From an uncultured Actinomycetes bacterium (lineage in GTDB: Bacteria; Actinomycetota; Acidimicrobiia; IMCC26256; PALSA-555): a stretch of DNA of 64,000 bases. The position numbers and the translations under genes are program-made. Within the stretch, counting starts at the first letter, position 1; every line of letters starts with the position of its first letter. The notes beneath the pieces are model-generated. The model was not told the origin of the DNA. It was given only the letters and a program-made list of their open reading frames with translations, and made no database searches. The stretch covers positions 1,608,570 to 1,672,569 of the forward strand of contig CAVSWH010000001.1 of the NCBI GenBank assembly GCA_963731625.1. Reading direction: 5' to 3'. Below are positions 1 to 64,000 of this stretch, in pieces.

Positions 1-246
1 CGCGTCCGCGACGCCCGCGACGAGTGGCTCCTCGGGCCCGACGACCACCAGGTCGGCCTGCAGGCGATCCGCGAGCGCGGCGACCGCCTCCGGGTCTTGA
101 GCGGCGACGTCGAGACGCTCGGCCACCGTCTCCACGCCGGGGTTGCCGGGGGCGACGAAGACCGCGTCCACTGAGGGGCTGCGGCGCAGCGACCAGGCGA
201 GCGCGTGCTCGCGGCCGCCGCTGCCGACGACGAGCGCTCGGGTCAC
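1..246 (-). CDS. purD: Phosphoribosylamine-glycine ligase, N-terminal part (runs off window start)
   Basis: Not in ORF track. Manual translation from GTG at 246: [37 protein letters not shown]...[18 protein letters not shown], the classic PurD N-terminus. GTGA overlap with purA stop. Confidence 0.93.
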
Positions 247-1535
247 GCGGCGCGGGGCAGGACGACCGTCTGCTCGCGGCTGGGGCCGACGGACACGAAC
301 GTCACGGGGAGGCCCGCCGCCTGCTCGACGACGCGCAGGTACTCGCGCGCCTCGGGTGGCAGGTCACCGATCCGGTTCATCTCGTCGATCGGGACACGCC
401 AGCCGGGCAGCGTCTCGTAGATCGGGCGCACCTTGTGCAGCACCGACTGGTGGTACGGGACGTGCTCGTAGCGCTCGCCGTCGTCGCCCACGTAGGCGAC
501 GCAGACCTTCAGCTCGTCGAAGCCCGACAGCACGTCGAGCTTGGTGACCGCGAGCTCGGTGCAGCTGTTGAGGGCGACCGCGTGGCGCAGCATCACGGCG
601 TCGAGCCAGCCCGGGCGGCGCCGTCGGCCGGTGTTGGTGCCGAACTCGGCACCGCGCTCGATCAGCTCGTTCCCGACGGGATCGTCCTCGAGGAGCTCGG
701 TCGGGAAGGGCCCGCTGCCGACGCGCGTCACGTACGCCTTCGCGACGCCGACGACCCGGGTGATGTCGCGCGGCCCGACCCCGGCGCCGGTGCAGGCGCC
801 GCCCGCGATCGGGTTCGACGAGGTGACGAAGGGGTAGGTGCCGTGGTCGAGGTCGAGGTAGGTGGCCTGCGCACCCTCGAAGAGCACGACCTCGCCGACG
901 TCGAGCGCGGCGTGGATCAGGTGCACGGTGTCGGCGATGTGGGGCTCGAGGCGGGGCGCGAGGCCCAGGTAGGCGCGACAGATCTCGTCGGCGTCGAGCG
1001 GCAGACGGTTGTAGACCTTCGTGAGGACCCCGTTCTTCTCGCGCAGGGCCAAGTCGAGCTTCTCGCGGAAGATCTTCGGGTCGAGGAGGTCCTGCACCCG
1101 CAGGCCGACGCGCAGCGCCTTGTCGGCGTAGGCCGGCCCGATCCCCCGCTTCGTGGTGCCGAGCCGGTTCTTGCCGAGGAATCGCTCGGTCACCCGGTCG
1201 AGCTCCTGGTGGTACGGCATGATCAGGTGGGCGTTGCCGGAGAGGCGCACCCGGCTGGTGTCGACCCCCTTGTGCTCGAGCATGTCGAGCTCGTCCACCA
1301 GCACGGCCGGGTCGACGACGACGCCGTTGCCGATGACCGGGGTGACGTGGTCGTAGAGGACGCCGCTCGGGACGAGCTGGAGGGCGAAGACGACGCCGTC
1401 CACCACGAGGGTGTGGCCCGCGTTGTGCCCGCCCTGGTAGCGGACGACGAGCGAGCTCTCCTTGGCCAGGTAGTCGGTGAACCGACCCTTGCCCTCGTCA
1501 CCCCATTGGGTGCCGACGATCACCGTGCCGGGCAC
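243..1535 (-). CDS. purA: Adenylosuccinate synthetase
   Basis: [70 protein letters not shown] motifs. Confidence 0.98.
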
Positions 1536-1645
1536 TGCGGCCTCCGGCGGGGTTCACGCGGCTGCGCGTCAGCAGTCACGTTGTGGGCAGCGTAGTCGGG
1601 CCCGGGCCGGCCGACGCCGGACTTGTGCCCGGGCCAGGCGTGGGC

Positions 1646-4219
<2,574 letters not shown>

Positions 4220-4244
4220 CCTGGGCCTACCTCCACATCGGTCA

Positions 4245-4269
4245 AAGTTGACAACGTCTGTATCAACTT
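4245..4269. promoter_or_regulatory. HAIR-like HspR operator upstream of clpB
   Basis: AAGTTGACA-acgtctg-TATCAACTT: inverted repeat with 7-nt spacer, matching the HAIR architecture (CTTGAGT-N7-ACTCAAG). Confidence 0.75.
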
Positions 4270-4298
4270 CGTATTCCGGTGAACGGTCCCGGCCGGCC

Positions 4299-4685
4299 TC
4301 AGCGCCGGACGGGGACGATGGTGGTGCTGACCGGGACGAGCGACCGGCGGTAGTGGCGGTGGACGGCGTCGACCTGGTCCCGCGCGTCCCGGCGGGCCTG
4401 CTCGAGGGCCGCCTGCAGCTCGGCGATTCGGTCGTCGGCGTCCTCGAGGTCGGCTTCGAGGTCGAGGATCTTGCGGACCCCGGCGAGGCTCACGCCCTCG
4501 TTGGTCAGCTCCTGGATGCGGCGCAGCAGTGTGATGTCCCGGTCGGAGTAGCGGCGGCTGCCGCCCTGGGTGCGGCTGGGCTCGATGAGCCCCTTGCGCT
4601 CGTAGATCCGCAGCGTCTGCGCGTGGACCCCGGCCAGCTCGGCGGCCACCGAAATGATGTACAGCGCTCGGTCCCGGTCGTCCAT
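4299..4685 (-). CDS. hspR: Heat-shock repressor HspR (MerR family)
   Basis: [39 protein letters not shown]; located after dnaJ. Confidence 0.96.
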
Positions 4686-4708
4686 CTGTCCTCCTCCCCC
4701 TTACCTCA

Positions 4709-5866
4709 CTACACGCCGAGGCGTTCGCGGGGGTTCTCTGGCAACTGCTCGGCGAGCGCGGTGACCGCGGCGCGCTGCTCGTCGGTGAGCGCCGTGGGCA
4801 CGACGACGTCGAAGGTCACGAGCAGGTCGCCCGCGTCGCCCTTGGCCGGGTGGATGCCGCGCCCGCGCACGCGCACCGTCTTGCCCGCCTGGGTGCCCGC
4901 CGGGACCTTCACGGTGACCGGCCCGTCGAGGGTCGGGACCTTCACCTGGGTGCCGAGCGCGGCCTCGGGGAACGTCACCGGCACCGTGACGGTGAGGTTC
5001 GTCTTGCCCTGCCGGGCGAAGATCGGGTGCGGGCCGACGTGGACCCGGACGAAGAGGTCGCCTGGCGGGCCGCCGTTGCGGCCGGCCGCGCCCCGGCCCT
5101 TCACCCGGATGCGCTGCCCGTCGCGGACGCCGGCGGGCATCCGCACCTTCACGTCGCGGCGGCGCCGCTCGACGCCGGTGCCGCGGCACTTCTTGCAGCG
5201 GTGCTCGATCACCTCGCCACGGCCGCCACACGTCGGGCAGACCTCGGAGAACGAGAAGGGCCCCTGGTCGACGGCCACCGCGCCGGTGCCGCCGCAGGTG
5301 GTGCAGGGCTGCGGGAACGTGCCGGGCTCGGCGCCGTTGCCGCCGCACACCGAGCAGGTGGCGTCGGAGGTCACGCCCACGCTCGTCGTCACCCCGTGGA
5401 CGGCGTCGACGAAGTCCAGGTGGAGCTCGGTCTCGAGGTCGGCGCCCCGCACCGGGCCGGTCGGCGCGCGGCCGCGCCGGCGGGTACCCCCGCGAGCGCC
5501 GCCACCGAAGAGGTTGCCGAGCAGGTCGCCGAGGCCGCCGCCGTCGTCGAAGTGGAACGTGGCGTTCCCGAAGCCGGGCCCAAACGGCCCGTTTCCGTCG
5601 CCGAAGCTGCTCGGGCCCGCGCCCGAGGCGACCATCTCGCGGACCTGGTCGTACTCCTTGCGCTTCTCGGCGTCGCCGAGCACCTCGTGCGCCGCCGAGA
5701 TCTCCTTGAAGCGGTCCTCGGCCGCGGTGTCGCCCGCGTTGGCGTCGGGATGGTTCTGCTTGGCGAGACGCCGGTAGGCGCGCTGGATCTCGCGGTCGCT
5801 CGCGCCGGATTCGACGCCGAGCACCGCGTAGTAGTCCTTCTCGAACCAGTCGCGCTGGGGAGCCAT
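4709..5866 (-). CDS. dnaJ: Chaperone DnaJ
   Basis: J-domain with HPD, G/F region, four CxxCxGxG zinc repeats. Confidence 0.98.
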   Translation of the reverse strand: MAPQRDWFEKDYYAVLGVESGASDREIQRAYRRLAKQNHPDANAGDTAAEDRFKEISAAHEVLGDAEKRKEYDQVREMVASGAGPSSFGDGNGPFGPGFGNATFHFDDGGGLGDLLGNLFGGGARGGTRRRGRAPTGPVRGADLETELHLDFVDAVHGVTTSVGVTSDATCSVCGGNGAEPGTFPQPCTTCGGTGAVAVDQGPFSFSEVCPTCGGRGEVIEHRCKKCRGTGVERRRRDVKVRMPAGVRDGQRIRVKGRGAAGRNGGPPGDLFVRVHVGPHPIFARQGKTNLTVTVPVTFPEAALGTQVKVPTLDGPVTVKVPAGTQAGKTVRVRGRGIHPAKGDAGDLLVTFDVVVPTALTDEQRAAVTALAEQLPENPRERLGV

Positions 5867-5873
5867 GGGGGTG

Positions 5874-6410
5874 TCAGTCCGTCGTCTGGTGGGCCACCTT
5901 GACCATCGCCGGGCGCAGCACCTTGCCCTTCAGGCGGTAGCCGGTGCGGACGAGGTCGGCCACGACCGGGTCGCCGCCGGGCCCGCCCTCCTGGAGGACC
6001 GCCTCGTGGATGTTCGGGTCGAAGGGGACGTCGGTGTCGTCGATCCGCTCGAGCCCGGCCTTCTCGAGGACGGCGACGAGCTCCGCGAACACGAGCTCGA
6101 TTCCTTTGCGGACGCGCTCGTCGGCGTCCTCGAGCTGGGTCACGGCCAGCGCCGCGCTGTCGAGGACCGGCAGCAGCTGCTCCACGAGCGTCTCGTTGGC
6201 CCGGGCGATCGCCTCGGTCTGCTCGCGGAGCATCCGCTTGCGGTAGTTCTCGAAGTCGGCCTGGACGCGCTGCGCGAGGGTCAGCAGCTCGTCGCGCTCC
6301 TTGCCGAGCGCGGCGAGGTCGGCCTCGAGGTCGGCCGGGACCTCACCCGAGGCGACGGGCGACGTGAGCACGTCCTCCTCGTCCTCGTTGATCGACTCGG
6401 ACTCGGGCAT
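5874..6410 (-). CDS. grpE: Nucleotide exchange factor GrpE
   Basis: QADFENYRKR, FDPNIHEAV, GYRLKGKVLRPAMVKV; TAATG overlap with dnaK stop. Confidence 0.97.
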   Translation of the reverse strand: MPESESINEDEEDVLTSPVASGEVPADLEADLAALGKERDELLTLAQRVQADFENYRKRMLREQTEAIARANETLVEQLLPVLDSAALAVTQLEDADERVRKGIELVFAELVAVLEKAGLERIDDTDVPFDPNIHEAVLQEGGPGGDPVVADLVRTGYRLKGKVLRPAMVKVAHQTTD

Positions 6411-8254
6411 TAGGCGCTGCGCTCTTCACCGTCGTCGACGATCTCGGCGTCGGCGACCTCGTCGTCCGACGGCGGCGGTGCGTCCCCGCCCGGGGCGGAG
6501 GACGCCGCGTTCTGCTGGGCCTGGGCCGTCTGGTAGAGCCGCTGCGCGAACTCCTGGCTGGCGGCGAGGAGTGCCTCGTGCTTCTGGCGCACGGCGTCGA
6601 TGTCGGTGCCGGCGAGCGCGGTCTTCAGGTCACCGAGCGCGGCCTCGATCTTCGTGCGGTCGTCCGCCGAGACCTTGTCCGCCTGCTCCTTCAGGAGCTT
6701 CTCGGTCTGGAAGACGAGCGAGTCCGCGTTGTTGCGGGTCTCGGCCTCCTCGCGCTTGCGGCGGTCCTCCTCGGCGTGCGCCTCGGCCTCCTTCACCATG
6801 CGGTCGATCTCGTCCTTGCCGAGCGCGGTGCCGCCGGTGATCGTCATCGCCTGCTCCTTGCCCGTCCCGAGGTCCTTCGCGCTCACGTGCACGATGCCGT
6901 TCGCGTCGATGTCGAACGTGACCTCGATCTGGGGCACGCCGCGGGGCGCGGGCGGGAGCCCGACCAGCTGGAACGTGCCGAGCATCTTGTTGCGGTACGC
7001 CATGTCGCTCTCGCCCTGGAGCACCTTGATCTCGACACTGGGCTGGTTGTCGTCCGCGGTGGTGAACACCTCGGAGCGCTTCGTCGGGATCGTCGTGTTC
7101 CGCTCGATGAGCCGGGTCATGATCTGACCCTTCGTCTCGATGCCGAGCGACAGCGGCGTGACGTCGAGGAGCAGGACGTCCTTCACGTCGCCCTTCAGCA
7201 CGCCGGCCTGGATGGCGGCGCCGACCGCGACGGCCTCGTCGGGGTTGACGCCCTTGTCGCCCTCCTTGCCGGTGAGGTCGCGCACCAGGTCCTGCACGGC
7301 GGGCATGCGGGTGGACCCGCCGACGAGGATGACCCGGTCGATGTCGCTGCTCTTCAGGCTCGCGTCACGGATCGCCTGCTCGAAGGGCCCCTTGCAGGAC
7401 TCGAGCAGATCCGCGGTGAGCTCCTGGAACTTGGCCCGCGAGAGGCTCAGCTCCAGGTGCAGCGGCCCGTCCTGGGTCGCCGTGATGAACGGCAGGTTGA
7501 TCGACGTCTCCTGCAGCGAGGAGAGCTCGATCTTGGCCTTCTCGGCGGCTTCCTTCAGACGCTGCGTCGCCATCTTGTCGGCCGCCAGGTCGACCCCGTG
7601 GGCACCCTTGAACTCGGTGACCATCCAGTCGATGACGCGCTGGTCCCAGTCGTCGCCGCCGAGGTGCGTGTTCCCGGCCGTCGCCTTGACCTCGAAGACG
7701 CCCTCGCCGAGGTCGAGCACGGACACGTCGAAGGTGCCCCCGCCGAGGTCGAACACGAGGATGGTGAGGTCGTGCTCCTTGTCGAGGCCGTACGCGAGCG
7801 CGGCGGCCGTCGGCTCGTTGATGATCCGGAGCACGTCGAGGCCTGCGATCTCGCCGGCCTCCTTCGTGGCCTGGCGCTGGGCGTCGTCGAAGTAGGCCGG
7901 GGCGGTGATCACGGCCTGGGTGACCGTGTCACCGAGGTACGCCTCCGCGTCCCGCTTCAGCTTCTGGAGGATGCGGGCCGAGATCTCCTGGGCCGAATAG
8001 TGCTTCCCGTCGATGTCGATGTTCCACGACGTGCCCATCTCGCGCTTCACGGAGCGGATGGTGCGGTCGGGGTTGGTGATCGCCTGGCGCTTCGCCACCT
8101 CGCCGACGAGGACCTCGCCGGTCTTGGAGAACGCCACGACCGACGGGGTCGTGCGGGACCCCTCGGCGTTGGGGATGACGGTCGGCTCGCCCGCCTCGAG
8201 GATCGAGACGACCGAGTTCGTGGTGCCGAGGTCGATGCCGACGGCCTTGGGCAT
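6410..8254 (-). CDS. dnaK: Chaperone DnaK
   Basis: [28 protein letters not shown] motifs; RBS GGAGG upstream. Confidence 0.99.
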
Positions 8255-8280
8255 GGTGGATGTGCCTCCGTGTCGAAAAC

Positions 8281-8301
8281 CTTGAGTCTGACCGTATCAA
8301 C
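8281..8301. promoter_or_regulatory. HAIR-like HspR operator upstream of dnaK
   Basis: CTTGAGT-ctgaccg-TATCAAC: one perfect HAIR half-site, 7-nt spacer, and a second half-site identical to the clpB variant. Confidence 0.85.
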
Positions 8302-8377
8302 TTTGGTGCTATCGCACCTATTCCCGGCTCTCGGACCCGCCCGGGCGCCGTTTGACACCGGGGGGTACATTTCCGGC

Positions 8378-8803
8378 ATGCCCCGGCGAGGCGCCATGCC
8401 CGACCTGGCGGAGGTCCCCCTCTTCTCGGCCTGCTCCAAGAAGGAGCTCCAGCTGATCGGCCGGCGCACCGAGCGGCTCCACGTCGAGCCCGGCAAGATC
8501 CTCGTCCGGGAGGGCGCCGCGGGGGCCGAGTTCTTCGTGATCATCAGCGGCGAGGCCGACGTGTCCGTCCGGGGCCGGACGGTCGCCACCCTGGGACCCG
8601 GGGACTTCTTCGGGGACCTCGCCCTCCTCGACCGGGCGCCCCGCAACGCGACCGTGACGGCGAAGACCGAGATGGAGCTCGCGGTCCTGGGCCAGCGCGA
8701 GTTTGCCGCGATGATCGACGAGGTGCCGGGTTTCGCGCACAAGCTGCTGAGCGGGCTCGCCCACCGGCTGCGCGAGTACGACGCGAAGAGCGCGCCCCAC
8801 TAG
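8378..8803 (+). CDS. Stand-alone cyclic-nucleotide-binding domain protein
   Basis: C-terminal part of track ORF 6578..8803: VPLFSACS...LGPGDFFGDLALLDRAPRNATVTA. ATG 8378 lies 6 nt after TACATT (alternative start ATG 8396). Confidence 0.9.
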   Translation: MPRRGAMPDLAEVPLFSACSKKELQLIGRRTERLHVEPGKILVREGAAGAEFFVIISGEADVSVRGRTVATLGPGDFFGDLALLDRAPRNATVTAKTEMELAVLGQREFAAMIDEVPGFAHKLLSGLAHRLREYDAKSAPH

Positions 8804-8946
8804 GGATGCGGGCCTTCTCGGCCTTCCAGTGCGGGCGGCCCCGGGTTGGGCGACGGGCACTGGTTCCGGCTTCGTGGCTCTCGGTCGGGCCCGCCGCCTG
8901 GGGCGGGTGCGGTGCCGGGAGCTCCACCGGCGTTTTGCCACTCCGG
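8804..8946 (-). ncRNA. Putative TnpB omegaRNA/reRNA scaffold
   Basis: Minus strand after tnpB stop reads AAACGCCGGTGGAG...GAAGCCGGAACC (canonical ACGCCTGTGGAG...GAAGCAGGAA with a compensatory T-A to G-C change). It is followed by a 7-bp stem CCAGTGC/GCACTGG (8826-8832 with 8857-8863) and a GGCC-GAGAA-GGCC hairpin. Confidence 0.65.
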
Positions 8947-10201
8947 CTACTCGACGGCGTGGGTTCGCGGGGGGCGTGGGTCGGGGAGAGCGAGGCGGGC
9001 GAGGTTGGTCGCGGCGTTGCGGTCACGGTCCACGACGATCCCGCATGCCGGGCAGACGAACGTCGGGGCTGATCCAAGGTGCTGGTGGTAGTGCCCGCAG
9101 GCTGAGCAGGTTTTGGAGGACCCGTACCAGCGGTCGGCGACGACGAGTCGGTTGGCATACCAGTCGGCTTTGTAGGTGAGCTGGCGGCGCAGTTCCCCGA
9201 AGCCCTGATCCGCGACCCGGCCGGCGAGGCGATGGTTGCGCAGCATCCCGGCGACGTGGAGGTCCTCGATCACGAGGGTCTGGTAGCGGGCGACCAGCCC
9301 GCTGGTCAGCTCGTGGAGCTGATGCTCGCGCCGGTGCGCGACTGTGGCGTGCAGACGTGTCAGGCGCGTCGTGGCGCGGCGGCGACCCGACGAGGCGGGC
9401 TTGGTTCTCGCCCAGCCTCGTTGGGCCCGCCGCAACCGGCGCTGGGCCCCATGGAGCGCGTTCACCCCCTCCCACTGCTCGAGAAGCCGACCGCGGGCAT
9501 CCGCGACGCTGGCGAGGCGCCGCACACCCAGGTCCACCCCGACCGGTCCCGGTGCTCGGCCGCGGCGGCGATGCTCCGGGTGGAACGGCGCGGCCCGTCC
9601 GGCGACGCTCAGCCACCAGCGGCCCCGCCGATACGACACCGTCGTGGAGAGCACCTCGAAGCGACCCGCCGCCAGGAGCCGGCGCAGCCGCCGCGTGTCG
9701 TCATGGACCCGCACCCAGCCCAGACACGACACCCGCAGCGCCCGACCCTCGACGCGCAGCTGTTCAGGATGGCGCAACCGGAACCGCGGCGTCGTGCGCT
9801 TGCGGGCCTTAAACACCGGGAACCCCACCCGGGCGCCCCACCGGCGCCCGGCCCGCGACGCCGCCCAGTTCGCCAACCCCGCCGCCAGATCCACCGCGGC
9901 GCACTCGAACACCGCGCTCGGGATCTCCTTTCCCCACGCCAGCTCCCGGCGCCGCCGATAGGCGCTCCGAATCGAGCGCGTACTTCGACCATGCCACCTG
10001 GGTTGTTGGCGCCCCCAACGTGGCGCGCTCCGCGGCGCGGGCATCCAAGCCCGCCTTCACCTCACCCAACAACGCGTTGAAGACGAACCGCGACGCCCCC
10101 GCCCAACGGACCAGCCGCGCCTCCAACACCGGGGACACAACAACAGCGAAACGAAACCCCACCGGCCGCCAACCATTACGACCACCGACCCCAGACACCA
10201 C
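8947..10201 (-). CDS. tnpB: RNA-guided endonuclease TnpB (IS607/IS1535-like), split by one +1 indel near 9972-9977
   Basis: N-part in ORF 9809..10201 (GFRFAV...RWAGASRFVFNALL); remainder in ORF 8947..10044 with RuvC GVDLG, VIEDL, DRDRNAATNL and Zn finger CSACG/CPACG. Confidence 0.9.
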
Positions 10202-10323
10202 CCGATCGTCAAACCCAGGTATGACACTCCAAACCTGCGGCCCCTACGGGTGTGCGCTCTCAGCCGCGCGGCGGCGCGCCGGGTTTCCGGTCGCGCGAAG
10301 AAGCGAGCACTAGGTTTCTGACC

Positions 10324-12534
10324 GTGCGGCGCCGCTTCCCCTTGAAGCCGAGCCAGCTCGTGCTGGTCCTCGGCGTGCTGATCGCCGCGGGCACGATCGC
10401 GTCGGGGGTCATCCCGCGCCTGACCGAGTGGACCGACTCATCGCGGGTCGCCCGGGCGACGTTCTTCGACATCCCCGACCCCGTCTACTGGATGTTCTAC
10501 GGCACGGTCGCCGTGATGCTCGTCGTGTGCGCGTGGCTCGCGTCGATGCGGGTCCGGAACTACCTGCGGGGCGGCCCGGACGACCGCCGCACGACCCGCG
10601 AGAACGTGCACCGCCGCCTGGGCGACTTCCGCTCCGGCGTCTGGATGCGCACGCTGCTCCGCGACCCCGCGGCCGGCCTGATGCACTCGTTCATCTACTT
10701 CGGGTTCCTCGTGCTCTTCGCCGCGACGGTCGTGCTCGAGATCGACCACCAGCTGCCACCGTCGCTCAAGTTCCTCCACGGCACCGTCTACGAGTCGTAC
10801 AAGGCGACGGCGAACGTCTTCGGGATCGTGTTCGTCGTCGGCCTCGTGTGGGCCGTCGGTCGCCGCTACCTCGTCCGCCCGTACCGGATCCGGATCAAGA
10901 CCAAGCCCGAGGACGCGGTGATCCTGGGAACGTTCCTCCTCATCGGGGTCACCGGCTTCCTCATCGAGGGCTTCCGCATCGCGCTCGAAGGTCGCCCCCA
11001 CTTCGAGGAGTGGTCCTTCGTGGGCTGGGGCCTCTCGGCCCTGTGGGCCCACTGGTCGCACGCCACGCTCTCGGACCTGCACCGCACGATGTGGATCGTG
11101 CACGCCGCCGCGTTCGTCGCCTTCCTGGTGATCCTGCCGACCACGAAGCTGCGCCACATGTTCACGTCCCCGATGAACATGTACCTGGGGGACCGGGAGC
11201 GGCCCAAGGGCGCGATGCGGCCCATGCCGAACCTCATGGAGACCGACCTCGAGACGTTCGGGGCCGCGAAGGTCGAGGACTTCACCTGGAAGCAGCTCTT
11301 CGACACCGACGCGTGCACGATCTGCGGCCGTTGCACGTCCGTCTGCCCGGCCCACGCCACGGGCAAGGCGCTCGACCCGCGCGAGATCGTGCTGAAGGTC
11401 GGCGAGGTCATGGCCGCGACCGGCGACCCCGTCGTCGCGCCCCCCGTGGGCGTCGACCGCGACATCACGATCGGCGCCGACTCGATCTTCGAGCGAGTCA
11501 CGTCCGAGGAGCTGTGGGCGTGCACGAGCTGCAAGGCCTGTGACGAGATCTGCCCGGTGAACATCGAGATCCTCGACAAGATCCTCGACATGCGCCGCTA
11601 CCTGACGCTGATGGAGAGCGACTTCCCGACCGAGCTCGGCAACACGTTCCGCTCGATGGAGAACTCCTCGAACGTGTACGGGATGAACCAGGCCGAGCGC
11701 GGCGACTGGGCCCGCGACCTCGACGGGGTGCCGATCATCGACGCGTCGGGCCCCCTCGAGCACGAGTACCTGTACTGGGTGGGCTGCGCCGGCAGCTTCG
11801 ACGACCGCAACAAGCGGGCCAGCCGCGCGATCGCCAAGCTGCTCCAGCGCGCCGGGCTCGACTTCGCCATCCTCGGGCCGAGCGAGCTCTGCACCGGCGA
11901 CCCGGCCCGCCGCTCGGGCAACGAGTACATCTTCCAGATGCTCGCGATGCAGAACGTCGAGGCGCTGAACGGGCTCGGGGTCCGGAAGGTGATCACCCAG
12001 TGCCCCCACTGCTTCAACACGCTGAAGAACGAGTACCCCCAGCTGGGCGGGAACTACGAGGTCGTCCACCACTCGCAGCTGCTCATGGACCTCATCGACG
12101 ACGGGCGGCTCTCCCTCGACGGCGCGACGCTCGAAGAGCGCGTCACCTACCACGACTCCTGCTACCTCGGCCGCCACAACGACGTGTACCTGGCACCGCG
12201 CCGGGTCGTGGGGTCCCTACGCGGCATCGACGTCGTCGAGATGCCACGGAACGGCACCCGCGGCATGTGCTGCGGCGCCGGCGGCGCGCGGATGTGGATG
12301 GAGGAGCGCGTCGGCAAGAAGGTGAACACCGAGCGCTCCCAGGAGGCACTCTCCACCGGCGCGACCCGCATCGCCGTCGCGTGCCCCTTCTGCTACGTGA
12401 TGATGGAGGACGGCGTGAAGGAAGCGCAGCGCGACGACGACGTGCGCGTGCAGGACATCGCCGAGGTGCTGCTCGACGCCATCGAGCACGGCCCGGTCCC
12501 CGCCACCACGGCTGAGCCCGCCCCGGGCGTCTAA
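10324..12534 (+). CDS. Membrane-bound Fe-S oxidoreductase (FadF/HdrD/GlpC-like, CCG domains)
   Basis: N-terminal TM helices, CTICGRCTSVCP and CTSCKACDEICP ferredoxin motifs, CTGD and MCCGAGG CCG-type motifs; start uncertain (10324 or 10342). Confidence 0.88.
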   Translation: MRRRFPLKPSQLVLVLGVLIAAGTIASGVIPRLTEWTDSSRVARATFFDIPDPVYWMFYGTVAVMLVVCAWLASMRVRNYLRGGPDDRRTTRENVHRRLGDFRSGVWMRTLLRDPAAGLMHSFIYFGFLVLFAATVVLEIDHQLPPSLKFLHGTVYESYKATANVFGIVFVVGLVWAVGRRYLVRPYRIRIKTKPEDAVILGTFLLIGVTGFLIEGFRIALEGRPHFEEWSFVGWGLSALWAHWSHATLSDLHRTMWIVHAAAFVAFLVILPTTKLRHMFTSPMNMYLGDRERPKGAMRPMPNLMETDLETFGAAKVEDFTWKQLFDTDACTICGRCTSVCPAHATGKALDPREIVLKVGEVMAATGDPVVAPPVGVDRDITIGADSIFERVTSEELWACTSCKACDEICPVNIEILDKILDMRRYLTLMESDFPTELGNTFRSMENSSNVYGMNQAERGDWARDLDGVPIIDASGPLEHEYLYWVGCAGSFDDRNKRASRAIAKLLQRAGLDFAILGPSELCTGDPARRSGNEYIFQMLAMQNVEALNGLGVRKVITQCPHCFNTLKNEYPQLGGNYEVVHHSQLLMDLIDDGRLSLDGATLEERVTYHDSCYLGRHNDVYLAPRRVVGSLRGIDVVEMPRNGTRGMCCGAGGARMWMEERVGKKVNTERSQEALSTGATRIAVACPFCYVMMEDGVKEAQRDDDVRVQDIAEVLLDAIEHGPVPATTAEPAPGV

Positions 12535-12546
12535 TCGGCCGCTCCC

Positions 12547-13329
12547 TTGACCTGGCTCGGCTCGCTGCCCGCCTGGGCGCTCTTCGCCCTCTTCGCCTCC
12601 GGCGCGGTCCTCTTCACGTTCGGCGTCGATGAGCTGCTCCGGCGGCGGCTGAACCCCGACGTCCGGGCCCGCGCCGGTCCCACGGCCGCGACGACGCTGC
12701 AGGCCCTCGCGACGATCTACGCGGTGCTCGTCGCGTTCGTCATCGTCAACGAGTACACACAGTTCCGCTCGGCGCAGTCGCAGGTATCCGACAAGGCGGC
12801 GCAGCTGAGCGTCGTGTTCGAGAACAGCCGCAACCTGCCCGAGCCCGACGGACAGCGACTCCGCGCTGCAGCCCTGCATTACGCCGAGGAGGACCTCCGC
12901 GACGGCATCCCGTACCTCGAGCGGACGAGCACGCCGAGCCTGCGAGCCGACGCGTCGCTCGACCAGCTCTACCGGGTCGTGGCGACGATCGAGCCCCACA
13001 CCCCGTCAGCGCAGGCGGCGTACCAGCAGATCCTCGCCGCGCTGAGTCAGGTGTCGCTGACGCGCAGCCAGCTGACCAACGCCGCGACCGCCACGATCCC
13101 CGTCGCCTTGTTCGTGATCCTCGCGGTGCTCGCGGCGGCGACGCTCGCCGTCGCGGCGGCGATGGACACCCGCCACCGCCGCTCCCATCTGCTGATCCTC
13201 GCCACGCTCGCGATCGCGCTGTCGATGACGCTCGCGCTCGTGGCCGGGCTCGACTACCCGTTCCGCGGGTTCATCCACATCGACACCAGCCCGTTGAGCC
13301 AGTTCGTCACCGGCCGGTCGTCGCTCTAG
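12547..13329 (+). CDS. DUF4239/bestrophin-like membrane protein
   Basis: Four hydrophobic segments; [11 protein letters not shown] and LDYPFRG motifs typical of the family. Confidence 0.7.
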
Positions 13330-13895
13330 CGATCGCGGAAGTTCAGGTAGTAGCGGCTCGGTGTGGGCCCGCGCTGGCCCTGGTACTTCGAGCCCGTCTT
13401 CTTGCTCCCATACGGATGGTCCGCCGGCGTCGTCATCGTCAGGAACGAGAGCTGGCCGATCCGCATCCCCGGGTAGATAGCGATCGGCAGCGTGGCGACG
13501 TTCGACAGCTCCAGCGTGAGGTGGCCGTCCCAGCCGGCGTCGACGACGCCGGCTGTGCTGTGGATGAGAAGGCCGAGACGCCCGAGGGAGCTCTTACCTT
13601 CCAAGCGCGCGACGAGGTCGTCGGGCAATGTCACCCGCTCGAGCGTCGAGCCCAGCGCGAACTCGCCCGGATGGAGGATGAACGCCCGCCCGTCGCCGAC
13701 CTCGACGAGCTCAGTGAGGTCCTCCTGGGGCTCCTTCGGGTCGATGAACGGCGTCGTGTCGTTGCGAAACACGCGGAAGTAGCGGTCGACGTGCACGTCG
13801 ACGGACGACGGCTGCACAGCCGACTCGTCGAGCGGTTCGATGACGATCCGGCCCTGCGCGATCGATTCGCGGATCGTCCGGTCGGACAGGATCAC
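13326..13895 (-). CDS. dcd: dCTP deaminase
   Basis: [38 protein letters not shown]; TAGTCT -10 six nt before GTG. Confidence 0.96.
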
Positions 13896-13988
13896 CGTCG
13901 CAGACTAGGGCGCGGTCGTTCACGACGGCACGTGTCGGCACATCGACCGGCCGGCGCGTGGAAGCGCTTTGCTACCCTCGCTCGCCAC

Positions 13989-14062
13989 GCGGGTGTAGTT
14001 CAGCGGCAGAACATCAGCTTCCCAAGCTGAGAACGCGGGTTCGATTCCCGTCACCCGCTCCA
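13989..14062 (+). tRNA. tRNA-Gly (anticodon CCC), CCA encoded
   Basis: GCGGGTG/CACCCGC acceptor, TCAGC-TTCCCAA-GCTGA anticodon arm, GGTTCGATTCC T-arm, ends TCCA. Confidence 0.98.
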
Positions 14063-14251
14063 TTGCGCCGATCGGCCTGCAGCGGCGCGCCCTTCGTCTG
14101 GCGCGTCGCGCGATCGACGCGTTCCCCGGCTGCGACGACGTTGATCACATCGACTGGACTCTCGGGGCTGAAGATCGCAGGATCGCTTGCTCGGGTCAGG
14201 TCGCCTCTGCGGGGGGCACATACGCTGGACCGAGCTTCCGTGGAGGAACGC

Positions 14252-15109
14252 GTGTTGCGGCTTGCAGCGATCGTCAGCACCCTGGGTCTCGTGGGAGGCG
14301 TTGGATGGCTCCTGGCGGACGCGATGCCCGCCGGAGCGGTCACCCAGTCGTTCACGAGCGCCGGTTGTACGACCTGGACCGTGCCGGCGGGTGTGACGAG
14401 CGTCCAGGTCCAGGCGGTCGGCGCAGCCGGCGGCGCGGGGGCCACCACCGGCGGTACGGGCGACGGTGTGTCGGCAACCGTCTCCGGTTTGACGCCCGGC
14501 CAACTGCTCGACGTGTGCGTCGACTCCGGCGGTGGTCCGTTCAGCGGCTCTAGTGGCAGCGGTGGCGGGGCGTCCGGCGTCAGTGTCGGGTCCACCTTCA
14601 GCGCTCCCATCCTCGTCGCCGGGGCCGGCGGCGGCGGCAGCGGCCCCACCTCGGCTCCCCCTGGCCCAGGTGGGTCCGCCGGGCTCCCGTCCGGCGCTCC
14701 CGGGACGGGTAGCGGTGGTGGAGTTCCAGGTGGGGGCGGGAACAACATGACGATGACTGGCGGGGCGGCCGGACCCATTGGTGGCGGGCCGGGCTTGATG
14801 TTCGACGCAAGTGGGCCCGGTCACGGAGGGGCGGGCGGCAACGGCGGTGGTGGAGGCGGAGCGGGCTACTTCGGAGGAGGCGGCGGCGGCGCGGGACCTG
14901 AAGGGGCTGGAGGAGGAGGCGGCGGCTCAGACTTCTGCACCAACACGGCGACCGTCACGGGATGCAACGTCGCGTCTGGCGCGGGTACAGGTACGAGTGC
15001 CGGCGCCGCCGTCGGGGATGCGCAGGTCGTCCTCACGTACACGGTCACGAGTCCGAGCCCACCAATGCCGGGAGTCGCCGTCGTGGCGTCGCCCCGCTTT
15101 ACCGGTTAA
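14252..15109 (+). CDS. Secreted glycine-rich protein ending in PRFTG-stop
   Basis: RBS GGAGG then GTG 14252; signal peptide ...ADAMPAGA; TTWTVPAGVTSVQVQAVGAAGG glycine-rich domain; Pro-rich linker; C-terminus VVASPRFTG. Confidence 0.85.
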   Translation: MLRLAAIVSTLGLVGGVGWLLADAMPAGAVTQSFTSAGCTTWTVPAGVTSVQVQAVGAAGGAGATTGGTGDGVSATVSGLTPGQLLDVCVDSGGGPFSGSSGSGGGASGVSVGSTFSAPILVAGAGGGGSGPTSAPPGPGGSAGLPSGAPGTGSGGGVPGGGGNNMTMTGGAAGPIGGGPGLMFDASGPGHGGAGGNGGGGGGAGYFGGGGGGAGPEGAGGGGGGSDFCTNTATVTGCNVASGAGTGTSAGAAVGDAQVVLTYTVTSPSPPMPGVAVVASPRFTG

Positions 15110-15198
15110 GCGGAGGGGATGACGGCCGACCTGCATGCCAGAGGTCGCCCGACAGGTCGCATCATCTGCGCGGACACCATGCCTGACCCGCCCGGCGG

Positions 15199-15248
15199 TT
15201 CCCAGCTGAGAACGCGGGTTCGATTCCCGTCACCTGCCCCATTGCGCC
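15199..15248 (+). repeat. Degenerate duplicate of tRNA-Gly 3' half (attR-like)
   Basis: TTCCCAGCTGAGAACGCGGGTTCGATTCCCGTCACCTGCCCCATTGCGCC vs 14019-14069: one A deleted, two substitutions; includes 7 nt of tRNA trailer. Confidence 0.92.
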
Positions 15249-15446
15249 TCGTGGCTCGGAGGTGGCGCGTGTTGAACCTGCCGATCGTCGAGGCTCCGCA
15301 GTGGGCCCTCATCCGCGGCCCAGTCAGTGCGTCGACGGCACGCGCCTGAGCGGGCAACCTGTACGCCTTCGCGATGGCGCGAGCGATGAATCCTGCGGGT
15401 GATCGGCGTCTGAACTGCTGTCGTCGCCACCAGGAAGAGGAAGACA

Positions 15447-16106
15447 ATGGGCAGGCTCGTCGTGACCGAGTTCATGACGCTCGACGGGGTGGCACAGGCG
15501 CCCGGAAGGCCCGACGAGGACGGCGACGACGGGTTTACGCACGGCGGATGGCAGGCGCCAGTCGGGGATCAGGAGTCCGGCAGTGTCATCTTCGAGCAAG
15601 CGAGGAGCATGGACGCCCTGCTGCTCGGCCGGAGGACCTACGAGATCTTCGCCAACTACTGGCCGACAGCTCCGAAAGAGATCCCCTTCACCGGCCTGCT
15701 CAACGACGTCCCCAAGTACGTCGCCAGCCGCACGCTCGCTGAGCCTCTGGCGTGGCAGGGCTCGACCCTCGTCGCCGAGGCCCTCGCCGAGGGCATCACC
15801 TCCCTCAAGGAGCGCCACGATGAAATCCACGTCATTGGCAGTCTCAACCTGGTGCAGTCACTGCTGCGCTTCGGGCTCGTCGATCGCCTGAACCTGTGGC
15901 TGTATCCGCTGCTGCTCGGCAGCGGCAAGCAGGTGTTCGCCGACGGGACCGTGCCCACCGCGCTGCGTCTGACCGAATCGGTCACCTATCCCAGCGGCAC
16001 GCTCCATCTCGCCTACGAGACCGCCGGAGCGCCCACATACGGCAACCTCGCCATCGACGAGCAGGACCGACAACGCCTCGCCGGAGATGACGGAGGAGCG
16101 AGGTGA
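15447..16106 (+). CDS. Dihydrofolate reductase/RibD C-terminal domain family protein
   Basis: MGRLVVTEFMTLDGVAQAPG, LLLGRRTYEIF, PKYVASRTL, IHVIGSLNLVQSL. Confidence 0.9.
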   Translation: MGRLVVTEFMTLDGVAQAPGRPDEDGDDGFTHGGWQAPVGDQESGSVIFEQARSMDALLLGRRTYEIFANYWPTAPKEIPFTGLLNDVPKYVASRTLAEPLAWQGSTLVAEALAEGITSLKERHDEIHVIGSLNLVQSLLRFGLVDRLNLWLYPLLLGSGKQVFADGTVPTALRLTESVTYPSGTLHLAYETAGAPTYGNLAIDEQDRQRLAGDDGGAR

Positions 16107-16123
16107 CGCGGCGGCGCGAGTGC

Positions 16124-17281
16124 CTAGCAGTCCGCGGTGAGCACGAGCGCCGACCCGTCCATCAGCGCGCCCGACGTCACGGCGCACACGTCGTGGCGGG
16201 GCGCCTGCCGGACTCCGCCGCGGCCTTGGACCTGCAAGGCGGCCTCGGCCACGGTGTTCATCCCGTGCAGGTAGCCCTCGGCGAGGAGCCCACCGTGGGT
16301 GTTGACGGGGAGCGACCCGCCAGGCGCGGTGGTCCCCGCACGTACCACGGCGCCCGATTCGCCACGCGGCGCGATCCCGAGTCCCTCGAGACCCATCAGG
16401 AGGGTGCTCGTGAAGCAGTCGTAGATCTCCGCGACCTCGACGTCGGCCGGGGTCACACCGGCGCGCCCGAACAGCTCGTCGCGCAGATGCGTCGTGTAAT
16501 TGCGGGTGTAGTCGCGCCAGAGGAGGTGATCGCCGATGTCGAGCCCGGACCGGGGCCCGGCCCGGTAGGCCGACGACGCGATCCGCGCCGGCGGGTGCCG
16601 GAGGTCGCGGGCCCGCTCGAGGCTCGTGACGAGCACGGCGCAGGCACCGTCGACCTCGCTCGTGCAGTCGGGCGCGCGGAACGGCTCGACGACGAACGGT
16701 GCCGCGAGGTACTCCTCGAGCGTGAGGGGCTCGCGCCGGATCGCGCGGGGGTTGTCGCGTGCCCAGGCGCGCTGCGCGACCGCGACGGCGCCGAGGTCCT
16801 CTTCGCTCTGACCGGTCTCCAGCAGGAACCGGCGCGCCCACATCGCGACGTACATGAGGTACGCGTCGTAGCCGATCGGGTAGCGGTACTGCGCACCCGG
16901 CCCAGGGAAGGCCATCTGCCCGACGCGCGCGCCCGACCGGCCGTTCAGCGCGCGGAACACGAGGACGGCGTCGGCGCGGCCGGACGTGACGGCGTCGGCG
17001 GCGAGGCCGACGAGGTAGCACGGCGCCTGGCCGCCGAGCTGCGCGTCCACGGCGAAGCGCAGCCCGGGCAGCGCGAGACCCGTGGCGACCGCCTGCGCAG
17101 GGACGGAGTCGTGCAGGAGCATGAAGCTCGCGATCCCGTCGACCTGCTGCGCCGCGAGGCCGGCGTCGTCGAGCGCGGCGCGGCAGGCCGCGAGCGCCTG
17201 GTCGAGCACGCTGCGGTCGGCGCGGCGCGTGAGCGGCGTGTAGCCGACGCCCGCGATCGCCGCGCCGGTGGATGCCGTCAC
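16124..17281 (-). CDS. Thiolase-superfamily protein, Ltp2/aldolase-type
   Basis: C-terminal part of track ORF 16124..17677; start GTG 17281 (MTASTGAAIAGVGYT); GGQAPC, EIYDCFT, NTHGGLLAEGYLHG. Confidence 0.88.
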   Translation of the reverse strand: MTASTGAAIAGVGYTPLTRRADRSVLDQALAACRAALDDAGLAAQQVDGIASFMLLHDSVPAQAVATGLALPGLRFAVDAQLGGQAPCYLVGLAADAVTSGRADAVLVFRALNGRSGARVGQMAFPGPGAQYRYPIGYDAYLMYVAMWARRFLLETGQSEEDLGAVAVAQRAWARDNPRAIRREPLTLEEYLAAPFVVEPFRAPDCTSEVDGACAVLVTSLERARDLRHPPARIASSAYRAGPRSGLDIGDHLLWRDYTRNYTTHLRDELFGRAGVTPADVEVAEIYDCFTSTLLMGLEGLGIAPRGESGAVVRAGTTAPGGSLPVNTHGGLLAEGYLHGMNTVAEAALQVQGRGGVRQAPRHDVCAVTSGALMDGSALVLTADC

Positions 17282-17677
17282 GTGGCCCGGAACCGCAGCT
17301 CGGTCCAGTCGCCGTGGTCCAGGTAGACGCCCTCGACCGGCTGCTCGGCTTCGACCACGGCGTCGCCCTCGAGGCGGCCCACGACGCGGCAGCCCGCGTC
17401 GAGCTCGACGACGGCCACGGTGTAAGGGACCTGGTCGGCGACGCGGTCGACGAGCGCCCGGTGCACGACGATCCAGGAGTACACGCGGCCGCGGGCGGCC
17501 ACCACGACGACGGTGCCGCCGGGCAGCGCCGCACCCTGGGCACGCGGGGAGGGGCGGGAACCGGTGCTCGCCGCACGCAGGGCAGCGCTGGACGAGGAGC
17601 TGGTGGTTCGCCAGGCCGTCCCAGTAGAAGCGGCTGTCCAGGTCGGTCTCGGGGCCCAACGGCGCTACCGCGCTCAT
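17278..17677 (-). CDS. DUF35 Zn-ribbon/OB-fold partner of thiolase, split by +1 indel at 17521-17523
   Basis: FYWDGLANHQLLVQRCPACGEHRFPPLPACPGCG in one frame; GRVYSWIVVHRA...PYTVAVVELDAG in ORF 17278..17505. Confidence 0.88.
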
Positions 17678-18489
17678 CGGCCCTCGAAGCGGGGCGTCCG
17701 CTTCTCAGCGAAGGCGAGCAGGCCCTCACGCGCGTCGTACGAGGTGAGGCAGTACTCGGCGTTGCGCTCGTTCTCGTACTCCAGGCCGTCGTCCACGCCG
17801 CCGTTGCGGGACCACAACGTGCCGAGCACCTCCTTCGCGTTGGCGACGGCGAGGGCGCTCTTGGTCGCGATGGCGCGCGCGAGGTCGAGCCCGGCGGCGA
17901 GCAGCTCGTCGTCTGCGACGACGCGCGTCGCGAGGCCCCACGCGACGGCGTCGTCGGCGTCGAGGAAGCGACCCGTGAAGAGGAGCTCGTTGGCCCTGGC
18001 CCGGCCGATGGCTCTGGGGAGCAGGGTGAGCACACCACCGCCCCCCATCTGCCCGTAGTTGAGGTGCGCGTCGCCGATCCGCGCCGATCGGGCGATGAGC
18101 GCGAAGTCGCAGTTCAGCACCAGCTCGAGCCCGCCCGCCGCGGTGACGCCGTTGATCAGCGCGATCGCGGGCGCCGCGACGCGTCGGAGGCGCCCGAACG
18201 TGCGGTGCAGATCGGCGACGAACTGCGGGAACGCGTCGGCGTCGCGCTGCAGGGTGAGGTAGCTCTGGAGGTCACCCCCGCTGCTGAAGGCGCGCCCGGC
18301 GCCGGTGATCAGCAAGACGCGCACCGCCGAGTCGTCCTCGGCCTCGGTGATCGCCGCGTCCAGCGCCCGTACGGTGTCCCAGTCGATGGCGTTGAGGGCG
18401 GCGGGGCGGTTCAGCCGCAGCACCGCCGCGGTCGCGCCGGCGCCGAGGTCGTGGCGCTCGACGAGGACGGCGGCCGCGGGGTCGGTCAC
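17674..18489 (-). CDS. Enoyl-CoA hydratase/isomerase (crotonase) family protein
   Basis: LRLNRPAALNAI, GAGRAFSSGGDL, AAGGLELVLNCD; GTG 18489 overlaps ligase stop. Confidence 0.92.
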   Translation of the reverse strand: MTDPAAAVLVERHDLGAGATAAVLRLNRPAALNAIDWDTVRALDAAITEAEDDSAVRVLLITGAGRAFSSGGDLQSYLTLQRDADAFPQFVADLHRTFGRLRRVAAPAIALINGVTAAGGLELVLNCDFALIARSARIGDAHLNYGQMGGGGVLTLLPRAIGRARANELLFTGRFLDADDAVAWGLATRVVADDELLAAGLDLARAIATKSALAVANAKEVLGTLWSRNGGVDDGLEYENERNAEYCLTSYDAREGLLAFAEKRTPRFEGR

Positions 18490-20222
18490 GGCTGGGCGCC
18501 GACGGCGGGCTGGCCGGTGAGCACCCGCACGATCTCGTGCTTCTGCACCTTCCCGGACGCGGTCGTCGGCAGCGCGTCGAGGAGCTCGAGGGACTCGGGC
18601 AGCTTGTAGGTGGCCAGCCCGGTGGCGCGGAGACGCGTCACCAGCTCCTCGAACGTGAGCGCCGCGCCGGCGCGCAGCACCACGCACGCGCAGGTCCGCT
18701 CGCCGAGCCGCGGGTCGGGGAGCCCGACGACGGCCGCACGCTCGACCTCGGGCCACCCCACGAGCAGCTCCTCGATCTCGCGGGGCGCGATGTTCACACC
18801 ACCCCGGATGATGATCTCCTTCTTGCGCCCGCGCACGGTCAGGGCGTCGGCGGCGTCGACGGCGGCGAGGTCGCCGCTGCGCACCCAGCCGTCCCTGTCG
18901 AAGGTGGCGGCGGTCCGCTCGGGGTCCTGGAAGAACCCGACGCAGGTGTTCGGCCCGCGCACGTAGATCTCGCCGGGCTCCCCCGCGGGGACGGGCCGCC
19001 CCGCGTCGTCGCGAAGCTCGACCTCGACGTCGGTCATCGCGATGCCGTCGGTGTGCGCCCGCTGGTCCGGCGAGCTGCCGGGCCGGTTCCAGGTCGCCAC
19101 CAGCACCTCGGTGGACCCGTACAGGCGCAGCACGTCGACGCCGACGTCGCCGGCGGCGCGCACCAGCTCGGGGGGCACCGGCGCGCCGCCGCACCCGAAG
19201 CAGCGCAGCTCGGGGAGGCGCGCGCCGCACCGGAGCGCCTCCTCGACGAGGTCCTGGAGGAAGGTCGTCGCGGCCAGCGTGTAGGTCGCGTGGTAGTCGC
19301 GGGCGAGGCGCACGGCCGTGGCGGCGTCCCAGCGGTCTTGCAGCACGAGGGGCAGCCCGTGGTACAGCGCGAAGCGCAGCCCGTAGTTGAAGCCGGTCGA
19401 GTGGCCGACGGGCGAGGGCATCCACACGACGTCGGCTGCGCTGAGCCCAAGGTCGGCGTGGGCGACCCGCACGCTGAAGTTGGCGGTCTGCTCGGTGTGC
19501 ATGATCGCCTTCGGGCTGGCCTCGGTTCCCGAGGTGAAGATCAGCTCGGACACCGCGGCCGCGGGCGCGGCCGCGCCGAGCGGCGTCTCGGGGCCGTCGA
19601 GCAGGTCGTCGAGGGTGATGCCCGAGCCCGCCCGGTCGGCGCGGACCCGCACGTGGAGCGGCGCGACGCCCGTGCCGGCCGCGACCTCGTCGATGAGCGA
19701 GACGTGGTCGAAGTCGCGGTACTCGACGGGCGTGATGATCGCCGCGGGCGCCGCGGTCGTGAAGACGTGGGTCAGCTCGCGACGCCGGTAGTTCGGCAAG
19801 AGCGGGTTGATGACGGCGCCCGCGCCCTGCACGGCGAGGGCGACGACGACCGTCTCATACCAGTTCGGCAGCTGGATCGACACGACGTCGCCCGGGGCGA
19901 CGCCGCGCGCCCCGAGCCCCGCCCCGACCCGCCCGGCGTCGCGGGCGAGCTCCCGGTAGGTGTGGATCCGGCCGCCGTCCTCGATGACCGCGGCGGCGTC
20001 GGGGCGGTCCGTGGCGTGCGCCGCGACCCGGTCGACGAGCGTCGCGTCGTCCCAGAGACCTCGTCGGAGGTAGCCGTCGCGGCGCGCCGGCGTCGTGACG
20101 ACGTCGTGGAGGGCGTCGCGTCGCACGGCTAGCGCGGCGCCGCGGTCGTCTCGGTGGGCGGCATCTGGGAACCCGATCGTCGCTGGCCGGCCATCATCCT
20201 CGCCGCCGACCAAGGCGGTCAA
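18486..20222 (-). CDS. AMP-dependent acyl-CoA synthetase (cyclohexanecarboxylate-CoA ligase-like)
   Basis: IFTSGTEASPK, YGSTE, GWVRSGDL, GRKKEIIIRGG, SGKVQK; start may be GTG 20126. Confidence 0.92.
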   Translation of the reverse strand: MTALVGGEDDGRPATIGFPDAAHRDDRGAALAVRRDALHDVVTTPARRDGYLRRGLWDDATLVDRVAAHATDRPDAAAVIEDGGRIHTYRELARDAGRVGAGLGARGVAPGDVVSIQLPNWYETVVVALAVQGAGAVINPLLPNYRRRELTHVFTTAAPAAIITPVEYRDFDHVSLIDEVAAGTGVAPLHVRVRADRAGSGITLDDLLDGPETPLGAAAPAAAVSELIFTSGTEASPKAIMHTEQTANFSVRVAHADLGLSAADVVWMPSPVGHSTGFNYGLRFALYHGLPLVLQDRWDAATAVRLARDYHATYTLAATTFLQDLVEEALRCGARLPELRCFGCGGAPVPPELVRAAGDVGVDVLRLYGSTEVLVATWNRPGSSPDQRAHTDGIAMTDVEVELRDDAGRPVPAGEPGEIYVRGPNTCVGFFQDPERTAATFDRDGWVRSGDLAAVDAADALTVRGRKKEIIIRGGVNIAPREIEELLVGWPEVERAAVVGLPDPRLGERTCACVVLRAGAALTFEELVTRLRATGLATYKLPESLELLDALPTTASGKVQKHEIVRVLTGQPAVGAQP

Positions 20223-20231
20223 CGCGGTGAC

Positions 20232-20507
20232 TCAGCGCGTGAGCGAGGCGAGGCCGGCGATCGCGACCGCCAGGCCGAGCACCATGAACAGCACCGAGCG
20301 GAGCACCGGCGCCTGCGCCAGGTTGCCGGTCGTGGCGACGCGGACCTGCTTGCGCACCGGGCTGCCCGGGCGGGACCGCGTGGCGGACTCCCGGGCGGCG
20401 GCCTGGGCATCGGCGCGGCGGCGGAGCAGCGCGTACCCGTTGGCGACGAAGAGCGCCGCGCCGAGCGCGGTCGTCAGCTCGAGCAGCACCTCGCCGTAGA
20501 AGTCCAC
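20232..20507 (-). CDS. Small two-TM membrane protein, unknown function
   Basis: 91 aa with two hydrophobic segments; fills the gap between neighbours. Confidence 0.7.
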   Translation of the reverse strand: MDFYGEVLLELTTALGAALFVANGYALLRRRADAQAAARESATRSRPGSPVRKQVRVATTGNLAQAPVLRSVLFMVLGLAVAIAGLASLTR

Positions 20508-20550
20508 GACGGCACGGTAGCGCCGGGGTTGGTCTCGTCCCGAGGCCTGC

Positions 20551-21069
20551 TCAGAGGCGCGGGCCGCCCGGCTTGAAGACCATGAAGACGAGCAGCACGA
20601 CGAGCGTGACGTCGAGGATCGCCTCGCAGATGGCGACCTGCTTGGTGAGCCGGTCCATCTCGGCGGCCTGGCTCGGCGGGGCGGCCCCGCCCGCCGGCAC
20701 CTCGGCCAGCTCGTCGAGCAGCGCGTTCATGCGCTTCACCCGCGGCATGAGCAGGCCGTGCGACACGCCGAGCGCGGCGACGAAGAGCACGATCGAGAGC
20801 CAGATCCAGGTCTGGCCGAAGTCGAAGAGGTTGTTGCCGAGCCCGACGAGCGCCAGGCCGAGGACGAACACGGCGTAGATGAAGTACTCGGCGACCTTCG
20901 TCACCCGGAACATCGCGTGGGCGATCGCCGCGGCCTCACGACCGCCGCGGGCCTTGGCCTGCGCCCCGTACAGCCCGTTGAAGATGACCCCGCCGAACCC
21001 GATGATGGCGCACAGGATGTGCAGCACCTTCACGATGTTGTACAGATCGCTGTTGTAGGCCGCCAGCAT
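20551..21069 (-). CDS. DUF2269-like integral membrane protein
   Basis: VKVLHILCAIIGFG, four TM helices, C-terminal LMVFKPG. Confidence 0.8.
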   Translation of the reverse strand: MLAAYNSDLYNIVKVLHILCAIIGFGGVIFNGLYGAQAKARGGREAAAIAHAMFRVTKVAEYFIYAVFVLGLALVGLGNNLFDFGQTWIWLSIVLFVAALGVSHGLLMPRVKRMNALLDELAEVPAGGAAPPSQAAEMDRLTKQVAICEAILDVTLVVLLVFMVFKPGGPRL

Positions 21070-21140
21070 CCGCCACCCCCATGATCGAGCCGGCGCATCG
21101 TAGAGCGACCGCCGCGGCCACGCGTGCTACGAACGCGGCC

Positions 21141-21800
21141 GTGCGGCTCGTCGTGGCCCGGTGCTCCGTCGTGTACACCGGCCGGCTCGGCGCCCGCCTG
21201 CCCGAGGCTCGGCGCCTCATCATGCTGAAGGACGACGGGTCGCTCGCGATCCACGCCGACGCGAAGGCCTACAAGCCGCTGAACTGGATGAGCCCGCCGT
21301 GCTCGATCATCGAGGGCGACGGCACGATCGTCGCCACGAACCCGGCGGGCGAGCGCCTGGCCGTGGCGCTGCACGAGGTCCTCTTCGATTCCTCCTTCGA
21401 GCTCGGCGAGGACCCCGGGCTCGCGAAGGACGGCGTCGAGGCGGAGCTCCAGGTGCTGCTCGCGGCACAGGTCCAGATCCTCGGCACGGACTGGCGCCTG
21501 GTCCGGCGCGAGTACCCGACCGACGTCGGCCCCGTCGACCTGCTCTGCCGCGACGCTGACGGACGCGCCGTCGCCGTCGAGGTCAAGCGCGTCGGGGAGA
21601 TCGCGGGCGTCGAGCAGCTGCTCCGCTACCAGGAGCGGCTCGACCGCGACGGCTCGCTCGCACCGATCCGGGCGATGCTCGTCGCGACCCGCGTGAAGCC
21701 CCAGGCCCGCGTGTTCGCCGAGAGCCGAGGCGTCGAGTGCCGCGAGGTGGATCTCGAGGCCTTGCGCGCGGATGCCCCGCCCGACCTGCGCCTCTTCTGA
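21141..21800 (+). CDS. nucS: Mismatch endonuclease NucS/EndoMS
   Basis: MRLVVARCSVVYTGRL, KAYKPLNWMSPP, REYPTDVGPVDL, VAVEVKR. Confidence 0.95.
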   Translation: MRLVVARCSVVYTGRLGARLPEARRLIMLKDDGSLAIHADAKAYKPLNWMSPPCSIIEGDGTIVATNPAGERLAVALHEVLFDSSFELGEDPGLAKDGVEAELQVLLAAQVQILGTDWRLVRREYPTDVGPVDLLCRDADGRAVAVEVKRVGEIAGVEQLLRYQERLDRDGSLAPIRAMLVATRVKPQARVFAESRGVECREVDLEALRADAPPDLRLF

Positions 21801-21962
21801 CCGAGGCGCGGCCTCACTGGTGGCTGACCGGCCCATCATCGGCCGCTCACCCGGGCACACGACCCTCAGGCGCGGTGGTCACCGGCCGGGCCCGGTGGCG
21901 TACCGTAGGGCGTGCCCGGGCCCTGACCCGGCGCCGCACGGTCAGCCAGAGAGGACCTCCAC

Positions 21963-22160
21963 ATGACTCCGATCCTTGGCGAGATCATCGGTTGGGAGGC
22001 GCTCCTCGTGCTCGGCCTCATCGCGCTGCTCTTCGGCAGCTCCCAGCTCCCGAAGCTGGCCCGCTCGATCGGCCAGGCGAGCAAGGAGCTCAAGCGCGGG
22101 CTGCACGACGAGCCCGAGGAGACCGACGCGAAGGAAGACACGAAGGAAAAGGACGCCTGA
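21963..22160 (+). CDS. tatA: Twin-arginine translocase TatA/E
   Basis: LLFGSSQLPKLARSIGQASKELKRG. Confidence 0.93.
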   Translation: MTPILGEIIGWEALLVLGLIALLFGSSQLPKLARSIGQASKELKRGLHDEPEETDAKEDTKEKDA

Positions 22161-22185
22161 CCCGAGTGCGGGTCACGGCTCGACC

Positions 22186-22425
22186 ATGACGGGCCTCTTC
22201 TCGCCCGTCCACATCCTCATCGTCCTCACGGTCGCACTGATCGTGCTGGGCCCCCAGGAGCTGCCGAAGGTCGCGCGCTCCACCGGCAAGGTGCTGCGGG
22301 AGCTGCGCGCCCTGCGCGCCCGACTGGACGAGGAGATCCAGCAGCTCATGGACGACGACGAGCCGGATCCGGCGCGGCCCGACCAGCCGGCCCCCGGATC
22401 CGAGGATGGCGACGCACCGGCCTGA
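22186..22425 (+). CDS. tatB: Twin-arginine translocase TatB-like
   Basis: ATG 22186; LIVLGPQELPKVARSTGKVLRELR. Confidence 0.8.
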   Translation: MTGLFSPVHILIVLTVALIVLGPQELPKVARSTGKVLRELRALRARLDEEIQQLMDDDEPDPARPDQPAPGSEDGDAPA

Positions 22426-22545
22426 GCGCCCAGCGGTGTCGCGTTCGCCGCGGGGCATCGGCGAACGGTTCGATACCGTGCAGAGATCCGACCGGGCGGC
22501 GGACCTCCCGCGTTCGGCCAGGGTGAGGGTCATGCGGGACACGAG

Positions 22546-23445
22546 ATGACGACGGACCTGGCGCTCGCGATCGTCTTGGCGCTCACATCGGCGCTGCTGT
22601 TCGCGACCTCGAACGTCGTCGAGCAGCGTGTCGCCGCCCGGGCGCCCGAAGAGGAGTCGCTGCGGCCCCAGCTCCTCGCGACGCTCGCCCGTCAGCCGGT
22701 GTGGCTGGCGGGGTTCGCGGCGGACGTGGGCGGCTACGGTGCGCAGGCGGCCGCGTTGGCCTTCGGCGCGCTGCTCGTCGTCGCCCCGCTCGGCGCCCTG
22801 GGGCTCCTGTTCTCGCTGCTGCTCGACGCCTCGGTGAACGGCCGGCGGCTCTTCAAGTCGGACCTCGCGGCCGCCGTGCTGCTCTGCGCGGGCCTCTCGG
22901 TCTTCCTCGCGGTCGGGGCGCCGAGCGAGGGGAGCGCCACCGTCTCGGCGGCGTCGTGGGCACCGGCCCTCGTCATCCTGGCGGCGGTCGTCGCCGTCGC
23001 CTCGTTGACTCGCCGTCACGTGCGGGGCCCGGCGCGGGCCACGCTGTTCGGGCTGGCGAGCGGCATGACGTTCGGCATCAACGCTGCGCTCACCAAGGTC
23101 GTCGTGCACCAGCTGGGCCAGGCGCCCCTCTCGGTGTTCTGGCACTGGGAGCTCTATGGCGTCGCCGTGCTCTCGGTGAGCGGGCTGATCATGGTGCAGA
23201 GCGCCTTGCAAGCGGGCTCGCTCGCCGCGGCACTCCCGTCGATGGAGGTGGCGGAGCCCGTCGTGGCCACGATCGTCGGGGTCGTGATCCTGGGCGAGCA
23301 TCTCCACGCGCACGGCAACGGCGACAAGATGGTCATCGCCGCGGCCGCGCTGGCCATGCTCGTCGGCCTCTTCGCGCTCGCACGGTCGCGCGCCGCGCAC
23401 GCGCCCCCGACACCGGCCGTCGACCATGCGATGACCCGGGCCTGA
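22546..23445 (+). CDS. DMT family transporter
   Basis: About 9 TM segments; QPVWLAG, VMVQSALQAG-type motif. Confidence 0.8.
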   Translation: MTTDLALAIVLALTSALLFATSNVVEQRVAARAPEEESLRPQLLATLARQPVWLAGFAADVGGYGAQAAALAFGALLVVAPLGALGLLFSLLLDASVNGRRLFKSDLAAAVLLCAGLSVFLAVGAPSEGSATVSAASWAPALVILAAVVAVASLTRRHVRGPARATLFGLASGMTFGINAALTKVVVHQLGQAPLSVFWHWELYGVAVLSVSGLIMVQSALQAGSLAAALPSMEVAEPVVATIVGVVILGEHLHAHGNGDKMVIAAAALAMLVGLFALARSRAAHAPPTPAVDHAMTRA

Positions 23446-23518
23446 GGCGGCGCACCGACGGGCGCGGCACGGGTTCTTGTCCCTGGCCCACGCGTGTGGG
23501 TCGGTCTAAGGAGGTTGG

Positions 23519-24082
23519 ATGCGCCATTTCTCGTTCCGTCCGGCGCTCACGCTGCGGGGCCGCAAGTTCAAGGGCCTGCGGGGCTGGGCCGGAAAGCCGT
23601 TCCATCCGCCGCTCACCGACGTGCCGGTCGGCGCGTACGTGCTCGTCGCCGGGTTCGACGTGATCTCGGCGCTCGGTCACAACAACAGCTGGGCGCGTGA
23701 CTACTACCGTGCCGGCACGTTCGCGCTCGTCGGGGGCGGGGCGATCTCGCTGCTCGCCGCGCTCACCGGCTTCTGGGACTGGCTGCGGTCGACCGAAGCG
23801 GGGACCCAGGCCCGTCGCACCGCGAACGCGCACGCCGTCACGATGCTGACGGTGACGTCGCTGGTCCTGGCGAACACCGCCGTCCGGATCCTCGTCTACC
23901 CGGGTGCGCACTCGACCCCGGGCGTGGCGCTCGGGCTGAGCCTCGCCGCGGCGCTGCTCACCGTGATCGGCGGCACGCTCGGCGGGACGCTGGCCTTCGA
24001 CTACGGGTTCAACGTCGAGACGGCGGGGGACAGCCCGGTGTGGCACCCCTCCGAGGTGGACGTCCGGCCGGGCCAGCACTGA
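23519..24082 (+). CDS. DUF2231 membrane protein
   Basis: HPPLTDVPVG, AALTGFWDW, GGTLGGTLAFDYG; strong RBS AAGGAGG. Confidence 0.85.
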   Translation: MRHFSFRPALTLRGRKFKGLRGWAGKPFHPPLTDVPVGAYVLVAGFDVISALGHNNSWARDYYRAGTFALVGGGAISLLAALTGFWDWLRSTEAGTQARRTANAHAVTMLTVTSLVLANTAVRILVYPGAHSTPGVALGLSLAAALLTVIGGTLGGTLAFDYGFNVETAGDSPVWHPSEVDVRPGQH

Positions 24083-24118
24083 CGGCCGGGTAAGGGATTT
24101 CTAACGAGTCAAGCGGGC

Positions 24119-25474
24119 CTAGTCGGGTGCCATGTCGGCGAACTTCGTCAGCCGATCGACGAAGGCGAGCCGGGTCGTGCCCGTCGGGCCGTTGCGGTGC
24201 TTGGAGACGATGATCTCCGCCGTGCCGCGCTGCTCGGAGTCGGGGTTGTAGATGTCGTCGCGGTAGATGAACGCGACGACGTCGGCGTCTTGCTCGAGCG
24301 AGCCGGACTCGCGGAGGTCGGCGAGCATCGGGCGCTTGTCCTGGCGGTACTCGAGCTGGCGGTTCAGCTGCGAGCAGGCCATCACCGGGCAGTTCAGCTC
24401 GCGGGCCAGGATCTTCAGGCCGCGCGAGATCTCGGCCACCTCGACCTGGCGGTTCTCGGCTCGCTTGCCCATCGGCGTCATCAACTGGAGGTAGTCGACG
24501 ACGACGAGCCCCAGATCGCCGTGGCGGGCCTTCGTCCGCCGGGACTTGGCGCGCATCTCCATGACCGTGCAGTGCGGGTTGTCGTCGATGAAGAGGGGCG
24601 CCTCCGCGAGCCGGCCGACCGCGTGGCTGAGCTTGGTCCAGTCCTGCTCGGGGATGTTGCCCGTCTGGAGGCGCCGCGCGTCGACGCGCGCCTCGCCGGC
24701 GAGGAGGCGCTTCGTGAGCTCGAGCGTGCCCATCTCCATCGAGAAGAAGAGCACCGGTCGGCGCGAGACCATGGCGACATTCGCCGCCGCGCCGAGGGCG
24801 AAGCTCGTCTTGCCGGCACCCGGGCGGGCGGCGACCACGACGAGGTTCGCGGGCTGGAGCCCGAGCAGCAGCTTGTCGAGCTGGGTGTAGCCGGTGGGCA
24901 CGCCGGTGATGTCGCCGGTGCTCGCGTAGAGCGCCTCGAGCTCGTCGAGGGTGTTCTGGAGGGCGTCGGCCATCTTGATCATCGAGTCGCTGACGCGGCG
25001 CTCGGCCACCTCGAAGACGAGCGACTCGGCGCGATCGACGGTCTCCTGGACGTCCTGGGAGTCGTCGTAGCCCATCTCGGCGATGTCGCCGGCCACGCCG
25101 ATGAGGCGGCGCAGCAGCGCGAGCTCGTTGACGATCTTGGCGTAGTGGGCCGCGTTCGCCGAGGCCGGCGTGGCCGCCTGGAGGCGCAGCAGCGTCTGGC
25201 GACCGCCGAGGGCGTCGAGCAGGTCGGCGCGGCGCAGCTCCTCGGCGACGGTGACCGGATCGATCGGCTCGCCCTGACCGTAGAGGCTGAGCACGGCCTC
25301 GAAGACGTGGGTGTGCGCCGGCTTGTAGAAGTCGGACGCGGTCACGCCGACCTCGACGGCGACGGTGATCGCATCGCGCGAGAGCAGCATCGCCCCGAGC
25401 AGCGACTCCTCCGCTTCGATGTTGTGCGGCGGGACACGACCCGTCCGCCGCACTGGTTCGAGCGCCTGCACCAC
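24119..25474 (-). CDS. dnaB: Replicative DNA helicase
   Basis: PPHNIEAEESLLG, ARPGAGKT, VVDYLQLM, RPMLADLRESGSLEQDAD; no intein. Confidence 0.98.
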   Translation of the reverse strand: MVQALEPVRRTGRVPPHNIEAEESLLGAMLLSRDAITVAVEVGVTASDFYKPAHTHVFEAVLSLYGQGEPIDPVTVAEELRRADLLDALGGRQTLLRLQAATPASANAAHYAKIVNELALLRRLIGVAGDIAEMGYDDSQDVQETVDRAESLVFEVAERRVSDSMIKMADALQNTLDELEALYASTGDITGVPTGYTQLDKLLLGLQPANLVVVAARPGAGKTSFALGAAANVAMVSRRPVLFFSMEMGTLELTKRLLAGEARVDARRLQTGNIPEQDWTKLSHAVGRLAEAPLFIDDNPHCTVMEMRAKSRRTKARHGDLGLVVVDYLQLMTPMGKRAENRQVEVAEISRGLKILARELNCPVMACSQLNRQLEYRQDKRPMLADLRESGSLEQDADVVAFIYRDDIYNPDSEQRGTAEIIVSKHRNGPTGTTRLAFVDRLTKFADMAPD

Positions 25475-25576
25475 CGAGTCCCGCTCCCGTTCGCCGCCCG
25501 TTTACGGGGCGGTCATCCCCGTGCCCGAAGCGACAGCATGAAGGCTCGGGCCTGGGGATCGATAGTGCGAAAACCG

Positions 25577-25607
25577 TGTGGATTGCGGTGGACGAGGCCG
25601 TGGATAA
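25577..25607. promoter_or_regulatory. DnaA-box cluster upstream of dnaB
   Basis: TGTGGATTG (25577), GGTGGACGA (25587), CGTGGATAA (25599), all in the same orientation. Confidence 0.55.
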
Positions 25608-25681
25608 CTGCCCCGCTCATCCCCAGGCCGGAGGAGAACCGACGGTCGCACCCCGCCAAGGTCGCACGGGGGTGTGACGAG

Positions 25682-26127
25682 CTACTCGGCCTGCACCTCG
25701 ACGTGGAGCGTGGCGGTCACCTCGGGGTGGAGGCGCACCTCGACGTCGGTCGCGCCGAGGTCCCGGATCGGCTCGGGGAGCTCGATGGCGCGCCGGTCGA
25801 CGTCGATCCCGAGCTGTTCGTGCGCGGCCGCGGCGAGATCCGCGTTGGTGACGGAGCCGAAGAGCTTGCCGCCCTCCCCGCGCGCGCGAGGACTCGCAGC
25901 GGGCGCGCACCCAGCTGCGCCGCGGCGGCGTCGGCTCCTTCGCGGTCGCGCGCGTCCCGCGCCGCGCGGTTACGCCGCATCGCCTCGGCCTGCGCGACCG
26001 CGCCCTTCGTGGCCTTGATTGCCATGCCGCGGGGCACGAGATAGTTGCGGGCGTAGCCGTCGGTCACCTCGAGGAGGTCGCCCTTGCGGCCCAGGTGCTC
26101 GACGTCGGCGCGCAGCACGATCTTCAC
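25682..26127 (-). CDS. rplI: 50S ribosomal protein L9, split by -1 indel in C-run 25876-25879
   Basis: [17 protein letters not shown]...GYARNYL; adding one G restores [12 protein letters not shown]...HVEVQAE-stop (TAG 25682). Confidence 0.95.
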
Positions 26128-26576
26128 GACGCGTCCTCACCATCCGCGGCGGCCGCGACGGGCACCTCGTCGGGGGTGGGCACCGGCACGACCTCGCCGT
26201 TCTCCGGCGTCTCCACGTCGGGCGGTCGGGGCGGGGCGTCCGCCTCCGACGGGCTCGGCGGGCTGTCGCCACGCGGCGGCCCGCTGTCGCCGCGGTCCCG
26301 CTTGCCCTTGCTGCGGTGCGTGACCTGGCGGACCGAGTACGGGAGCAGCGCCATCTCGCGGGCCACCCGGATGGCGCGGGCGACGGCCCGCTGCTGCTGC
26401 GCGTCATTGCCGGTCACGCGACGCGCCCGGATCTTGGCGCGCTCCGACATGAACCGGCGCAGCAGCGCGACGTCCTTGTAGTCGACCCACGCGATGCTCT
26501 CGCTGTCGAGGATCGACACCTTCTTCTTGGGCTTGCGCTCCGGGGCGTCGCGCTTCGTCCGGCGTGGTCGGGCCAT
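26124..26576 (-). CDS. rpsR: 30S ribosomal protein S18 (Cys-free form) with Pro/acidic C-terminal extension
   Basis: ATG 26576; [35 protein letters not shown]. Confidence 0.96.
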
Positions 26577-26578
26577 GG

Positions 26579-27082
26579 CTAGAAGGGTTCCTCCATGTCG
26601 TCGGCAGTCTCGGCGCGGGCCACGGGCGCGCTGACGCGCTCGCCGCCACCACCACCGCCTGCACCGGCTGCACCGGCTGCACCGGCTGCACCGGCTGCAC
26701 TGCCACTGTCGAAGCTGCCGCGCCGCTCGTTGCGGCGGACCTCGGCGGTCGCCCAGCGCAGGCTCGGGCCGATGTCGTCCGCGACGATCTCCACGACGCT
26801 TCGCTTGTCGCCGTTCTCGGTCTCCCACGAGCGCTGCTCGAGGCGCCCGTTCACGACGACCCGGGCGCCCTTGCCGATGGACTCGCAGACGTTCTCGGCC
26901 ATGTCTCGCCAGCAGACGACGTTGAAGAAGCTGGTCTGCTCCTCCCACTCTTGGGTGTTGCGGTTCTGCCAGCGTCGGCTCACGGCGACGCCGAAGCTCG
27001 CCTTCGCGACGCCGCTCGGCGTGTAGCGCATCTCGGGGTCACGGGTGACGTTCCCCACGACCGTGACGGTGCTGTCGGCCAT
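26579..27082 (-). CDS. ssb: Single-stranded DNA-binding protein
   Basis: [21 protein letters not shown]; acidic tip DDMEEPF. Confidence 0.97.
26659..26700. repeat. Perfect 9-bp tandem repeat (CTGCACCGG x4.7) in ssb linker
   Basis: Direct reading; encodes (Ala-Ala-Gly)n. Confidence 0.9.
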
Positions 27083-27128
27083 CTGGACCTCCTCTGTCGT
27101 CCTGGCCGGCGACCAGGCTCCCGCTCGC

Positions 27129-27455
27129 CTAGCCGCCCGACGGTGTGCCGAGCGTCGTGCCGTACACGGTGTCCGGTATCCGGAGCACCTTGTGGCGCAG
27201 CACCTCGTCGGCGAGCGTGAGCGTGCGGCCGAGCTCGGCCATGGCCTCGGGCTCGGCGCGGGCCTGGAGCACGACGTAGTACCCCTCCCAGCGCCGCTTG
27301 AGCCGGTAGGCGAAGGTCCGCTTGCCCCAGTAGTCGACGGGGCCGAGCTCGGCACCCTTCGAGGTGAGCAGCGTCGTCGCCTGCCCGACGGCGGCCTTGA
27401 TGTCGGCCTCGTCGAGCTCGGCGTCGTAGATGACCATCACTTCGTACGGCCGCAT
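27129..27455 (-). CDS. rpsF: 30S ribosomal protein S6
   Basis: MRPYEVMVI, DYWGKRTFAYRL, EVLRHKVLR. Confidence 0.97.
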   Translation of the reverse strand: MRPYEVMVIYDAELDEADIKAAVGQATTLLTSKGAELGPVDYWGKRTFAYRLKRRWEGYYVVLQARAEPEAMAELGRTLTLADEVLRHKVLRIPDTVYGTTLGTPSGG

Positions 27456-27540
27456 GGGCCGTGCCTCCTTCGGACCGGCGGGCCGGGCCGGCGGTGGGCC
27501 GCCGGGTCGCCCGCGGGCTCACCGGGGACCGCCGTGTCAG
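27456..27540 (-). promoter_or_regulatory. Possible S6:S18 autoregulatory leader
   Basis: Minus strand has hairpin CCGGCG-gcccac-CGCCGG and GTCCG-AAGGAGG (CCR motif next to SD) before rpsF; no covariance model run. Confidence 0.3.
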
Positions 27541-27627
27541 AGACACGCTCGGGCGGTGAGCAGGACGTTGTCGGACTGGGATGCTACCTGCCGGATCCGG
27601 GGACGATCGTACGGGTGGGCTGTGACG

Positions 27628-28109
27628 TCAGCCGGTGAGCGAACCGCGGGGAAGTCCCCCGGCGAGGGTCTCGACGGCGTAGCGGAACGAGTGGCTCGCT
27701 CCGTACACGGGGCACTGGGACTCGGGGTAGGGGCACGGCGTCATCCGCAGCCGGTCGACGCTGCGCCCGTTGGCGCCGTAGAACCCGATGTCGAGCGCGA
27801 CCGGCACGGTCGACATCGTGAAGCCGACGCTCGAGTCGCTCGGGAAGACGAAGAGCATCCCGCGGTACGGGCCGAGCGTGGCGCGTTCGCGAAGCCCCTC
27901 CTCGCGCTGGGTCTCGGTCTGGGCGATGACCACGAGCAGGGCGCGCCCCCGAGGCGGATGGTCGTCTGGGTGAGATCCGGGAACGGCTCGGTCGCCCCGG
28001 TGGCGCCGCGCACCGCGTGGTTCACGGGCGGCGCCGACGCGCCGGCCGGCGCGGCGAGGAGGCTCAGCGCCAGCGTGGCGCCGAGGAGCGCGGCGGCGGC
28101 CCGCCTCAC
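27628..28109 (-). CDS. Secreted DUF192 family protein, split by -1 indel in C-run 27946-27950
   Basis: Signal peptide ...LLAAPAGA in one frame; VIAQTETQREEGL, GMLFVF, FTMSTVPVALDIGF in the other. Confidence 0.85.
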
Positions 28110-28987
28110 GCGGAGGCGTGCTCGGCGGGCGACCCGCCGTAGAGGCGGAGGGCGTCGGCGACGCCATCCGCCGCGTGGTACGTCTCGCCGCTCGACGGGA
28201 AGCGGCCGGCGCGCACGTCGTCGGCGAAGCGCTCGACGGCGGCCGTCGCGTCGCCGGCGAGGTCGGCGTAGCGGCGGACGAACTTCGGCGTGACCCGTGT
28301 CTCGAGGCCCACGAGGTCGTGGAACACGAGCACCTGGCCGTCGCAGTGGCGCCCCGCGCCGATGCCGATGGTCGGGACGGCGACGCTGTCGGTCACGAGG
28401 CGGGCGACGGCGTCGGGGACGCACTCGAGCACGATCGCGAAGCAGCCGGCGTCAGCGAGCGCGATGGCATCGTCGACGATCGCCCGTGCCGCGTCGAGGT
28501 CGCGGCCCTGGACGCGGAAGCCGCCGAGGGCGTGGAAGGACTGGGGCGTGAGGCCGAGGTGGCCCATGACGGGGATCTCGGCGTCGAGGATCGCGCCGAC
28601 CGCGGGCAGTCGCTTGCGCCCGCCCTCGAGCTTCACGGCGCTCGCCCCGGCGCGCACGAGAGTGGCGGCGTTGCGGACGGCGTCCTCGGGCCCGAGGTGG
28701 TAGCTCATCCAGGGCAGGTCGGCGACGACGAGCGCGCCCGGCCGGGTGCGCGCCACCGCGCCCACGTGGTGCGCGAGGTCGGTCGTGGTCACCTGGAGCG
28801 TGTCCTCATAGCCGAGGACCACCATCGCGACCGAGTCCCCGACGAGGATCATGTCGACGCCGGCGGCATCGACGGCGCGCGCGGACGGCGCGTCGTACGC
28901 CGTGACCATCACGAGGGGGGTACCGCCGCCTTTGGCAGCGCTCACCGCGGGGGCGGTCGTCCGACGGGACCCGGTCAGGTCGGTCAT
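28106..28987 (-). CDS. panB: 3-methyl-2-oxobutanoate hydroxymethyltransferase
   Basis: MVTAYDA, LVGDSVAM, ADLPWMSY, VKLEGG, MGHLGLTPQS, GIGAG..CDGQVLV. Confidence 0.98.
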   Translation of the reverse strand: MTDLTGSRRTTAPAVSAAKGGGTPLVMVTAYDAPSARAVDAAGVDMILVGDSVAMVVLGYEDTLQVTTTDLAHHVGAVARTRPGALVVADLPWMSYHLGPEDAVRNAATLVRAGASAVKLEGGRKRLPAVGAILDAEIPVMGHLGLTPQSFHALGGFRVQGRDLDAARAIVDDAIALADAGCFAIVLECVPDAVARLVTDSVAVPTIGIGAGRHCDGQVLVFHDLVGLETRVTPKFVRRYADLAGDATAAVERFADDVRAGRFPSSGETYHAADGVADALRLYGGSPAEHASA

Positions 28988-29061
28988 CGCCTCGTCTCCA
29001 CCGTCCAGGGCACCCACGGCTCCCGGCGGCCCCCGCAGCGTAATCCCGGCGGGCGGGGGAC

Positions 29062-29445
29062 TCAGCCGGCGTGGCGGCGTCCGTGCAGCTCGTGGCGCTG
29101 CAGGTGGTTCCAGTGGCAGTCGAGGCACACCTCGACGACGTAGCGGGTGAACTCCTCGTGGGCGGCGTCGAGGCGCTCGAGCTCGCCGAGCGAGGTGATG
29201 CAGCGCCCGTTGGCCCGCGCCAGGGCGTCTCCGTACACGTAGGAGACGAGCCGGAGGCTCTTGTGCCCGCAGACGGGACAGGGGGTCGGCGCGTCCTGGC
29301 CGATGTGGCGCCCGGCGCGGAGCAGCTCGGGGTGGGCGTCGCAGACCTCGTCGCGCTCGAGACGCCCGGCCCCGAGGTCACGCAGCACGGCTCGTCGCGC
29401 GAGGGCGTAGTCGACGTGCCGTCGCACGCGGGCGAGTGTACGCAC
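29062..29445 (-). CDS. DUF5318 family protein
   Basis: VDYALARRAVL, VCDAHPELLRA, CPVC, YVVEVCLDCHWNHL; start approximate. Confidence 0.85.
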   Translation of the reverse strand: MRTLARVRRHVDYALARRAVLRDLGAGRLERDEVCDAHPELLRAGRHIGQDAPTPCPVCGHKSLRLVSYVYGDALARANGRCITSLGELERLDAAHEEFTRYVVEVCLDCHWNHLQRHELHGRRHAG

Positions 29446-29526
29446 GGCGCTGCGCCGCTTCGGCGGTCTCTCGAGCGGGTCCCGCCCCTGGTTTGCTCGC
29501 GCCCCGCGAGCGCGCCATACTGTGCC

Positions 29527-29550
29527 TCGATATATCGACCCGATATATCG
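29527..29550. promoter_or_regulatory. Tandem palindromic operator between DUF5318 and padR
   Basis: TCGATATATCGA (29527-29538) plus CGATATATCG (29541-29550), AT-rich in a high-GC background. Confidence 0.75.
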
Positions 29551-29573
29551 AAGCGTTGCAGAGGAGTTCTCTC

Positions 29574-30203
29574 GTGCTGGAGCTTGCGGTGCTGGGCCTG
29601 CTGAAAGAGCAGCCGCTGCACGGCTACGAGCTGAAGAAGCGGCTCGGCGAGATGCTCGGGTTCCTCTGGGGGGTCTCCTACGGCTCGCTGTACCCGGCGC
29701 TGCGGCGCCTCGAGCGGGCGGGCGCGATCGCGAGCGTGCCGGCCGCGCCGCTGCCGGCGCCGACGCCCTCGACCGGATCACTGACGGGCGACCTGGCCGC
29801 GGCCCGGCTGCGCACGATGGCCGGGCGGCTGTCCGGGACCAGTCGCCGGACCCGGAAGGCGTACCAGATCACCCCGGCCGGGGAGACGCTGTTCACCGAG
29901 CTGCTGCTCGACGACGACGCCCACGGCGACGACGAGAAAGCGTTCGCCGTGAAGCTCGCCTTCTGCGGGCACCTCGAGCCGGCCGAGCGTCTGACGCTGC
30001 TGGAGCGGCGTCGCCGGGTGCTCGCCGAGCGCCTCGAGCGCCAGCTGCACAGCCGGGCGGCGCGCGACGACCGGTACACGCGGTCCCTGGTGGAGCACCG
30101 CACGAAGTCCACGCAACGCGACCTCGAGTGGGTCGACGAACTGATCACCGCGGAGGAGGCGACACGGGGAGATTCTCCGGGCGCCGTCCGTCCCGCCGTC
30201 TAG
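29574..30203 (+). CDS. PadR family regulator of ino1 (InoR/Rv0047c-like)
   Basis: [36 protein letters not shown]; upstream of ino1. Confidence 0.92.
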
Positions 30204-30213
30204 GAGGACCACG

Positions 30214-31299
30214 ATGAGCCAAGACAACCCCACGCGGACCGTGCGTGTCGCGATCGCCGGTGTGGGCAACTGCGCGTCCAGCCTGGTCCAGGGCACCGCG
30301 TACTACCGGGACGCGGCGCCCGACGACGAAGTGCCGGGCCTCATGCACGTGGTGCTCGGCGGCTACCACGTCCGCGACCTCGAGTTCGTCGCCGCGTTCG
30401 ACGTCGACGCCGCGAAGGTCGGCCTCGACCTCGGCAAGGCCGTGTTCGCGGGCAACAACAACACGCTCAAGTTCGCCGAGCCGGGCGAGCTGGGCGTGCA
30501 GGTGCAGCGCGGCCCGACCTTCGACGGCCTCGGCGAGTTCTACCGGGACGCCGTCGAGGAGTCCCCGGCCGAGCCGGTCGACGTGGCCCAGGCGCTCCGC
30601 GACGCGCACACCGACGTGCTCGTCAGCTACCTGCCGGTCGGGTCCGAGGTGGCGCAGCGCCACTACGCCACCGCCTGCCTCGAGGCCGGCGTCGCGTTCG
30701 TGAACGCCATCCCGGTGTTCATCGCCAGCGACCCGGAGTGGGCACAGCGCTTCGAGGACGCGGGCGTCCCGATCGTCGGCGACGACATCAAGAGCCAGGT
30801 AGGCGCCACGATCGTGCACCGGATCCTCACGCGCCTCTTCGAGGACCGGGGCGTCGAGCTGGACCGGACCTACCAGCTGAACTTCGGCGGCAACATGGAC
30901 TTCAAGAACATGCTGGAGCGCAAGCGGCTGAAGTCGAAGAAGATCTCGAAGACGCAGTCGGTGACGAGCCAGCTGGACCGGGGCATCGAGAGCGACAACG
31001 TCCACATCGGTCCGTCGGATCACGTCCCGTGGCTCGACGACCGCAAGTGGTGCTACATCCGCATGGAGGGGCGCAACTTCGGCGACGCGCCGCTGAACAT
31101 CGAGCTGAAGCTCGAGGTGTGGGACTCGCCGAACTCGGCGGGGGTGATCATCGACGCGGTGCGCTGCGCCAAGCTGGCCCTCGACCGGGGGATCGGCGGG
31201 CCGCTCGAGGGGCCGAGCGCCTACTTCATGAAGTCCCCGCCGGTGCAGCACCGCGACGAGGACGCCCGCGTGATGGTGGAGGCGTTCGCTCGCGGCTGA
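30214..31299 (+). CDS. ino1: Myo-inositol-1-phosphate synthase
   Basis: [42 protein letters not shown]. Confidence 0.97.
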
Positions 31300-31302
31300 C
31301 GG

Positions 31303-32721
31303 TCAGCCGACGGGCGGGTCGCGCCGCCCGGTCGGCGTGATCCCCTGCGCGCGGGCCCAGGCGTCCAGGCGGGCGTAAGCGTCGTCGACCTCGATCGGGC
31401 CCTCGTCGAGACGGGCCTCGAGCAGGTCGTCGAGCGCTTGACCGACGACCGGCCCGGGCGCCACACCGAGATAGGCCATGACCTGGCGCCCGTCGAGCGG
31501 CGGTCGGATCGCGTCGAGCTCCTCGCGGGCCCGCAGCGCCGCGATGCGCGCCTCGAGGTCGTCCATGCGACGGGCGAGCGCGGCGGCCTTGCGGCGGTTC
31601 CGCGTGGTGCAATCGGCTCGCTGGAGCTCGTTCAGCTCGTCGAGCAGCGGGCCGGCGTCGCGGACGTAGCGGCGCACCGCCCGGTCGGTCCACCCCATCG
31701 CGTAGGTGTGGATCCGCAGGTGGAGGTAGACGAGGGTGGTCACGTCCTGCACGAGCTCGTTGCTGTAGCGCAGGGCGCGCAGCCGCTCCTCGGTCATGCG
31801 GGCCCCGACGACCTCGTGATGGTGGAAGCTCACACCGTCCGGGCCGATGGAGCGCGTCTTGGGCTTGCCGACGTCGTGGAACAGCGCGGCGAGGCGCACC
31901 TTGAGGTGCGACGGGTCGGTGTTGGCGACGACGGCGAAGGTGTGCGCGAGCACGTCCTTGTGGGTGTGGATGGGGTCCTGCTCGAGTCGCATCGCGTTGA
32001 GCTCGGGCAGGAACTCGTCGGCGAGGCGCGTCTCGCAGAGCAGCCACAGCCCGGCGGTCGGGTCGCCGACCCCGAGGAGACGGTCCAGCTCGTCGCGCAC
32101 CCGCTCGGGCGACACGATCTCGAGCCGGTGGCGGAGGGTGCCGATCGCCTCGACGAGCTCGGGCCGGGGCTCGAACGCGTAGGCCGCGACGAAGCGCGCG
32201 GCGCGGAGCATCCGCAGTGGGTCGGCCTCGAACGACAGGGCGGGCGTCTCGGGGGTGCGCAGCACCCGGGCGGCGAGGTCGGCGGCGCCGCCGTACGGGT
32301 CGACGAGGACCGGCGCGGGGAGCCTGAGCGCCATTGCGTTGATGGTGAAGTCGCGCCGGACCAGGTCGTCCTCGATGCGCGAGCCGTAGGTGACGACCGG
32401 CTTGCGGCTCTCGGGCCGGTAGACGTCGGCCCGGTACGTCGTCACCTCGAGGCGCAGCCCGCCCTTGTGCATGCCGACGGTGCCGAAGCGTGCCCCTTGC
32501 AGCCAGAGATCGTCGGCCCACCCCGTGGTGAGGCGCTCGATCTCGTCGGGCGGGGCGTCGGTGGTGAGGTCGACGTCGGGTGACGTGGCGCCGAGGAACG
32601 CGTCGCGAACGGTGCCGCCGACGAGGTAGCACTCGTGCCCGGCGGCGGCGAGCCGCTCGGCGAGCTCCAGGGTCGGCGAGCCCGCCTCGTAGTAGGCGCG
32701 CAGTCGCGCCGGGACCTCCAT
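31303..32721 (-). CDS. cca: CCA tRNA nucleotidyltransferase (PcnA-like, HD domain)
   Basis: YLVGGTVRD, DVDLTTD, RRDFTINAMA, DPLRMLRAARF, LFHDVGKP; ATG 32721. Confidence 0.95.
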   Translation of the reverse strand: MEVPARLRAYYEAGSPTLELAERLAAAGHECYLVGGTVRDAFLGATSPDVDLTTDAPPDEIERLTTGWADDLWLQGARFGTVGMHKGGLRLEVTTYRADVYRPESRKPVVTYGSRIEDDLVRRDFTINAMALRLPAPVLVDPYGGAADLAARVLRTPETPALSFEADPLRMLRAARFVAAYAFEPRPELVEAIGTLRHRLEIVSPERVRDELDRLLGVGDPTAGLWLLCETRLADEFLPELNAMRLEQDPIHTHKDVLAHTFAVVANTDPSHLKVRLAALFHDVGKPKTRSIGPDGVSFHHHEVVGARMTEERLRALRYSNELVQDVTTLVYLHLRIHTYAMGWTDRAVRRYVRDAGPLLDELNELQRADCTTRNRRKAAALARRMDDLEARIAALRAREELDAIRPPLDGRQVMAYLGVAPGPVVGQALDDLLEARLDEGPIEVDDAYARLDAWARAQGITPTGRRDPPVG

Positions 32722-32776
32722 GCCCTGCCCATTCTCGCGGGCGGCGACGCCCCGAGGACGCGTGGTTCGGCGAGGC

Positions 32777-33877
32777 CTACGCCGGCGTGGCGACCGGCTC
32801 GGCGCGCTCGCGGTCGATCCGCTCCAGCTCGAGGCGCATCTCGGGTCCGGCCGACGCGTGCTCGAGCGCGGCGGGACGATCGATGAGCCCACGCTCGTAG
32901 AGGCGGGCGACGGCCTGGTCGAAGGTCTGCATCCCGTAGTAGTCGCCGTCGCGCATGAGCTGCTCGAGGCGCCCGGTCCCGCGACCGTCGGTGATCGCCT
33001 CGGCGACGGCCACGTTGGACACGAGCACCTCGGCGGCCACGACGCGGCCCCGCCCGCCGGCCCGGCCGAGGAGCCGCTGGCAGACGATCCCGCGGAGGCA
33101 GCGCGCCAGCACGGTGCGCATCGCGGACGCGCGGTCGTTCGGGAAGAGCTCGATGACGCGGTCGACGGTCTCGGCGGCGCCGGAGGTTGCCATCGCGGCG
33201 AGGACGAGACGCCCGGTGTCGGCGGCCTCGAGGACCCGGCGTGCGCCGTCCTCGTCGGTGAGCTCGCCGACCACGATGAGGTCGGGATCCTGGCGGACGA
33301 CGCGTGCGAGCGCGTCGGCGACACTCATCACGTCGACGCCCACTTCGCGCTGGTCGACGATGGACTGCTTGTCGGCGTGCAGCACCTCGATCGGGTCCTC
33401 GATGGTGACGATGTGGCGGCGCTCGGTGGAGTTCACGTGGTCGATGAGCGCGGCCATCGTCGACGTGCGGCCCGAGCCGGCGAGGCCGGTGACGAGCACG
33501 AGACCGGCGGACGCGTCCGCGAGCGTCGTGACGACGGGCGGGAGGCCGAGCGCCTCGACGCCGGGTACGCCCGGGACGACGCGGCGCAGCACGAGACCGA
33601 CCTGCCCCCGCTGGCGGTACGCGCTCACTCGGAAGCGACACAGGCCGGGCACGGCGTAGACGCAGCTCGCGTCGCCGGTGCGGCGGAGGGCGTCCGCCTG
33701 GCCGTCGGTCAGGAGACGGGTGGCGGCACGGTCGGTGTCGTCCGGCTCGAGGACCTCACCCGACGCCTCGACGAGGGCGCCGTCGACGCGCAGCCACGGC
33801 CGTGACCCGACCTTGAGGTGCACGTCGGACGCCCGCTGCTCGACCGCGAGACGGAGGAGGCGATCGACGTCGAGCAC
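32777..33877 (-). CDS. PilT/PilU-like ATPase with degenerate Walker A and His box
   Basis: ASDVHLKVG, FRVSAYRQRG, IVTIEDPIE, QREVG, GMQTFDQ; but GLAGSGRT and TGRLVLAAMAT. Confidence 0.85.
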   Translation of the reverse strand: MLDVDRLLRLAVEQRASDVHLKVGSRPWLRVDGALVEASGEVLEPDDTDRAATRLLTDGQADALRRTGDASCVYAVPGLCRFRVSAYRQRGQVGLVLRRVVPGVPGVEALGLPPVVTTLADASAGLVLVTGLAGSGRTSTMAALIDHVNSTERRHIVTIEDPIEVLHADKQSIVDQREVGVDVMSVADALARVVRQDPDLIVVGELTDEDGARRVLEAADTGRLVLAAMATSGAAETVDRVIELFPNDRASAMRTVLARCLRGIVCQRLLGRAGGRGRVVAAEVLVSNVAVAEAITDGRGTGRLEQLMRDGDYYGMQTFDQAVARLYERGLIDRPAALEHASAGPEMRLELERIDRERAEPVATPA

Positions 33878-33914
33878 GCCTCAGGTATCGGCGTCGGGTC
33901 GGGTCGGCTGAACC

Positions 33915-34818
33915 TCAGGCCCGGGCGGCCCACTGGCGGCCGGCGGCCTCGACCACGTCGGCGCCGGGCCCACCGCCGGTGGGCGCTTCGGCGGGGGTCA
34001 CCCTCGTGTCGAGGAGGACCGGCAGCGTCGCCGACACGGAGTCCCGGACGGCCGCGAGGTCGTAGCCGCCCTCGAGGAACACGACCGTGCGGCCCGGCCG
34101 AGGAGCGAGCGCGACGGCGCGCGCCGCGAGCGCGGCGTAGTCCCCCGACGAGAGGGCGAGGCCGGTGAGCGGGTCGGCGCGGTGGGCGTCGAAGCCGCAC
34201 GACACGAGCAGCCAGTCGGGAGCGAACCGGGCGACGACCGGCTCGACGACGTCGTCGAAGGCCCGCAGGTACACGTCGCCGGTCGCCCCGGCGGGCAGCG
34301 GCACGTTGCAGGTCGCGCCCTCCCCCGCGCCCGCGCCCGTGTCGGTGAGCCGGCCCGTCCCCGGATAGCGCGGCCATTCCTGGAGCGACACGTAGAGGAC
34401 CCGAGGCTCCTCCCAGAAGATGTCCTGGGTGCCGTTGCCGTGGTGGGCGTTGTATGGCCCGGCGGCCGCACGCCGAGGAACGCGGCGCGGCCGTGCCCCG
34501 CGTCGAGCGCGTCCACCGCGGCCAGCCCGGCCCCGGCGGCGCGGTGGCCGCTTCGAGCGAGCCCGGGCCCACCCGGGTGTCCGGGTCGAGCGCGCCCCGT
34601 GCCGCCGAGGTCGCGGCCACCGCGTCGAGCAGCGCGGCGGCGTGCACGCGGGTGAGCTCCTCACGGGTGGCGTCGCGTGCCGGCAGCGGGGCAAGCGCGT
34701 CCGTGACGTCGCTCGCGACGACGCCGGCCGCGACCGCATCGAGGCGCGCGATCCGCTCGGGGTGACCCGGTCCGGGATCGTGCCGCGCGAACGTCGGATC
34801 GTCCGCGATCAGGAGCAC
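33915..34818 (-). pseudogene. Histone-deacetylase-family (AcuC/APAH-like) gene with -1 indel near 34543 and internal deletion near 34442-34450
   Basis: GHPERIARL in frame 1; VRPPGH in frame 2; HHGNGTQDIF, SLQEWPRYPGTG, VSCGFDAH, FLEGGY in frame 3. The ...AMGFC...NN...VDWD segment is missing. Confidence 0.8.
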
Positions 34819-34904
34819 GCCGCGCAGGGTAACCGGGCGGTCCCGCAACGTTGCCGGGCGCGGCGAACGGGCCGGCGAGGGACCGGCAGGTACGCTGCGG
34901 GCCC

Positions 34905-35624
34905 GTGGCTTCGCGCACCGGTGAGCGCACGCTGCGTTTCGCCGGGGGATGGGCCCGGGTCGGACCGTGGCACGACCAGCCCGACGTCGCGCACGTCGTC
35001 GTCGCCACCGATCAGCGCCTGAGCGCCTCTGCGGTGCGTGATTGCGTGGCGCGAGTTCGCGCCGCCGGCTACCGGGCCGCCGTCACCAGTCCGCTGACGG
35101 CGGCGGCCGCGCTGCCGTTCCTGTCCGAGGGCTTCGAGTCGAGAGAGCAGCTCCACGTCCTGGAGCATCCGGTGTCTGACCTCGAGCGCCCCCGCAGCAC
35201 CGGATTCGAGCTGGGCCGCGGCGGGCGGCGCGACCGGGACGCCGTGGTGGCCCTCGACCGTCGGGCGTTCCCACCCGACTGGCAGCTCGGCGAGTCCGGG
35301 CTGCGCGAGGCGCTGCGGGCCACGCCGTCGGTGCGGTTCCGAGTCGCGCGCCACCCCGGCGACCCGGGGCTCTCCGCGTTCGCCGTGACCGGCCGCGCCG
35401 GCCGCCAGGGCTACCTCCAGCGCCTCGCGGTCGATCCCGACACGCGACGAAGGGGCCTCGGGCGCGCGCTCGTCGTCGACGCGCTGCGGTGGGTGCGCCG
35501 CACCGGCGGCCGCAGCTGCCTCGTCAACACCCAAGCCGACAACCAGGACGCGCTCGCGCTGTACGAGGCGTGCGGGTTCCGACGACTCCCGTCGGGGCTC
35601 GGCGTGCTCGGCTGCGCCTGGTGA
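34905..35624 (+). CDS. GNAT family N-acetyltransferase
   Basis: YLQRLAVDPDTRRRGLGRALV, NTQADNQDALALYEACGF; TACGCT -10 eight nt before GTG 34905. Confidence 0.88.
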   Translation: MASRTGERTLRFAGGWARVGPWHDQPDVAHVVVATDQRLSASAVRDCVARVRAAGYRAAVTSPLTAAAALPFLSEGFESREQLHVLEHPVSDLERPRSTGFELGRGGRRDRDAVVALDRRAFPPDWQLGESGLREALRATPSVRFRVARHPGDPGLSAFAVTGRAGRQGYLQRLAVDPDTRRRGLGRALVVDALRWVRRTGGRSCLVNTQADNQDALALYEACGFRRLPSGLGVLGCAW

Positions 35625-37660
35625 CGCGTCGAGCCGCGCGCGCCGCGGCGTTCGCGGCTCTCGTCGTCGCGCTCAGCCCGAGCTGGGCGCCGCTCGCGTC
35701 GGCGGCGCCGGCGCCGGCCCCGCCGACGGTGCCCTCCGACGTGCCGAGCCGGTTGGCGCTCGTCTCCCAGGACCCCTGGACCGTGCTCGGCGGGACGCTG
35801 CACGCGTGCGTGCAGATCGCGGTGCTGGCACCAGGCGAGCAGCTCCTCGTCGCCGTGCACCAGAACATCCCAACCCGCTCGGGCTTCGACACGCAGCAGG
35901 TCGGGCCGGTGCTCACCCAGGTCGTGCTCCCGGTCGACGCGCTGCCCGCGTCGAGCGCGGGATGCCGTGCCGTGACGATCCCGCTCGCGACGGCGGCCGG
36001 CGCGTTCGGGACCGGCCAGCTCGCCGTGCCGGGCGTGGGCGTGTACCCGCTCGAGTTCGAGCTGCGCGACAGCCAGGAGCAGGGGCTCGCCCGCTTCGTC
36101 AGCGACCTCGTCGCGGTCGCCGCCGGCCCCGGCGGGCAGCCCGTCGCGCTGACGAACAAGCTGGGCGTGGCGTGGGTGTGGCCGCTCGCCACGCCGCCGG
36201 GGCTGAGCCCCGACGGCTCGATCAAGGCGACCACGGTCGCGGCGCTGGACCCCGCGGGGACCCTGGGGCGCCAGGTCGCGGCGCTCGCCGCGCATCCGGA
36301 CGTGCCCGTCACGTTGGCGCCCTCGCCCGAGACGCTGGACAGCTGGAGCGCGGTGGCGCGCACCGACCCGGGCGCGGCGCAGGGTGCGGCGACGCTGCGC
36401 GCCGCAGAGCAGGGCGGGCAGGACGACGTGATCGGCGGCCCGTACGTGCCGATCGACCTGCCGTCGCTGCTGCACGCGGGCCTCGGCACGACGGCGGACG
36501 CCGAGGCCGCGCAGGGCCAGACGTCGATCGACCGCTTCTTCGGCGGCCACATCGACGAGCGGACGACGCTCGCCGTGCCGGCCGACACCGAATCGGTCGA
36601 TCGCCTGCGGTCGCACGGCGTCGACCAGGTCGTGGTCGCGTCCACGGCGGCCGGAGCGGGGCACAGTCATCTCACGTCCACGTCCCCCTTCTCCCTGGAG
36701 CCCTCGGCGAACCTGACCGCCACCGGCCCGCTCGCCGCCGTCGCCGACGACGTCCCGCTCGCGTCGACGCTGACCACGCCGGGCGTGCCCGCGCTGCGGG
36801 CCCAGCGCCTCCTCGCCGGGCTCGCGCTCACCGCGCTGGAGGCGCCTGGCGTCGCGCGCGCGGACGTGGTCGTGAACCCCGACGGGTTCGACGGCGCGGC
36901 GGCGCTCGTCGACGCGGTCCTGACCGGGCTCGGGAACAACCCGTGGCTCGCGCCGACGACCCTCACGAACGTCTTCTCGACCGTGCCGCCCGCCGCGGGG
37001 GGCGACGTGCGAACGCTCGCCGTCTACACCCCTCCCCCGCCGCCGGTGACCGCCAGCGCGTACAACGCCACGCAGAGCCGGCTGCTCTCCTTCGGGTCGC
37101 TCGTCGGGCCGAACGACCCGCGGCTCCTCCGGGGTGAGCGGTTCTTGCTGTCGTCGGTGTCGTCGAGCTGGGCCGACGCCGGCGGGTCCGCCGCGGCGCG
37201 CGCCCAGCTCGCCGCGGTGGACGCCACCGTCGCCGACTTCCTCGCCGGGATCCAGATCCCGGCCCCCGGGACAATCACGCTGACGGCACGCTCGGGCGCG
37301 GTCCCGATCACGTTCCGCAACGACACCGGGGAGCCGATCCGGGTGCGCGTCGCGCTGTCGAGCCACAGGCTCGACTTCCCGTCGGGGTCGACGCAGACCG
37401 TGGTGCTGCCGACGCGCAGCACGACGATCCGCTTCGAGGTCCGCTCGCGCACGTCCGGCACGTTCCCGCTGCTGATGAGCGTCCACTCCGCCGACGGGTC
37501 CCTGCTCATCGCCGAGGGGCGATTCAAGGTGCGCTCGACGGTCGTCAGCAGCGTCGGGCTGGCGCTCGCGATCGGTGCCGGCGTGTTCCTCGTCGGCTGG
37601 TGGGCGCTGCACATCCTGCGCCGTCGGCGTCGCCGGCGGCCGGCCGCGGCGGTGGTGTGA
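35621..37660 (+). CDS. DUF6049 family secreted/membrane-anchored protein
   Basis: Signal peptide, GVYPLEFEL, VAWVWPL, PVTLAPSPETL, C-terminal TM plus Arg tail; canonical position before murJ. Confidence 0.82.
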   Translation: MTRRAARAAAFAALVVALSPSWAPLASAAPAPAPPTVPSDVPSRLALVSQDPWTVLGGTLHACVQIAVLAPGEQLLVAVHQNIPTRSGFDTQQVGPVLTQVVLPVDALPASSAGCRAVTIPLATAAGAFGTGQLAVPGVGVYPLEFELRDSQEQGLARFVSDLVAVAAGPGGQPVALTNKLGVAWVWPLATPPGLSPDGSIKATTVAALDPAGTLGRQVAALAAHPDVPVTLAPSPETLDSWSAVARTDPGAAQGAATLRAAEQGGQDDVIGGPYVPIDLPSLLHAGLGTTADAEAAQGQTSIDRFFGGHIDERTTLAVPADTESVDRLRSHGVDQVVVASTAAGAGHSHLTSTSPFSLEPSANLTATGPLAAVADDVPLASTLTTPGVPALRAQRLLAGLALTALEAPGVARADVVVNPDGFDGAAALVDAVLTGLGNNPWLAPTTLTNVFSTVPPAAGGDVRTLAVYTPPPPPVTASAYNATQSRLLSFGSLVGPNDPRLLRGERFLLSSVSSSWADAGGSAAARAQLAAVDATVADFLAGIQIPAPGTITLTARSGAVPITFRNDTGEPIRVRVALSSHRLDFPSGSTQTVVLPTRSTTIRFEVRSRTSGTFPLLMSVHSADGSLLIAEGRFKVRSTVVSSVGLALAIGAGVFLVGWWALHILRRRRRRRPAAAVV

Positions 37661-39294
37661 GCCCTCGCGGCCGAGGCGGGCGGCGGGCGCACGACACCGG
37701 GCGGCTGGTCCGGTCCAGCGTCGTGGTCGGCGTCGGCACGGCCGCGTCGCGGATCACGGGGCTCATGTGGCGCGCCGCGGCCGCGTACGCGATCGGCATC
37801 ACTGCGTTGTCGGGGACGTACGCGTTCGCGAACGAGACGCCGAACATGCTCTACGAGCTGCTCATCGGCGGCGTGCTCACCGCGACGCTGGTGCCGCAGT
37901 TCGTGCGGCTCCTCGACCACGACGACGAGGAGGGGACGAACGCGGTCGTGACCGTGTCGGTGCTCGTCCTGCTCGCGGTCTCGGCGCTCGGCGTGCTGCT
38001 CGCCCCGTGGATCGCGACCCTGCTCACCCTGCGGGTCGCGGGGGCGCAGCACGCGGCGGAGCAGCAGCTGGCCACCGACCTGGTGCGGCTCTTCATGCCC
38101 CAGATCGCCCTGTACGGGTTCACCGCGCTCGCCACTGCGCTGCTGCAGGCCCGTCGACGGTTCGCGGCCGCCGCGTTCGCGCCGATCCTCAACAACGTCG
38201 TGCTCATCGCGCTGTTCCTCGCGCTGCCGCAGCTCGCCCGACGGCCCATCACCGTGCAGCACGTCCTCGACAACCCGTGGCTGATCCTCTACCTCGGGCT
38301 CGGGACGACGGCCGCGGTCGCGGCGATGGCCTTCGGGCTGGTGCCGGCGCTGCGCGGCGCCCGCGTGCGCCTCCGCTTCGTCCCGGCGTTCCGGAACAAG
38401 GCCGTCGCCACCGTGATGCGCCTGTCCGGCTGGACCGTGGGCTACGTCGTGGCCAACCAGGTCGCTCTGTGGGTCGTCCTCGTGCTCGCCAACGTCCAAC
38501 CCGGCGGCCCGGCCGCGTACCTCCTGGCGTACACGCTGTTCCAGCTCCCGCACGGGCTGCTCGCGGTGTCGATCATGACCACCGCGTCGCCCGAGCTCGC
38601 GGCCGTCGCCGACGACCTCCCCGCGCTGCGCCACCGGTTCTCGCGCGCGCTCCGACTCGTGCTCACGATCGTGATCCCGGCGTCGGCGTTGTCGGTGGCG
38701 CTTGCCCGCCCGGCGGTCGTCGCGCTCCTGCAGCGCGGCGCGTTCTCGGGCGCGGACTCGGCGCTCGTGGCGCACACCGTCGTGGCGTTCGCGATCGGGC
38801 TGCCCTTCTTCTCCGCGTACCTGTTCGCGATGCGCGCCTTCTACTCGGTCCACGACACGCGCACGCCGTTCCTGCTGAACTGCCTCGAGAACGCGGTGAA
38901 CATCGCGCTGGCCCTTGCGCTCATCGGGCCGCTCGGGATCCCGGGACTCGCGTACTCGTTCTCCGCGGCGTACGCCGTCGCCGCGGTCGTGACCCTTGGC
39001 GTCCTGGGCCGCCGGATCGGCGGCATGCAGGGGCGGGGCATCGAGACGACGGTCGTGAAGGTCGGGCTCGTCAGCGCAGTCGCCGGCACGGGGGCGTGGG
39101 TCGTGGCCGACGCGATCGGCTGGGCCGGTGACCTCCGGGCCGTCGCGGCGACGCTGGCCGGGCTCGCCATCGGGGGTGCGGTGCTCGCCGCCGGCCTCAC
39201 CCTCCTGCGGGTCGACGAGTGGACGGCCCTCGTCGCCGGCTTTCGTCCTGCGGCGCGGCGAGGAGCCGACCGGGGCGCCGGCGTGCGACGATGA
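37657..39294 (+). CDS. murJ: Lipid II flippase MurJ/MviN (no pseudokinase extension)
   Basis: ASRITGL, ANETPNMLYELLIGGVL, FQLPHGL, MRAFYS..DTRTPF. Confidence 0.93.
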   Translation: MSPRGRGGRRAHDTGRLVRSSVVVGVGTAASRITGLMWRAAAAYAIGITALSGTYAFANETPNMLYELLIGGVLTATLVPQFVRLLDHDDEEGTNAVVTVSVLVLLAVSALGVLLAPWIATLLTLRVAGAQHAAEQQLATDLVRLFMPQIALYGFTALATALLQARRRFAAAAFAPILNNVVLIALFLALPQLARRPITVQHVLDNPWLILYLGLGTTAAVAAMAFGLVPALRGARVRLRFVPAFRNKAVATVMRLSGWTVGYVVANQVALWVVLVLANVQPGGPAAYLLAYTLFQLPHGLLAVSIMTTASPELAAVADDLPALRHRFSRALRLVLTIVIPASALSVALARPAVVALLQRGAFSGADSALVAHTVVAFAIGLPFFSAYLFAMRAFYSVHDTRTPFLLNCLENAVNIALALALIGPLGIPGLAYSFSAAYAVAAVVTLGVLGRRIGGMQGRGIETTVVKVGLVSAVAGTGAWVVADAIGWAGDLRAVAATLAGLAIGGAVLAAGLTLLRVDEWTALVAGFRPAARRGADRGAGVRR

Positions 39295-39322
39295 GGGTCG
39301 CGGCGGAAACGAGGAGGCGGCC

Positions 39323-40159
39323 GTGCCAGTCCGAGTCGTGACCGACAGCGCCTGCGACCTGCCCGAGCCGGTCGTCGCCGAGCTCGGCATCCAGATCGTG
39401 CCCCTCACCATCCGCTTCGGCGCCGAGGAGCTGGTCGACCGCGAGGAGCTCTCGAACCAGGCGTTCTGGCAGCGCCTGGTCGACGCGCCCGCCCTCCCCG
39501 AGACGGCCGCGCCGTCGGCCGGAGCCTTCGAGGCGTGCTTCCAAGCCCTCGCCGACGACGGCGCCGACGGGATCGTCTGTGTGAACCTCTCCTCGCGGCT
39601 CTCCGCGACGATGCAGGCCGCGCAGGTCGCCGCCTCGGCGGTCGCCGACCGCTGCCCGGTGCAGGTCGTCGACTCGCTCACCTGCTCGATGGGGCTCGGC
39701 AATCTCTGCCTCGCCGCCGCCCGGCGGGCCAACGACGGCGGGTCACTCGAGGACGTGGTCGCCGAGGTGACCGACCGGCGGGGCCGCACCCGCCTCTACG
39801 GGACGCTCGACACGCTCGAGTACCTGAAGAAGGGCGGCCGGGTCGGCAACGCCCGGGCCCTGCTCGGCTCGATGCTCGCGGTGAAGCCCGTCGTCGAGGT
39901 GCGCGACGGCGTCGTCGAGGAGGCCGGCAAGGTCCGCACCCGCTCGAAGGCCCTGCACCTGCTCGCCGACAAGGTCCACGACCAGTCGGTCGAAGCCGTC
40001 GCGGTCCTGCAGGGCGCCACGTCGGACCTCGACACCTTCCTCGACCTCATCGACGACGTCGCGCCCCGCGACAAGATCATCGTCGGCGACGTCGGGCCGG
40101 TCATCGGGACCCACGCCGGCCCCGGCGTGCTCGGCGTCACGTTCCAGACCACCGACTGA
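39323..40159 (+). CDS. DegV family fatty-acid-binding protein
   Basis: VRVVTDSACDL, TAAPSAG, LSSRLSAT, YLKKGGRVG, PVIGTHAGPG; RBS GAGGAGG. Confidence 0.95.
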   Translation: MPVRVVTDSACDLPEPVVAELGIQIVPLTIRFGAEELVDREELSNQAFWQRLVDAPALPETAAPSAGAFEACFQALADDGADGIVCVNLSSRLSATMQAAQVAASAVADRCPVQVVDSLTCSMGLGNLCLAAARRANDGGSLEDVVAEVTDRRGRTRLYGTLDTLEYLKKGGRVGNARALLGSMLAVKPVVEVRDGVVEEAGKVRTRSKALHLLADKVHDQSVEAVAVLQGATSDLDTFLDLIDDVAPRDKIIVGDVGPVIGTHAGPGVLGVTFQTTD

Positions 40160-40208
40160 CCGGCGGTGCGGGCGCCGAGCGGCCGGGGGCTGGGTAGCGT
40201 CGCGGTCC

Positions 40209-41267
40209 GTGCCTGACCCGCCCGCGCCCGGCCGCGTCCTCGACGGCCGGTACCGGCTGGTGAGCCCGGTCGCCCGCGGCGGGATGGCGACCGTCTGGGA
40301 CGCCGAGGACACGCTGCTCGCGCGCCGGGTCGCGGTGAAGATCCTCCATCCCGAGCTGGCCTTCGACGAGGCCCTCCGGGCCCGCTTCCGCAACGAGGCC
40401 GTCGCCGCCGCCCGCCTCGCCGACCCGGACATCGTCGCCACCTACGACACGGGCGACGACGGCGGCGTCGGCTACATCGTCATGGAGTTCGTCGACGGGC
40501 CGACGCTGCGGCGGGTCCTCGACGTCCAGGGTCGCCTGGCGATCATCGACACGGTGCGGATCGGCCGTGAGGTCGCCTCGGCGCTCGCCGCGGCCCACCG
40601 TGAGGGGATCGTGCACCGGGACGTGAAGCCGGCGAACGTCCTCGTCCCCGCCGAGGGACCGGTGAAGGTCACCGACTTCGGGATCGCCAAGGCCGGGACG
40701 GGCGCCGAGCTCACCCGCACGGGCACGGTCGTCGGCACCGCCCGCTACCTCGCGCCCGAGCAGCTGCGCGGCGAGCCGGTCGACCCGCGCACCGACCTCT
40801 ACGCGCTCGGGCTCGTCCTCTACGAGATGCTCGCCGGGGAGCTGCCGTTCCACGGCGACACCGAGATGGCCGTGGCCCTCGCCCGCCTCAGCACCCCGCC
40901 GGCGCCGATCCGCCAGCTGCGCCCCGACGTCCCGTCGGGACTGGCCCGCCTCGTCATGGCCTGTCTCGCCCTCGACCCGGCCGACCGCCCGCCGACCGCC
41001 CGCGCCGTCGCCGAGTTCCTCTCCGACCGTCCCCGCGACCCCGGCCCCGAGCGCCCCCGCGAGGGGACGCGCACCGTCGTGATGCCCCAGCCGGAGGCGG
41101 CCCCCGCCCGCCCGCGCCCGGCACCCCCGCGGCGGCGGCGCGGGCCGATCGCCGCGCTGGCCATCCTCCTCTTTGTCGCGGGCGCGGCCGCCGGCTACCT
41201 CCTCGTGCGGGCCGCCGACGCCGGCGCCGCCACCCGCCCACCACCGGTCACGGCGGCCCCGCGCTGA
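40209..41267 (+). CDS. Hanks-type Ser/Thr protein kinase with single C-terminal TM
   Basis: GGMATVW, VAVKIL, HRDVKPANVL, DFGIAK, GTARYLAPE all intact; TAGCGT -10 eight nt before GTG. Confidence 0.95.
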   Translation: MPDPPAPGRVLDGRYRLVSPVARGGMATVWDAEDTLLARRVAVKILHPELAFDEALRARFRNEAVAAARLADPDIVATYDTGDDGGVGYIVMEFVDGPTLRRVLDVQGRLAIIDTVRIGREVASALAAAHREGIVHRDVKPANVLVPAEGPVKVTDFGIAKAGTGAELTRTGTVVGTARYLAPEQLRGEPVDPRTDLYALGLVLYEMLAGELPFHGDTEMAVALARLSTPPAPIRQLRPDVPSGLARLVMACLALDPADRPPTARAVAEFLSDRPRDPGPERPREGTRTVVMPQPEAAPARPRPAPPRRRRGPIAALAILLFVAGAAAGYLLVRAADAGAATRPPPVTAAPR

Positions 41268-41335
41268 GCCCGGCCCCCCGGCCGGCCGGGGCCCCTTGGG
41301 TACGCTCCGACACCCTCCCGGACCACTGAGAGCCG

Positions 41336-41617
41336 ATGGCCGACTGGACCACCCAAGCCGCCGACGCGATCGAGGCCGCGGTCACCGCGGTCCGCGACAG
41401 GACCGTCGTCCCCGCCCAGCGGGCCACCCGGGCCGTCGTCTACGGGCTGCTCGTCGCGTTCTTCGCGGGGACGGCGCTCGTGCTCCTCGCGGTCGGCGCG
41501 TTCCGCGGCCTGGTGATCCTCACCGGTCGCACGTGGATCGCGTACCTGATCGTCGGCGGAATGCTCGTCGCCGCGGGCGCGTTCTGCTGGTCGCGGCGCA
41601 CGAAGCGCACGGTGTGA
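41336..41617 (+). CDS. Small two-TM membrane protein
   Basis: MADWTTQAADAIE..., two hydrophobic segments, basic tail; fills gap before trxB. Confidence 0.75.
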   Translation: MADWTTQAADAIEAAVTAVRDRTVVPAQRATRAVVYGLLVAFFAGTALVLLAVGAFRGLVILTGRTWIAYLIVGGMLVAAGAFCWSRRTKRTV

Positions 41618-41639
41618 CCGTCGCAGGAGGGAAGGGCCG

Positions 41640-42584
41640 ATGACCGATGCCGTGCCCCTGGTGATCGTGGGGTCCGGACCGGCCGGGCTCACGGCGGCGG
41701 TGTACGCGGCGCGCGCCAACCTGCGCCCCATCGTCATCGAAGGGCTCGAGGCGGGCGGCCAGCTCATGCTGACCACCGACGTCGAGAACTACCCCGGGTT
41801 CCCCGACGGCATCCTCGGACCCGAGCTCATGACGAAGTTCCGCGAGCAGGCCGCCCGGTTCGGCGCGGAGTTCGTGACCGCCGACGCGGACCGCCTCGAC
41901 CTCGACGCGTCGCCGTTCGGCGCGTGGGTCGAGGGGCGCGAGTGCCGCGGCGAGGCGATGATCGTCTCGACCGGCGCCACGGCGCGGATGCTCGGTCTGG
42001 ACTCGGAGCGTCAGCTGCTCGGGCGCGGCGTGTCGACGTGCGCGACGTGCGACGGCTTCTTCTTCCGGGGCCAGCCCCTGGCCGTGGTCGGCGGCGGCGA
42101 CTCGGCCCTCGAGGAGGCCTTGTTCCTGACCAAGTTCGCGACCGAGGTGACGATCGTCCACCGCCGCGACGAGCTGCGGGCCTCGGCGATCATGGCGGAC
42201 CGGGCGGCCGCCAACCCGAAGATCTCGTTCCGCTGGAACGCCGTGGTCGAGGAGGTGCTCGGCAACGGCTCGGTCAAAGGGGTCCGGCTGCGGGACACCG
42301 TGACCGACGAGCGCTCCGAGCTCGACGTGGGGGCGCTGTTCGTGGCCATCGGGCACGACCCGAACACGGCGCTCGTGCGCGACCAGCTCGAGCTCGACGA
42401 GGGCGGCTACGTCGTCACTGCGGGCGATTCGACGGCCACCTCGGTCGACGGCGTGTTCGCCGCGGGGGACGTGCAAGACCACGTCTTCCGCCAGGCCGTC
42501 ACCGCCGCCGGCAGCGGCTGCATGGCCGCGATCGAGGCGGAACGCTGGCTCGCGGCCCGGGAGCACGCGGCGCGGCGACGCTGA
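41640..42584 (+). CDS. trxB: Thioredoxin reductase
   Basis: GSGPAG, GVSTCATCDGFFF, VGGGDSA, FAAGDV. Confidence 0.98.
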   Translation: MTDAVPLVIVGSGPAGLTAAVYAARANLRPIVIEGLEAGGQLMLTTDVENYPGFPDGILGPELMTKFREQAARFGAEFVTADADRLDLDASPFGAWVEGRECRGEAMIVSTGATARMLGLDSERQLLGRGVSTCATCDGFFFRGQPLAVVGGGDSALEEALFLTKFATEVTIVHRRDELRASAIMADRAAANPKISFRWNAVVEEVLGNGSVKGVRLRDTVTDERSELDVGALFVAIGHDPNTALVRDQLELDEGGYVVTAGDSTATSVDGVFAAGDVQDHVFRQAVTAAGSGCMAAIEAERWLAAREHAARRR

Positions 42585-42665
42585 GGAATGCGCGGGCGGG
42601 GCGCGTGGTTCCCCTCTCAGTACACTCGTCGGCATTCCGGCGAGACTGGCCGAAAGGGAATTGGC

Positions 42666-43001
42666 GTGTCTGAGATCACGAAGCTCACCGACGCGACGTT
42701 CGACGAGACGATCAGCGGCTCCGAGCAGCCCGTGGTCGTCGACTTCTGGGCGGAGTGGTGCGGGCCGTGCAAGATGATCGCGCCCGTCCTCGAGGAGCTC
42801 GCCAAGGAGAACGGCGGCAAGCTGCGCATCGCGAAGCTGAACGTCGACGAGAACCCGAACACGGCGATGCGGTACAACGTCATGAGTATCCCCACGCTGC
42901 TGGTCTTCAAGCCGGGCGAGTCGGGACAAGAGGCGCGCCGGCTCGTCGGCGCGAAGGGCAAGGCCCAGCTCCTCCAGGAGCTCTCCGACTTCGTCGCCTG
43001 A
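42666..43001 (+). CDS. trxA: Thioredoxin
   Basis: [15 protein letters not shown]; GTG 42666. Confidence 0.97.
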
Positions 43002-43005
43002 GCGC

Positions 43006-43998
43006 GTGCCGGCGCCGTTGCGGGCGGGCGCCCGCGGGGAGGCCGTCCGCGACCTCCAGCGCCGCCTCGCTGCCGGCGGCCACGACGTCGCTCCCGACCC
43101 GATCGGCGAGTACGACGCCGGCACCGCCGACGCCATTCGCGCCTTCCAAGCGGCGCGGGGGCTGCGCGTCGACGGGATCGTCGGACGCCAGACCTGGTCG
43201 GCGCTCGTCGAGAGCGGCTACGAGCTGGGCGACCGCCTCCTGTACCGGCGCCGCCCGATGGTGCGCGGCGATGACGTCCTCGACCTGCAGCGCCAGCTGA
43301 ACGCCCTCGGCTTCGACGCCGGCCGTGAGGACGGGATCCTCGGCGACGACACGTACCGGGCGGTCGGCGCCTTCCAGCGCGACGCCGGGCTCGCCGCGGA
43401 CGGCATCTGCGGGCCGGCCACCGTCGCGGCCCTCGGCCGGGTCGGCGCGATGGCCGACGGGTCGATCGCTACCGTCCGGGAGCGGGACCGCCTCCGGCGG
43501 GACCGCCAGCGCTTGGTCGGCCACCGGACCTACGTCGCCGCCGCCCCCGGCCTGGCCGTCCTCGGCGAGGAGGTCACCCGGGGGCTGCTCGACGCGGGCG
43601 CCCAGGTGCTCCTCGACGCTTCGGGCGGCGAGGACTCCCTGCTGGCCGCCGCCGCCAACCGCTTCGACGCCCACCTGTTCCTCGGCCTCCGTCCGGGCGA
43701 TTCCGTGGGGTGCTGCTGCGCCTACTTCGAGTCGGGCCGGTTCCGGTCGGAGGCGGGTCACGCCGTCGCCTCGGCGATCCACGACGAGCTGCGCGGGATC
43801 CTCCCGATCGAGGTCGGCGTGTCGGGACGAACCTACGCGGCCCTCCGCGAGACGCGCATGGCCGCCGTCGTGTGCGAGATCGTCCCGGACGGCGACGTCG
43901 TCGCCATGCGGGGCGTCGTGGCGAGTGCGGGCGGTGTCGGGCGGGCGATCGTGCGGGCGGTGCGGCGCGCCGTCGAGGAGCCGGCCGTCGCGCTCTGA
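43006..43998 (+). CDS. CwlM-like protein: two peptidoglycan-binding domains plus degenerate amidase
   Basis: FQAARGLRVDGIVG and FQRDAGLAADGICG PG-binding repeats; GRTYAALRETRMAAVVCE amidase tail; follows trxA as cwlM does in other actinobacteria. Confidence 0.82.
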   Translation: MPAPLRAGARGEAVRDLQRRLAAGGHDVAPDPIGEYDAGTADAIRAFQAARGLRVDGIVGRQTWSALVESGYELGDRLLYRRRPMVRGDDVLDLQRQLNALGFDAGREDGILGDDTYRAVGAFQRDAGLAADGICGPATVAALGRVGAMADGSIATVRERDRLRRDRQRLVGHRTYVAAAPGLAVLGEEVTRGLLDAGAQVLLDASGGEDSLLAAAANRFDAHLFLGLRPGDSVGCCCAYFESGRFRSEAGHAVASAIHDELRGILPIEVGVSGRTYAALRETRMAAVVCEIVPDGDVVAMRGVVASAGGVGRAIVRAVRRAVEEPAVAL

Positions 43999-43999
43999 G

Positions 44000-44873
44000 C
44001 TAGGCCGACGCGGCGCTCGGGCTGCGCCCGTCGGTCATGCGCTTGTAGATCCGCTCGAGGTCGTCGAGGCCGGCGAACTCCACGGTGAGCGCGCCCTTCC
44101 CGCCCGCGCCGAGCTTGACGCGCACCCGCGTCTCGAGATGGTCGCTGAGCTGCTCTTCGAGCTGGAGCAGCGCCGCGGGTCGCATCCGCGCCGGCGCGCG
44201 CGGCGCGGGCTCGGGTTCGGCGCCGTCGTTGCGCGCGCGCACGGCCTCCTCGACGGCGCGCACGGACAGGTCGTCCTTGACCGCGCGGCGGGCGAGGGCC
44301 TCCTGGAACGCGCGGTCGGGCGTGCCGAGCAGTGCGCGGGCGTGCCCCATGGACAAGCGCCCCTCGCGCAGCGCGCGCTGGATCGAGGGCGGCAGCTGCA
44401 GCAGCCGCATCGTGTTCGTCACCGCGGCGCGGCTCCGCCCGACCGTCGTCGCGACCTGCTCGTGCGTCATCGAGAAGTCTTCGATCATCTGCTGGTAGGC
44501 CGCGGCCTCTTCCAACGGGTTCAGGTCGTCGCGCTGGAGGTTCTCGACGAGCGCCGCTTGCAGCGCGCGCTGGTCCTCGGTCTGGCGCACGATCGCCGGG
44601 ATCATCTGGAGGCCGGCGCGGTGCGCGGCGCGCCAGCGCCGCTCGCCGGCGACGAGCTCGTAGCCGTCCCCCGCCGGTCGGACGAGCACCGGCTGGAGCA
44701 GCCCGACCTCGCGGATCGAGTCGGCCAGGGCGCCGATGCCCTCCTCGTCGAACCGATCGCGCGGTTGATATGGGTTTGGCCGAATTGCGGCAATTGGGAG
44801 CTCGAGGAGCCCGGGTGTGGTGACGACGCTGCCCCGCTCGGCTGCGCCGCTGGGGATCAGCGCGCCGAGGCCC

Positions 44874-44899
<26 letters not shown>
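44000..44899 (-). CDS. parB: Chromosome partition protein ParB
   Basis: GLGKGLGALI, PNPYQPR, LVAGERRWRA, ENLQRDDLNPLEEA. Confidence 0.98.
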
Positions 44900-45767
<868 letters not shown>

Positions 45768-45893
45768 TGCCACTCCCCGGAGCACTCGCGTCGGCGGGAC
45801 CGCGAGCCCTCGACTTCGACTTGAGGCTGGGGTTGGAGGATACGCCGTGGCGAGCGGATTCGCCAGCGTCTCGACGGAATCGCTCGGCGATCC

Positions 45894-45909
45894 CGTTTCA
45901 CGTGGAACG
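45894..45909. promoter_or_regulatory. parS site 1
   Basis: CGTTTCACGTGGAACG. Confidence 0.92.
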
Positions 45910-45931
45910 TGGCCGGGCCGATCCCCAGCCC

Positions 45932-45947
45932 CGTTTCACGTGGAACG
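45932..45947. promoter_or_regulatory. parS site 2
   Basis: CGTTTCACGTGGAACG, identical to site 1, 38 bp downstream. Confidence 0.92.
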
Positions 45948-46562
45948 TCAGCGCCAGAGCGGGCGCCGGGCCGGGACGCCGACCCGGCGGGGCCACCGGG
46001 GGCTCGGCGGATCAGCCAGCGTCATCACCGCGAGGGACGCCCCGCCCCCGCTCAGGAGCTCCGGCGGCGAGAGCCCCAGCGTCGCCAGGCCGTCCTCGTC
46101 CCAGCGACCCGGGTCGCCCCCCGGTGGCTCGGAGACCGCGAGTCGTCCCCCGGGCGCCAGGAAGCCGACGCCGCACTCGGCCGTGACGGCCGGCGGCCCG
46201 AAGGCCCGGGCGACGACGAGCTGGAACCGCCCCCGCCAGGCCTCGTCGCGCGCCGCGTCCTCCACGCGGGCGACGACCACGTCGACTCGGTCTGCGATCG
46301 CCAGCTGGTCGCAGGCCGACTCCAGATGGGCGCCCCGCCGCCGGCTCGCGTCCAGCAGGACGCCTCGGGCCGAGGGCCACTCGAGGGCCAGCACCAGGCC
46401 CGGGAGCCCGCCGCCCGCGCCGAGATCGACGAACGTCGCGACCGGGGCGCCGAGGAGGGCGACGAACGAGACGGCGTGCCGCCGCTGGTCGTCGAGGGGC
46501 CCGGGTCCGAGGTACCCGAGCCGCTGGGCGCGGGCGAGGGCGGCGTCGAGGCCGCCGGGCAC
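45948..46562 (-). CDS. rsmG: 16S rRNA m7G527 methyltransferase
   Basis: VDLGAGGGLPGL, LVVARAF; between jag and parA. Confidence 0.92.
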   Translation of the reverse strand: MPGGLDAALARAQRLGYLGPGPLDDQRRHAVSFVALLGAPVATFVDLGAGGGLPGLVLALEWPSARGVLLDASRRRGAHLESACDQLAIADRVDVVVARVEDAARDEAWRGRFQLVVARAFGPPAVTAECGVGFLAPGGRLAVSEPPGGDPGRWDEDGLATLGLSPPELLSGGGASLAVMTLADPPSPRWPRRVGVPARRPLWR

Positions 46563-46564
46563 CG

Positions 46565-47476
46565 TCAGGCCGGGCGCACCACAACGCGTCGATACGGCTC
46601 CTCGCCCTCCGAGATCGTGTCGACCCCGTCGAGCTCGGCGATGGCGTCGTGCACGACCTTGCGGTCCGCCGCCGGCATGGGCTCGAGGGCCTGGTCCTGG
46701 CCGCTCTCGCGCACCTTGTCGGCCTGCTCCTCCGCGAAGCGGGCCAGGGCGGCGCGGCGCTTCGCGCGGTAGCCACCGACGTCGACGTTGATCCGCGTCC
46801 CGCGGCCCTCGGTCCGGCGCTGGACGACGGTCCGCACCAGCTCCTCGATGGCCTGCAGGGTGGCGCCCCGCGGGCCGACGAGCAGCCCGAGGTTGTCGCC
46901 CGTGACGTCGACGAGGACGCCGCCCTCCTCGTCGATCGTCGTGGCCACCGCCGCGGGCGCGCCGAAGGCGTCGACAAGACCGCGGGTGAACACCTCCGCC
47001 TCCCGCGCCTGTTCCTGCACCGACACCTCGCTCACGGGTTCCTCCCTGTTCGCCTCGTCCGATCCTCGCTCGCCCCCGCCGGAGCCGCCGCGGCCGCCGC
47101 GTCGGCGGCGTTGCCCGTCGCGAGGTGCAGCCCCGCCAGCGCTCGGCCGGCTGCGCGAGTCGCGACTAGCCCCGCGGGACTCCCCACCACCGCCGCCGCG
47201 ACTCGCGCCGCGGGACTCCCCGCCACCCCCACGGCTGGCGCCGCGGGATTCCCCGCCGCTCCGGCTGCGCCGGGGTCGTCGGTGGCGATCCGTGGGCTTC
47301 TCCCGCGAGATCGGTCGCACCCGGGCCCGGATTCGAGCCGGGCGTCGGCCCAGCAGCCCGGCGCGGCCCTCCTCGATGACCTCGAACTCGACCTCGTCCT
47401 CGTCCACCCCGAGGGTGTCGAGGGCCACGTCGAGCGCGGCGGCGACCGTCCGTCCTGTTGTCTCGACCCACTCCAT
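46565..47476 (-). CDS. jag: Jag/EloR/KhpB RNA-binding protein (Jag_N, KH, R3H)
   Basis: MEWVETTGRT, LLVGPRGATLQAI, DRKVVHDAI, EGEEPYRRVVV; linker has three SRGASRGGGG-type repeats. Confidence 0.95.
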   Translation of the reverse strand: MEWVETTGRTVAAALDVALDTLGVDEDEVEFEVIEEGRAGLLGRRPARIRARVRPISREKPTDRHRRPRRSRSGGESRGASRGGGGESRGASRGGGGGESRGASRDSRSRPSAGGAAPRDGQRRRRGGRGGSGGGERGSDEANREEPVSEVSVQEQAREAEVFTRGLVDAFGAPAAVATTIDEEGGVLVDVTGDNLGLLVGPRGATLQAIEELVRTVVQRRTEGRGTRINVDVGGYRAKRRAALARFAEEQADKVRESGQDQALEPMPAADRKVVHDAIAELDGVDTISEGEEPYRRVVVRPA

Positions 47477-47486
47477 CGGGTTGGCC

Positions 47487-48725
47487 TCAGCGCTTCCGCT
47501 TCTTCTTGGTGGGGCGCGGCGAGCCAGTGGACTGGCTGCCTCCGCCGTTCGACGGGCCGCGGCTCGGCCGGGTCCCGCCGTTGCCCGCCGGCGGTGGCGG
47601 GAGCTGGAACATGGCCCGTAGCCCACCGCCGCGCGAGCGCTCCTCCGGGATGAGGTGGCGCTGCGGGAGCGAGGACGCCCGGGTCGGGGCTCGCTTCGCC
47701 GCCGGCTGGCGCGGTGTCGGCTTCGCGGCGGGCTTCGGGGGCGGCTGGCGCCCCGGCTTCTGCTTCGCCGTCGGGCGGGCTTGGCCGTTCCCGGCGCGCC
47801 CGTCGCCCTTCCCCTCATCCTCGCCGTCGTCGGGACTGCGCTCCGCGCTCGCCACGTCGATCGCGGCCGCCTTCGCGCCTCCGAGCTTCGGGGGGCTCCC
47901 GCCCGCCGTCTCCAGGCTCATGCGGCGGAAGACGATCTCCTGCTGGCCGAGCCGCCAGGTGTTGCTCACCACGAAGTAGAGGACCAGGCCGGCCGGGAAG
48001 CTGAGCGAGATGAGGCCGAAGAACACCGGGAGGACCTTCATCACCGTGTTCATCTGCTTGTTGGCGGCCGGGGTCCGGGACTGCGCCTGCTTGGTCTGCA
48101 TGTACCCGGTCAAGACGACGAGGCCGACCAGCACGAAGTAGGGGATCGCCGAGACGAACCCGAGGCTGGCGTCCGTCGCCGTCTTGAACAGGTCGACGCC
48201 GAGGAAGTTGATGTGGGTCAGGTGCGACGTCGCCCCGCCGGGGAGGACCACCTTCTGCGCGCCGCTCGCCAGCGTGACCGTCATGGCCTTGGTCGTCGCC
48301 TTGCCGCAGAGGCTGCCCCACTGGCCGCACATGGCGTTGTACAGCTGGGTGTAGGACCCGGTCTTGGGCACGTGCTGCCAGGGCGTGCGCAGCACCCGGT
48401 AGAGCACGAAGAAGATGGGCAGCTGCACCACGAGCGGCAAGCACCCGGCGAGCGGGTTGATCTTGTTCTCTTGGTAGAACTTCATCATCTCTTCGTTGAG
48501 CTTCTGGCGGTCGCCCTTGTACTTCGCCTGCAGCTTCTTGATCTCCGGCTGCACGCGCTGCATGGCGATCATCGACTTCGCCTGCTTCGCGGTCAGCGGG
48601 TAAAGGATCAACATCACCACGAGGGTGAGGAGGATGATGGCGACGCCCAGGTTCGGGACCAGCGAGTAGACGAAGGCCAGGACCGCGCCCATCGCGTTGT
48701 AGAGGGAGTTCAGGAACGACTGCAT
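47487..48725 (-). CDS. yidC: Membrane protein insertase YidC with long basic tail
   Basis: MQRVQPEIKKLQAKYKGDRQK, NPLAGCLP, PAGLVLYF. Confidence 0.96.
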   Translation of the reverse strand: MQSFLNSLYNAMGAVLAFVYSLVPNLGVAIILLTLVVMLILYPLTAKQAKSMIAMQRVQPEIKKLQAKYKGDRQKLNEEMMKFYQENKINPLAGCLPLVVQLPIFFVLYRVLRTPWQHVPKTGSYTQLYNAMCGQWGSLCGKATTKAMTVTLASGAQKVVLPGGATSHLTHINFLGVDLFKTATDASLGFVSAIPYFVLVGLVVLTGYMQTKQAQSRTPAANKQMNTVMKVLPVFFGLISLSFPAGLVLYFVVSNTWRLGQQEIVFRRMSLETAGGSPPKLGGAKAAAIDVASAERSPDDGEDEGKGDGRAGNGQARPTAKQKPGRQPPPKPAAKPTPRQPAAKRAPTRASSLPQRHLIPEERSRGGGLRAMFQLPPPPAGNGGTRPSRGPSNGGGSQSTGSPRPTKKKRKR

Positions 48726-48735
48726 GCGCGGCCTC

Positions 48736-49011
48736 TCAGGAGGAGGGGGCGGCCGAGGCCGCAGGTCGGGAACGTCTGTTCGAGGGCGGGACGGGATCGA
48801 GGCCGCCGGCGTGCCAGGGATGGCAGCGACCCACCCGCCGGACGGCGAGCCAGGCGCCCCGGGCGGCGCCGTGCTCCTCGAGCGCCTCGAGGGCGTAGGC
48901 CGAGCACGACGGGTGGAACCGGCAGCGGGGCGGCAGGTACTGGCTCAGCATCCGCCAGCCCCGGATGGGGGCCATCAGGACCCGGGCGGCGGGCGTCGGG
49001 CGCCTCGTCAT
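48736..49011 (-). CDS. yidD: Membrane protein insertion efficiency factor
   Basis: [29 protein letters not shown]. Confidence 0.96.
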
Positions 49012-49331
49012 CGGGCACTCTCGCGGAGGAGCTCGCCGACGCAGCGGCGCAGCGATTCGAACGGCATCGTCAGCGCCTCTCGGCCGGCGCCGAACAGGTA
49101 GCTGCGCGCCGGGTCGAGCGCGTCGGCGTGCGCGTGGACCGCGGCGCGCAGGCGGCGGCGGACCCGGTTGCGCTCGACGGCTCCGCCGACGCGGCGACTG
49201 ACGGCGTAGGACACGCGTGGCTGATCCGACGACGCGCCTGCGTGCACGCGGACGGTGATCGGACCGCGTCGCTGCGGGCGCCTCCGAGCGAGCGCGTCGA
49301 ACGTCGCACGGTCGCGGATCGGCCGCGTCAG
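49008..49331 (-). CDS. rnpA: Ribonuclease P protein component (start codon non-canonical or uncertain)
   Basis: [27 protein letters not shown] motif; no ATG/GTG/TTG between rpmH stop and the domain; CTG 49331 overlaps rpmH TGA. Confidence 0.9.
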
Positions 49332-49462
49332 GCGGCGAGGCGCTTGCGGCCGCGCGCGCGTCGTGCCTTGAGCACCGCTCGCCCGCCGCGCGTGCGCATC
49401 CGGCCCCGGAAGCCGTGCGTCTTCTTCCGCTTGCGGTTGTTCGGTTGGTACGTGCGCTTCAC
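49328..49462 (-). CDS. rpmH: 50S ribosomal protein L34
   Basis: Not in ORF track. GTG 49462: [44 protein letters not shown]; RBS GGAGG. Confidence 0.98.
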
Positions 49463-49768
49463 GCATGGCCTCCTGGAGCACGTCGATGGCGATCGCTGGC
49501 CGCCGGTGTCGGGGCGGCGCCTTCGCGAGCGCGACGCGTGACGATCACCGCGCAGTGTAACGGGCCCTCGAAAGTCCGTCCTACCCGGCGCCGGGTGGGG
49601 GCTGGACGGCCTCCGACGCCGTCGCCACGACCTCTTGTCGCTGCTCGGAACCCAGTGCTACGTTCCGCTTCGCCGTCGTTCCGGCCTACGACGGCACACT
49701 TCCCCATGGGGCTTCGCCCGTGACCGGCCGGTCAGCCCTGAGGGGGGAGGGGTCCGTCGCCGCTCCCG

Positions 49769-49800
49769 TTCTCCACAACTGTGGACGCGCCTGTGGACAA
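49769..49800. promoter_or_regulatory. DnaA boxes at the dnaA start
   Basis: TTCTCCACA (49769), TGTGGACGC (49780), TGTGGACAA (49792; reverse complement TTGTCCACA). Confidence 0.75.
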
Positions 49801-51220
49801 CGAACGCTCGGCCGATCCCCCCGCTGACGAGCCCGCCCAGCGCATCTGGGACCAGGTCGAGCCCCAGGTCCGAGCCGAGCTGGCCGAATCGACGTGGGCC
49901 ACCCGGTTCCACGGCATCCACGCCCTCCGGGTCGTCGACGGCGTCCTCGTGCTCGGGGTCCCGAACGCCCTCGCCGCCGAGACCATCCGCTCCCAGTACC
50001 TCCCGATCCTCGAGTCGGCCCTCCTCCAGGTGACCGGCGCCCCCCTCGGCTTGGCGCTCCAAGTCGACACCGACGCCGGCTCCGACGAGCCCCTCCTGGC
50101 ACCCGAGCCGGCACCCCTCCCGCTGGCGGCGACCCCGCATTCGCCGGCACGGACCGAGGCGACCTACGCGTCAGGCTCGTCGCTCAACCCTCGTTACACG
50201 TTCAACCAGTTCGTGATCGGCGCCTCGAACCGCTTCGCGCACGCCGCGGCCCTCTCGGTCGCGGAGGATCCCGCGCAGGCGTACAACCCGCTGTTCATCT
50301 ACGGGCGCGCCGGCCTGGGCAAGACACACCTCCTGCACACGATCGGACACCATGTGCGCGCGGTGCGCCCAAAGCTGCGCGTCCGCTATCTCACGACGGA
50401 GGCGTTCATGAACGACTTCGTCGAGGCGATCCGCGACCGCACTCGCATGCCCGTGTTCAAGCGGCGCTACCGCGAACTCGACGTGCTGCTCATCGACGAC
50501 ATCCAGTTCCTCGAGCGCACCCAGGAGCTCCAGGAGGAGTTCTTCCACACGTTCAACCAGATCCACAACGCGGGCGGCCAGATCGTGATCTCGTCCGACC
50601 GCTCACCGAAGTCGATCGCGACGCTCGAGGACCGGCTCCGGAGCCGGTTCGAGTGGGGCCTGATCACCGACGTCCAGCCGCCCGAGTTCGAAACCCGCCT
50701 GGCCATCGTGCGCAAGAAGGCGGAGGCCGAGCATCTCCACGGCATCCCCGACGAGGTGATGACCTTCATCGCCAGCAGCATCGAGGACAACATCCGCGAG
50801 CTCGAGGGGGCACTGATCCGGGTCGCGGCCTACTCCAGCCTCAACCGGGCGCAGCTGTCCGAGGAGGTGGCCCGCACGGTCCTGGCCGACCTCCTGCCCG
50901 AGACGAAACAGCGGGTGGTCACGCCGGTGCTGATCCTCGAGGAGACCGCGAAGCAGTTCGGCTGGACCGTCGAGGAGCTGTGCGGCAAGAGCCGCCGCCG
51001 GCCGCTCGTCACAGCCCGCCAGATCAGCATGTATGTCATGCGCCAGCTGACCGACTTCAGCTATCCGCGCATCGCCGAGGAGTTCGGTGGCCGCGACCAC
51101 ACGACCGTCATGTACGCCGTCGAGAAGATCCGGCTTCAGATGCACGAGCGTCACCACACGTTCGACCAGGTCAACGAGCTGATCACCCGCATCCGGGTCG
51201 GCAGCACTACCGCCACCTGA
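49781..51220 (+). CDS. dnaA: Chromosomal replication initiator DnaA
   Basis: LNPRYTF, YNPLFIYGRAGLGKTHLL, LLIDDIQF, NIRELEGAL, GGRDHTTV. Confidence 0.99.
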   Translation: MDAPVDNERSADPPADEPAQRIWDQVEPQVRAELAESTWATRFHGIHALRVVDGVLVLGVPNALAAETIRSQYLPILESALLQVTGAPLGLALQVDTDAGSDEPLLAPEPAPLPLAATPHSPARTEATYASGSSLNPRYTFNQFVIGASNRFAHAAALSVAEDPAQAYNPLFIYGRAGLGKTHLLHTIGHHVRAVRPKLRVRYLTTEAFMNDFVEAIRDRTRMPVFKRRYRELDVLLIDDIQFLERTQELQEEFFHTFNQIHNAGGQIVISSDRSPKSIATLEDRLRSRFEWGLITDVQPPEFETRLAIVRKKAEAEHLHGIPDEVMTFIASSIEDNIRELEGALIRVAAYSSLNRAQLSEEVARTVLADLLPETKQRVVTPVLILEETAKQFGWTVEELCGKSRRRPLVTARQISMYVMRQLTDFSYPRIAEEFGGRDHTTVMYAVEKIRLQMHERHHTFDQVNELITRIRVGSTTAT

Positions 51221-51461
51221 CGCATGTGGACAACGTTGTGGACGACTGGGGAAACCCTCGGTCGCGCTCTGGATAGGTTGGGCCCTTACACCGTGCTCCC
51301 GTCGGGCCCGGTGGATCGTCCCTGCCACCTGGGGAAACCTGGGGATGACAGATCTGGCCTCTGACCTGCGCTAACAGGGGTTTCCTCCACAGTGCACAGG
51401 CCCTACAACAACAACAAACCTTGGTACTAATAGCAGCGCAAAGCGATCACCGGGAGCGCCC
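51221..51461. other. Replication origin oriC (dnaA-dnaN spacer)
   Basis: DnaA boxes TGTGGACAA (51225), TGTGGACGA (51237), TCCTCCACA (51383); DnaA-trio-like TACAACAACAACAAA (51404-51418); AT-rich ttggtactaatag. Confidence 0.92.
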
Positions 51462-52565
51462 GTGAAGTTCCGATGCGAACGCGACACCCTCGCCGAGGCC
51501 GTCGGCACGGCGTATCGGGCCGTCGCGTCTCGCACCGGGGCGCTGCCCGTGCTCTCGGGTCTGCTCGTGCGCCTCCAGGCCGGCGAGGTGGAGCTCGTGG
51601 GCTCGGACCTCGAGCTGACCATCCGGGTGCGGGTCCCGGCCGAGGTCGACGGTGTCGGCAGCGCGGTCCTCGTCGCCCGGCTGCTCCAGGAGCTGATGGG
51701 TCGCCTGGCAGCGGGCGCGGTGCGCGTCGAGATCGGCGACGACCAGGCGAAGATCGAGGCCGGGCGGTTCCGGTCCGAGCTGCGGACGCTCGCGGCGTCG
51801 GACTTTCCGCGCCTCCCGGAACCGGAGGGCCCCGGCGTGACCGTCGCCGCCGGGCCGCTCGCGCAGGGGCTGCGCCAGGTGGTGCCGGCCGCCTCGAGGG
51901 ACGACGCCCGACCGATCCTGACCGGTGTGCTCCTCGCGTCGACCGCCGACGGGGTCCGCCTCGTCGCCACCGACTCCTACCGGCTGGCCGTGCGGGACCT
52001 GCCGGGTGTGAGCCTCCTCGAGGAGGGCCGGACGGTGCTCGTGGGCGCGAAGGGCCTGAGCGAGCTGCAGCGCCTCTTGCCGTCCGACGGCGACGTCGAG
52101 GTCTTCCTCGGCGAGCGCGAGGTCACCTTCCGGCTCGACACGACCGAGCTCACTGCCCGCCTCGTGGAAGGCGAGTTCCCGAACTACCAGCAGCTCGTCC
52201 CGAGCGGCTACCCGAACCGGCTCACCGTGGAACGCGACGCGCTCGCCGATGCGCTGAACCGTGTCCGGCTCGTCGCCGGCCAGAACCGCGACTCGAGCCC
52301 GGTGCGCCTCGCGATGAGCTCGTCGGGCGTCGAGCTGTCCGCGACGGCGCAGGACGTGGGTCAGTCCTACGAGCCGGTCGAGGCGAAGTACGAGGGGACC
52401 GAGCTCACGGTGGCGTTCAACTCACAGTTCCTCCTCGACGGGCTGGAAGCCGCGGGGTCCGCCGAGATTGTGATCGAGAGCGTCGATCCCCTGAAGCCCG
52501 CGGTGTTGCGTGGGAGCGACGGCCCGGAGTTCCTGTATCTCCTCATGCCGGTGCGGATCGCCTGA
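51462..52565 (+). CDS. dnaN: DNA polymerase III beta clamp
   Basis: MKFRCERD, SRDDARPILTG, ATDSYRLA, GEFPNY, YLLMPVR. Confidence 0.98.
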   Translation: MKFRCERDTLAEAVGTAYRAVASRTGALPVLSGLLVRLQAGEVELVGSDLELTIRVRVPAEVDGVGSAVLVARLLQELMGRLAAGAVRVEIGDDQAKIEAGRFRSELRTLAASDFPRLPEPEGPGVTVAAGPLAQGLRQVVPAASRDDARPILTGVLLASTADGVRLVATDSYRLAVRDLPGVSLLEEGRTVLVGAKGLSELQRLLPSDGDVEVFLGEREVTFRLDTTELTARLVEGEFPNYQQLVPSGYPNRLTVERDALADALNRVRLVAGQNRDSSPVRLAMSSSGVELSATAQDVGQSYEPVEAKYEGTELTVAFNSQFLLDGLEAAGSAEIVIESVDPLKPAVLRGSDGPEFLYLLMPVRIA

Positions 52566-52587
52566 GCCCGCCGCCGGGTCGTCCCGC

Positions 52588-53709
52588 GTGCACCTGACGA
52601 CCCTCGCGCTCACCGAGTTCCGCTGCTATCCCGAGGCGGAGGTGACGTTCCCTCCCGCGGTCACGGTTGTCACCGGCGCGAACGGGCAGGGGAAGACGAG
52701 CCTCCTCGAGGCGATCGGCTGGCTCGCCCTCGGTCGGTCCTTCCGCGGTGTCCCCGACGCCGCGCTGGTTCGCGACCACGCCGACTGCGCGATCGTGCGA
52801 GGCAGCGTGGTCCACGACGGGAGCGTGCGCCGGGTCGATGTCGAGCTGCGCGCCGCCGGCCGTCACCGCATCCTCTTGAACGGGCACCCGGCCGCCCGCA
52901 CCCGCGACCTGCTCGGCAGCCTGCGCGTGACCGTCTTCGCGCCCGACGACCTCCAGCTGGTGAAGGCGGGGCCGGCCAGCCGGCGCGACTACCTGGACGA
53001 CCTGCTCGTCGCGGCCGTCCCGCGGTACGCCGCGGTCCGCGGCGACTTCGATCGCGTCCTCCGCCACCGCAACGCGCTCCTGCGCGGCGGGGCCCACGAC
53101 GCCGAGGCCCGAGCGACCCTCGCCGTCTTCGACGATCAGCTCGTCACGATCGGTGGCGAGCTGACGCGCGGCCGGCTCCGTGTCGTGGCGCGGCTCGGGC
53201 CGATGGTCGACGTCGCGTATCGGGCGCTGGCCCACGACGCGCACGGCGTCACGGCCCGCTACGAGCCCGGATGGGACGCGAGCGAGCACGACCTCGTCCC
53301 GGACGACGTGGAGAGTCGCCTGCGGGACGCGCTCGCCCGCACGCGGGCCCAGGAGCAGGCGCGCGGCGTCACGCTGGTCGGGCCGCACCGTGACGAGTGG
53401 CGCCTCCAGATCGACCGACGCGACAGCCGGACGCACGCGTCGCAGGGCGAGCAGCGCAGCCTGGCGCTCGCGCTGCGCCTCGCGGCCCACCGGGTGATCA
53501 CCGAGGTCGTCGGCAGCGAGCCCGTGCTCTTGCTCGACGACGTGTTCAGCGAGCTCGACGCCGACCGCGCCCGCGCCCTCGTGGCCGCCTTGCCCCCCGA
53601 GGCGCAGACGGTGATCACGACCGCGAGCAGCGTCCCGTCAGGGATCCACCCGGCCGTCCGCCTCGACGTCGGGCGCGGCCGGATCGTCGCCGCGCCGGAG
53701 CGGTCATGA
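52588..53709 (+). CDS. recF: DNA replication/repair protein RecF
   Basis: GANGQGKTSLLEAI, GPHRDE, SQGEQRS, LLLDDVFSELD. Confidence 0.97.
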   Translation: MHLTTLALTEFRCYPEAEVTFPPAVTVVTGANGQGKTSLLEAIGWLALGRSFRGVPDAALVRDHADCAIVRGSVVHDGSVRRVDVELRAAGRHRILLNGHPAARTRDLLGSLRVTVFAPDDLQLVKAGPASRRDYLDDLLVAAVPRYAAVRGDFDRVLRHRNALLRGGAHDAEARATLAVFDDQLVTIGGELTRGRLRVVARLGPMVDVAYRALAHDAHGVTARYEPGWDASEHDLVPDDVESRLRDALARTRAQEQARGVTLVGPHRDEWRLQIDRRDSRTHASQGEQRSLALALRLAAHRVITEVVGSEPVLLLDDVFSELDADRARALVAALPPEAQTVITTASSVPSGIHPAVRLDVGRGRIVAAPERS

Positions 53710-54035
53710 GTGGGGGACGGCCGCCGGATGAGGATCCGGACTCCCCGACCCGCCTCGGCGATGCGCTGCGATCCGTGGGGAACGAGCTCGGGCTGCCCGA
53801 GCCCGACCTCGTCGCGTCCCTCGTGGACCACTGGCCCGACGTCGTCGGCCCGGCCGTCGCCGAGCACGCCCGTCCGCGCAGCCTCCGCGACGGCGTCCTG
53901 ACCGTCGCGGTGGACGCGCCACCGTGGGCGACGCAGCTGCGATACCTCGAGCACGACATCCGCGCGCGCCTCCGGGAGATCAGCGGGCGCGACAGCGTCG
54001 AATCCGTCCGGATCGTCGTCGAAGCGCCGCGCTGA
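53706..54035 (+). CDS. dciA: DUF721/DciA helicase-loader family protein
   Basis: HWPDVVGPAVAEHARP, WATQLRYL; canonical recF-gyrB position. Confidence 0.88.
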   Translation: MSGGRPPDEDPDSPTRLGDALRSVGNELGLPEPDLVASLVDHWPDVVGPAVAEHARPRSLRDGVLTVAVDAPPWATQLRYLEHDIRARLREISGRDSVESVRIVVEAPR

Positions 54036-54177
54036 GCGCGCGTGTGGGCGGGGCCACCGACAGGCCTCTGGTAAACTGACGTGTGTCGTTCGGGCTTGTT
54101 GACCATGCGTGGTGGCGTGCCGGTGGTCAGCGAGACCAGGAATCGCCCCTTCCCCCGACGCCCCCGCTCGACTGTGA

Positions 54178-58567
<4,390 letters not shown>

Positions 58568-58571
<4 letters not shown>

Positions 58572-59682
58572 GCACCCCGCCTGAGGAGTTGCCGGCGTCC
58601 TCCGACAGCGAGCCGAAGAAGCCGGCGCGCCGTCGCGGCGCGAATGACAACGATGCGTCCTCCGGGAACGGCCCTGTCGTCGCGTCCGCGAACGACGCAC
58701 CGGCGCCGCCGCGACGGCGCGCCTCCGGCGCGGCCGCGCCCGCGGTGACCGCAGCGGCCGCCTCGGAGGCGGCAACGCCACTGGCCGGTGAGTCGACCGC
58801 CGCGTTGAAGCCTCCGGACGGGGAGCGGGCCTCGCGACGCAGTCGGCGCAGGTCCTCGTCGGCGGACACCGCGACGGCGAAGAGCGACGACGGCGCGAAG
58901 GCCGAGGATGCCGTGAAGGCCGACCCGCAGCGCAGCGCCGCCGCGACGGCGACAGCGGATGTGGCCGACAAGACCGACGCGAAGGCGTCGCCCGCGACGA
59001 CGTCGAAGCTGGCGTCGAGCACCGACGCCGCGCCCGCGCCGCCGCGCCGCTCGAAGCGCGCCGGGGCCGACGCCCCCGCGCCGGCCGCGGCGGCGGTCAG
59101 CGCGCTCGACGTGCCGTCGCTGGCCACCTCCGAGGCCGACGCCGAGGCCGAGCTCGTCGACGACACCGAGGCGCCGCCGCGCCGTCGCTTCGGACGCTTT
59201 GGTCGAACGGTCAGCGCGTCGATCCCGGCGGTGCCGGCCGTCGAGTCCGCGCCGGTGACGGTCGTCCCGGCGAAGGCGATCACCGGCCCGACGACCGCAG
59301 TCGCGCGCCCCGACCGCACCTACCGCCAGACGGTCACGAAGGTCGACCTGTGGTCGGTCACGAAGCTGTCACTGTGCTTCTACCTCAGCGCGATGTTCGT
59401 CACGGTCGTCGCGTTCGTCGCGCTCTGGATCATCGCCGACGCCGCCGGGATCATCCACAGCGTCGAGAAGTTCCTCGGCGACCTACTCTCCGCGAAGAAC
59501 TTCCACTTCCTTTCCGCCACGGTGCTCCGCGGCGCCATCCTCATCGGGCTCGTGGTGGTGGCCCTGCAGGTCGTGATCACCGTGATCGCGGCGTCCTTCT
59601 ACAACATCTTCGCCGAGCTCTTCGGCGGGGTGGAGATCACGGTGAAGGAAGAGGGCCCCGCCGAGTACCTTGACCCGTCCTT

Positions 59683-59692
<10 letters not shown>
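58568..59692 (+). CDS. DUF3566 protein with long Ala/Ser/Pro/Arg-rich N-terminal extension
   Basis: KVDLWSVTKLSLCF...FYNIFAELFGGVEITV; canonical position after gyrA. Confidence 0.88.
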
Positions 59693-59756
<64 letters not shown>

Positions 59757-60217
59757 CGACGAGGACTTCACCGTTGGCGCCGGGTTGGGTTCACCGTTGC
59801 GGCTCCGGCGGGGACATCTGGCGCGACATCATCGCCACCGAGCCTTGAGGACCCAGTAGCCGACTGCCGGTTCTACCGGAGGCCTTGGGCCGAAGCTCGT
59901 TACGGGTCGGTTCGTTGCCGGGTGGCGCGACGAAGCCGCCTGAAGGTCTCGCGAGCCCAACCTGCGCGCGGGCCCGTTGTGCGAGTACTGCCCCGCACTT
60001 TGTCGGTGCGAGGTTGGCGCCACCTTCATGGCGGAGCGCAACCAGTAGTCACCAACCGCGTCGTGGCCCGGGCGCAGGAATGATGAATCGTGATCGGCTA
60101 GCCGGGGTCGGAACGGAGCGCTGATCATGTGCGTGGCACGCGTAGAGCTCCGATCGGTCGGTGTTAGCGTTCGGGCGTTCTTGGCCTGCGGGCCAGGCGA
60201 AGGCGGAGGGAGCCCGG

Positions 60218-61738
60218 GTGCGGTCGGTGAGGGGTCCGGTCGCGGCTGGGCTGGTCGGGCTGGTGGTGGTGGCGGGGTCGCTGGTCGCGATCGGGGTGGC
60301 CCCCGCGGGGGCAACATCCCTGGTGCACAACGAGGCGGAGTTCCGGGCCGCGTGGACCAATAACGCCGAGACCGAGATCGACCTGGCCAACGACATCACC
60401 TTCACCACGCCCTGTGCCAACCCCAGCGGCTCCACCGGGGCGGTCCGGGCCACCACGACCCCGTTGACCGTGAACGGCAACGGGCACACGCTCACGCTCT
60501 GCACCAACGCTGGGAACGGCGTGCTCGAACAGGACAGCTCGGGTGCGCTCACGTTCCAGAACGTCACCGTCACCGGTGGCACCGCGACGACCTCCCCCGG
60601 CATCGGGGGTGCGATCTTCACTGGCGGTGTGGTGACGGTGACGAACTCGACGTTCACCAACAACACTGCCGACGGCATCGGGGGCGGTGCGATCTTCGCT
60701 GACGGTGCAGCGGTGACGGTGACGAACTCGACGTTCACCGGCAACACTGCCCCCGGCGACGCCGGGGGTGCGGTCTTCGCTTTTGGTGTGGTGACGGTGA
60801 CGAACTCGACGTTCACCAACAACACCGCCGCCGGCAGCGGTGCGATCTTCGACGAGGGTGGTGCCGTGACGGTGACGAACTCGACGTTCACCGGCAACAC
60901 CGCCCCCGGCGGCACCGGGGGCGCGATCGTGACTGGCGGTGTGGTGACGGTGACGAACTCGACGTTCGCCAACAACACTGCATCCAGCGGCGGGGGTGCG
61001 ATCGGCACCGGTAATGCGGTCATGGTGACGAACTCGACGTTCACCGGCAACGCCGCATCCAGCGGCGACGGGGGTGCGATCACTGGCGCAGCGGTGACGG
61101 TGACGAACTCGACGTTCACCGGCAACGCCGCATCCAGCGGCGACGGGGGTGCGATCGGCACCGCCTTTCCGGTCACGGTGACGAACTCGACGTTCACCAA
61201 CAACACCGCGAGCACCGGGGGTGCGGTCTTCGCCAGCAGTGCGCTGAAGGTCGCATATTCGACGTTGACCGGGAACGTCGCCCCAACCGGAAGCGCAGTG
61301 GCGTCAGATACTTCGATCACGTTGTTTGGCTCGGTGTTCGTGAAGCCCGCGGGGACGGGGCCCCTGTGCGCTGGAACGAGCAACTCGTTGGGGTACAACT
61401 ACGCGAACGAGACCCTGAACACCTGCAACCTGATCGCGACGGGGGATAGCAGCCTCGACGCGAACGACCCGCTGCTCGGTGCGCTGGCCAGCAACGGTGG
61501 GCCCACCCAGACCCAGCTGCCCCAAGACGGGCCCAGCCCACTGATCGACGCGATCCCCAACGCGCACTGCGGGGACGGCAACACCCTCGCCGGGTTCACG
61601 ATCACGACCGACCAGCGCGGCCTGCCCCGCCCCGACACGGCCAGCCCCAACTGCGACATCGGCGCCGTGGAGGTGCAGCCACCTGCGGCGGCGACCACCA
61701 CGACAACGCCTGGCCTCACCGCCGCGTTCACCGGGTAG
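60218..61738 (+). CDS. Secreted beta-helix (Pmp/adhesin-like) protein with choice-of-anchor-Q-type C-domain, ending AAFTG-stop
   Basis: RBS GGAGG then GTG 60218; signal ...GVAPAGA; eight GA(I/V)...VTVTNSTFTxN repeats; DPLLGALASNGGPTQT...DQRGLPRP...CDIGAVEV; tail TTTTPGLTAAFTG. Confidence 0.88.
   Translation: MRSVRGPVAAGLVGLVVVAGSLVAIGVAPAGATSLVHNEAEFRAAWTNNAETEIDLANDITFTTPCANPSGSTGAVRATTTPLTVNGNGHTLTLCTNAGNGVLEQDSSGALTFQNVTVTGGTATTSPGIGGAIFTGGVVTVTNSTFTNNTADGIGGGAIFADGAAVTVTNSTFTGNTAPGDAGGAVFAFGVVTVTNSTFTNNTAAGSGAIFDEGGAVTVTNSTFTGNTAPGGTGGAIVTGGVVTVTNSTFANNTASSGGGAIGTGNAVMVTNSTFTGNAASSGDGGAITGAAVTVTNSTFTGNAASSGDGGAIGTAFPVTVTNSTFTNNTASTGGAVFASSALKVAYSTLTGNVAPTGSAVASDTSITLFGSVFVKPAGTGPLCAGTSNSLGYNYANETLNTCNLIATGDSSLDANDPLLGALASNGGPTQTQLPQDGPSPLIDAIPNAHCGDGNTLAGFTITTDQRGLPRPDTASPNCDIGAVEVQPPAAATTTTTPGLTAAFTG
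60608..61215 (+). repeat. Eight intragenic ~70-80 bp repeats (core GTGACGAACTCGACGTTC)
   Basis: Near-identical DNA cores encode VTNSTF in each beta-helix coil. Confidence 0.9.
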
Positions 61739-61743
61739 CGGCG

Positions 61744-61759
61744 CCGTTCGGGCGAACGG
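61744..61759 (+). terminator. Hairpin after beta-helix gene
   Basis: CCGTTCG-gg-CGAACGG, 5 nt after stop; no U-tract. Confidence 0.45.
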
Positions 61760-61764
61760 GGCCG

Positions 61765-61795
61765 TGTAGAAATCGGTCGCTGAGGGTGTAGATCC
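61765..61795 (+). repeat. 31-bp module copy 1
   Basis: TGTAGAAATCGGTCGCTGAGGGTGTAGATCC. Confidence 0.9.
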
Positions 61796-61873
61796 ATGCC
61801 CCGACCATGTGGCTCCGCCTGCGCCGGCAAGGGCGTAGCGTCCTGCCGTTCGGTCGAGGCGGAGGAGACGCCG

Positions 61874-62947
61874 GTGCGGTTGCGCATCGCTAGTTTCGGT
61901 CTTGGTGCGGTCGCGACCGCGCTGTTCGGCGTCGTGGCGTTGGCAGGTTCGGGCCCAGCGGGGGCGGCGTCGACGACGCTGTACTCCTCCCTCACCGGGT
62001 TTACCGGGTTTGTGCCGAGCGCGGCGACGGTGCCTGCGGGGATCTGTTTCGTGACGATCGCCGCTGCGGGTGGGCAGGGAGGGACCACGAGTGTCGCCGG
62101 TGGCGCCGGCGCGTCGGTCGCGGCGCGTGTCGCTGCCGCGCCGGGGAGCGTCTTGGCCGTGCTCGTCGCTGGCGCGGGCGGCCTTGTAGATGGCGGCACC
62201 GGTGGCGGGGGCGGGGCTGGGGGCGGGGAAGGCGAGGGGGGTGGTGGGGCATCGGCTGCGAGCTCGAATGGTGTGCCGCTGGTCGTTGCCGGGGGCGGCG
62301 GTGGCGCGAGCAACGGCGTAGGCGGCGCGGGTGGACCCATTGCGGGGAACGCGAGTCCGGGCGGCGGCGGTGATCCCGGCGGCGGCGGGACCGGCGCCGG
62401 GGTGAGCGGCGCGGGTGGGTTCCGCGGCGGCACGGGTGGGACGGTGACCACGACCGGGGCCGCGACCGGGGCCGTCGGCGGCAGCGGTGGCAACGGTGAC
62501 GGCAACGCAGGTGGTGGCGGCGGAGCGGGGACCTTCACGTCGGCGCCTGGAGCGAACGGCGGCGCGGGCGGCGCGGGATCGGGCGCGGGCGGAACCGGCA
62601 GTGCCGGCAGCGGAAAGGGCGGTGCGGGCGCCGCGCCCGGCGGCACCGGCGGGAGCTCCAGCGATCAAGGCGGCGGCGGTGGTGGCGGCGCCCCCGGCGT
62701 GGGCGGTGGTGGTGGTGGTGTCGATGGTGGCGGGGGCGCAGGCTACGCGGGCGGCGGCGGAGGGGGCGGCGCAGGTTCGGGAGGAGGCGGGGGATCGTCG
62801 TTCGCCGCGCCCGGCGCGACCGGGATCCAGAACCTCGGACCCAACACCGGAGACGGCAGCGTCGCGATCACCTACGACCCGAGCACCGACGCCTGCCCGG
62901 TTGTCGCGCCGGCCGCGGTCGCCCCGACGGCTGCGTTCACCGGGTAG
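61874..62947 (+). CDS. Secreted glycine-rich protein ending AAFTG-stop
   Basis: RBS GGAGG then GTG 61874; signal ...GSGPAGA; ATVPAGICFVTIAAAGGQGG glycine-rich domain; GDGSVAITY; tail PVVAPAAVAPTAAFTG. Confidence 0.87.
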   Translation: MRLRIASFGLGAVATALFGVVALAGSGPAGAASTTLYSSLTGFTGFVPSAATVPAGICFVTIAAAGGQGGTTSVAGGAGASVAARVAAAPGSVLAVLVAGAGGLVDGGTGGGGGAGGGEGEGGGGASAASSNGVPLVVAGGGGGASNGVGGAGGPIAGNASPGGGGDPGGGGTGAGVSGAGGFRGGTGGTVTTTGAATGAVGGSGGNGDGNAGGGGGAGTFTSAPGANGGAGGAGSGAGGTGSAGSGKGGAGAAPGGTGGSSSDQGGGGGGGAPGVGGGGGGVDGGGGAGYAGGGGGGGAGSGGGGGSSFAAPGATGIQNLGPNTGDGSVAITYDPSTDACPVVAPAAVAPTAAFTG

Positions 62948-62950
62948 CGG

Positions 62951-62964
62951 CGCGGTTCACCGCG
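62951..62964 (+). terminator. Hairpin after glycine-rich gene
   Basis: CGCGG-ttca-CCGCG, 3 nt after stop; no U-tract. Confidence 0.4.
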
Positions 62965-62975
62965 AGCGGGACCCT

Positions 62976-63006
62976 TGTAGAAATCGGCCGCGGAGCGTGT
63001 AGATCC
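62976..63006 (+). repeat. 31-bp module copy 2
   Basis: TGTAGAAATCGGCCGCGGAGCGTGTAGATCC, 28/31 identical to copy 1. Confidence 0.9.
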
Positions 63007-63072
63007 GTGGTCCACGCATCTGCACGTCACCTGTGCCAGTAGGGCTGTCCGCAACGGTGAAGTCCTCACGAC

Positions 63073-63103
63073 GAGAGAAATCGGTCGCTTAGGGTGTAGA
63101 TCC
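63073..63103 (+). repeat. 31-bp module copy 3
   Basis: GAGAGAAATCGGTCGCTTAGGGTGTAGATCC, 27/31 identical to copy 1. Confidence 0.88.
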
Positions 63104-63167
63104 GTGGCTCACCCATGCGGTTCCACCCGCGCTTGCCAGTGCTGCCGGCAACGATGAAGCCTTCACG

Positions 63168-63305
63168 ATGAGAAACGCTCGTCGCATCGCCCTGGTCGTG
63201 CTCTGCGCGCTCCTCGCCGGCATCGTCGTGCGCCTGCGCGGTAAGGGCAGCGTCCCGCCCACCAACGGCGGCTGGCGGGAGCTCGAGGGCCCCGACTTCC
63301 GGTGA
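63168..63305 (+). CDS. 45-aa single-TM small protein
   Basis: Below track cutoff. MRNARRIALVVLCALLAGIVVRLRGKGSVPPTNGGWRELEGPDFR; stop overlaps the next GTG (GTGA). Confidence 0.7.
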   Translation: MRNARRIALVVLCALLAGIVVRLRGKGSVPPTNGGWRELEGPDFR

Positions 63306-64000
63306 CGACCGCCCTGCTGGTCGGCGCCGGCGCCGTGGGGGTGCGCGCCGGCCGGCAGCTCGTCGACACGCCGGGCCTCGAGCGGCTGCTCGTCGCGGAC
63401 CGTCACGCCGAACGTGCCGCGGAGCTCGCGGAGGCGCTCGGCGGCAGCGCCGTGCCGTACGGGCCGCTCCCGGCCGGCACCGACGTGGTCGCGCTCGCCA
63501 TCCCCGGCGATCCCGCCGTCCCGTACGCGCACCGCGCAGCCGTCGCGCGCGTGCCCGTCGCCGCGGTCAGCGACGACCCGGCCGGCCTGACCGGCCTCCT
63601 CGCCCTCGATCCGCTCGCCCGGGACCAAGGCGTCGCAGTCGTCGTCGGCTGCGCGCTGGCGCCCGGGATCTCCGACGTCCTGGCCCGCCACGCGGCGGAT
63701 GCACTCGACGCCGCCGACGAGGTCTACGTCGCGCGCGTCGGCGCGGCGGGCGAGGCCTGCGCCGCGACGGTGCGCCGCGCTCGACGGGAGCGGCCGGTCG
63801 AGTGGCGCGACGGCGGGCCGCGCACGGCGCGTCGGCTCGGGCCCGAGCTCGTCTGGTTTCCCGACCCGGTCGGGGCACGGGAGTGCGTCAGCGTCGCCGG
63901 TGTCGAGACCATCCACCAAGCCGTGCCGACCGTGACGAGGGCGACGCTGCGCGCCGCGGACGTCCCCCCGCCCCGGCGCCGCCTGGTCGGGCCGCCGCGG
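63302..64000 (+). CDS. Saccharopine-dehydrogenase-like Rossmann oxidoreductase (runs off window end)
   Basis: MTTALLVGAGAVGVRAGRQL...LLVADR; VVGCALAPGISDVLA motif; frame appears open to window end. Confidence 0.75.
   Translation, partial: MTTALLVGAGAVGVRAGRQLVDTPGLERLLVADRHAERAAELAEALGGSAVPYGPLPAGTDVVALAIPGDPAVPYAHRAAVARVPVAAVSDDPAGLTGLLALDPLARDQGVAVVVGCALAPGISDVLARHAADALDAADEVYVARVGAAGEACAATVRRARRERPVEWRDGGPRTARRLGPELVWFPDPVGARECVSVAGVETIHQAVPTVTRATLRAADVPPPRRRLVGPPR

What the first reader, a model, noticed from the sequence alone, without database searches (positions are those of the whole stretch)
59756..63072. Transposase-less 3.3-kb element with perfect 16-bp TIRs and 5-bp TSD inserted at the tRNA-Ile discriminator base
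Seen: tRNA-Ile...GCCCC-ACGAC-[GAGGACTTCACCGTTG ... CAACGGTGAAGTCCTC]-ACGAC. A second subterminal copy TTCACCGTTGCGG (59790-59802) matches CCGCAACGGTGAA (63049-63061). Cargo is only two FTG-tailed surface proteins, and no transposase or integrase lies anywhere in the window. Known: 5-bp TSDs come from Tn7/Mu/Tn3-type transposases and tRNA 3' ends are Tn7-like targets, but those ends start TG or GGGG, not GAGG. Inference: a non-autonomous, tRNA-targeted element of an unassigned family delivering adhesin cassettes next to oriC. Caveat: the flanking identity can also be read as a 9-bp direct repeat (CACGACGAG, 59755 and 63067), i.e. a recombinase core.
Basis: partly seen in the sequence, partly recalled or inferred. 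Interest (0 to 1): 0.8.

Follow-up and report, generated by a model that had tools for sequence, protein, structure and literature searches.

The report
Transposase-less transposon docked at tRNA-Ile
The 3.3-kb segment is a real mobile element: a cargo-carrying copy, stripped of its transposase, of an undescribed transposon family that always inserts a fixed five bases after the end of a tRNA gene.

Summary
tRNA-Ile(GAT) ends at 59756. A perfect 16-bp inverted repeat (59761-59776 / 63052-63067) is flanked by ACGAC on both sides, and the cargo is two secreted proteins.

- Relatives about 94% identical carry a single ACGAC and lack the element.
- Relatives about 85% identical have a fully naive site, with the tRNA 2 nt from the next gene's ATG.
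- Other Acidimicrobiia carry full-length elements at the same tRNA-Ile position, with the same ends (GAGGTCTTCACCGTTG; two TTCACCG repeats 23 nt apart on the tRNA side, one on the far side).
- In one of them, 7.0 kb long, the flanking 5-mer is ACCAC/ACCAC. The repeat is therefore host-derived, a true target-site duplication.

These autonomous elements encode an unannotated DDE transposase. It has Y-x2-R-x3-E-x6-K spacing and its model's best fold match is Tn5 transposase. Beside it lies a protein with a tyrosine-recombinase fold that lacks the usual Arg-I and Tyr nucleophile.

A sister copy of the window's element still holds the last ~45 codons of the transposase gene. A degenerate older right end (63073-63164) shows repeated insertion at this site. 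More distant family members sit at tRNA-Thr and tRNA-Ala.

Verdict: a non-autonomous cargo transposon of a new tRNA-targeting family.

The parts
59683..59756 (+). tRNA-Ile(GAT), intact; no CCA encoded. It is the target landmark.
   Evidence: ARAGORN; Rfam RF00005 76.4 bits.
59756..59760 (.). Left copy of the 5-bp target-site duplication ACGAC (discriminator A73 plus 4 nt of trailer).
   Evidence: A single ACGAC is present in element-free relatives. The 5-mer differs between hosts: ACCAC/ACCAC in L374.
59761..59776 (+). Left (tRNA-proximal) terminal inverted repeat GAGGACTTCACCGTTG.
   Evidence: Conserved as GAGGTCTTCACCGTTG in L374, L379 and L320.
59787..59802 (+). Inner direct copy of the end motif (GGGTTCACCGTTGCGG), 23 nt from the outer one; presumed second transposase-binding site.
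   Evidence: The same 23-nt spacing is seen in L374, L379, L320, L006, L382 and L383.
59761..59946 (+). Left-end segment shared (about 94-96%) with the sister element in L006/L260. In those loci it is followed by a remnant of the transposase gene 3' end; here the remnant has been replaced.
   Evidence: blastn. The L006 remnant translates to ...FADWIKDPARRRRKPRRRKLF...AAAANSPP, against the P0003 C-terminus ...FERWIADPSRRRRKPRRSNALL...ATNANSPP.
60218..61738 (+). Cargo gene 1: secreted beta-helix protein (signal peptide, pectate-lyase-like adhesive domain, PMP repeats, choice-of-anchor-Q, C-terminal ...AAFTG).
   Evidence: The 506-aa gene call is on record as P0200.
61724..61834 (+). Partial copy of the transposon's right subterminal region (hairpin, then TAGAAATCGG..GTGTAGATCC) with no terminal repeat. 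It marks the junction of two cargo modules.
   Evidence: Homology with L006 resumes at 61831.
61874..62947 (+). Cargo gene 2: secreted glycine-rich protein ending ...AAFTG.
   Evidence: 89% identical DNA is in the L006 element. No Pfam or NCBIfam hit.
62933..63051 (+). Right subterminal region (hairpin, then TAGAAATCGGCCGCGGAGCGTGTAGATCC, then a ~45-nt spacer). Conserved in all right ends, including the 7-kb autonomous element.
63052..63067 (-). Right terminal inverted repeat (CAACGGTGAAGTCCTC on the + strand).
63068..63072 (.). Right copy of the 5-bp target-site duplication ACGAC.
63073..63164 (+). Older solo right end of the same family: subterminal region plus degenerate repeat CAACGATGAAGCCTTC (63149-63164). 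It is followed by ACGAT (63165-63169), its own right target copy.
   Evidence: The same remnant (112 nt) is all that is present in L002-L004 and L008. L006/L290 still keep its left end.
63168..63305 (+). Host 45-aa ORF, translationally coupled to the next gene. It is the original right-hand neighbour of the tRNA.
   Evidence: The exact protein occurs in many contigs. It starts 2 nt after the tRNA in naive sites and is conserved in L374.

Best explanation
Window 59761-63067 is a non-autonomous, transposase-deleted cargo transposon, comparable to a 'mobile insertion cassette'. It belongs to a family whose full-length members encode a Tn5-like DDE transposase plus a catalytically degenerate protein with a tyrosine-recombinase fold.

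The family inserts in one orientation at a fixed position: 5 bp past the last acceptor-stem base pair of a tRNA gene. Staggered cuts there duplicate the discriminator base plus 4 nt.

Shown:
- the ends, and flank 5-mers at both ends of two elements that are identical within each element but differ between hosts;
- empty sites in relatives;
- autonomous relatives at the same site;
- a transposase-gene remnant in a sister copy;
- stacked older remnants at the site.

Inferred:
- The DDE protein does the chemistry, binding the TTCACCG(T/G)TG repeats (two on the tRNA side, one on the far side).
- The conserved right subterminal region (hairpin plus a promoter-like pair of GTGTAGA repeats) terminates cargo transcription and re-drives the displaced downstream operon.
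- The window's copy could move only if a full-length copy elsewhere in the genome supplies the proteins.
For: Anatomy.

Presence and absence in relatives. The gap from tRNA to ORF is 2 nt in L001, L005, L007 and L009 (flanks 84-90% identical, about 85-86% where more than 1 kb aligns). It is 114-120 nt in L002-L004, L008 and L010 (~94% identical, one ACGAC), 1883 nt in L006 and 3411 nt in the window.

Autonomous relatives at tRNA-Ile carry the same repeat. L374: ACCAC|GAGGTCTTCACCGTTG ... CAACGGTGAAGTCCTC|ACCAC, 7026 bp. L379: ACGGT|GAGG. L320: ACGGA|GAGG.

Transposase. Alignment A2 shows conserved DWTD and GDxxxDxxY motifs and Y427-x2-R430-x3-E434-x6-K. Pfam gives sub-threshold DDE_Tnp_1 and DDE_Tnp_1_6 hits and NCBIfam a sub-threshold IS1182 hit. 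The model (pLDDT 75) has Tn5 transposase 1MUH as its top Foldseek match, at probability 0.99 but E = 5e-3 and TM 0.36-0.40.

Partner protein. The model (pLDDT 88) matches XerH, Cre and XerA at probability 1.0, but alignment A3 has no conserved Arg-I or C-terminal Tyr.

Transposase-gene remnant in L006/L260.

More distant members at tRNA-Thr and tRNA-Ala share the two-repeat, 23-nt end architecture.
Against: No transposition was observed, and no excision or circle junction was looked for in reads.

The rest of the window's genome could not be searched, so a trans-acting source is unproven. The copy may be a fossil.

In L006/L260 the left flank is GCGAC against ACGAC on the right (4 of 5), preceded by an extra ACGAC.

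The older remnant's flanks are ACGAC and ACGAT (4 of 5).

The minimal element in L383 has good terminal repeats (15 of 16) but unrelated flanks (CTTGA / GCGTA), with its right end inside a serine-recombinase gene.

The DDE triad was assigned from alignment motifs and fold, not tested. The Foldseek match to Tn5 transposase is weak (E = 5e-3, TM about 0.4).

Confidence: 0.85

Rival explanations
1. The element is a site-specific integrative element, or a cis-mobilisable remnant left by tandem accretion. It would be inserted by a tyrosine or serine recombinase that crosses over in a short core (CACGACGAG / ACGA) at the tRNA 3' end. The '16-bp terminal repeats' would then be the two recombinase-binding half-sites of attP.
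For: The location at a tRNA 3' end and the tandem stacking are typical of integrase islands. Right ends loosely mimic the tRNA end (AAGCCCCCACGA against TAGCCCC-ACGA). Full-length elements encode a protein with a tyrosine-recombinase fold and a small Xis-like HTH protein. The tRNA-side 5-mer is always ACGAC while the ORF-side copy is ACGAT. L378 has a 16-nt direct repeat. L383 has no target duplication.
Against: The recombinase-like family lacks a conserved Arg-I and has no conserved Tyr at the nucleophile position. A DDE transposase with a Tn5-like fold is always co-encoded. The flank 5-mer changes with the host (ACCAC, ACGAC, ACGGT, ACGGA) while the ends stay constant. An integrase core would have to co-vary inside the element to produce that pattern. 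The duplication covers only the discriminator base and trailer nucleotides, none of the tRNA's acceptor stem or body.
Confidence: 0.08
2. It is the same kind of element but a dead fossil. The insertion happened by transposition long ago, no source of transposase remains in this genome, and the perfect repeats are recent history rather than function.
For: No transposase or partner gene is in the 64-kb window. The internal structure is chimeric. A decayed older copy lies next to it. The element is shared, with rearrangements, by L006, L260 and L290 (89-96% identical segments), so it is at least partly inherited vertically.
Against: Both 16-bp ends and both 5-bp target copies are perfect, whereas the neighbouring older end has 3 of 16 changes. 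Only 64 kb of a contig of at least 1.69 Mb could be examined.
Confidence: 0.35
3. It is not a mobile element. On this reading a chance inverted repeat in GC-rich DNA brackets an ordinary variable region formed by duplication and deletion of gene-plus-leader units.
For: 16-bp perfect inverted repeats are fairly common in this window. The intergenic unit is repeated three times. Many boundaries coincide with short CGACGA-type repeats that could drive slippage.
Against: The same end sequence and the same two-plus-one architecture recur at the same tRNA position in genomes only about 80% identical or less, next to a transposase gene. Precise empty sites exist. A transposase pseudogene remnant is present in the sister copy.
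Confidence: 0.02

Closest known systems
Mobile insertion cassettes (MICs) and other non-autonomous transposon derivatives, e.g. MIC231 of the IS231/IS4 group and Tn3-family MICs in Xanthomonas (PMC2266710, PMC4337579)
   Same: Terminal repeats of an autonomous relative flank passenger genes with no transposase, and a target-site duplication is present. This is what the window's element is.
   Different: The parent here is not a known IS. Insertion is specific for site and orientation at a tRNA gene, and the ends are asymmetric (two sites against one).
IS4-superfamily DDE elements (IS4/Tn5, IS1182, IS701, ISH3, IS1634)
   Same: DDE transposase with a long insertion between the second D and the E, Y-x2-R-x3-E-x6-K spacing, and Tn5 transposase as best fold match. 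The 5-bp duplication matches the 'emerging' families IS701, ISH3 and IS1634 (PMC2266710).
   Different: All curated models score far below cut-off (IS1182 model 20-41 bits against 270). In that paper a full YREK motif goes with duplications of about 10 bp and about 5 bp goes with a broken motif, whereas this family combines the full spacing with 5 bp. The family also has a conserved second gene (recombinase fold) and a third small gene (DUF6788 or an Xis-like HTH), strict tRNA targeting, and kilobases of cargo.
Tn7-like transposons, including those that use tRNA genes as attachment sites (PMC8649781)
   Same: Works alike: one orientation, a fixed distance downstream of a conserved gene, a 5-bp duplication, asymmetric ends with repeated binding sites, defence or accessory cargo, and repeated use of one site.
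   Different: No TnsA, TnsB, TnsC or TniQ homologues were called in the loci read (Pfam lists). The ends start GAGG, not TGT. The transposase belongs to another DDE lineage.
tRNA-integrating genomic islands, actinobacterial integrative elements and their integrase-less accretion remnants (CIMEs)
   Same: Location at a tRNA 3' end, tandem accretion, cargo of surface, restriction-modification and arsenic-related genes, and a gene with a tyrosine-recombinase fold.
   Different: None of the tRNA's acceptor stem or body is duplicated, only the discriminator base and trailer nucleotides. The recombinase-like protein lacks the conserved catalytic Arg-I and Tyr. A DDE enzyme is present, and the flank 5-mer is host-derived.

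Membership tests
Non-autonomous transposon / mobile insertion cassette | Terminal inverted repeats matching those of an autonomous element | tested here: met
   Window ends GAGGACTTCACCGTTG, against GAGGTCTTCACCGTTG / GAGGACTTCACCGTTG in the 7-kb L374 element.
Non-autonomous transposon / mobile insertion cassette | No transposase gene inside; passenger genes only | tested here: met
   Only ORF1 and ORF2 lie inside. tblastn with the family proteins finds nothing in the window. The sister copy keeps a 3' remnant of the gene.
Non-autonomous transposon / mobile insertion cassette | Target-site duplication and an empty site in relatives | tested here: met
   ACGAC/ACGAC flanks. A single ACGAC is present in L002-L004, L008 and L010.
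Non-autonomous transposon / mobile insertion cassette | Mobilisation in trans by the autonomous element | not testable with these tools
   Needs the whole genome or an experiment.
IS4-superfamily DDE transposase (parent element) | DDE triad in an RNase-H-like fold with an insertion domain | tested here: inconclusive
   Conserved D148/D151, D256/D260 and E434 in A2. The four best Foldseek matches are Tn5 transposase chains (probability 0.93-0.99; 1MUH 0.99, E 5e-3, TM 0.36-0.40). Pfam DDE_Tnp_1 passes its cut-off only in more distant members (P0076, 38 bits).
IS4-superfamily DDE transposase (parent element) | Y-(2)-R-(3)-E-(6)-K signature | tested here: met
   SYxRRxAxERxxxxxK in A2. Y, R and E are invariant or nearly so; K is present in 8 of the 11 sequences that cover that region. 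Definition from PMC2266710.
IS4-superfamily DDE transposase (parent element) | Passes a curated family model (IS4, IS1182, IS701, IS5...) | tested here: not met
   No NCBIfam hit for the close members. The IS1182 model scores 20-41 bits against a cut-off of 270 in distant members.
Tn7-like transposon | TnsB-type transposase, TnsC ATPase, TniQ/TnsD target selector | tested here: not met
   The Pfam lists for genes in L374, L378, L379, L382 and L383 contain none of these families.
Tn7-like transposon | 5-bp duplication and orientation-specific insertion downstream of a conserved gene | tested here: met
   This is a resemblance in behaviour only.
Tyrosine-recombinase integrative element / CIME | Catalytically complete integrase (R-K-H-R-H/W-Y) | tested here: not met
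   The recombinase fold is present, but the Arg-I position is Q, E, I, D, K or S, and no Tyr is conserved in the C-terminal helix.
Tyrosine-recombinase integrative element / CIME | att direct repeats that include part of the tRNA gene | tested here: not met
   The repeat is 5 bp starting at the discriminator base, and it varies with the host.
Integron cassette array | intI, attI and attC sites (RYYYAAC ... GTTRRRY) | tested here: not met
   No integrase is in the window. The repeat sequences do not fit the core-site consensus (read by eye).

The most novel reading that the evidence does not exclude
The element reveals an undescribed family of transposons in Acidimicrobiia and other Actinomycetota. 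In it, a Tn5-like DDE transposase has been paired with a catalytically dead tyrosine recombinase that serves as a programmable reader of tRNA genes. Clades exist for tRNA-Ile, tRNA-Thr and tRNA-Ala. The pairing gives Tn7-like safe-site, one-orientation insertion by quite different proteins, and it turns the tRNA-Ile next to the replication origin into a dock where cargo modules stack and recombine.
Probability: 0.45. Interest if true: 0.78.

Novelty: new variant of a known kind. Interest (0 to 1): 0.66.

Why it matters
Site-specific 'safe-harbour' transposition is known mainly from Tn7 and its CRISPR-associated relatives. An independent solution would show convergent evolution of tRNA-end targeting: an IS4/Tn5-type enzyme working with a domesticated, inactive tyrosine recombinase.

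It would also blur the textbook division between 'transposase' and 'integrase' islands at tRNA genes. Some tRNA-linked islands now annotated through an 'integrase' gene may in fact be DDE transposons.

For annotation, the family is large and unnamed. There are 3844 cluster representatives at E <= 1e-3, and the close members that carry a source name are called 'hypothetical protein'.

For the organism, the result explains a strain-variable pair of surface proteins about 10 kb from dnaA.

Tried and rejected
- **Public-collection scans for the end motif.** They yielded only L071, L260, L290 and the decisive L320. They cannot show that the ends are absent from sites other than tRNA genes.
- **Viral contigs**. 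No attP-like joined ends were sought successfully. The only recurrent hit (L130/L315) is an unrelated iteron array.
- **Recurrent 19-mer hit in Actinomycetota.** This turned out to be the core of AdoCbl riboswitches (RF01482, 45.7 bits): a chance resemblance, rejected as related.
- **Rfam scan of the element**. Nothing but the tRNA.
- **Sigma-70 promoter scan**. No hit, so the 'outward promoter' in the right subterminal region remains an inference.
- **Exact-protein look-ups** of the DUF3566 protein, ORF1 and ORF2 found nothing on record.
- **Integron attC, Xer/dif-module and large-serine-integrase half-site readings.** Considered and dropped once the DDE gene, the host-dependent 5-mer and the degenerate recombinase active site were seen.
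- **FTG tails as encoded by transposon-end motifs (TTCACCG).** Rejected: FTG is a conserved C-terminus of this protein family at large.
- **PDB sequence search with the transposase profile.** Nothing.
- **L382.** No inverted partner for the tRNA-Thr element's end within 17 kb.


Full report
**1. The observation**

The window holds tRNA-Ile(GAT) at 59683-59756 (ARAGORN; Rfam 76.4 bits). It is followed by ACGAC and then GAGGACTTCACCGTTG (59761-59776). The exact reverse complement of that 16-mer lies at 63052-63067 and is again followed by ACGAC.

- A second, inner copy of the motif (GGGTTCACCGTTGCGG, 59787-59802) lies 23 nt inside the left end.
- Two genes lie between the ends. ORF1 (60218-61738) has a signal peptide, a pectate-lyase-like adhesive domain, Chlam_PMP repeats and a choice-of-anchor-Q domain. 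ORF2 (61874-62947) is glycine-rich with a signal peptide. Both end in AAFTG.
- The setting is gyrB-gyrA-DUF3566-tRNA-Ile-[element]-45-aa ORF-327-aa gene-tRNA-Ala. By synteny with L001, dnaA lies about 10 kb upstream.
- One caution: perfect 16-bp inverted repeats within 10 kb are not rare in this ~70% GC DNA. There are 15 k-mer pairs against 3.6 in Markov-1 random sequence. The repeat alone would not prove anything.

**2. Empty sites exist**

The 45-aa protein is found with an identical sequence on many public contigs. The distance from the tRNA to its ATG falls into discrete classes.

| Gap (nt) | Loci | Flank identity to window |
|---|---|---|
| 2 | L001, L005, L007, L009 | 84-90% (about 85-86% where >1 kb aligns) |
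| 114 | L002, L003, L004, L008 | ~94% |
| 120 | L010 | ~94% |
| 1883 | L006 | ~94% |
| 3411 | window | - |

- The ~94% relatives read tRNA-CCCC ACGAC GATCGG...
- The ~85% relatives read CCCC ACG ATG. This is a naive site in which the tRNA abuts the next gene.

**3. A second, older insertion sits beside the first**

- The 112-nt block present in the ~94% relatives, and at 63073-63164 in the window, ends in a degenerate right terminal repeat followed by ACGAT (CAACGATGAAGCCTTC in the window, CAACGGTGAAGCCCTC in L002).
- L006 and L290 still carry this block's left end: GAGGGCTTCACCGGTG, with the inner repeat 23 nt away.
- Thus a first family member inserted at the naive site and decayed. The present element then inserted at the same place, between the tRNA and the remnant. 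The newest copy lies nearest the tRNA.

**4. Autonomous relatives**

The metagenome scan for the left-end architecture was mostly noise, but it gave L320. There the tRNA-Ile end is followed by ACGGA|GAGGTCTTCACCGTTGG...TTCACCGTTGG and, on the other strand, by a long ORF.

Its homologues number only 14 in the word-indexed search. All are about 500 aa, and those that carry a name are called hypothetical. They were located on contigs:

- **L374** (an Acidimicrobiia MAG). gyrB-gyrA-DUF3566-tRNA-Ile is followed by ACCAC|GAGGTCTTCACCGTTG, a 7026-bp element, then CAACGGTGAAGTCCTC|ACCAC and the 44-aa homologue of the small ORF.
- **L379.** Shows ACGGT|GAGGTCTTCACCGTTGG at tRNA-Ile.

The ends are constant while the flanking 5-mer varies with the host's tRNA trailer (ACGAC, ACCAC, ACGGT, ACGGA). 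Where both sides are known, the 5-mer is repeated. That is the signature of a 5-bp target-site duplication placed at a fixed distance from the tRNA body, starting at the discriminator base.

In L374 nothing beyond the 5-mer is shared between the flanks. This disposes of the 9-bp 'core' reading.

**5. The sister copy carries a transposase remnant**

- The window and L006/L260 share the first ~190 nt (94-96% identical) and the ORF2 segment (89%).
- Between those segments, L006/L260 have 238 nt. Their reverse strand translates to ...FADWIKDPARRRRKPRRRKLF...AAAANSPP. This is clearly the C-terminus of the transposase (P0003...FERWIADPSRRRRKPRRSNALL...ATNANSPP).
- In the window that stretch is replaced by 59947-61830. 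This carries ORF1 followed by a partial copy of the right subterminal region (61724-61834).
- The window's element is therefore a deletion derivative that has also recombined with a second cargo module.

**6. The proteins of the full-length elements**

*Transposase.*
- Alignment A2 shows conserved A(V/I)DWTD and GD(L/V)LADS(A/G)Y motifs, a Cys-rich insertion, and SYxRRxAxER-x5-K. This gives Y-x2-R-x3-E-x6-K, the IS4 signature described in PMC2266710.
- Curated models hit only below threshold: DDE_Tnp_1, DDE_Tnp_1_6 and IS1182.
- The AlphaFold model (pLDDT 75, pTM 0.77) has Tn5 transposase as its best PDB match. The probability is 0.99 but the match is weak (E = 5e-3, TM 0.36-0.40).
- A profile search finds 3844 cluster representatives at E <= 1e-3, so the wider family is large yet unnamed.

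*Partner protein.*
- It lies immediately upstream, with start and stop codons overlapping (L374, L379, L383) or separated by a short gap (L378, L382), and encodes a protein of about 270-340 aa.
- Some sources call it 'integrase'. Its model (pLDDT 88) matches XerH, Cre and XerA at probability 1.0.
- In a 20-sequence alignment the Arg-I position (LGLGAGL-x) is Q, E, I, D, K or S, and no Tyr is conserved where the nucleophile should be. R-x-R-x-T-W is kept.
- I read it as a DNA-binding pseudo-recombinase. That is inference.

*Third gene.* A small gene always accompanies the pair: DUF6788 or an HTH_17/Xis-like protein.

**7. The family targets other tRNAs too**

- P0011's element sits at tRNA-Thr(TGT). 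P0012's sits at tRNA-Ala(TGC). In both, the transposase gene points at the tRNA 3' end, and two end repeats lie 23 nt apart.
- The L383 element is minimal: 3138 bp, three genes, terminal repeats matching at 15 of 16.
- Its flanks do not match (CTTGA / GCGTA), and its far end lies inside a serine-recombinase gene. I take this as a secondary rearrangement but could not show it.
- L378 is a divergent case. It lies next to a tRNA-like fragment and has a 16-nt direct repeat.
- Cargo differs between elements: a Dcm/Vsr restriction-modification-like set in L374, arsenic-related genes in L382, and surface proteins here.

**8. Mechanism proposed**

The DDE enzyme binds the TTCACCG(T/G)TG repeats, two on the tRNA side and one on the far side. 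This asymmetry fits a fixed orientation. It makes staggered cuts 5 bp apart, starting at the discriminator base.

The recombinase-like protein supplies site recognition or transpososome assembly.

The conserved right subterminal region consists of a hairpin, then GTGTAGAAATCGG-N-GGTGTAGATCC, and is kept even in the 7-kb element. It probably ends cargo transcription and restarts transcription of the displaced small ORF. In naive sites that ORF must be co-transcribed with the tRNA. The consensus promoter scan found nothing there, so this step is the weakest.

The window's copy can move only in trans.

**9. Rivals**

- Recombinase-mediated integration (CIME-like) is disfavoured by the degenerate active site, the host-dependent 5-mer and the ever-present DDE gene. 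It is kept at about 0.08 because of L378, L383 and the Xis-like gene.
- 'Fossil' against 'mobilisable' cannot be decided from 64 kb.
- Chance is excluded by the comparative data.

**10. Novelty**

As an object, the window's element is a mobile insertion cassette, a known kind. Three literature searches did not turn up a description of its parent family: a Tn5-like DDE enzyme with a dead tyrosine recombinase, targeting a tRNA end at fixed distance and in one orientation. No curated Pfam or NCBIfam model captures it. I therefore rate it a new variant of a known kind, with moderate to high interest.

Noticed in passing
window 61724-61738 and 62933-62947; proteins P0200-P0319: 78 of the 120 best homologues of ORF1 end exactly in ...FTG at the C-terminus, typically V/I-x-P-[RKAT]-F-T-G-stop after a choice-of-anchor-Q domain. 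ORF2 and its L006 homologue end the same way. No transmembrane tail follows. This looks like an unrecognised extreme-C-terminal sorting or anchoring signal in Acidimicrobiia and relatives.
   Followed up: partly
L001 9976-10003; also L005, L007, L009: In naive sites the ATG of the conserved 45-aa ORF starts 2 nt after the tRNA-Ile discriminator base, with no room for a promoter or ribosome-binding site. The mRNA may be released as a near-leaderless transcript by tRNA 3' processing.
   Followed up: no
L011 4488-4557 (also L016, L017, L023, L028, L035, L043, L066, L077, L100, L102): The terminal-repeat pattern also matches the core of AdoCbl riboswitches (...CUGUCCCGCAACGGUGAAGCCCUC...). RF01482 scores 45.7 bits there, just under its gathering score of 50, so these riboswitch variants are missed at Rfam's threshold. 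The resemblance to the transposon end (about 21 of 23 bases) is taken as chance.
   Followed up: partly
L130 1860-1990 (= L315), viral contig IMGVR_UViG_3300014208_000065: An array of at least four iterons TGGGCTTCACCGTT in both orientations. It shares the 11-mer of the transposon ends but its context is unrelated and was not examined.
   Followed up: no
L378 3800-4620 and 7519-7800: A divergent family member (P0008, about 36% identical) with ends TTCACGAAAGG lies next to a tRNA/tmRNA-like 3' fragment (14.8 bits). It is bracketed by a 16-nt direct repeat CCTTCGCCTACACCTT instead of a clean 5-bp duplication.
   Followed up: partly
L383 6188-9325: A minimal 3138-bp autonomous element (DUF6788, recombinase-like protein, transposase) lies at tRNA-Ala with repeats matching at 15 of 16 but unrelated flanks (CTTGA / GCGTA). 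Its far end lies inside the 3' end of a serine-recombinase gene of a neighbouring island.
   Followed up: partly
L374 748-7773; L382 about 2000-9700: Cargo of full-length elements: a Dcm methylase, a 392-aa protein and a Vsr endonuclease (restriction-modification-like) in L374. L382 carries an arsenic-resistance-like set (HTH_5 regulator, methyltransferase, MIP channel, LMWPc phosphatase).
   Followed up: no
L006 38-50 and 1699-1722: Extra 5-mers lie beside the element in the sister locus: CCCC ACGAC GCGAC [element] ACGAC GATCG ACGAC [older element]. They could be footprints of excision and re-insertion, or slippage of the CGACG repeat.
   Followed up: no
window 60597-61282: ORF1 contains eight or nine tandem 75-81-nt repeats (the VTVTNSTFT[NG]NTA... 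PMP-type units). This is a likely source of length variation among homologues (308-506 aa among close relatives).
   Followed up: no

What the first reader, a model, noticed from the sequence alone, without database searches (positions are those of the whole stretch)
60218..62947. Candidate novel C-terminal sorting signal: secreted surface proteins ending in a naked x-x-F-T-G-stop
Seen: three accessory exported proteins end identically: VVASPRFTG* (14252-15109), PGLTAAFTG* (60218-61738) and APTAAFTG* (61874-62947). Each has a Sec-type signal peptide, a passenger domain (two glycine-rich, one unrelated beta-helix), a Pro/Ala/Thr/Val linker, then FTG with no hydrophobic helix or basic tail. The tRNA-Gly copy uses different codons (TTT ACC GGT TAA vs TTC ACC GGG TAG), implying protein-level selection. 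Known: LPXTG/LAXTG sortase signals need a following TM plus basic tail, and choice-of-anchor-Q domains are followed in other taxa by whatever anchor that lineage uses (LPXTG, PEP-CTERM, T9SS). Here FTG sits exactly in that slot. Inference: FTG-COOH is a lineage-specific anchoring or transpeptidation signal (T-G scissile bond as in sortase) processed by an enzyme encoded elsewhere. I do not recognise it as a named CTERM family.
Basis: partly seen in the sequence, partly recalled or inferred. Interest (0 to 1): 0.88.

Follow-up and report, generated by a model that had tools for sequence, protein, structure and literature searches.

The report
Naked C-terminal FTG surface-protein signal
Three secreted proteins in this actinobacterial genome end in the same bare Phe-Thr-Gly tail; the tail is conserved on many related proteins, and in other genomes tail-bearing genes sit directly in front of a cell-wall cross-linking enzyme, which points to an undescribed way of fastening proteins to the bacterial wall.

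Summary
The only three FTG-stop sites in all six frames of the window end three Sec-signal proteins (Poisson P about 4e-5).

The tail is conserved well beyond this genome:
- 78 of the 120 best homologues of the beta-helix protein end in xFTG-COOH. The consensus is P-x-V-V-h-[TV]-P-x-F-T-G.
- Codons and stop codons vary synonymously, so selection acts on the protein.
- No hidden transmembrane segment lies downstream.
- After the choice-of-anchor-Q domain the slot is lineage-specific. Acidimicrobiia-type MAGs have FTG (rarely YTG or LTG), while other taxa have LPXTG, LAXTG or PEP-CTERM with a helix.

New here is a link to a distinct L,D-transpeptidase (YkuD) subfamily. In 15 of 18 loci, spread over at least six genomic contexts, the gene immediately upstream on the same strand ends in [FY]TG-COOH. 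Two unrelated passenger types show this.

My best reading is that the tail is the recognition signal, and probably the acyl donor with Gly as leaving group, for an LDT acting as a sortase analogue. That mechanism is inferred, not shown.

Caveats:
- The two adjacent window genes share their tail through a DNA duplication.
- The glycine-rich family elsewhere lacks the tail.
- No such LDT lies in the window.

I found no description of this in the searched literature or in NCBIfam.

The parts
60218..61738 (+). Secreted beta-helix (Pectate_lyase_5/PMP-repeat) protein with a choice-of-anchor-Q domain, a P/A/T linker and the FTG-COOH tail (506 aa)
   Evidence: ORF; Pfam and NCBIfam; AlphaFold2 mean pLDDT 88 as a beta-helix; 78 of the 120 best homologues end in FTG
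60218..60313 (+). Predicted Sec signal peptide of protein 1 (about aa 1-32, VRSVRGPVAAGLVGLVVVAGSLVAIGVAPAGA|TS)
   Evidence: Sequence; hydrophobicity; residues 1-27 have pLDDT below 50. The cleavage site is inferred.
61466..61678 (+). choice-of-anchor-Q domain (aa 417-487) ending in the invariant CDIGAVEV
   Evidence: NF041518, 53.4 bits against a cut-off of 25; invariant columns
61679..61735 (+). Flexible linker plus tail QPPAAATTTTTPGLTAAFTG; the F-T-G codons are 61727-61735 and the TAG stop is 61736-61738
   Evidence: pLDDT about 62 with no secondary structure
61874..62947 (+). Secreted glycine-rich protein (357 aa) ending ...APTAAFTG; the F-T-G codons are 62936-62944 and the TAG stop is 62945-62947
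14252..15109 (+). Secreted glycine-rich protein (285 aa) ending ...VVASPRFTG; the F-T-G codons are 15098-15106 (TTT ACC GGT) and the TAA stop is 15107-15109
   Evidence: family search
61718..61749 (+). 32-nt repeat copy 1, spanning the tail codons, the stop and 11 nt beyond
   Evidence: family D16, 91% to copy 2
62927..62958 (+). 32-nt repeat copy 2, spanning the tail codons, the stop and 11 nt beyond
   Evidence: family D16
61768..61834 (+). 67-nt intergenic repeat, copy 1 of 3; the others are at 62979-63045 and 63076-63142
   Evidence: absent from 103 other loci
59683..59757 (+). tRNA-Ile(GAT) marking the slot that holds the FTG genes. Relatives L055 and L056 have the same slot with a single FTG gene.
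13989..14062 (+). tRNA-Gly(CCC). Its 3' 48 nt (14022-14069) are repeated at 15201-15248, bracketing the glycine-rich FTG gene.

Best explanation
The bare tail ...P-x-[F/Y]-T-G-COOH is a lineage-specific C-terminal signal of Acidimicrobiia and some other Actinomycetota. It marks Sec-exported surface proteins for a dedicated, membrane-tethered L,D-transpeptidase (YkuD fold with an N-terminal beta domain). Proposed steps: (1) Sec export and signal-peptide removal (inferred from sequence). (2) The passenger folds, and the Pro/Ala/Thr linker holds the tail out as a flexible peptide (supported by AlphaFold2). (3) The LDT binds the free C-terminus. Its catalytic Cys attacks the Thr carbonyl and the achiral terminal Gly leaves, as D-Ala (or Gly) leaves a peptidoglycan tetrapeptide stem (inferred). 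(4) The acyl-enzyme is resolved by the side-chain amine of a wall stem peptide, fixing the protein covalently to peptidoglycan (inferred). Because the terminal dipeptide itself mimics the enzyme's normal donor end, no membrane-spanning stop-transfer helix or basic tail would be needed. The three window proteins would be substrates of an LDT encoded elsewhere in the genome.
For: Shown: the tail is invariant at F, T and G at the extreme C-terminus of 78 of 120 homologues, with a conserved P at -5 and a hydrophobic run before it. Across 46 ORFs in other genomes it is written with both Phe codons, three Thr codons, all four Gly codons and all three stops. In FTG loci it is the commonest C-terminal tripeptide among 1749 ORFs: 42, against 25 for RRR. 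It replaces LPXTG, LAXTG and PEP-CTERM anchors after the same domain in a lineage-specific way. It occurs on at least six passenger architectures. Nearly all carriers have signal peptides. The tail is flexible in the model. LDT link: YkuD genes lie 5-47 nt downstream of [FY]TG-tailed genes in L014 and L030. The reciprocal searches started from the LDT. They found an [FY]TG-tailed gene immediately upstream in 5 of 7 metagenome loci and in 9 of 10 context look-ups. That is 15 of 18 distinct LDT loci, at least six flanking contexts and two unrelated passengers. One example from a named Acidimicrobiales MAG ends ...TPKFTG (L093). The LDTs keep the catalytic His and Cys, fold like B. subtilis YkuD, and are lipoproteins or N-terminally anchored. 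From established knowledge: LDTs release the C-terminal residue of their donor and can exchange it for Gly or D-amino acids.
Against: No biochemical data exist. Known LDTs use peptidoglycan stems as donors and proteins (Lpp, some outer-membrane proteins) only as acceptors. A protein donor has no precedent that I know of or could find. No YkuD gene lies in the window or within 10 kb of FTG genes in about 30 Acidimicrobiia-type loci, and I could not test whether the window's genome encodes this LDT subfamily. Most LDT-adjacent tails are YTG, not FTG, so treating F and Y as equivalent is an inference; it rests on L093, the beta-helix class and YTG variants in the same slot (L059, L075). Three LDT loci lack a tailed neighbour (L083, L102, L087). 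The pairs are conserved operons and therefore not fully independent observations. Apart from its last residue, the tail does not resemble a stem peptide.
Confidence: 0.5

Rival explanations
1. The tail is a non-covalent docking or maturation motif. The free C-terminal peptide would be bound by the LDT's N-terminal beta domain or another wall-associated receptor, by strand addition. Alternatively, the LDT would act only as an L,D-carboxypeptidase that trims the Gly. Either way the protein is retained or matured without transpeptidation to peptidoglycan.
For: The conservation and the LDT linkage are the same as for the main model. The hydrophobic V-V-h-T-P run before FTG looks like a short strand. 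YkuD-fold enzymes include carboxypeptidases: the weak NCBIfam hits include ElsL, and Foldseek hits include Pgp2.
Against: The catalytic Cys and His are strictly conserved in the linked enzymes, which suggests chemistry on the partner rather than mere binding. An invariant terminal Gly is what a leaving group would look like. In other lineages the tail replaces covalent anchors in the same slot.
Confidence: 0.2
2. The tail is not a sorting signal. It could be a lineage-specific stabilising cap of the Pro-rich linker, for example protection against exoproteases. Or the small tailed proteins could be pseudo-substrate regulators of their neighbouring LDT, with the same ending on other proteins being incidental.
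For: 150 representatives of the glycine-rich family show no such tail. No LDT lies near most FTG genes. The commonest LDT neighbour is a single small protein family.
Against: A cap would not need three invariant residues across at least six architectures, or strict placement at the last three positions. The tail occupies the anchor slot after two different choice-of-anchor-type domains. A second, unrelated passenger (a roughly 670-aa beta-helix) is also LDT-adjacent.
Confidence: 0.15
3. The tail is a degenerate sortase signal (class E/F LAXTG-like), cleaved at T-G by a sortase.
For: It ends in T-G like LPXTG and LAXTG. Homologues in Nitriliruptoraceae and Micromonosporaceae carry LPATG or LADTG with a helix and Arg in the same slot.
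Against: There is no hydrophobic segment or basic tail, and none in any downstream frame. The position that is variable in sortase motifs is invariant F/Y here, and Pro is at -5 rather than -4. No sortase gene was seen beside any tailed gene, whereas an LDT is. From established knowledge: LPXTG with a free carboxylate on Gly is a poor sortase A substrate.
Confidence: 0.05
4. The finding is an artefact: chance, truncated ORFs from assembly errors, or a conserved DNA element (terminator or att site) that happens to encode FTG-stop.
For: Within the window, the two adjacent genes do share their tail, stop and downstream sequence as a DNA repeat.
Against: Poisson P is about 4e-5 in the window. Third positions and stop codons vary synonymously across 46 ORFs from independent assemblies. 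Downstream sequence is not conserved elsewhere. Hundreds of independent gene calls show the same ending.
Confidence: 0.02

Closest known systems
LPXTG/LAXTG cell-wall sorting signals and sortases (classes A-F)
   Same: A short C-terminal motif ending in T-G on Sec-exported surface proteins. It is modular across passengers, occurs several times per genome, and takes the same slot after choice-of-anchor-Q in other Actinomycetota. The proposed end product, Thr carbonyl amide-linked to a wall amine, would be the same.
   Different: There is no spacer, transmembrane helix or Arg tail. F/Y is invariant where sortase motifs have X, and Pro is shifted to -5. The linked enzyme has a YkuD fold, not a sortase fold. 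Only a single Gly would be released.
L,D-transpeptidase-mediated protein attachment (E. coli Lpp by ErfK/YbiS/YcfS; beta-barrel proteins in alpha-proteobacteria)
   Same: A YkuD-family Cys enzyme couples a protein to peptidoglycan. The small abundant-looking protein encoded next to the LDT recalls the Lpp logic. PMC8263019 was retrieved on Lpp-peptidoglycan attachment (title and abstract only).
   Different: In the known cases the protein is the acceptor (Lys or N-terminal amine) and the stem peptide is the donor. Here no conserved amine exists in the tail (position -4 is R/A/T/S/K), so the protein would have to be the donor. The setting is a monoderm actinobacterium. The subfamily falls far below the cut-offs of the named NCBIfam LDT models.
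Tripartite CTERM sorting domains (PEP-CTERM/exosortase, PGF-CTERM/archaeosortase, GlyGly-CTERM/rhombosortase, MYXO-CTERM/myxosortase)
   Same: The tail meets four of the recognition criteria listed in bioRxiv 10.1101/2023.06.07.544157: C-terminal location, several copies per genome, at least three invariant signature residues, and N-terminal signal peptides. PEP-CTERM occupies the same slot in Myxococcota and delta-proteobacterial relatives.
   Different: It lacks the transmembrane helix and the basic cluster. The candidate enzyme is a soluble-domain, membrane-tethered transpeptidase, not a polytopic intramembrane protease.
Peptidoglycan tetrapeptide stem as the natural LDT donor (L-centre residue followed by D-Ala, exchangeable for Gly)
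   Same: An L-residue followed by a terminal residue without an L side chain and with a free carboxylate. The terminal residue is the leaving group.
   Different: The upstream residues (P-x-F/Y-T) do not resemble L-Ala-gamma-D-Glu-diamino acid. This comparison rests on established knowledge and was not tested here.

Membership tests
LPXTG/LAXTG sortase signal | Pentapeptide L-P/A-X-T-G with a variable X | tested here: not met
   The consensus is [TV]-P-x-[F]-T-G. F is invariant at the X position, P is at -5 and L is not conserved (78 tails).
LPXTG/LAXTG sortase signal | Hydrophobic membrane-spanning segment after the motif | tested here: not met
   The stop codon directly follows Gly. No transmembrane-like stretch continues from the stop in any frame at 40 loci; the few hydrophobic hits are the next gene's N-terminus.
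LPXTG/LAXTG sortase signal | Basic (Arg/Lys) C-terminal cluster | tested here: not met
   The proteins end in Gly.
LPXTG/LAXTG sortase signal | Cognate sortase encoded in the genome | not testable with these tools
   Only 64 kb of the genome is available. None of the roughly 40 window genes scanned is a sortase.
Tripartite CTERM sorting domains (criteria in 10.1101/2023.06.07.544157) | At the C-terminus, several per genome, at least 3 invariant signature residues, N-terminal signal peptide | tested here: met
   Three copies in this window, five in tandem in L002 and at least four in MAG OY970233. F, T and G are invariant. Signal peptides are present.
Tripartite CTERM sorting domains (criteria in 10.1101/2023.06.07.544157) | Transmembrane helix followed by an Arg-rich cluster | tested here: not met
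choice-of-anchor-Q domain proteins (NCBIfam NF041518) | HMM match above the curated cut-off, followed by a lineage-dependent anchor | tested here: met
   Protein 1 scores 53.4 bits against 25. Relatives carry FTG, LPATG+TM, LADTG+TM, PEP-CTERM or other tails according to taxon. This applies to protein 1 only, not to the two glycine-rich proteins.
YkuD L,D-transpeptidases (PF03734), for the proposed partner enzyme | Pfam match above the cut-off, conserved catalytic His and Cys in H-G-...-S-x-G-C, YkuD fold | tested here: met
   70.5 and 67.0 bits against 23.4. H, G and C are invariant. PDB profile hit to 1y7m at E 4e-25. Foldseek hit to 4a1i at E 9e-11.
YkuD L,D-transpeptidases (PF03734), for the proposed partner enzyme | Partner enzyme present in this genome or window | tested here: not met
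   A subfamily HMM finds no member in the window's six-frame ORFs. The rest of the genome could not be searched.
Lpp-type LDT substrates (protein as acceptor) | Conserved terminal Lys or free amine used as acceptor | tested here: not met
   The C-terminal residue is Gly. Position -4 is R30/A18/T11/S7/K6 of 78 tails, so no conserved amine exists.

The most novel reading that the evidence does not exclude
A YkuD-family L,D-transpeptidase works as the 'sortase' of Acidimicrobiia and some other Actinomycetota. It would take a protein, not a peptidoglycan stem, as acyl donor. It would recognise the bare ...P-x-[F/Y]-T-G-COOH end, expel the terminal Gly and ligate the Thr carbonyl to the cell wall. 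This would be a protein-sorting system with no membrane-spanning signal and an enzyme family never before implicated as a sorting enzyme. The short bare tails seen in the same slot in Chloroflexota (..[FY]LPLxx[RK]) and Xanthomonadales (..IFxNGFE) would hint that 'naked' C-terminal signals are a wider, overlooked class.
Probability: 0.4. Interest if true: 0.92.

Novelty: new variant of a known kind. Interest (0 to 1): 0.8.

Why it matters
Covalent surface display in monoderm bacteria is thought to depend on sortases and tripartite signals. Acidimicrobiia are abundant in soil, freshwater, marine sediment and wastewater but barely cultivated, and how they hold adhesin-like beta-helix proteins on their surface is unknown. 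A three-residue bare signal read by an L,D-transpeptidase would have four consequences:
- It would add a new enzyme family to protein sorting.
- It would reverse the known donor/acceptor roles of LDTs, which are also carbapenem targets in mycobacteria.
- It would give annotators a simple rule for recognising surface proteins in these lineages.
- It could offer a minimal tag (x-F-T-G) for enzymatic protein ligation.

The hypothesis is directly testable with one purified enzyme and a synthetic peptide.

Tried and rejected
- **Hidden transmembrane anchor by frameshift or readthrough.** Rejected. Stops occur in all frames after the window genes. At 40 other loci, the few hydrophobic stretches downstream of the stop are the next gene's N-terminus.
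- **A DNA-level motif.** Rejected because of synonymous variation, although the two adjacent window genes do share a duplicated 3' end.
- **A conserved neighbouring enzyme around FTG genes in 32 genome loci.** All-vs-all clustering found only synteny (the dnaK-hspR/clpB and gyrA-tRNA-Ile backbones) and antisense ORFs.
- **A sortase or other candidate enzyme in the window.** Pfam annotation of about 40 window genes shows an oriC region: dnaA, dnaN, recF, gyrBA, parAB, yidC, murJ and the dnaK operon.
- **Homology between the two glycine-rich proteins.** BLASTP finds no alignment, because of low complexity, so I do not claim they are paralogues.
- **Glycine-rich family searches.** They gave 17 word-index hits, 2 with FTG, and 150 representatives, 0 with the tail. 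The tail is therefore not a family trait of that passenger.
- **RNA and regulatory scans of the repeats.** The Rfam and promoter/terminator scans found only the two tRNAs. The 67-nt repeat is absent from 103 other loci.
- **Taxon names for the LDT hits.** A cluster look-up returned no names.
- **Literature.** Searches for an FTG motif, for Acidimicrobiia sortases and for LDT-processed sorting signals found nothing relevant.
Full report
**1. The observation.**

| ORF | Length | C-terminal end | Last codons |
|---|---|---|---|
| 60218-61738 (+) | 506 aa | ...TTTTTPGLTAAFTG* | TTC ACC GGG TAG |
| 61874-62947 (+) | 357 aa | ...VAPAAVAPTAAFTG* | TTC ACC GGG TAG |
| 14252-15109 (+) | 285 aa | ...PGVAVVASPRFTG* | TTT ACC GGT TAA |

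The codons were read directly from the sequence. These are the only FTG-stop sites in any of the six frames of the window. Given 345 ORFs of at least 100 aa and the local FTG frequency, 0.06 are expected, so P(>=3) is about 4e-5.

Each protein starts at a GTG behind a GGAGG-like site and has a basic/hydrophobic N-terminus ending in PAGA. Protein 1 is a Pectate_lyase_5/PMP-repeat beta-helix with NCBIfam choice_anch_Q at aa 417-487. The two glycine-rich proteins hit no Pfam or NCBIfam model. BLASTP finds no alignment between them, so I describe them as similar in architecture only.

Nothing hydrophobic or basic follows the motif, and stops occur in all frames just downstream.

**2. A correction within the window.**

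The two adjacent genes share a 32-nt repeat that covers the last codons, the stop and 11 nt beyond (61718-61749 and 62927-62958, 91%). They also share a 67-nt intergenic repeat, present three times at 61768, 62979 and 63076. Their identical AAFTG* ends are therefore one duplication event. The copy next to tRNA-Gly differs in its codons, its stop and its downstream sequence, and is the independent one.

**3. Is the tail conserved elsewhere?**

Yes, strikingly.

- Of the 120 best homologues of protein 1, 78 end in xFTG and one in LTG.
- From 78 non-redundant tails the consensus is P-[AV]-V-[VA]-h-[TV]-P-[RATSK]-F-T-G-COOH. F, T and G are invariant and the preceding linker varies freely in length and sequence.
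- In 79 loci from species-representative genomes, 46 ORFs end in FTG. They use TTC or TTT; ACC, ACG or ACT; GGC, GGG, GGA or GGT; and TGA, TAG or TAA. Selection therefore acts on the protein, not on a DNA element.
- In the 32 loci that hold such genes, FTG is the commonest C-terminal tripeptide among 1749 six-frame ORFs of at least 150 aa: 42, against 25 for RRR.
- No transmembrane segment is hidden behind the stop at 40 loci. The few hydrophobic stretches found are the N-termini of the next gene.
- AlphaFold2 models protein 1 as a confident beta-helix (mean pLDDT 88). The last 20 residues have pLDDT of about 62 and no secondary structure, as expected for an exposed linear motif.

**4. The slot logic holds.**

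What follows the invariant CDIGAVEV end of the choice-of-anchor-Q domain depends on the lineage.

| Lineage | What follows the domain |
|---|---|
| Acidimicrobiia, Acidimicrobiales and 'uncultured Actinomycetes' MAGs | xFTG* (variants PTLTG, PRYTG, PRFVG) |
| Nitriliruptoraceae | LPATG + helix + Arg in one gene; ...EPTYTG* in another |
| Micromonosporaceae | LADTG + helix + Arg |
| Myxococcota, delta-proteobacteria, Spirochaetaceae | PEP-CTERM-like PEP + helix + Arg |
| Thermoleophilia | Nothing |
| Chloroflexota and Xanthomonadales | Other short bare tails (see section 9) |

The FTG tail also ends other architectures:
- beta-helix plus an extra Ig-like module (...DPVxxGxGxxFTG: P0040, P0065, L014, L030, L069);
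- DUF5979 (P0015, P0073);
- a NosD-like helix (P0082);
- SpaA_4 (P0132);
- fn3 (P0134);
- glycine-rich proteins (the window's two, and L023).

The tail is therefore modular and lineage-bound. Consistent with this, none of the best 150 representatives of the glycine-rich family (483 hits in all) ends in [FYL]TG. It is better read as showing that the tail belongs to the lineage's machinery, not to the passenger.

**5. Genomic setting.**

The window is a chromosomal origin region.

- One part holds parB, parA, yidC, dnaA, dnaN, recF, gyrB, gyrA, a DUF3566 gene and tRNA-Ile, followed by the two FTG genes.
- The other part holds purA, clpB, hspR, dnaJ, grpE, dnaK, a TnpB gene, dcd and tRNA-Gly, followed by the third FTG gene.

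Relatives L055 and L056 have a single FTG gene in the same tRNA-Ile slot. Six other relatives carry one to five FTG genes between hspR and clpB. The tRNA-Gly gene's last 48 nt are repeated after the glycine-rich gene. So 'accessory' is a fair description. No candidate processing enzyme lies in the window.

**6. The lead to an enzyme.**

While checking downstream frames I found that in L014 (an Actinomycetes MAG) and L030 (Demequinaceae) the gene starting 39 and 9 nt after the FTG stop encodes a membrane-anchored protein. It carries HGTN...SNGCIRL, and Pfam identifies it as YkuD at 70.5 and 67.0 bits against a cut-off of 23.4.

I then ran the reciprocal test, starting from the enzyme.

- A metagenome scan with these LDTs returned 7 loci. 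In 5 of them the gene immediately upstream on the same strand is a small Sec-signal protein ending ...P-x-YTG*.
- A profile search found 1118 relatives, some named by NCBI as L,D-transpeptidases of Acidimicrobiia, Acidimicrobiales or Actinomycetota.
- I looked up the context of 10 of them. Nine have an immediately upstream gene ending in [FY]TG*.

| LDT hit | Locus | End of the upstream gene |
|---|---|---|
| P0148 | L090-L092 | ...SPVYTG |
| P0246 (Acidimicrobiales) | L093 | ...KQTPKFTG |
| P0195 | L094 | ...TQPPYTG |
| P0155 | L096 | ...DPTYTG |
| P0164 | L097 | ...EPTYTG |
| P0186 | L098 | ...TTPEYTG |
| P0253 | L099 | 673-aa beta-helix ending ...GVGAAFTG |
| P0203 | L100 | ...TTPKYTG |
| P0177 | L103 | two tandem YTG genes |
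| P0193 | L102 | none |

Altogether 15 of 18 distinct LDT loci carry the pair, with gaps of 5-47 nt. The pairs sit in at least six different flanking contexts and involve two unrelated passengers. A tripeptide ending that is otherwise very rare cannot appear there by chance. The caveat is that these are conserved operons, so the number of independent events is smaller than 15.

**7. The enzyme.**

- The subfamily keeps the catalytic His and Cys.
- It matches B. subtilis YkuD best, both by profile (1y7m, E 4e-25) and by fold (4a1i, E 9e-11).
- It has a disordered N-terminal stretch, a beta-rich domain carrying the LPVQPNGTTGW motif, and then the YkuD domain.
- It is membrane-tethered. 76 of 120 members show a lipobox-like motif by a crude pattern, and others have an N-terminal helix.
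- It scores far below the cut-offs of all named NCBIfam LDT models. The small partner protein has no Pfam or NCBIfam family.

**8. Mechanism, comparison and novelty.**

*Shown:*
- a conserved, modular, lineage-specific bare C-terminal signal on exported proteins;
- its genetic linkage to a distinct LDT subfamily.

*Inferred:* the LDT recognises the free C-terminus, its Cys attacks the Thr carbonyl, Gly leaves, and the acyl-enzyme is resolved by a wall amine. The Gly is achiral and so can stand in for the D-Ala or Gly that LDTs normally release or exchange. This last point is established knowledge of LDT chemistry and was not tested here.

This would yield the same product as sortase without needing a stop-transfer helix.

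*Rivals:*
- a non-covalent docking or trimming role;
- a cap or regulator role;
- a degenerate sortase signal;
- an artefact.

The last two are poorly compatible with the data.

*Comparison with known systems:* the tail fails three of the four defining features of sortase signals that I list; the fourth, a cognate sortase, could not be tested. It also fails the helix and Arg-cluster features of the tripartite CTERM signals, while meeting their other criteria as listed in bioRxiv 10.1101/2023.06.07.544157.

Known LDT-protein links, such as Lpp, use the protein as acceptor. Here no conserved amine exists in the tail.

I found no paper or curated model describing the tail or an LDT-read sorting signal. 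The libraries searched are incomplete, so prior description elsewhere cannot be excluded.

I class it as a new variant of a known kind, namely a C-terminal sorting signal with a cognate enzyme. The donor-role LDT mechanism is the more radical reading, which I put at about 0.4.

**9. Limits.**

- I could not search the rest of this genome for the LDT pair or for sortases.
- I could not do genome-wide enrichment or phylogenetic profiling.
- Taxon names for most LDT hits are missing.
- Most LDT-adjacent tails are YTG, while the window's are FTG. L093, the beta-helix class and the YTG variants in the same slot (L059, L075) bridge the two.

Noticed in passing
L005, L020, L025, L039, L052 (ends of the choice-of-anchor-Q ORFs); P0036, P0059: Chloroflexota relatives end in a different short bare tail with no transmembrane helix: hydrophobic-[FY]LP[LVI]xx[RKQE]-COOH (..YLPLVVRE..IYLPVVIK..IFLPLTKR..LWLPLIAIQ..FVYVPIVQR..TFLPLIMR..LFLPFTSRQ). 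It sits in the same slot as FTG and may be a second 'naked' signal.
   Followed up: no
L037, L054, L070: Proteobacterial relatives (Dokdonella/Xanthomonadales-type) end ..[DE]xIFxNGF[ED]x-COOH directly after the choice-of-anchor-Q domain.
   Followed up: no
L012, L026, L028, L042, L046, L058: Chloroflexia relatives carry a conserved C-terminal domain of about 110 aa, rich in Cys (..YPLCVNPYTG...CINPYTG...TCVNRYTGANR..), often in tandem gene arrays.
   Followed up: no
window 14022-14069 and 15201-15248: A 48-nt direct repeat (94%) of the 3' end of tRNA-Gly(CCC) brackets the 1.18-kb segment holding only the glycine-rich FTG gene. It looks like an att-like integration scar, and no integrase is present.
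   Followed up: partly
window 59761-59776 and 63052-63067; 61768-61834, 62979-63045, 63076-63142: A perfect 16-nt inverted repeat brackets the two FTG genes just after tRNA-Ile. A 67-nt intergenic repeat (AGAAATCGG..GTGTAGATCC..) occurs three times. There is no Rfam, promoter or terminator match, and it is absent from 103 other loci. Its function is unknown.
   Followed up: partly
window 8947-10056 (-): A TnpB/Cas12f-like gene (OrfB_IS605 plus the Cas12f1-like TNB domain) is inserted between the dnaK operon and an HdrD-like Fe-S oxidoreductase gene.
   Followed up: no
L002 9782-20280; L009, L011, L044, L049, L074: In several relatives one to five FTG-tailed beta-helix genes sit in tandem between hspR (the end of the dnaK operon) and clpB. 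This is a different insertion hotspot from the window's tRNA slots.
   Followed up: partly
L084-L103 (gene upstream of each LDT): The LDT-adjacent small protein (159-190 aa) forms an unannotated family. It has a signal peptide, two conserved Cys (..G[RQ]xCxV.. and ..VTCE[AP]LP..), then a Pro-rich linker and the [FY]TG tail. It has no Pfam or NCBIfam model. L103 has two tandem copies.
   Followed up: partly
L087 5722-7860: Two LDT paralogues flank a small secreted, Pro/Ala/Thr-rich ORF (6736-7056) that ends ..TTTPQHAG. This may be a variant tail that keeps only the terminal Gly.
   Followed up: no
P0061, P0271, P0275, P0286, P0353, P0378: A small Cys-containing C-terminal module (..CKNGGW..F[KH]NQGQCV..) recurs at the ends of both choice-of-anchor-Q and glycine-rich family proteins. 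It is another interchangeable C-terminal element.
   Followed up: no
window 60520-61290: The beta-helix repeats of protein 1 (period 75-81 nt, nine copies) each contain ..VTNSTFTGN.., so FTG also occurs internally several times. Only the terminal copy has the P-x-FTG-COOH context.
   Followed up: no

Follow-up and report, generated by a model that had tools for sequence, protein, structure and literature searches.

Modules repeated between a tRNA-Ile gene and a 45-codon ORF as probable right ends of stacked non-autonomous elements

The three copies of a repeated module that lie between a tRNA-Ile gene and a 45-codon ORF in the DNA analyzed here are probably the right ends of non-autonomous elements, either MITE/MIC-like or att-flanked and CIME-like, that accreted at a single site. 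The window, that is, the whole stretch of DNA that was analyzed, comprises 64,000 nucleotides from an uncultured Actinomycetes bacterium (GCA_963731625.1, CAVSWH010000001.1:1608570-1672569). The locus reads as a fairly ordinary genomic islet and not as a general tail module for cargo genes. For annotation, the apparent gene-tail module is replaced by a map that places a cargo element of 3.3 kb, a relic end inside it, and a miniature element of greater age, and the elements mapped at this tRNA-adjacent hot spot have defined ends and empty sites. To our knowledge, little is known about the mobile DNA of uncultured Acidimicrobiia, and the 16-bp ends and the 31-nt core offer sequence handles toward the enzyme that moves such elements.

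The islet is neighbored by gyrA, DUF3566, and tRNA-Ile as well as by the small ORF and an NAD-binding dehydrogenase-like gene, and the gyrB-gyrA-DUF3566-tRNA-Ile synteny is common to the loci L002, L003, L008, L009, and L010. The following features were assigned, with positions counted from the first nucleotide of the window:

59683-59757, + strand: tRNA-Ile(GAT), landmark of the hot spot (ARAGORN; Rfam tRNA, 76 bits)
59756-59760, unstranded: left ACGAC direct repeat, abutting the large element; target duplication or crossover core
59761-59776, + strand: left terminal inverted repeat GAGGACTTCACCGTTG, a 16/16 inverted match to 63052-63067
59777-60155, unstranded: element-specific non-coding left part, without homology to other gene 1 loci
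59790-59802, + strand: a second, partial copy of the right end in inverted orientation, TTCACCGTTGCGG, the reverse complement of CCGCAACGGTGAA at 63049-63061
60156-61738, + strand: cargo gene 1 (CDS 60218-61738), with its own RBS and a -10-like box TGTTAGCGT at 60162-60170
61724-61744, + strand: 21-mer GCGTTCACCGGGTAGCGGCGC spanning the gene 1 stop codon, with an identical copy at 62933-62953
61740-61763, + strand: GC-rich hairpin after gene 1, GGCGCCGTTC-GGGC-GAACGGGGCC, terminator-like but without a T tract (direct read)
61765-61834, + strand: module copy 1, consisting of the 31-nt core and about 40 nt more before its truncation at GCAAGGGC
61836-62947, + strand: cargo gene 2 (CDS 61874-62947), with its own -10-like TAGCGT and RBS
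62933-62953, + strand: 21-mer across the stop codon of gene 2 (direct read and repeat comparison)
62951-62964, + strand: hairpin after gene 2, CGCGG-TTCA-CCGCG (direct read)
62976-63067, + strand: module copy 2 (core 62976-63006), the full-length right end of the large element
63052-63067, + strand: right inverted repeat CAACGGTGAAGTCCTC, within copy 2
63068-63072, unstranded: right ACGAC direct repeat (direct read)
63073-63167, + strand: module copy 3 (core 63073-63103), left-truncated
63168-63305, + strand: conserved ORF of 45 codons for a predicted small membrane protein; its 5' edge forms the right-hand border of the hot spot

The large element spans 3.3 kb (59761-63067) and is bounded by 16-bp perfect terminal inverted repeats and by 5-bp ACGAC direct repeats. 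It is read as an element because this perfect inverted repeat falls exactly at the boundaries of the island, with ACGAC on both sides. Two close relatives, L002 and L003, carry tRNA-Ile, ACGAC, a single module, and the 45-codon ORF, and neither cargo gene is present; they represent empty sites for the large element, reading CCCCACGAC directly followed by GATCGG. At the matching junction of L004, GTCCTC, ACGAC, and the empty-site flank GATCG follow each other, and the right junction of this locus agrees with the empty site at 13/14 nt (manual comparison). Both junctions and the empty site share CACGACGA, a repeat too short to be told from a target duplication. Left ends like GAGGACTTCACCGTTG adjoin tRNA-Ile in L004 and L009, with 2 mismatches in each.

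Mobility of this DNA is suggested because the right end (copy 2) is 100% identical to L004 over 125 nt (125/125), whereas the flanking genes are only 94% identical. It is further suggested because the GC3 of the cargo (0.88 for gene 1 and 0.78 for gene 2) lies below that of the neighboring core genes (0.92-0.97) and because no transposase or recombinase domain was found in the large element with Pfam or NCBIfam, the two secreted-protein genes being its only credible genes. The ORFs in 59777-60155 gave no Pfam match, and apart from the inverted repeat this left part does not resemble the right end. A search of the left end for the core, or for other right-end sequence, in inverted orientation yielded nothing above the shuffle background. 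The 64-kb window holds no further copies of the element ends. The 20 window ORFs scanned include no transposase or recombinase apart from an unrelated TnpB (8947-10044), and no integrase-bearing element was seen at this tRNA-Ile site among the loci fetched.

Copy 3 lies outside the inverted repeats and had been proposed to be left over from a previous insertion at this site, which the relatives bear out. In L004, the empty-site flank GATCG at the right junction of the large element is followed by a complete small element (positions 158-355 of that locus, 198 bp, flanked by ACGAC/ACGAT), whose inverted repeats at 158-173 and 340-355 match at 13/16 positions. Three GGCTTCACSG repeats stand in it where the window has the second partial inverted copy. 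The slightly more distant relative L008 is an empty site for the small element: it reads AGCCCCACG-ATG, the ORF starting 3 nt past the tRNA, and since the module is absent from L008, the module must be inserted DNA. The gap between tRNA-Ile and the 45-codon ORF is 3 nt in L008, 40 nt in L010 (a spacer unrelated to the module), and 245 nt in L009. The left arm is missing from L002 and L003, where the 45-codon ORF is likewise found downstream of tRNA-Ile. Every module copy, whether in the window or in L002, L003, and L004, sits between tRNA-Ile and this ORF.

The repeats on which the initial annotation was built are present as described. The 31-mer pattern TGTAGAAATCGGTCGCNNAGNGTGTAGATCC occurs at 61765, 62976, and 63073 with 0, 1, and 3 mismatches, respectively, and nowhere else in the window (chance expectation 0, no match in any of 100 shuffles), while the 21-mer spans both stop codons; TTCACCGGGTAG is found only at 61727 and 62936 within the 64 kb. 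Homology extends beyond the 31-mer, with copies 3 and 2 matching copy 1 at 79% and 61%, respectively, over 67 nt. The starts of copies 2 and 3 are 97 bp apart; at least one indel error is present in the assembly, gyrA being frameshifted by one extra nucleotide near 56383, and 1-base gaps between copies are therefore not to be over-read. Copy 1 lacks the right inverted repeat and matches the lone L003 and L004 modules at 86% identity; past it, homology to the gene 2 promoter of L001 resumes at TAGCGT (61836). For copy 2, identity to the lone L002 and L003 modules is 75%. Copy 3 shares 83% identity with the modules of L002, L003, and L004 (adjoining genes, 94-95%) and ends in a degenerate inverted repeat, CAACGATGAAGCCTTC, at 63149-63164, after which ACGAT overlaps the ATG.

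At least 22 positions of the 31-nt core are invariant in all five distinct copies, whereas the surroundings are 60-85% identical. In 185,579 species genomes, JGI metagenomes, and IMG/VR, the core was seen at the tRNA-Ile locus only, with no match in the IMG/VR scan. Scans of the modules found no sigma-70-type promoter and no T-tract terminator, and the hairpin after gene 1 was not among the results of the T-tract terminator scan either. Rfam searches at E-values up to 10 returned tRNA only and no match overlapping the modules. Manual comparison of the core with consensus sequences of a DnaA box pair, an ECF/SigB-type promoter, and an IS200/IS605 end was unconvincing. A candidate fourth, degenerate module at 60143-60175 proved to be the gene 1 promoter region, which is conserved in L001, L005, and L006.

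Both cargo genes encode secreted proteins. The product of gene 1 is a Pmp-repeat/choice-of-anchor Q protein (Pfam Chlam_PMP and Pectate_lyase_5; NCBIfam choice_anch_Q, 2.3e-14) with the C-terminus ...TAAFTG, and its homology to L001, L005, L006, and L007 begins at 60156-60177 and ends at the stop codon. Gene 2 encodes a glycine-rich protein ending in ...PTAAFTG. It has no Pfam or NCBIfam match, but its homologs have TLYSS...ICFVT...ITYDPxTDxC in common; the homolog search was hampered by low complexity, and the gene 2 ortholog that adjoins gene 1 in L001 was not recovered by it. The earlier suggestion that different passenger domains share a common C-terminal tail holds, as 78/120 best homologs of gene 1 end in FTG and the Gly-rich passenger of gene 2, unrelated to gene 1, carries the identical xFTG-COOH tail. 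The extreme C-terminal ...P-x-F-T-G-COOH is thus found on two unrelated secreted proteins and on most choice-of-anchor Q homologs of the clade. Should it serve in sorting or anchoring with no membrane-spanning segment involved, this tail would represent a novel type of signal. Nothing relevant to an FTG tail or to choice-of-anchor sorting was found in the literature, and no family model was found; the widespread tail may be a more interesting lead than the modules. Readthrough of TAG or a frameshift into a hidden membrane anchor was considered as well, and no hydrophobic segment follows either stop codon in any frame; readthrough is also disfavored by the use of all three stop codons among the homologs. 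The gene 1 ortholog of L001 ends in GGC TGA, and the identity of the 21-mer must therefore have arisen within the lineage of the window.

We propose that the junction of tRNA-Ile(GAT) and the 45-codon ORF is an insertion hot spot where members of one small family of elements have probably piled up. The left end of each such element has GAGGRCTTCACCGKTG followed by TTCACCG-type repeats; the right end has a short hairpin, then the invariant 31-nt core, a variable stretch of about 50 nt, and the inverted repeat CAAsGGTGAAryCCTC, and ACGAC/ACGAT direct repeats form the flanks. An old, empty element of about 200 bp would have settled beside the ORF, copy 3 being its left-truncated remnant, and a 3.3-kb relative (59761-63067) would later have inserted at the tRNA-side ACGAC, leaving copy 2 as its right end. 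This relative carries as cargo the two self-promoted genes for secreted, xFTG-COOH-tailed proteins. Copy 1 would be a truncated internal right end behind gene 1, produced when two tandem elements fused or when gene conversion started from the FTG-coding tail that both genes share; the identical 21-mer spanning both stop codons points to an event of this kind. Mobilization would presumably occur in trans, with either a DDE transposase (MITE/MIC-like) or a site-specific recombinase (CIME-like) as the enzyme; the latter would act on the inverted repeat/CACGACG/inverted repeat site of the joined ends. The core may serve the element itself or the ORF that follows, and could, for instance, promote outward transcription or bind a protein. 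Several observations count against the element reading, namely that the cognate transposase or integrase was not found among the window ORFs checked, that a family confined to one locus is unusual for MITEs, that the extra GATCG between the two ACGAC copies of L004 goes beyond a simple element model, and that no inverted core is present at the left end.

The modules could instead belong to a native regulatory leader (a structured RNA or promoter) inside which an unrelated island landed, the copies having arisen by local duplication of an immobile module and the left arm forming base pairs around the small ORF start. The right inverted repeat and its flank indeed resemble the start of the small ORF, to which the tRNA-proximal, left-arm-like GAGAGCACTTCACCGTTT of L009 is complementary at 13/18 positions (manual comparison), so that the inverted repeats could be parts of a native leader rather than transposon ends. 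In addition, the minimum-energy fold of the L004 small element has the two arms base-paired, the -10-like TAGGGT survives unchanged only where a copy stands immediately before the ORF (copy 3 of the window and the L002, L003, and L004 modules), and all known copies lie at one locus. We nevertheless regard this explanation as unlikely. A leader would have to be dispensable, given L008 without a spacer and the unrelated spacer of L010, and the left arm is missing from L002 and L003. The single-strand folds of the L004 small element and the L009 spacer are no stabler than shuffled sequences (z = -0.10 and -1.10), the left arm of L009 makes a local hairpin instead, and the searches yielded neither an Rfam match nor a sigma-70-type promoter. 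Moreover, a native leader fails to explain the ACGAC repeats, the precise empty-site junctions, and a copy 2 that is 100% identical across hosts differing by 6%.

A module that travels with FTG genes, as the initial annotation envisaged in the form of a portable tail/terminator/promoter unit of about 130 bp or an integron-like cassette site with empty slots, would account for the succession of 21-mer, hairpin, and module behind each cargo gene and for the distance of about 27-31 nt between the core and a stop codon or the tRNA-side insertion point. The order and neighbors of FTG genes also vary between genomes, so that gene order is not invariant among the relatives, and the tails of genes 1 and 2 evolve in concert within a genome. 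This model is, however, largely refuted by the other FTG and empty-site loci and is highly improbable: seven homologous FTG gene ends at four other loci (L001, L005, L006, and L007; stops TAG, TGA, or TAA) lack the module, L002 and L003 carry it without an FTG gene, and the core appeared nowhere else in the three large collections. Both genes keep a -10 box and RBS that are conserved in other contexts and are therefore not promoterless cassettes, no integrase was found nearby, and the modules are not attC-like imperfect palindromes. What survives of the cassette idea is that the modules mark inserted DNA units stacked at one site; integron-type features were not found. There is a small chance that the core and the inverted repeat/ACGAC form the recognition site of a site-specific system encoded elsewhere in the genome that stacks self-promoted genes for xFTG-tailed surface proteins between tRNA-Ile and the small ORF. 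If true, Acidimicrobiia would possess an integron-like platform for gene accretion that works without IntI and attC. The proposal that the TGTAGA hexamers spaced 22 bp apart form an activator or response-regulator box for the downstream genes is extremely unlikely. TGTAGA-N16-TGTAGA, a direct repeat at a spacing of two helical turns, is present in copies 1 and 2 only, and the invariance of the core does imply some sequence-specific constraint, but the invariant blocks are GAAATCGGnCGC and GTGTAGATCC and not the hexamers. The first hexamer reads TGTGGA in L002 and L003, TGCAGA in L004, and GAGAGA in copy 3 of the window, and neither the region upstream of gene 1 nor any other FTG-gene locus has the box.

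Compared with integron cassettes, the locus likewise holds compact single-gene units arranged head to tail, each followed by a repeated site of about 100 bp. However, no IntI or attI was found here, the cargo genes carry their own promoters in contrast to promoterless cassettes, and the modules share a 31-nt non-palindromic core, whereas attC sites share only 7-nt core sites and are imperfect palindromes; the folds here are no better than shuffled. MITEs and mobile insertion cassettes (MICs) are IS-derived, transposase-less, and inverted-repeat-bounded, some with passenger genes (PMC3129680), and a qnrS2 MIC adjoining a MITE has been described (PMC5444012). The present elements resemble them in their terminal inverted repeats (16/16 in the large and 13/16 in the small element), ACGAC flanking repeats, empty sites, and absence of an internal transposase, and in that one family includes an empty form of about 200 bp and a 3.3-kb cargo form. 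They differ in that all known copies are located at a single chromosomal site instead of being dispersed, that no parent IS with matching ends is known, and that the right end has a long asymmetric 31-nt core without a left-end counterpart. CIMEs and the tandem accretion of integrative elements at tRNA and tmRNA genes have been reviewed (PMC5704250), and tandem ssrA islands are found in Dehalococcoides (PMC3146451). Here, the shared core of only 5-8 bp, the sizes of 0.2 and 3.3 kb, far below the usual island size, the target lying past the tRNA, ahead of the next start codon, and not within the tRNA 3' end, and the lack of an integrase-bearing relative at this site set the elements apart. In common with CIMEs, they occupy a fixed site just 3' of a tRNA gene, are stacked in tandem, and appear precisely absent from a close relative; decayed elements keep their ends and encode no integrase, and the joined ends, an inverted repeat, the 7-nt CACGACG, and an inverted repeat, would resemble a tyrosine-recombinase core site.

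The window has a G+C content of 72% and derives from an Acidimicrobiia-type actinobacterium, in which gyrB, gyrA, a gene for a DUF3566 protein, and a tRNA-Ile(GAT) gene precede the two cargo genes for secreted, FTG-ending proteins (gene 1 and gene 2).

Features of the locus (window coordinates)
59683-59757: tRNA-Ile(GAT) gene
59761-63067: large element, 3,307 bp, with a perfect 16-bp inverted repeat (GAGGACTTCACCGTTG and CAACGGTGAAGTCCTC)
59790-59802: second, partial inverted copy of the element end (TTCACCGTTGCGG)
60218-61738: gene 1; signal peptide, nine Pmp-type repeats, choice-of-anchor Q domain
61874-62947: gene 2; secreted glycine-rich protein, no family match
61765, 62976, and 63073: 31-nt core of module copies 1, 2, and 3, with 0, 1, and 3 mismatches to the consensus (pattern scan of the window)
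63168-63305: 45-codon ORF for a predicted small membrane protein (corresponding regions with the ORF after tRNA-Ile: L008 5459-5540, L009 3552-3880, and L010 3569-3690)

At ~56383, gyrA of the window carries a 1-nt insertion relative to the Acidimicrobiia MAG L002, where it is one 844-codon ORF. This breaks the gene into two ORFs that overlap (56036-56797 and 56391-58571); because gyrA is essential, an indel error of the assembly is the most likely cause. Fragmented gyrA is also found in L008 and L010 (ENA assemblies of the same series).

The threefold repeat reported in the initial annotation was confirmed at all three positions, and none of 100 shuffled controls contained a match to the 31-mer. 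Past the core, similarity between the copies extends for ~40-65 nt more (repeat family D7), and the start of copy 3 lies 97 bp past that of copy 2. TTCACCGGGTAG occurs in the window solely at the two stop codons. The suggestion that a pair of TGTAGA motifs forms an activator box was not borne out, as the second motif is present in all three copies and the first in copies 1 and 2 only.

Comparison with related loci indicates that the module is inserted DNA in its own right. When 185,579 species-representative genomes were scanned with GAAATCGGNCGCNNNNNGTGTAGATCC, L002 was the only match; two further matches were found in metagenomes (L003 and L004) and none in IMG/VR. Every match lies at the same chromosomal locus, and the flanking genes of L002 and L003 are 94-97% identical to those of the window. 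In both, the tRNA-Ile gene is followed by ACGAC, GATCGG, a short hairpin, one module, and the ATG of the 45-codon ORF. Gene 1 and gene 2 are missing from both, so the module can exist without any FTG gene, and 59761-63072 is therefore an insertion in the window's lineage. In L008, which comes next in relatedness (93% identity in the DUF3566 domain), the small ORF begins 3 nt past the tRNA (...TAGCCCCACG-ATG-ACA-AAC). Compared with L008, the L003 spacer contains a ~113-bp insertion between CCCCACGA(C) and CCTCACGA(T), and L010 and L009 have unrelated spacers of 40 and 245 nt between tRNA and ORF. Junctions are precise throughout the presence/absence series formed by L008, L002/L003, L004, and the window.

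FTG genes also occur elsewhere. L001 has gene 1 followed by gene 2 as 64% identical orthologs in another context; similarity to the window ends at each stop codon and restarts at the TAGCGT -10-like box before gene 2. L006 contains gene 2, a 165-codon ORF, and gene 1, and L007 contains gene 2 followed by gene 1. In L005, gene 1 stands alone and is joined straight to the downstream flank of L001's gene 2, as if recombination between tails had deleted gene 2. The order of the FTG genes differs among these loci, and the 31-mer follows none of their seven FTG gene ends (0/7); the module is therefore no part of the FTG genes. Together with the modules of L002 and L003, which lack such a gene, this largely refutes the earlier proposal that a portable 3' module accompanies FTG genes. 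In L007, another ~200-bp repeat (2256-2461 and 4080-4278; 155/211 aligned positions identical, including GGTCGAAATCCGGAACGC) lies on either side of the gene-2 homolog. FTG genes may often be placed between repeated intergenic sequences.

The proposal of stacked units, on the other hand, stands, and the anatomy of L004 accounts for the copies. In the window, ACGAC adjoins the large element on both sides, and no transposase or recombinase was found within the element. The gene-2 tail and copy 2 of L004 are identical to window 62948-63072 at 125/125 nt, and the right junction (GTCCTC-ACGAC-GATCG) reproduces the flank of the empty site. Past this junction, ACGAC is followed by a complete 198-bp small element, composed of a left end (GAGGGCTTCACCGGTG), three GGCTTCACSG repeats, a hairpin, the module, and a right end (CAAGGGTGAAACCCTC); its ends match as inverted repeats at 13/16 positions, and ACGAT and the small ORF come next. 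On this anatomy, copy 2 is the right end of the large element, and copy 1 is a right-end segment inside it, truncated at GCAAGGGC (61834). Copy 3, already suspected to be the relic of an earlier insertion, is a small element with its left half deleted, the complete form of which persists in L004.

The inverted arms could instead be parts of a native leader of the small ORF rather than element ends. This ORF is always located 3' of tRNA-Ile and overlaps the start of a NAD-binding dehydrogenase-like gene; its N-terminus is variable (MRNARRIALVVLC in the window, MTNFRRIALVVLC in L008), and its C-terminus in the window is GGWRELEGPDFR. Since its ATG in L008 lies so close to the tRNA, a tRNA-mRNA co-transcript would be implied there. 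The right arm and its flank indeed look like the ORF's own first codons, and L009 contains, 23 nt past tRNA-Ile, a sequence (GAGAGCACTTCACCGTTT) that is similar to the left inverted repeat of the large element and, by manual comparison, is complementary to the ORF start at 13/18 positions (3641-3666 versus 3868-3890). The predicted fold of L009, however, has GAGAGCACTTCACCGTTT within the loop of a strong local hairpin rather than paired with the ORF start. Several results speak against a native leader: predicted folds are no better than those of shuffled sequence, the leader is missing from L008 and L010, and the left arm is missing from L002 and L003.

Within the module, GAAATCGGnCGC and GTGTAGATCC are unchanged in 5/5 distinct copies amid surrounding sequence that is only 60-85% identical, which makes some sequence-specific function of the 31-nt core likely. 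The core is non-palindromic, nothing corresponding to it is found at the left end of the large element, it matches no Rfam family, and it was not flagged by a sigma-70 promoter scan. TAGGGT, which fits the actinobacterial -10 pattern TAnnnT, is intact only in copies directly before the small ORF (GAGGGT or GAGCGT in copies 1 and 2). This weakly hints at an outward promoter, and our guess is that the right end could serve the small ORF, which the insertion would have cut off from the tRNA transcript.

The shared protein tail is the other part of the initial annotation that stands. Both cargo products end in AAFTG, and FTG is terminal in 78 of the 120 best homologs of gene 1, where it is preceded by a P/A-rich linker and then a consensus of about P-V-V-[VLI]-T-P-[RAT] (last position also given as [RATSK]). 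Since these homologs use TAG, TGA, and TAA alike, the stop is a real protein end. The x-F-T-G-COOH tail (window 61724-61738 and 62933-62947) is common to unrelated secreted proteins; no membrane-spanning segment follows it, no NCBIfam or Pfam model covers it, and a literature search returned no paper on it. In Acidimicrobiia, the tail may act as a signal for sorting or anchoring that has yet to be described. The GC3 of the cargo genes is below that of neighboring core genes.

Copy 1 is 86% identical to the L003-type module and copy 2 only 75%, yet the same 21-mer stands before both. When the last 20-45 coding nt of the two FTG genes are compared, similarity is higher within each genome than between orthologs of different genomes. 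In L007, the last ~45 coding nt are near-identical to each other (5598-5645 versus 3630-3677) and unlike those of the window. In L001, the two stop regions differ from each other (GGC TGA versus GGG TAG). Tails are thus homogenized within each genome, which points to concerted evolution or gene conversion. Copy 1 could have arisen by tandem insertion of two single-gene elements and their fusion through a deletion that started in the right end of the first and reached into the left part of the second. Capture of a gene pair, with a later conversion tract initiated at the TTCACCGG tail that both genes share, would be equally consistent with copy 1 and the 21-mer. The heptamer TTCACCG is found in the left-end repeats (59767 and 59790), both FTG-coding tails (61727 and 62936), the hairpin after gene 2 (62956), and, inverted, the right end (63055, minus strand), as well as within the STFTGN repeats of gene 1; the FTG codons resemble the end repeats of the large element, which may have favored the capture of these genes.

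Copy 2 is identical in two hosts (window and L004) that differ by 6% in adjacent housekeeping genes. At this divergence, 147 nt should contain ~9 differences, which means that the element arrived in these lineages recently. It could have been transposed by a DDE enzyme supplied in trans, as in the MITE/MIC class (PMC3129680, PMC5444012). Alternatively, it could have moved by site-specific recombination at joined ends (CAACGGTGAAGTCCT-CACGACG-AGGACTTCACCGTTG), which would give two 15-nt inverted arms around a 7-nt spacer. Inverted arms around a short spacer are the layout of a tyrosine-recombinase core site. Decayed att-flanked elements that accumulate beside a tRNA gene by accretion are known as CIMEs (PMC5704250). 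The same junctions result from either mechanism: the location of all known copies at one site favors recombination, and the short repeat and perfect inverted repeats fit transposition equally well. Among 20 ORFs of the window, no candidate enzyme was found save an unrelated TnpB-type gene (8947-10044, minus strand) with OrfB_IS605 and Cas12f1-like TNB domains and slightly low GC3 (0.85). A second one, in L008 (8581-9567, minus strand), follows the same tRNA-Ile locus at a distance of ~3 kb; no link between these genes and the elements was found.

The locus itself is a further example of an already known kind; what merits following up in it is the conserved core and the xFTG-COOH tail.
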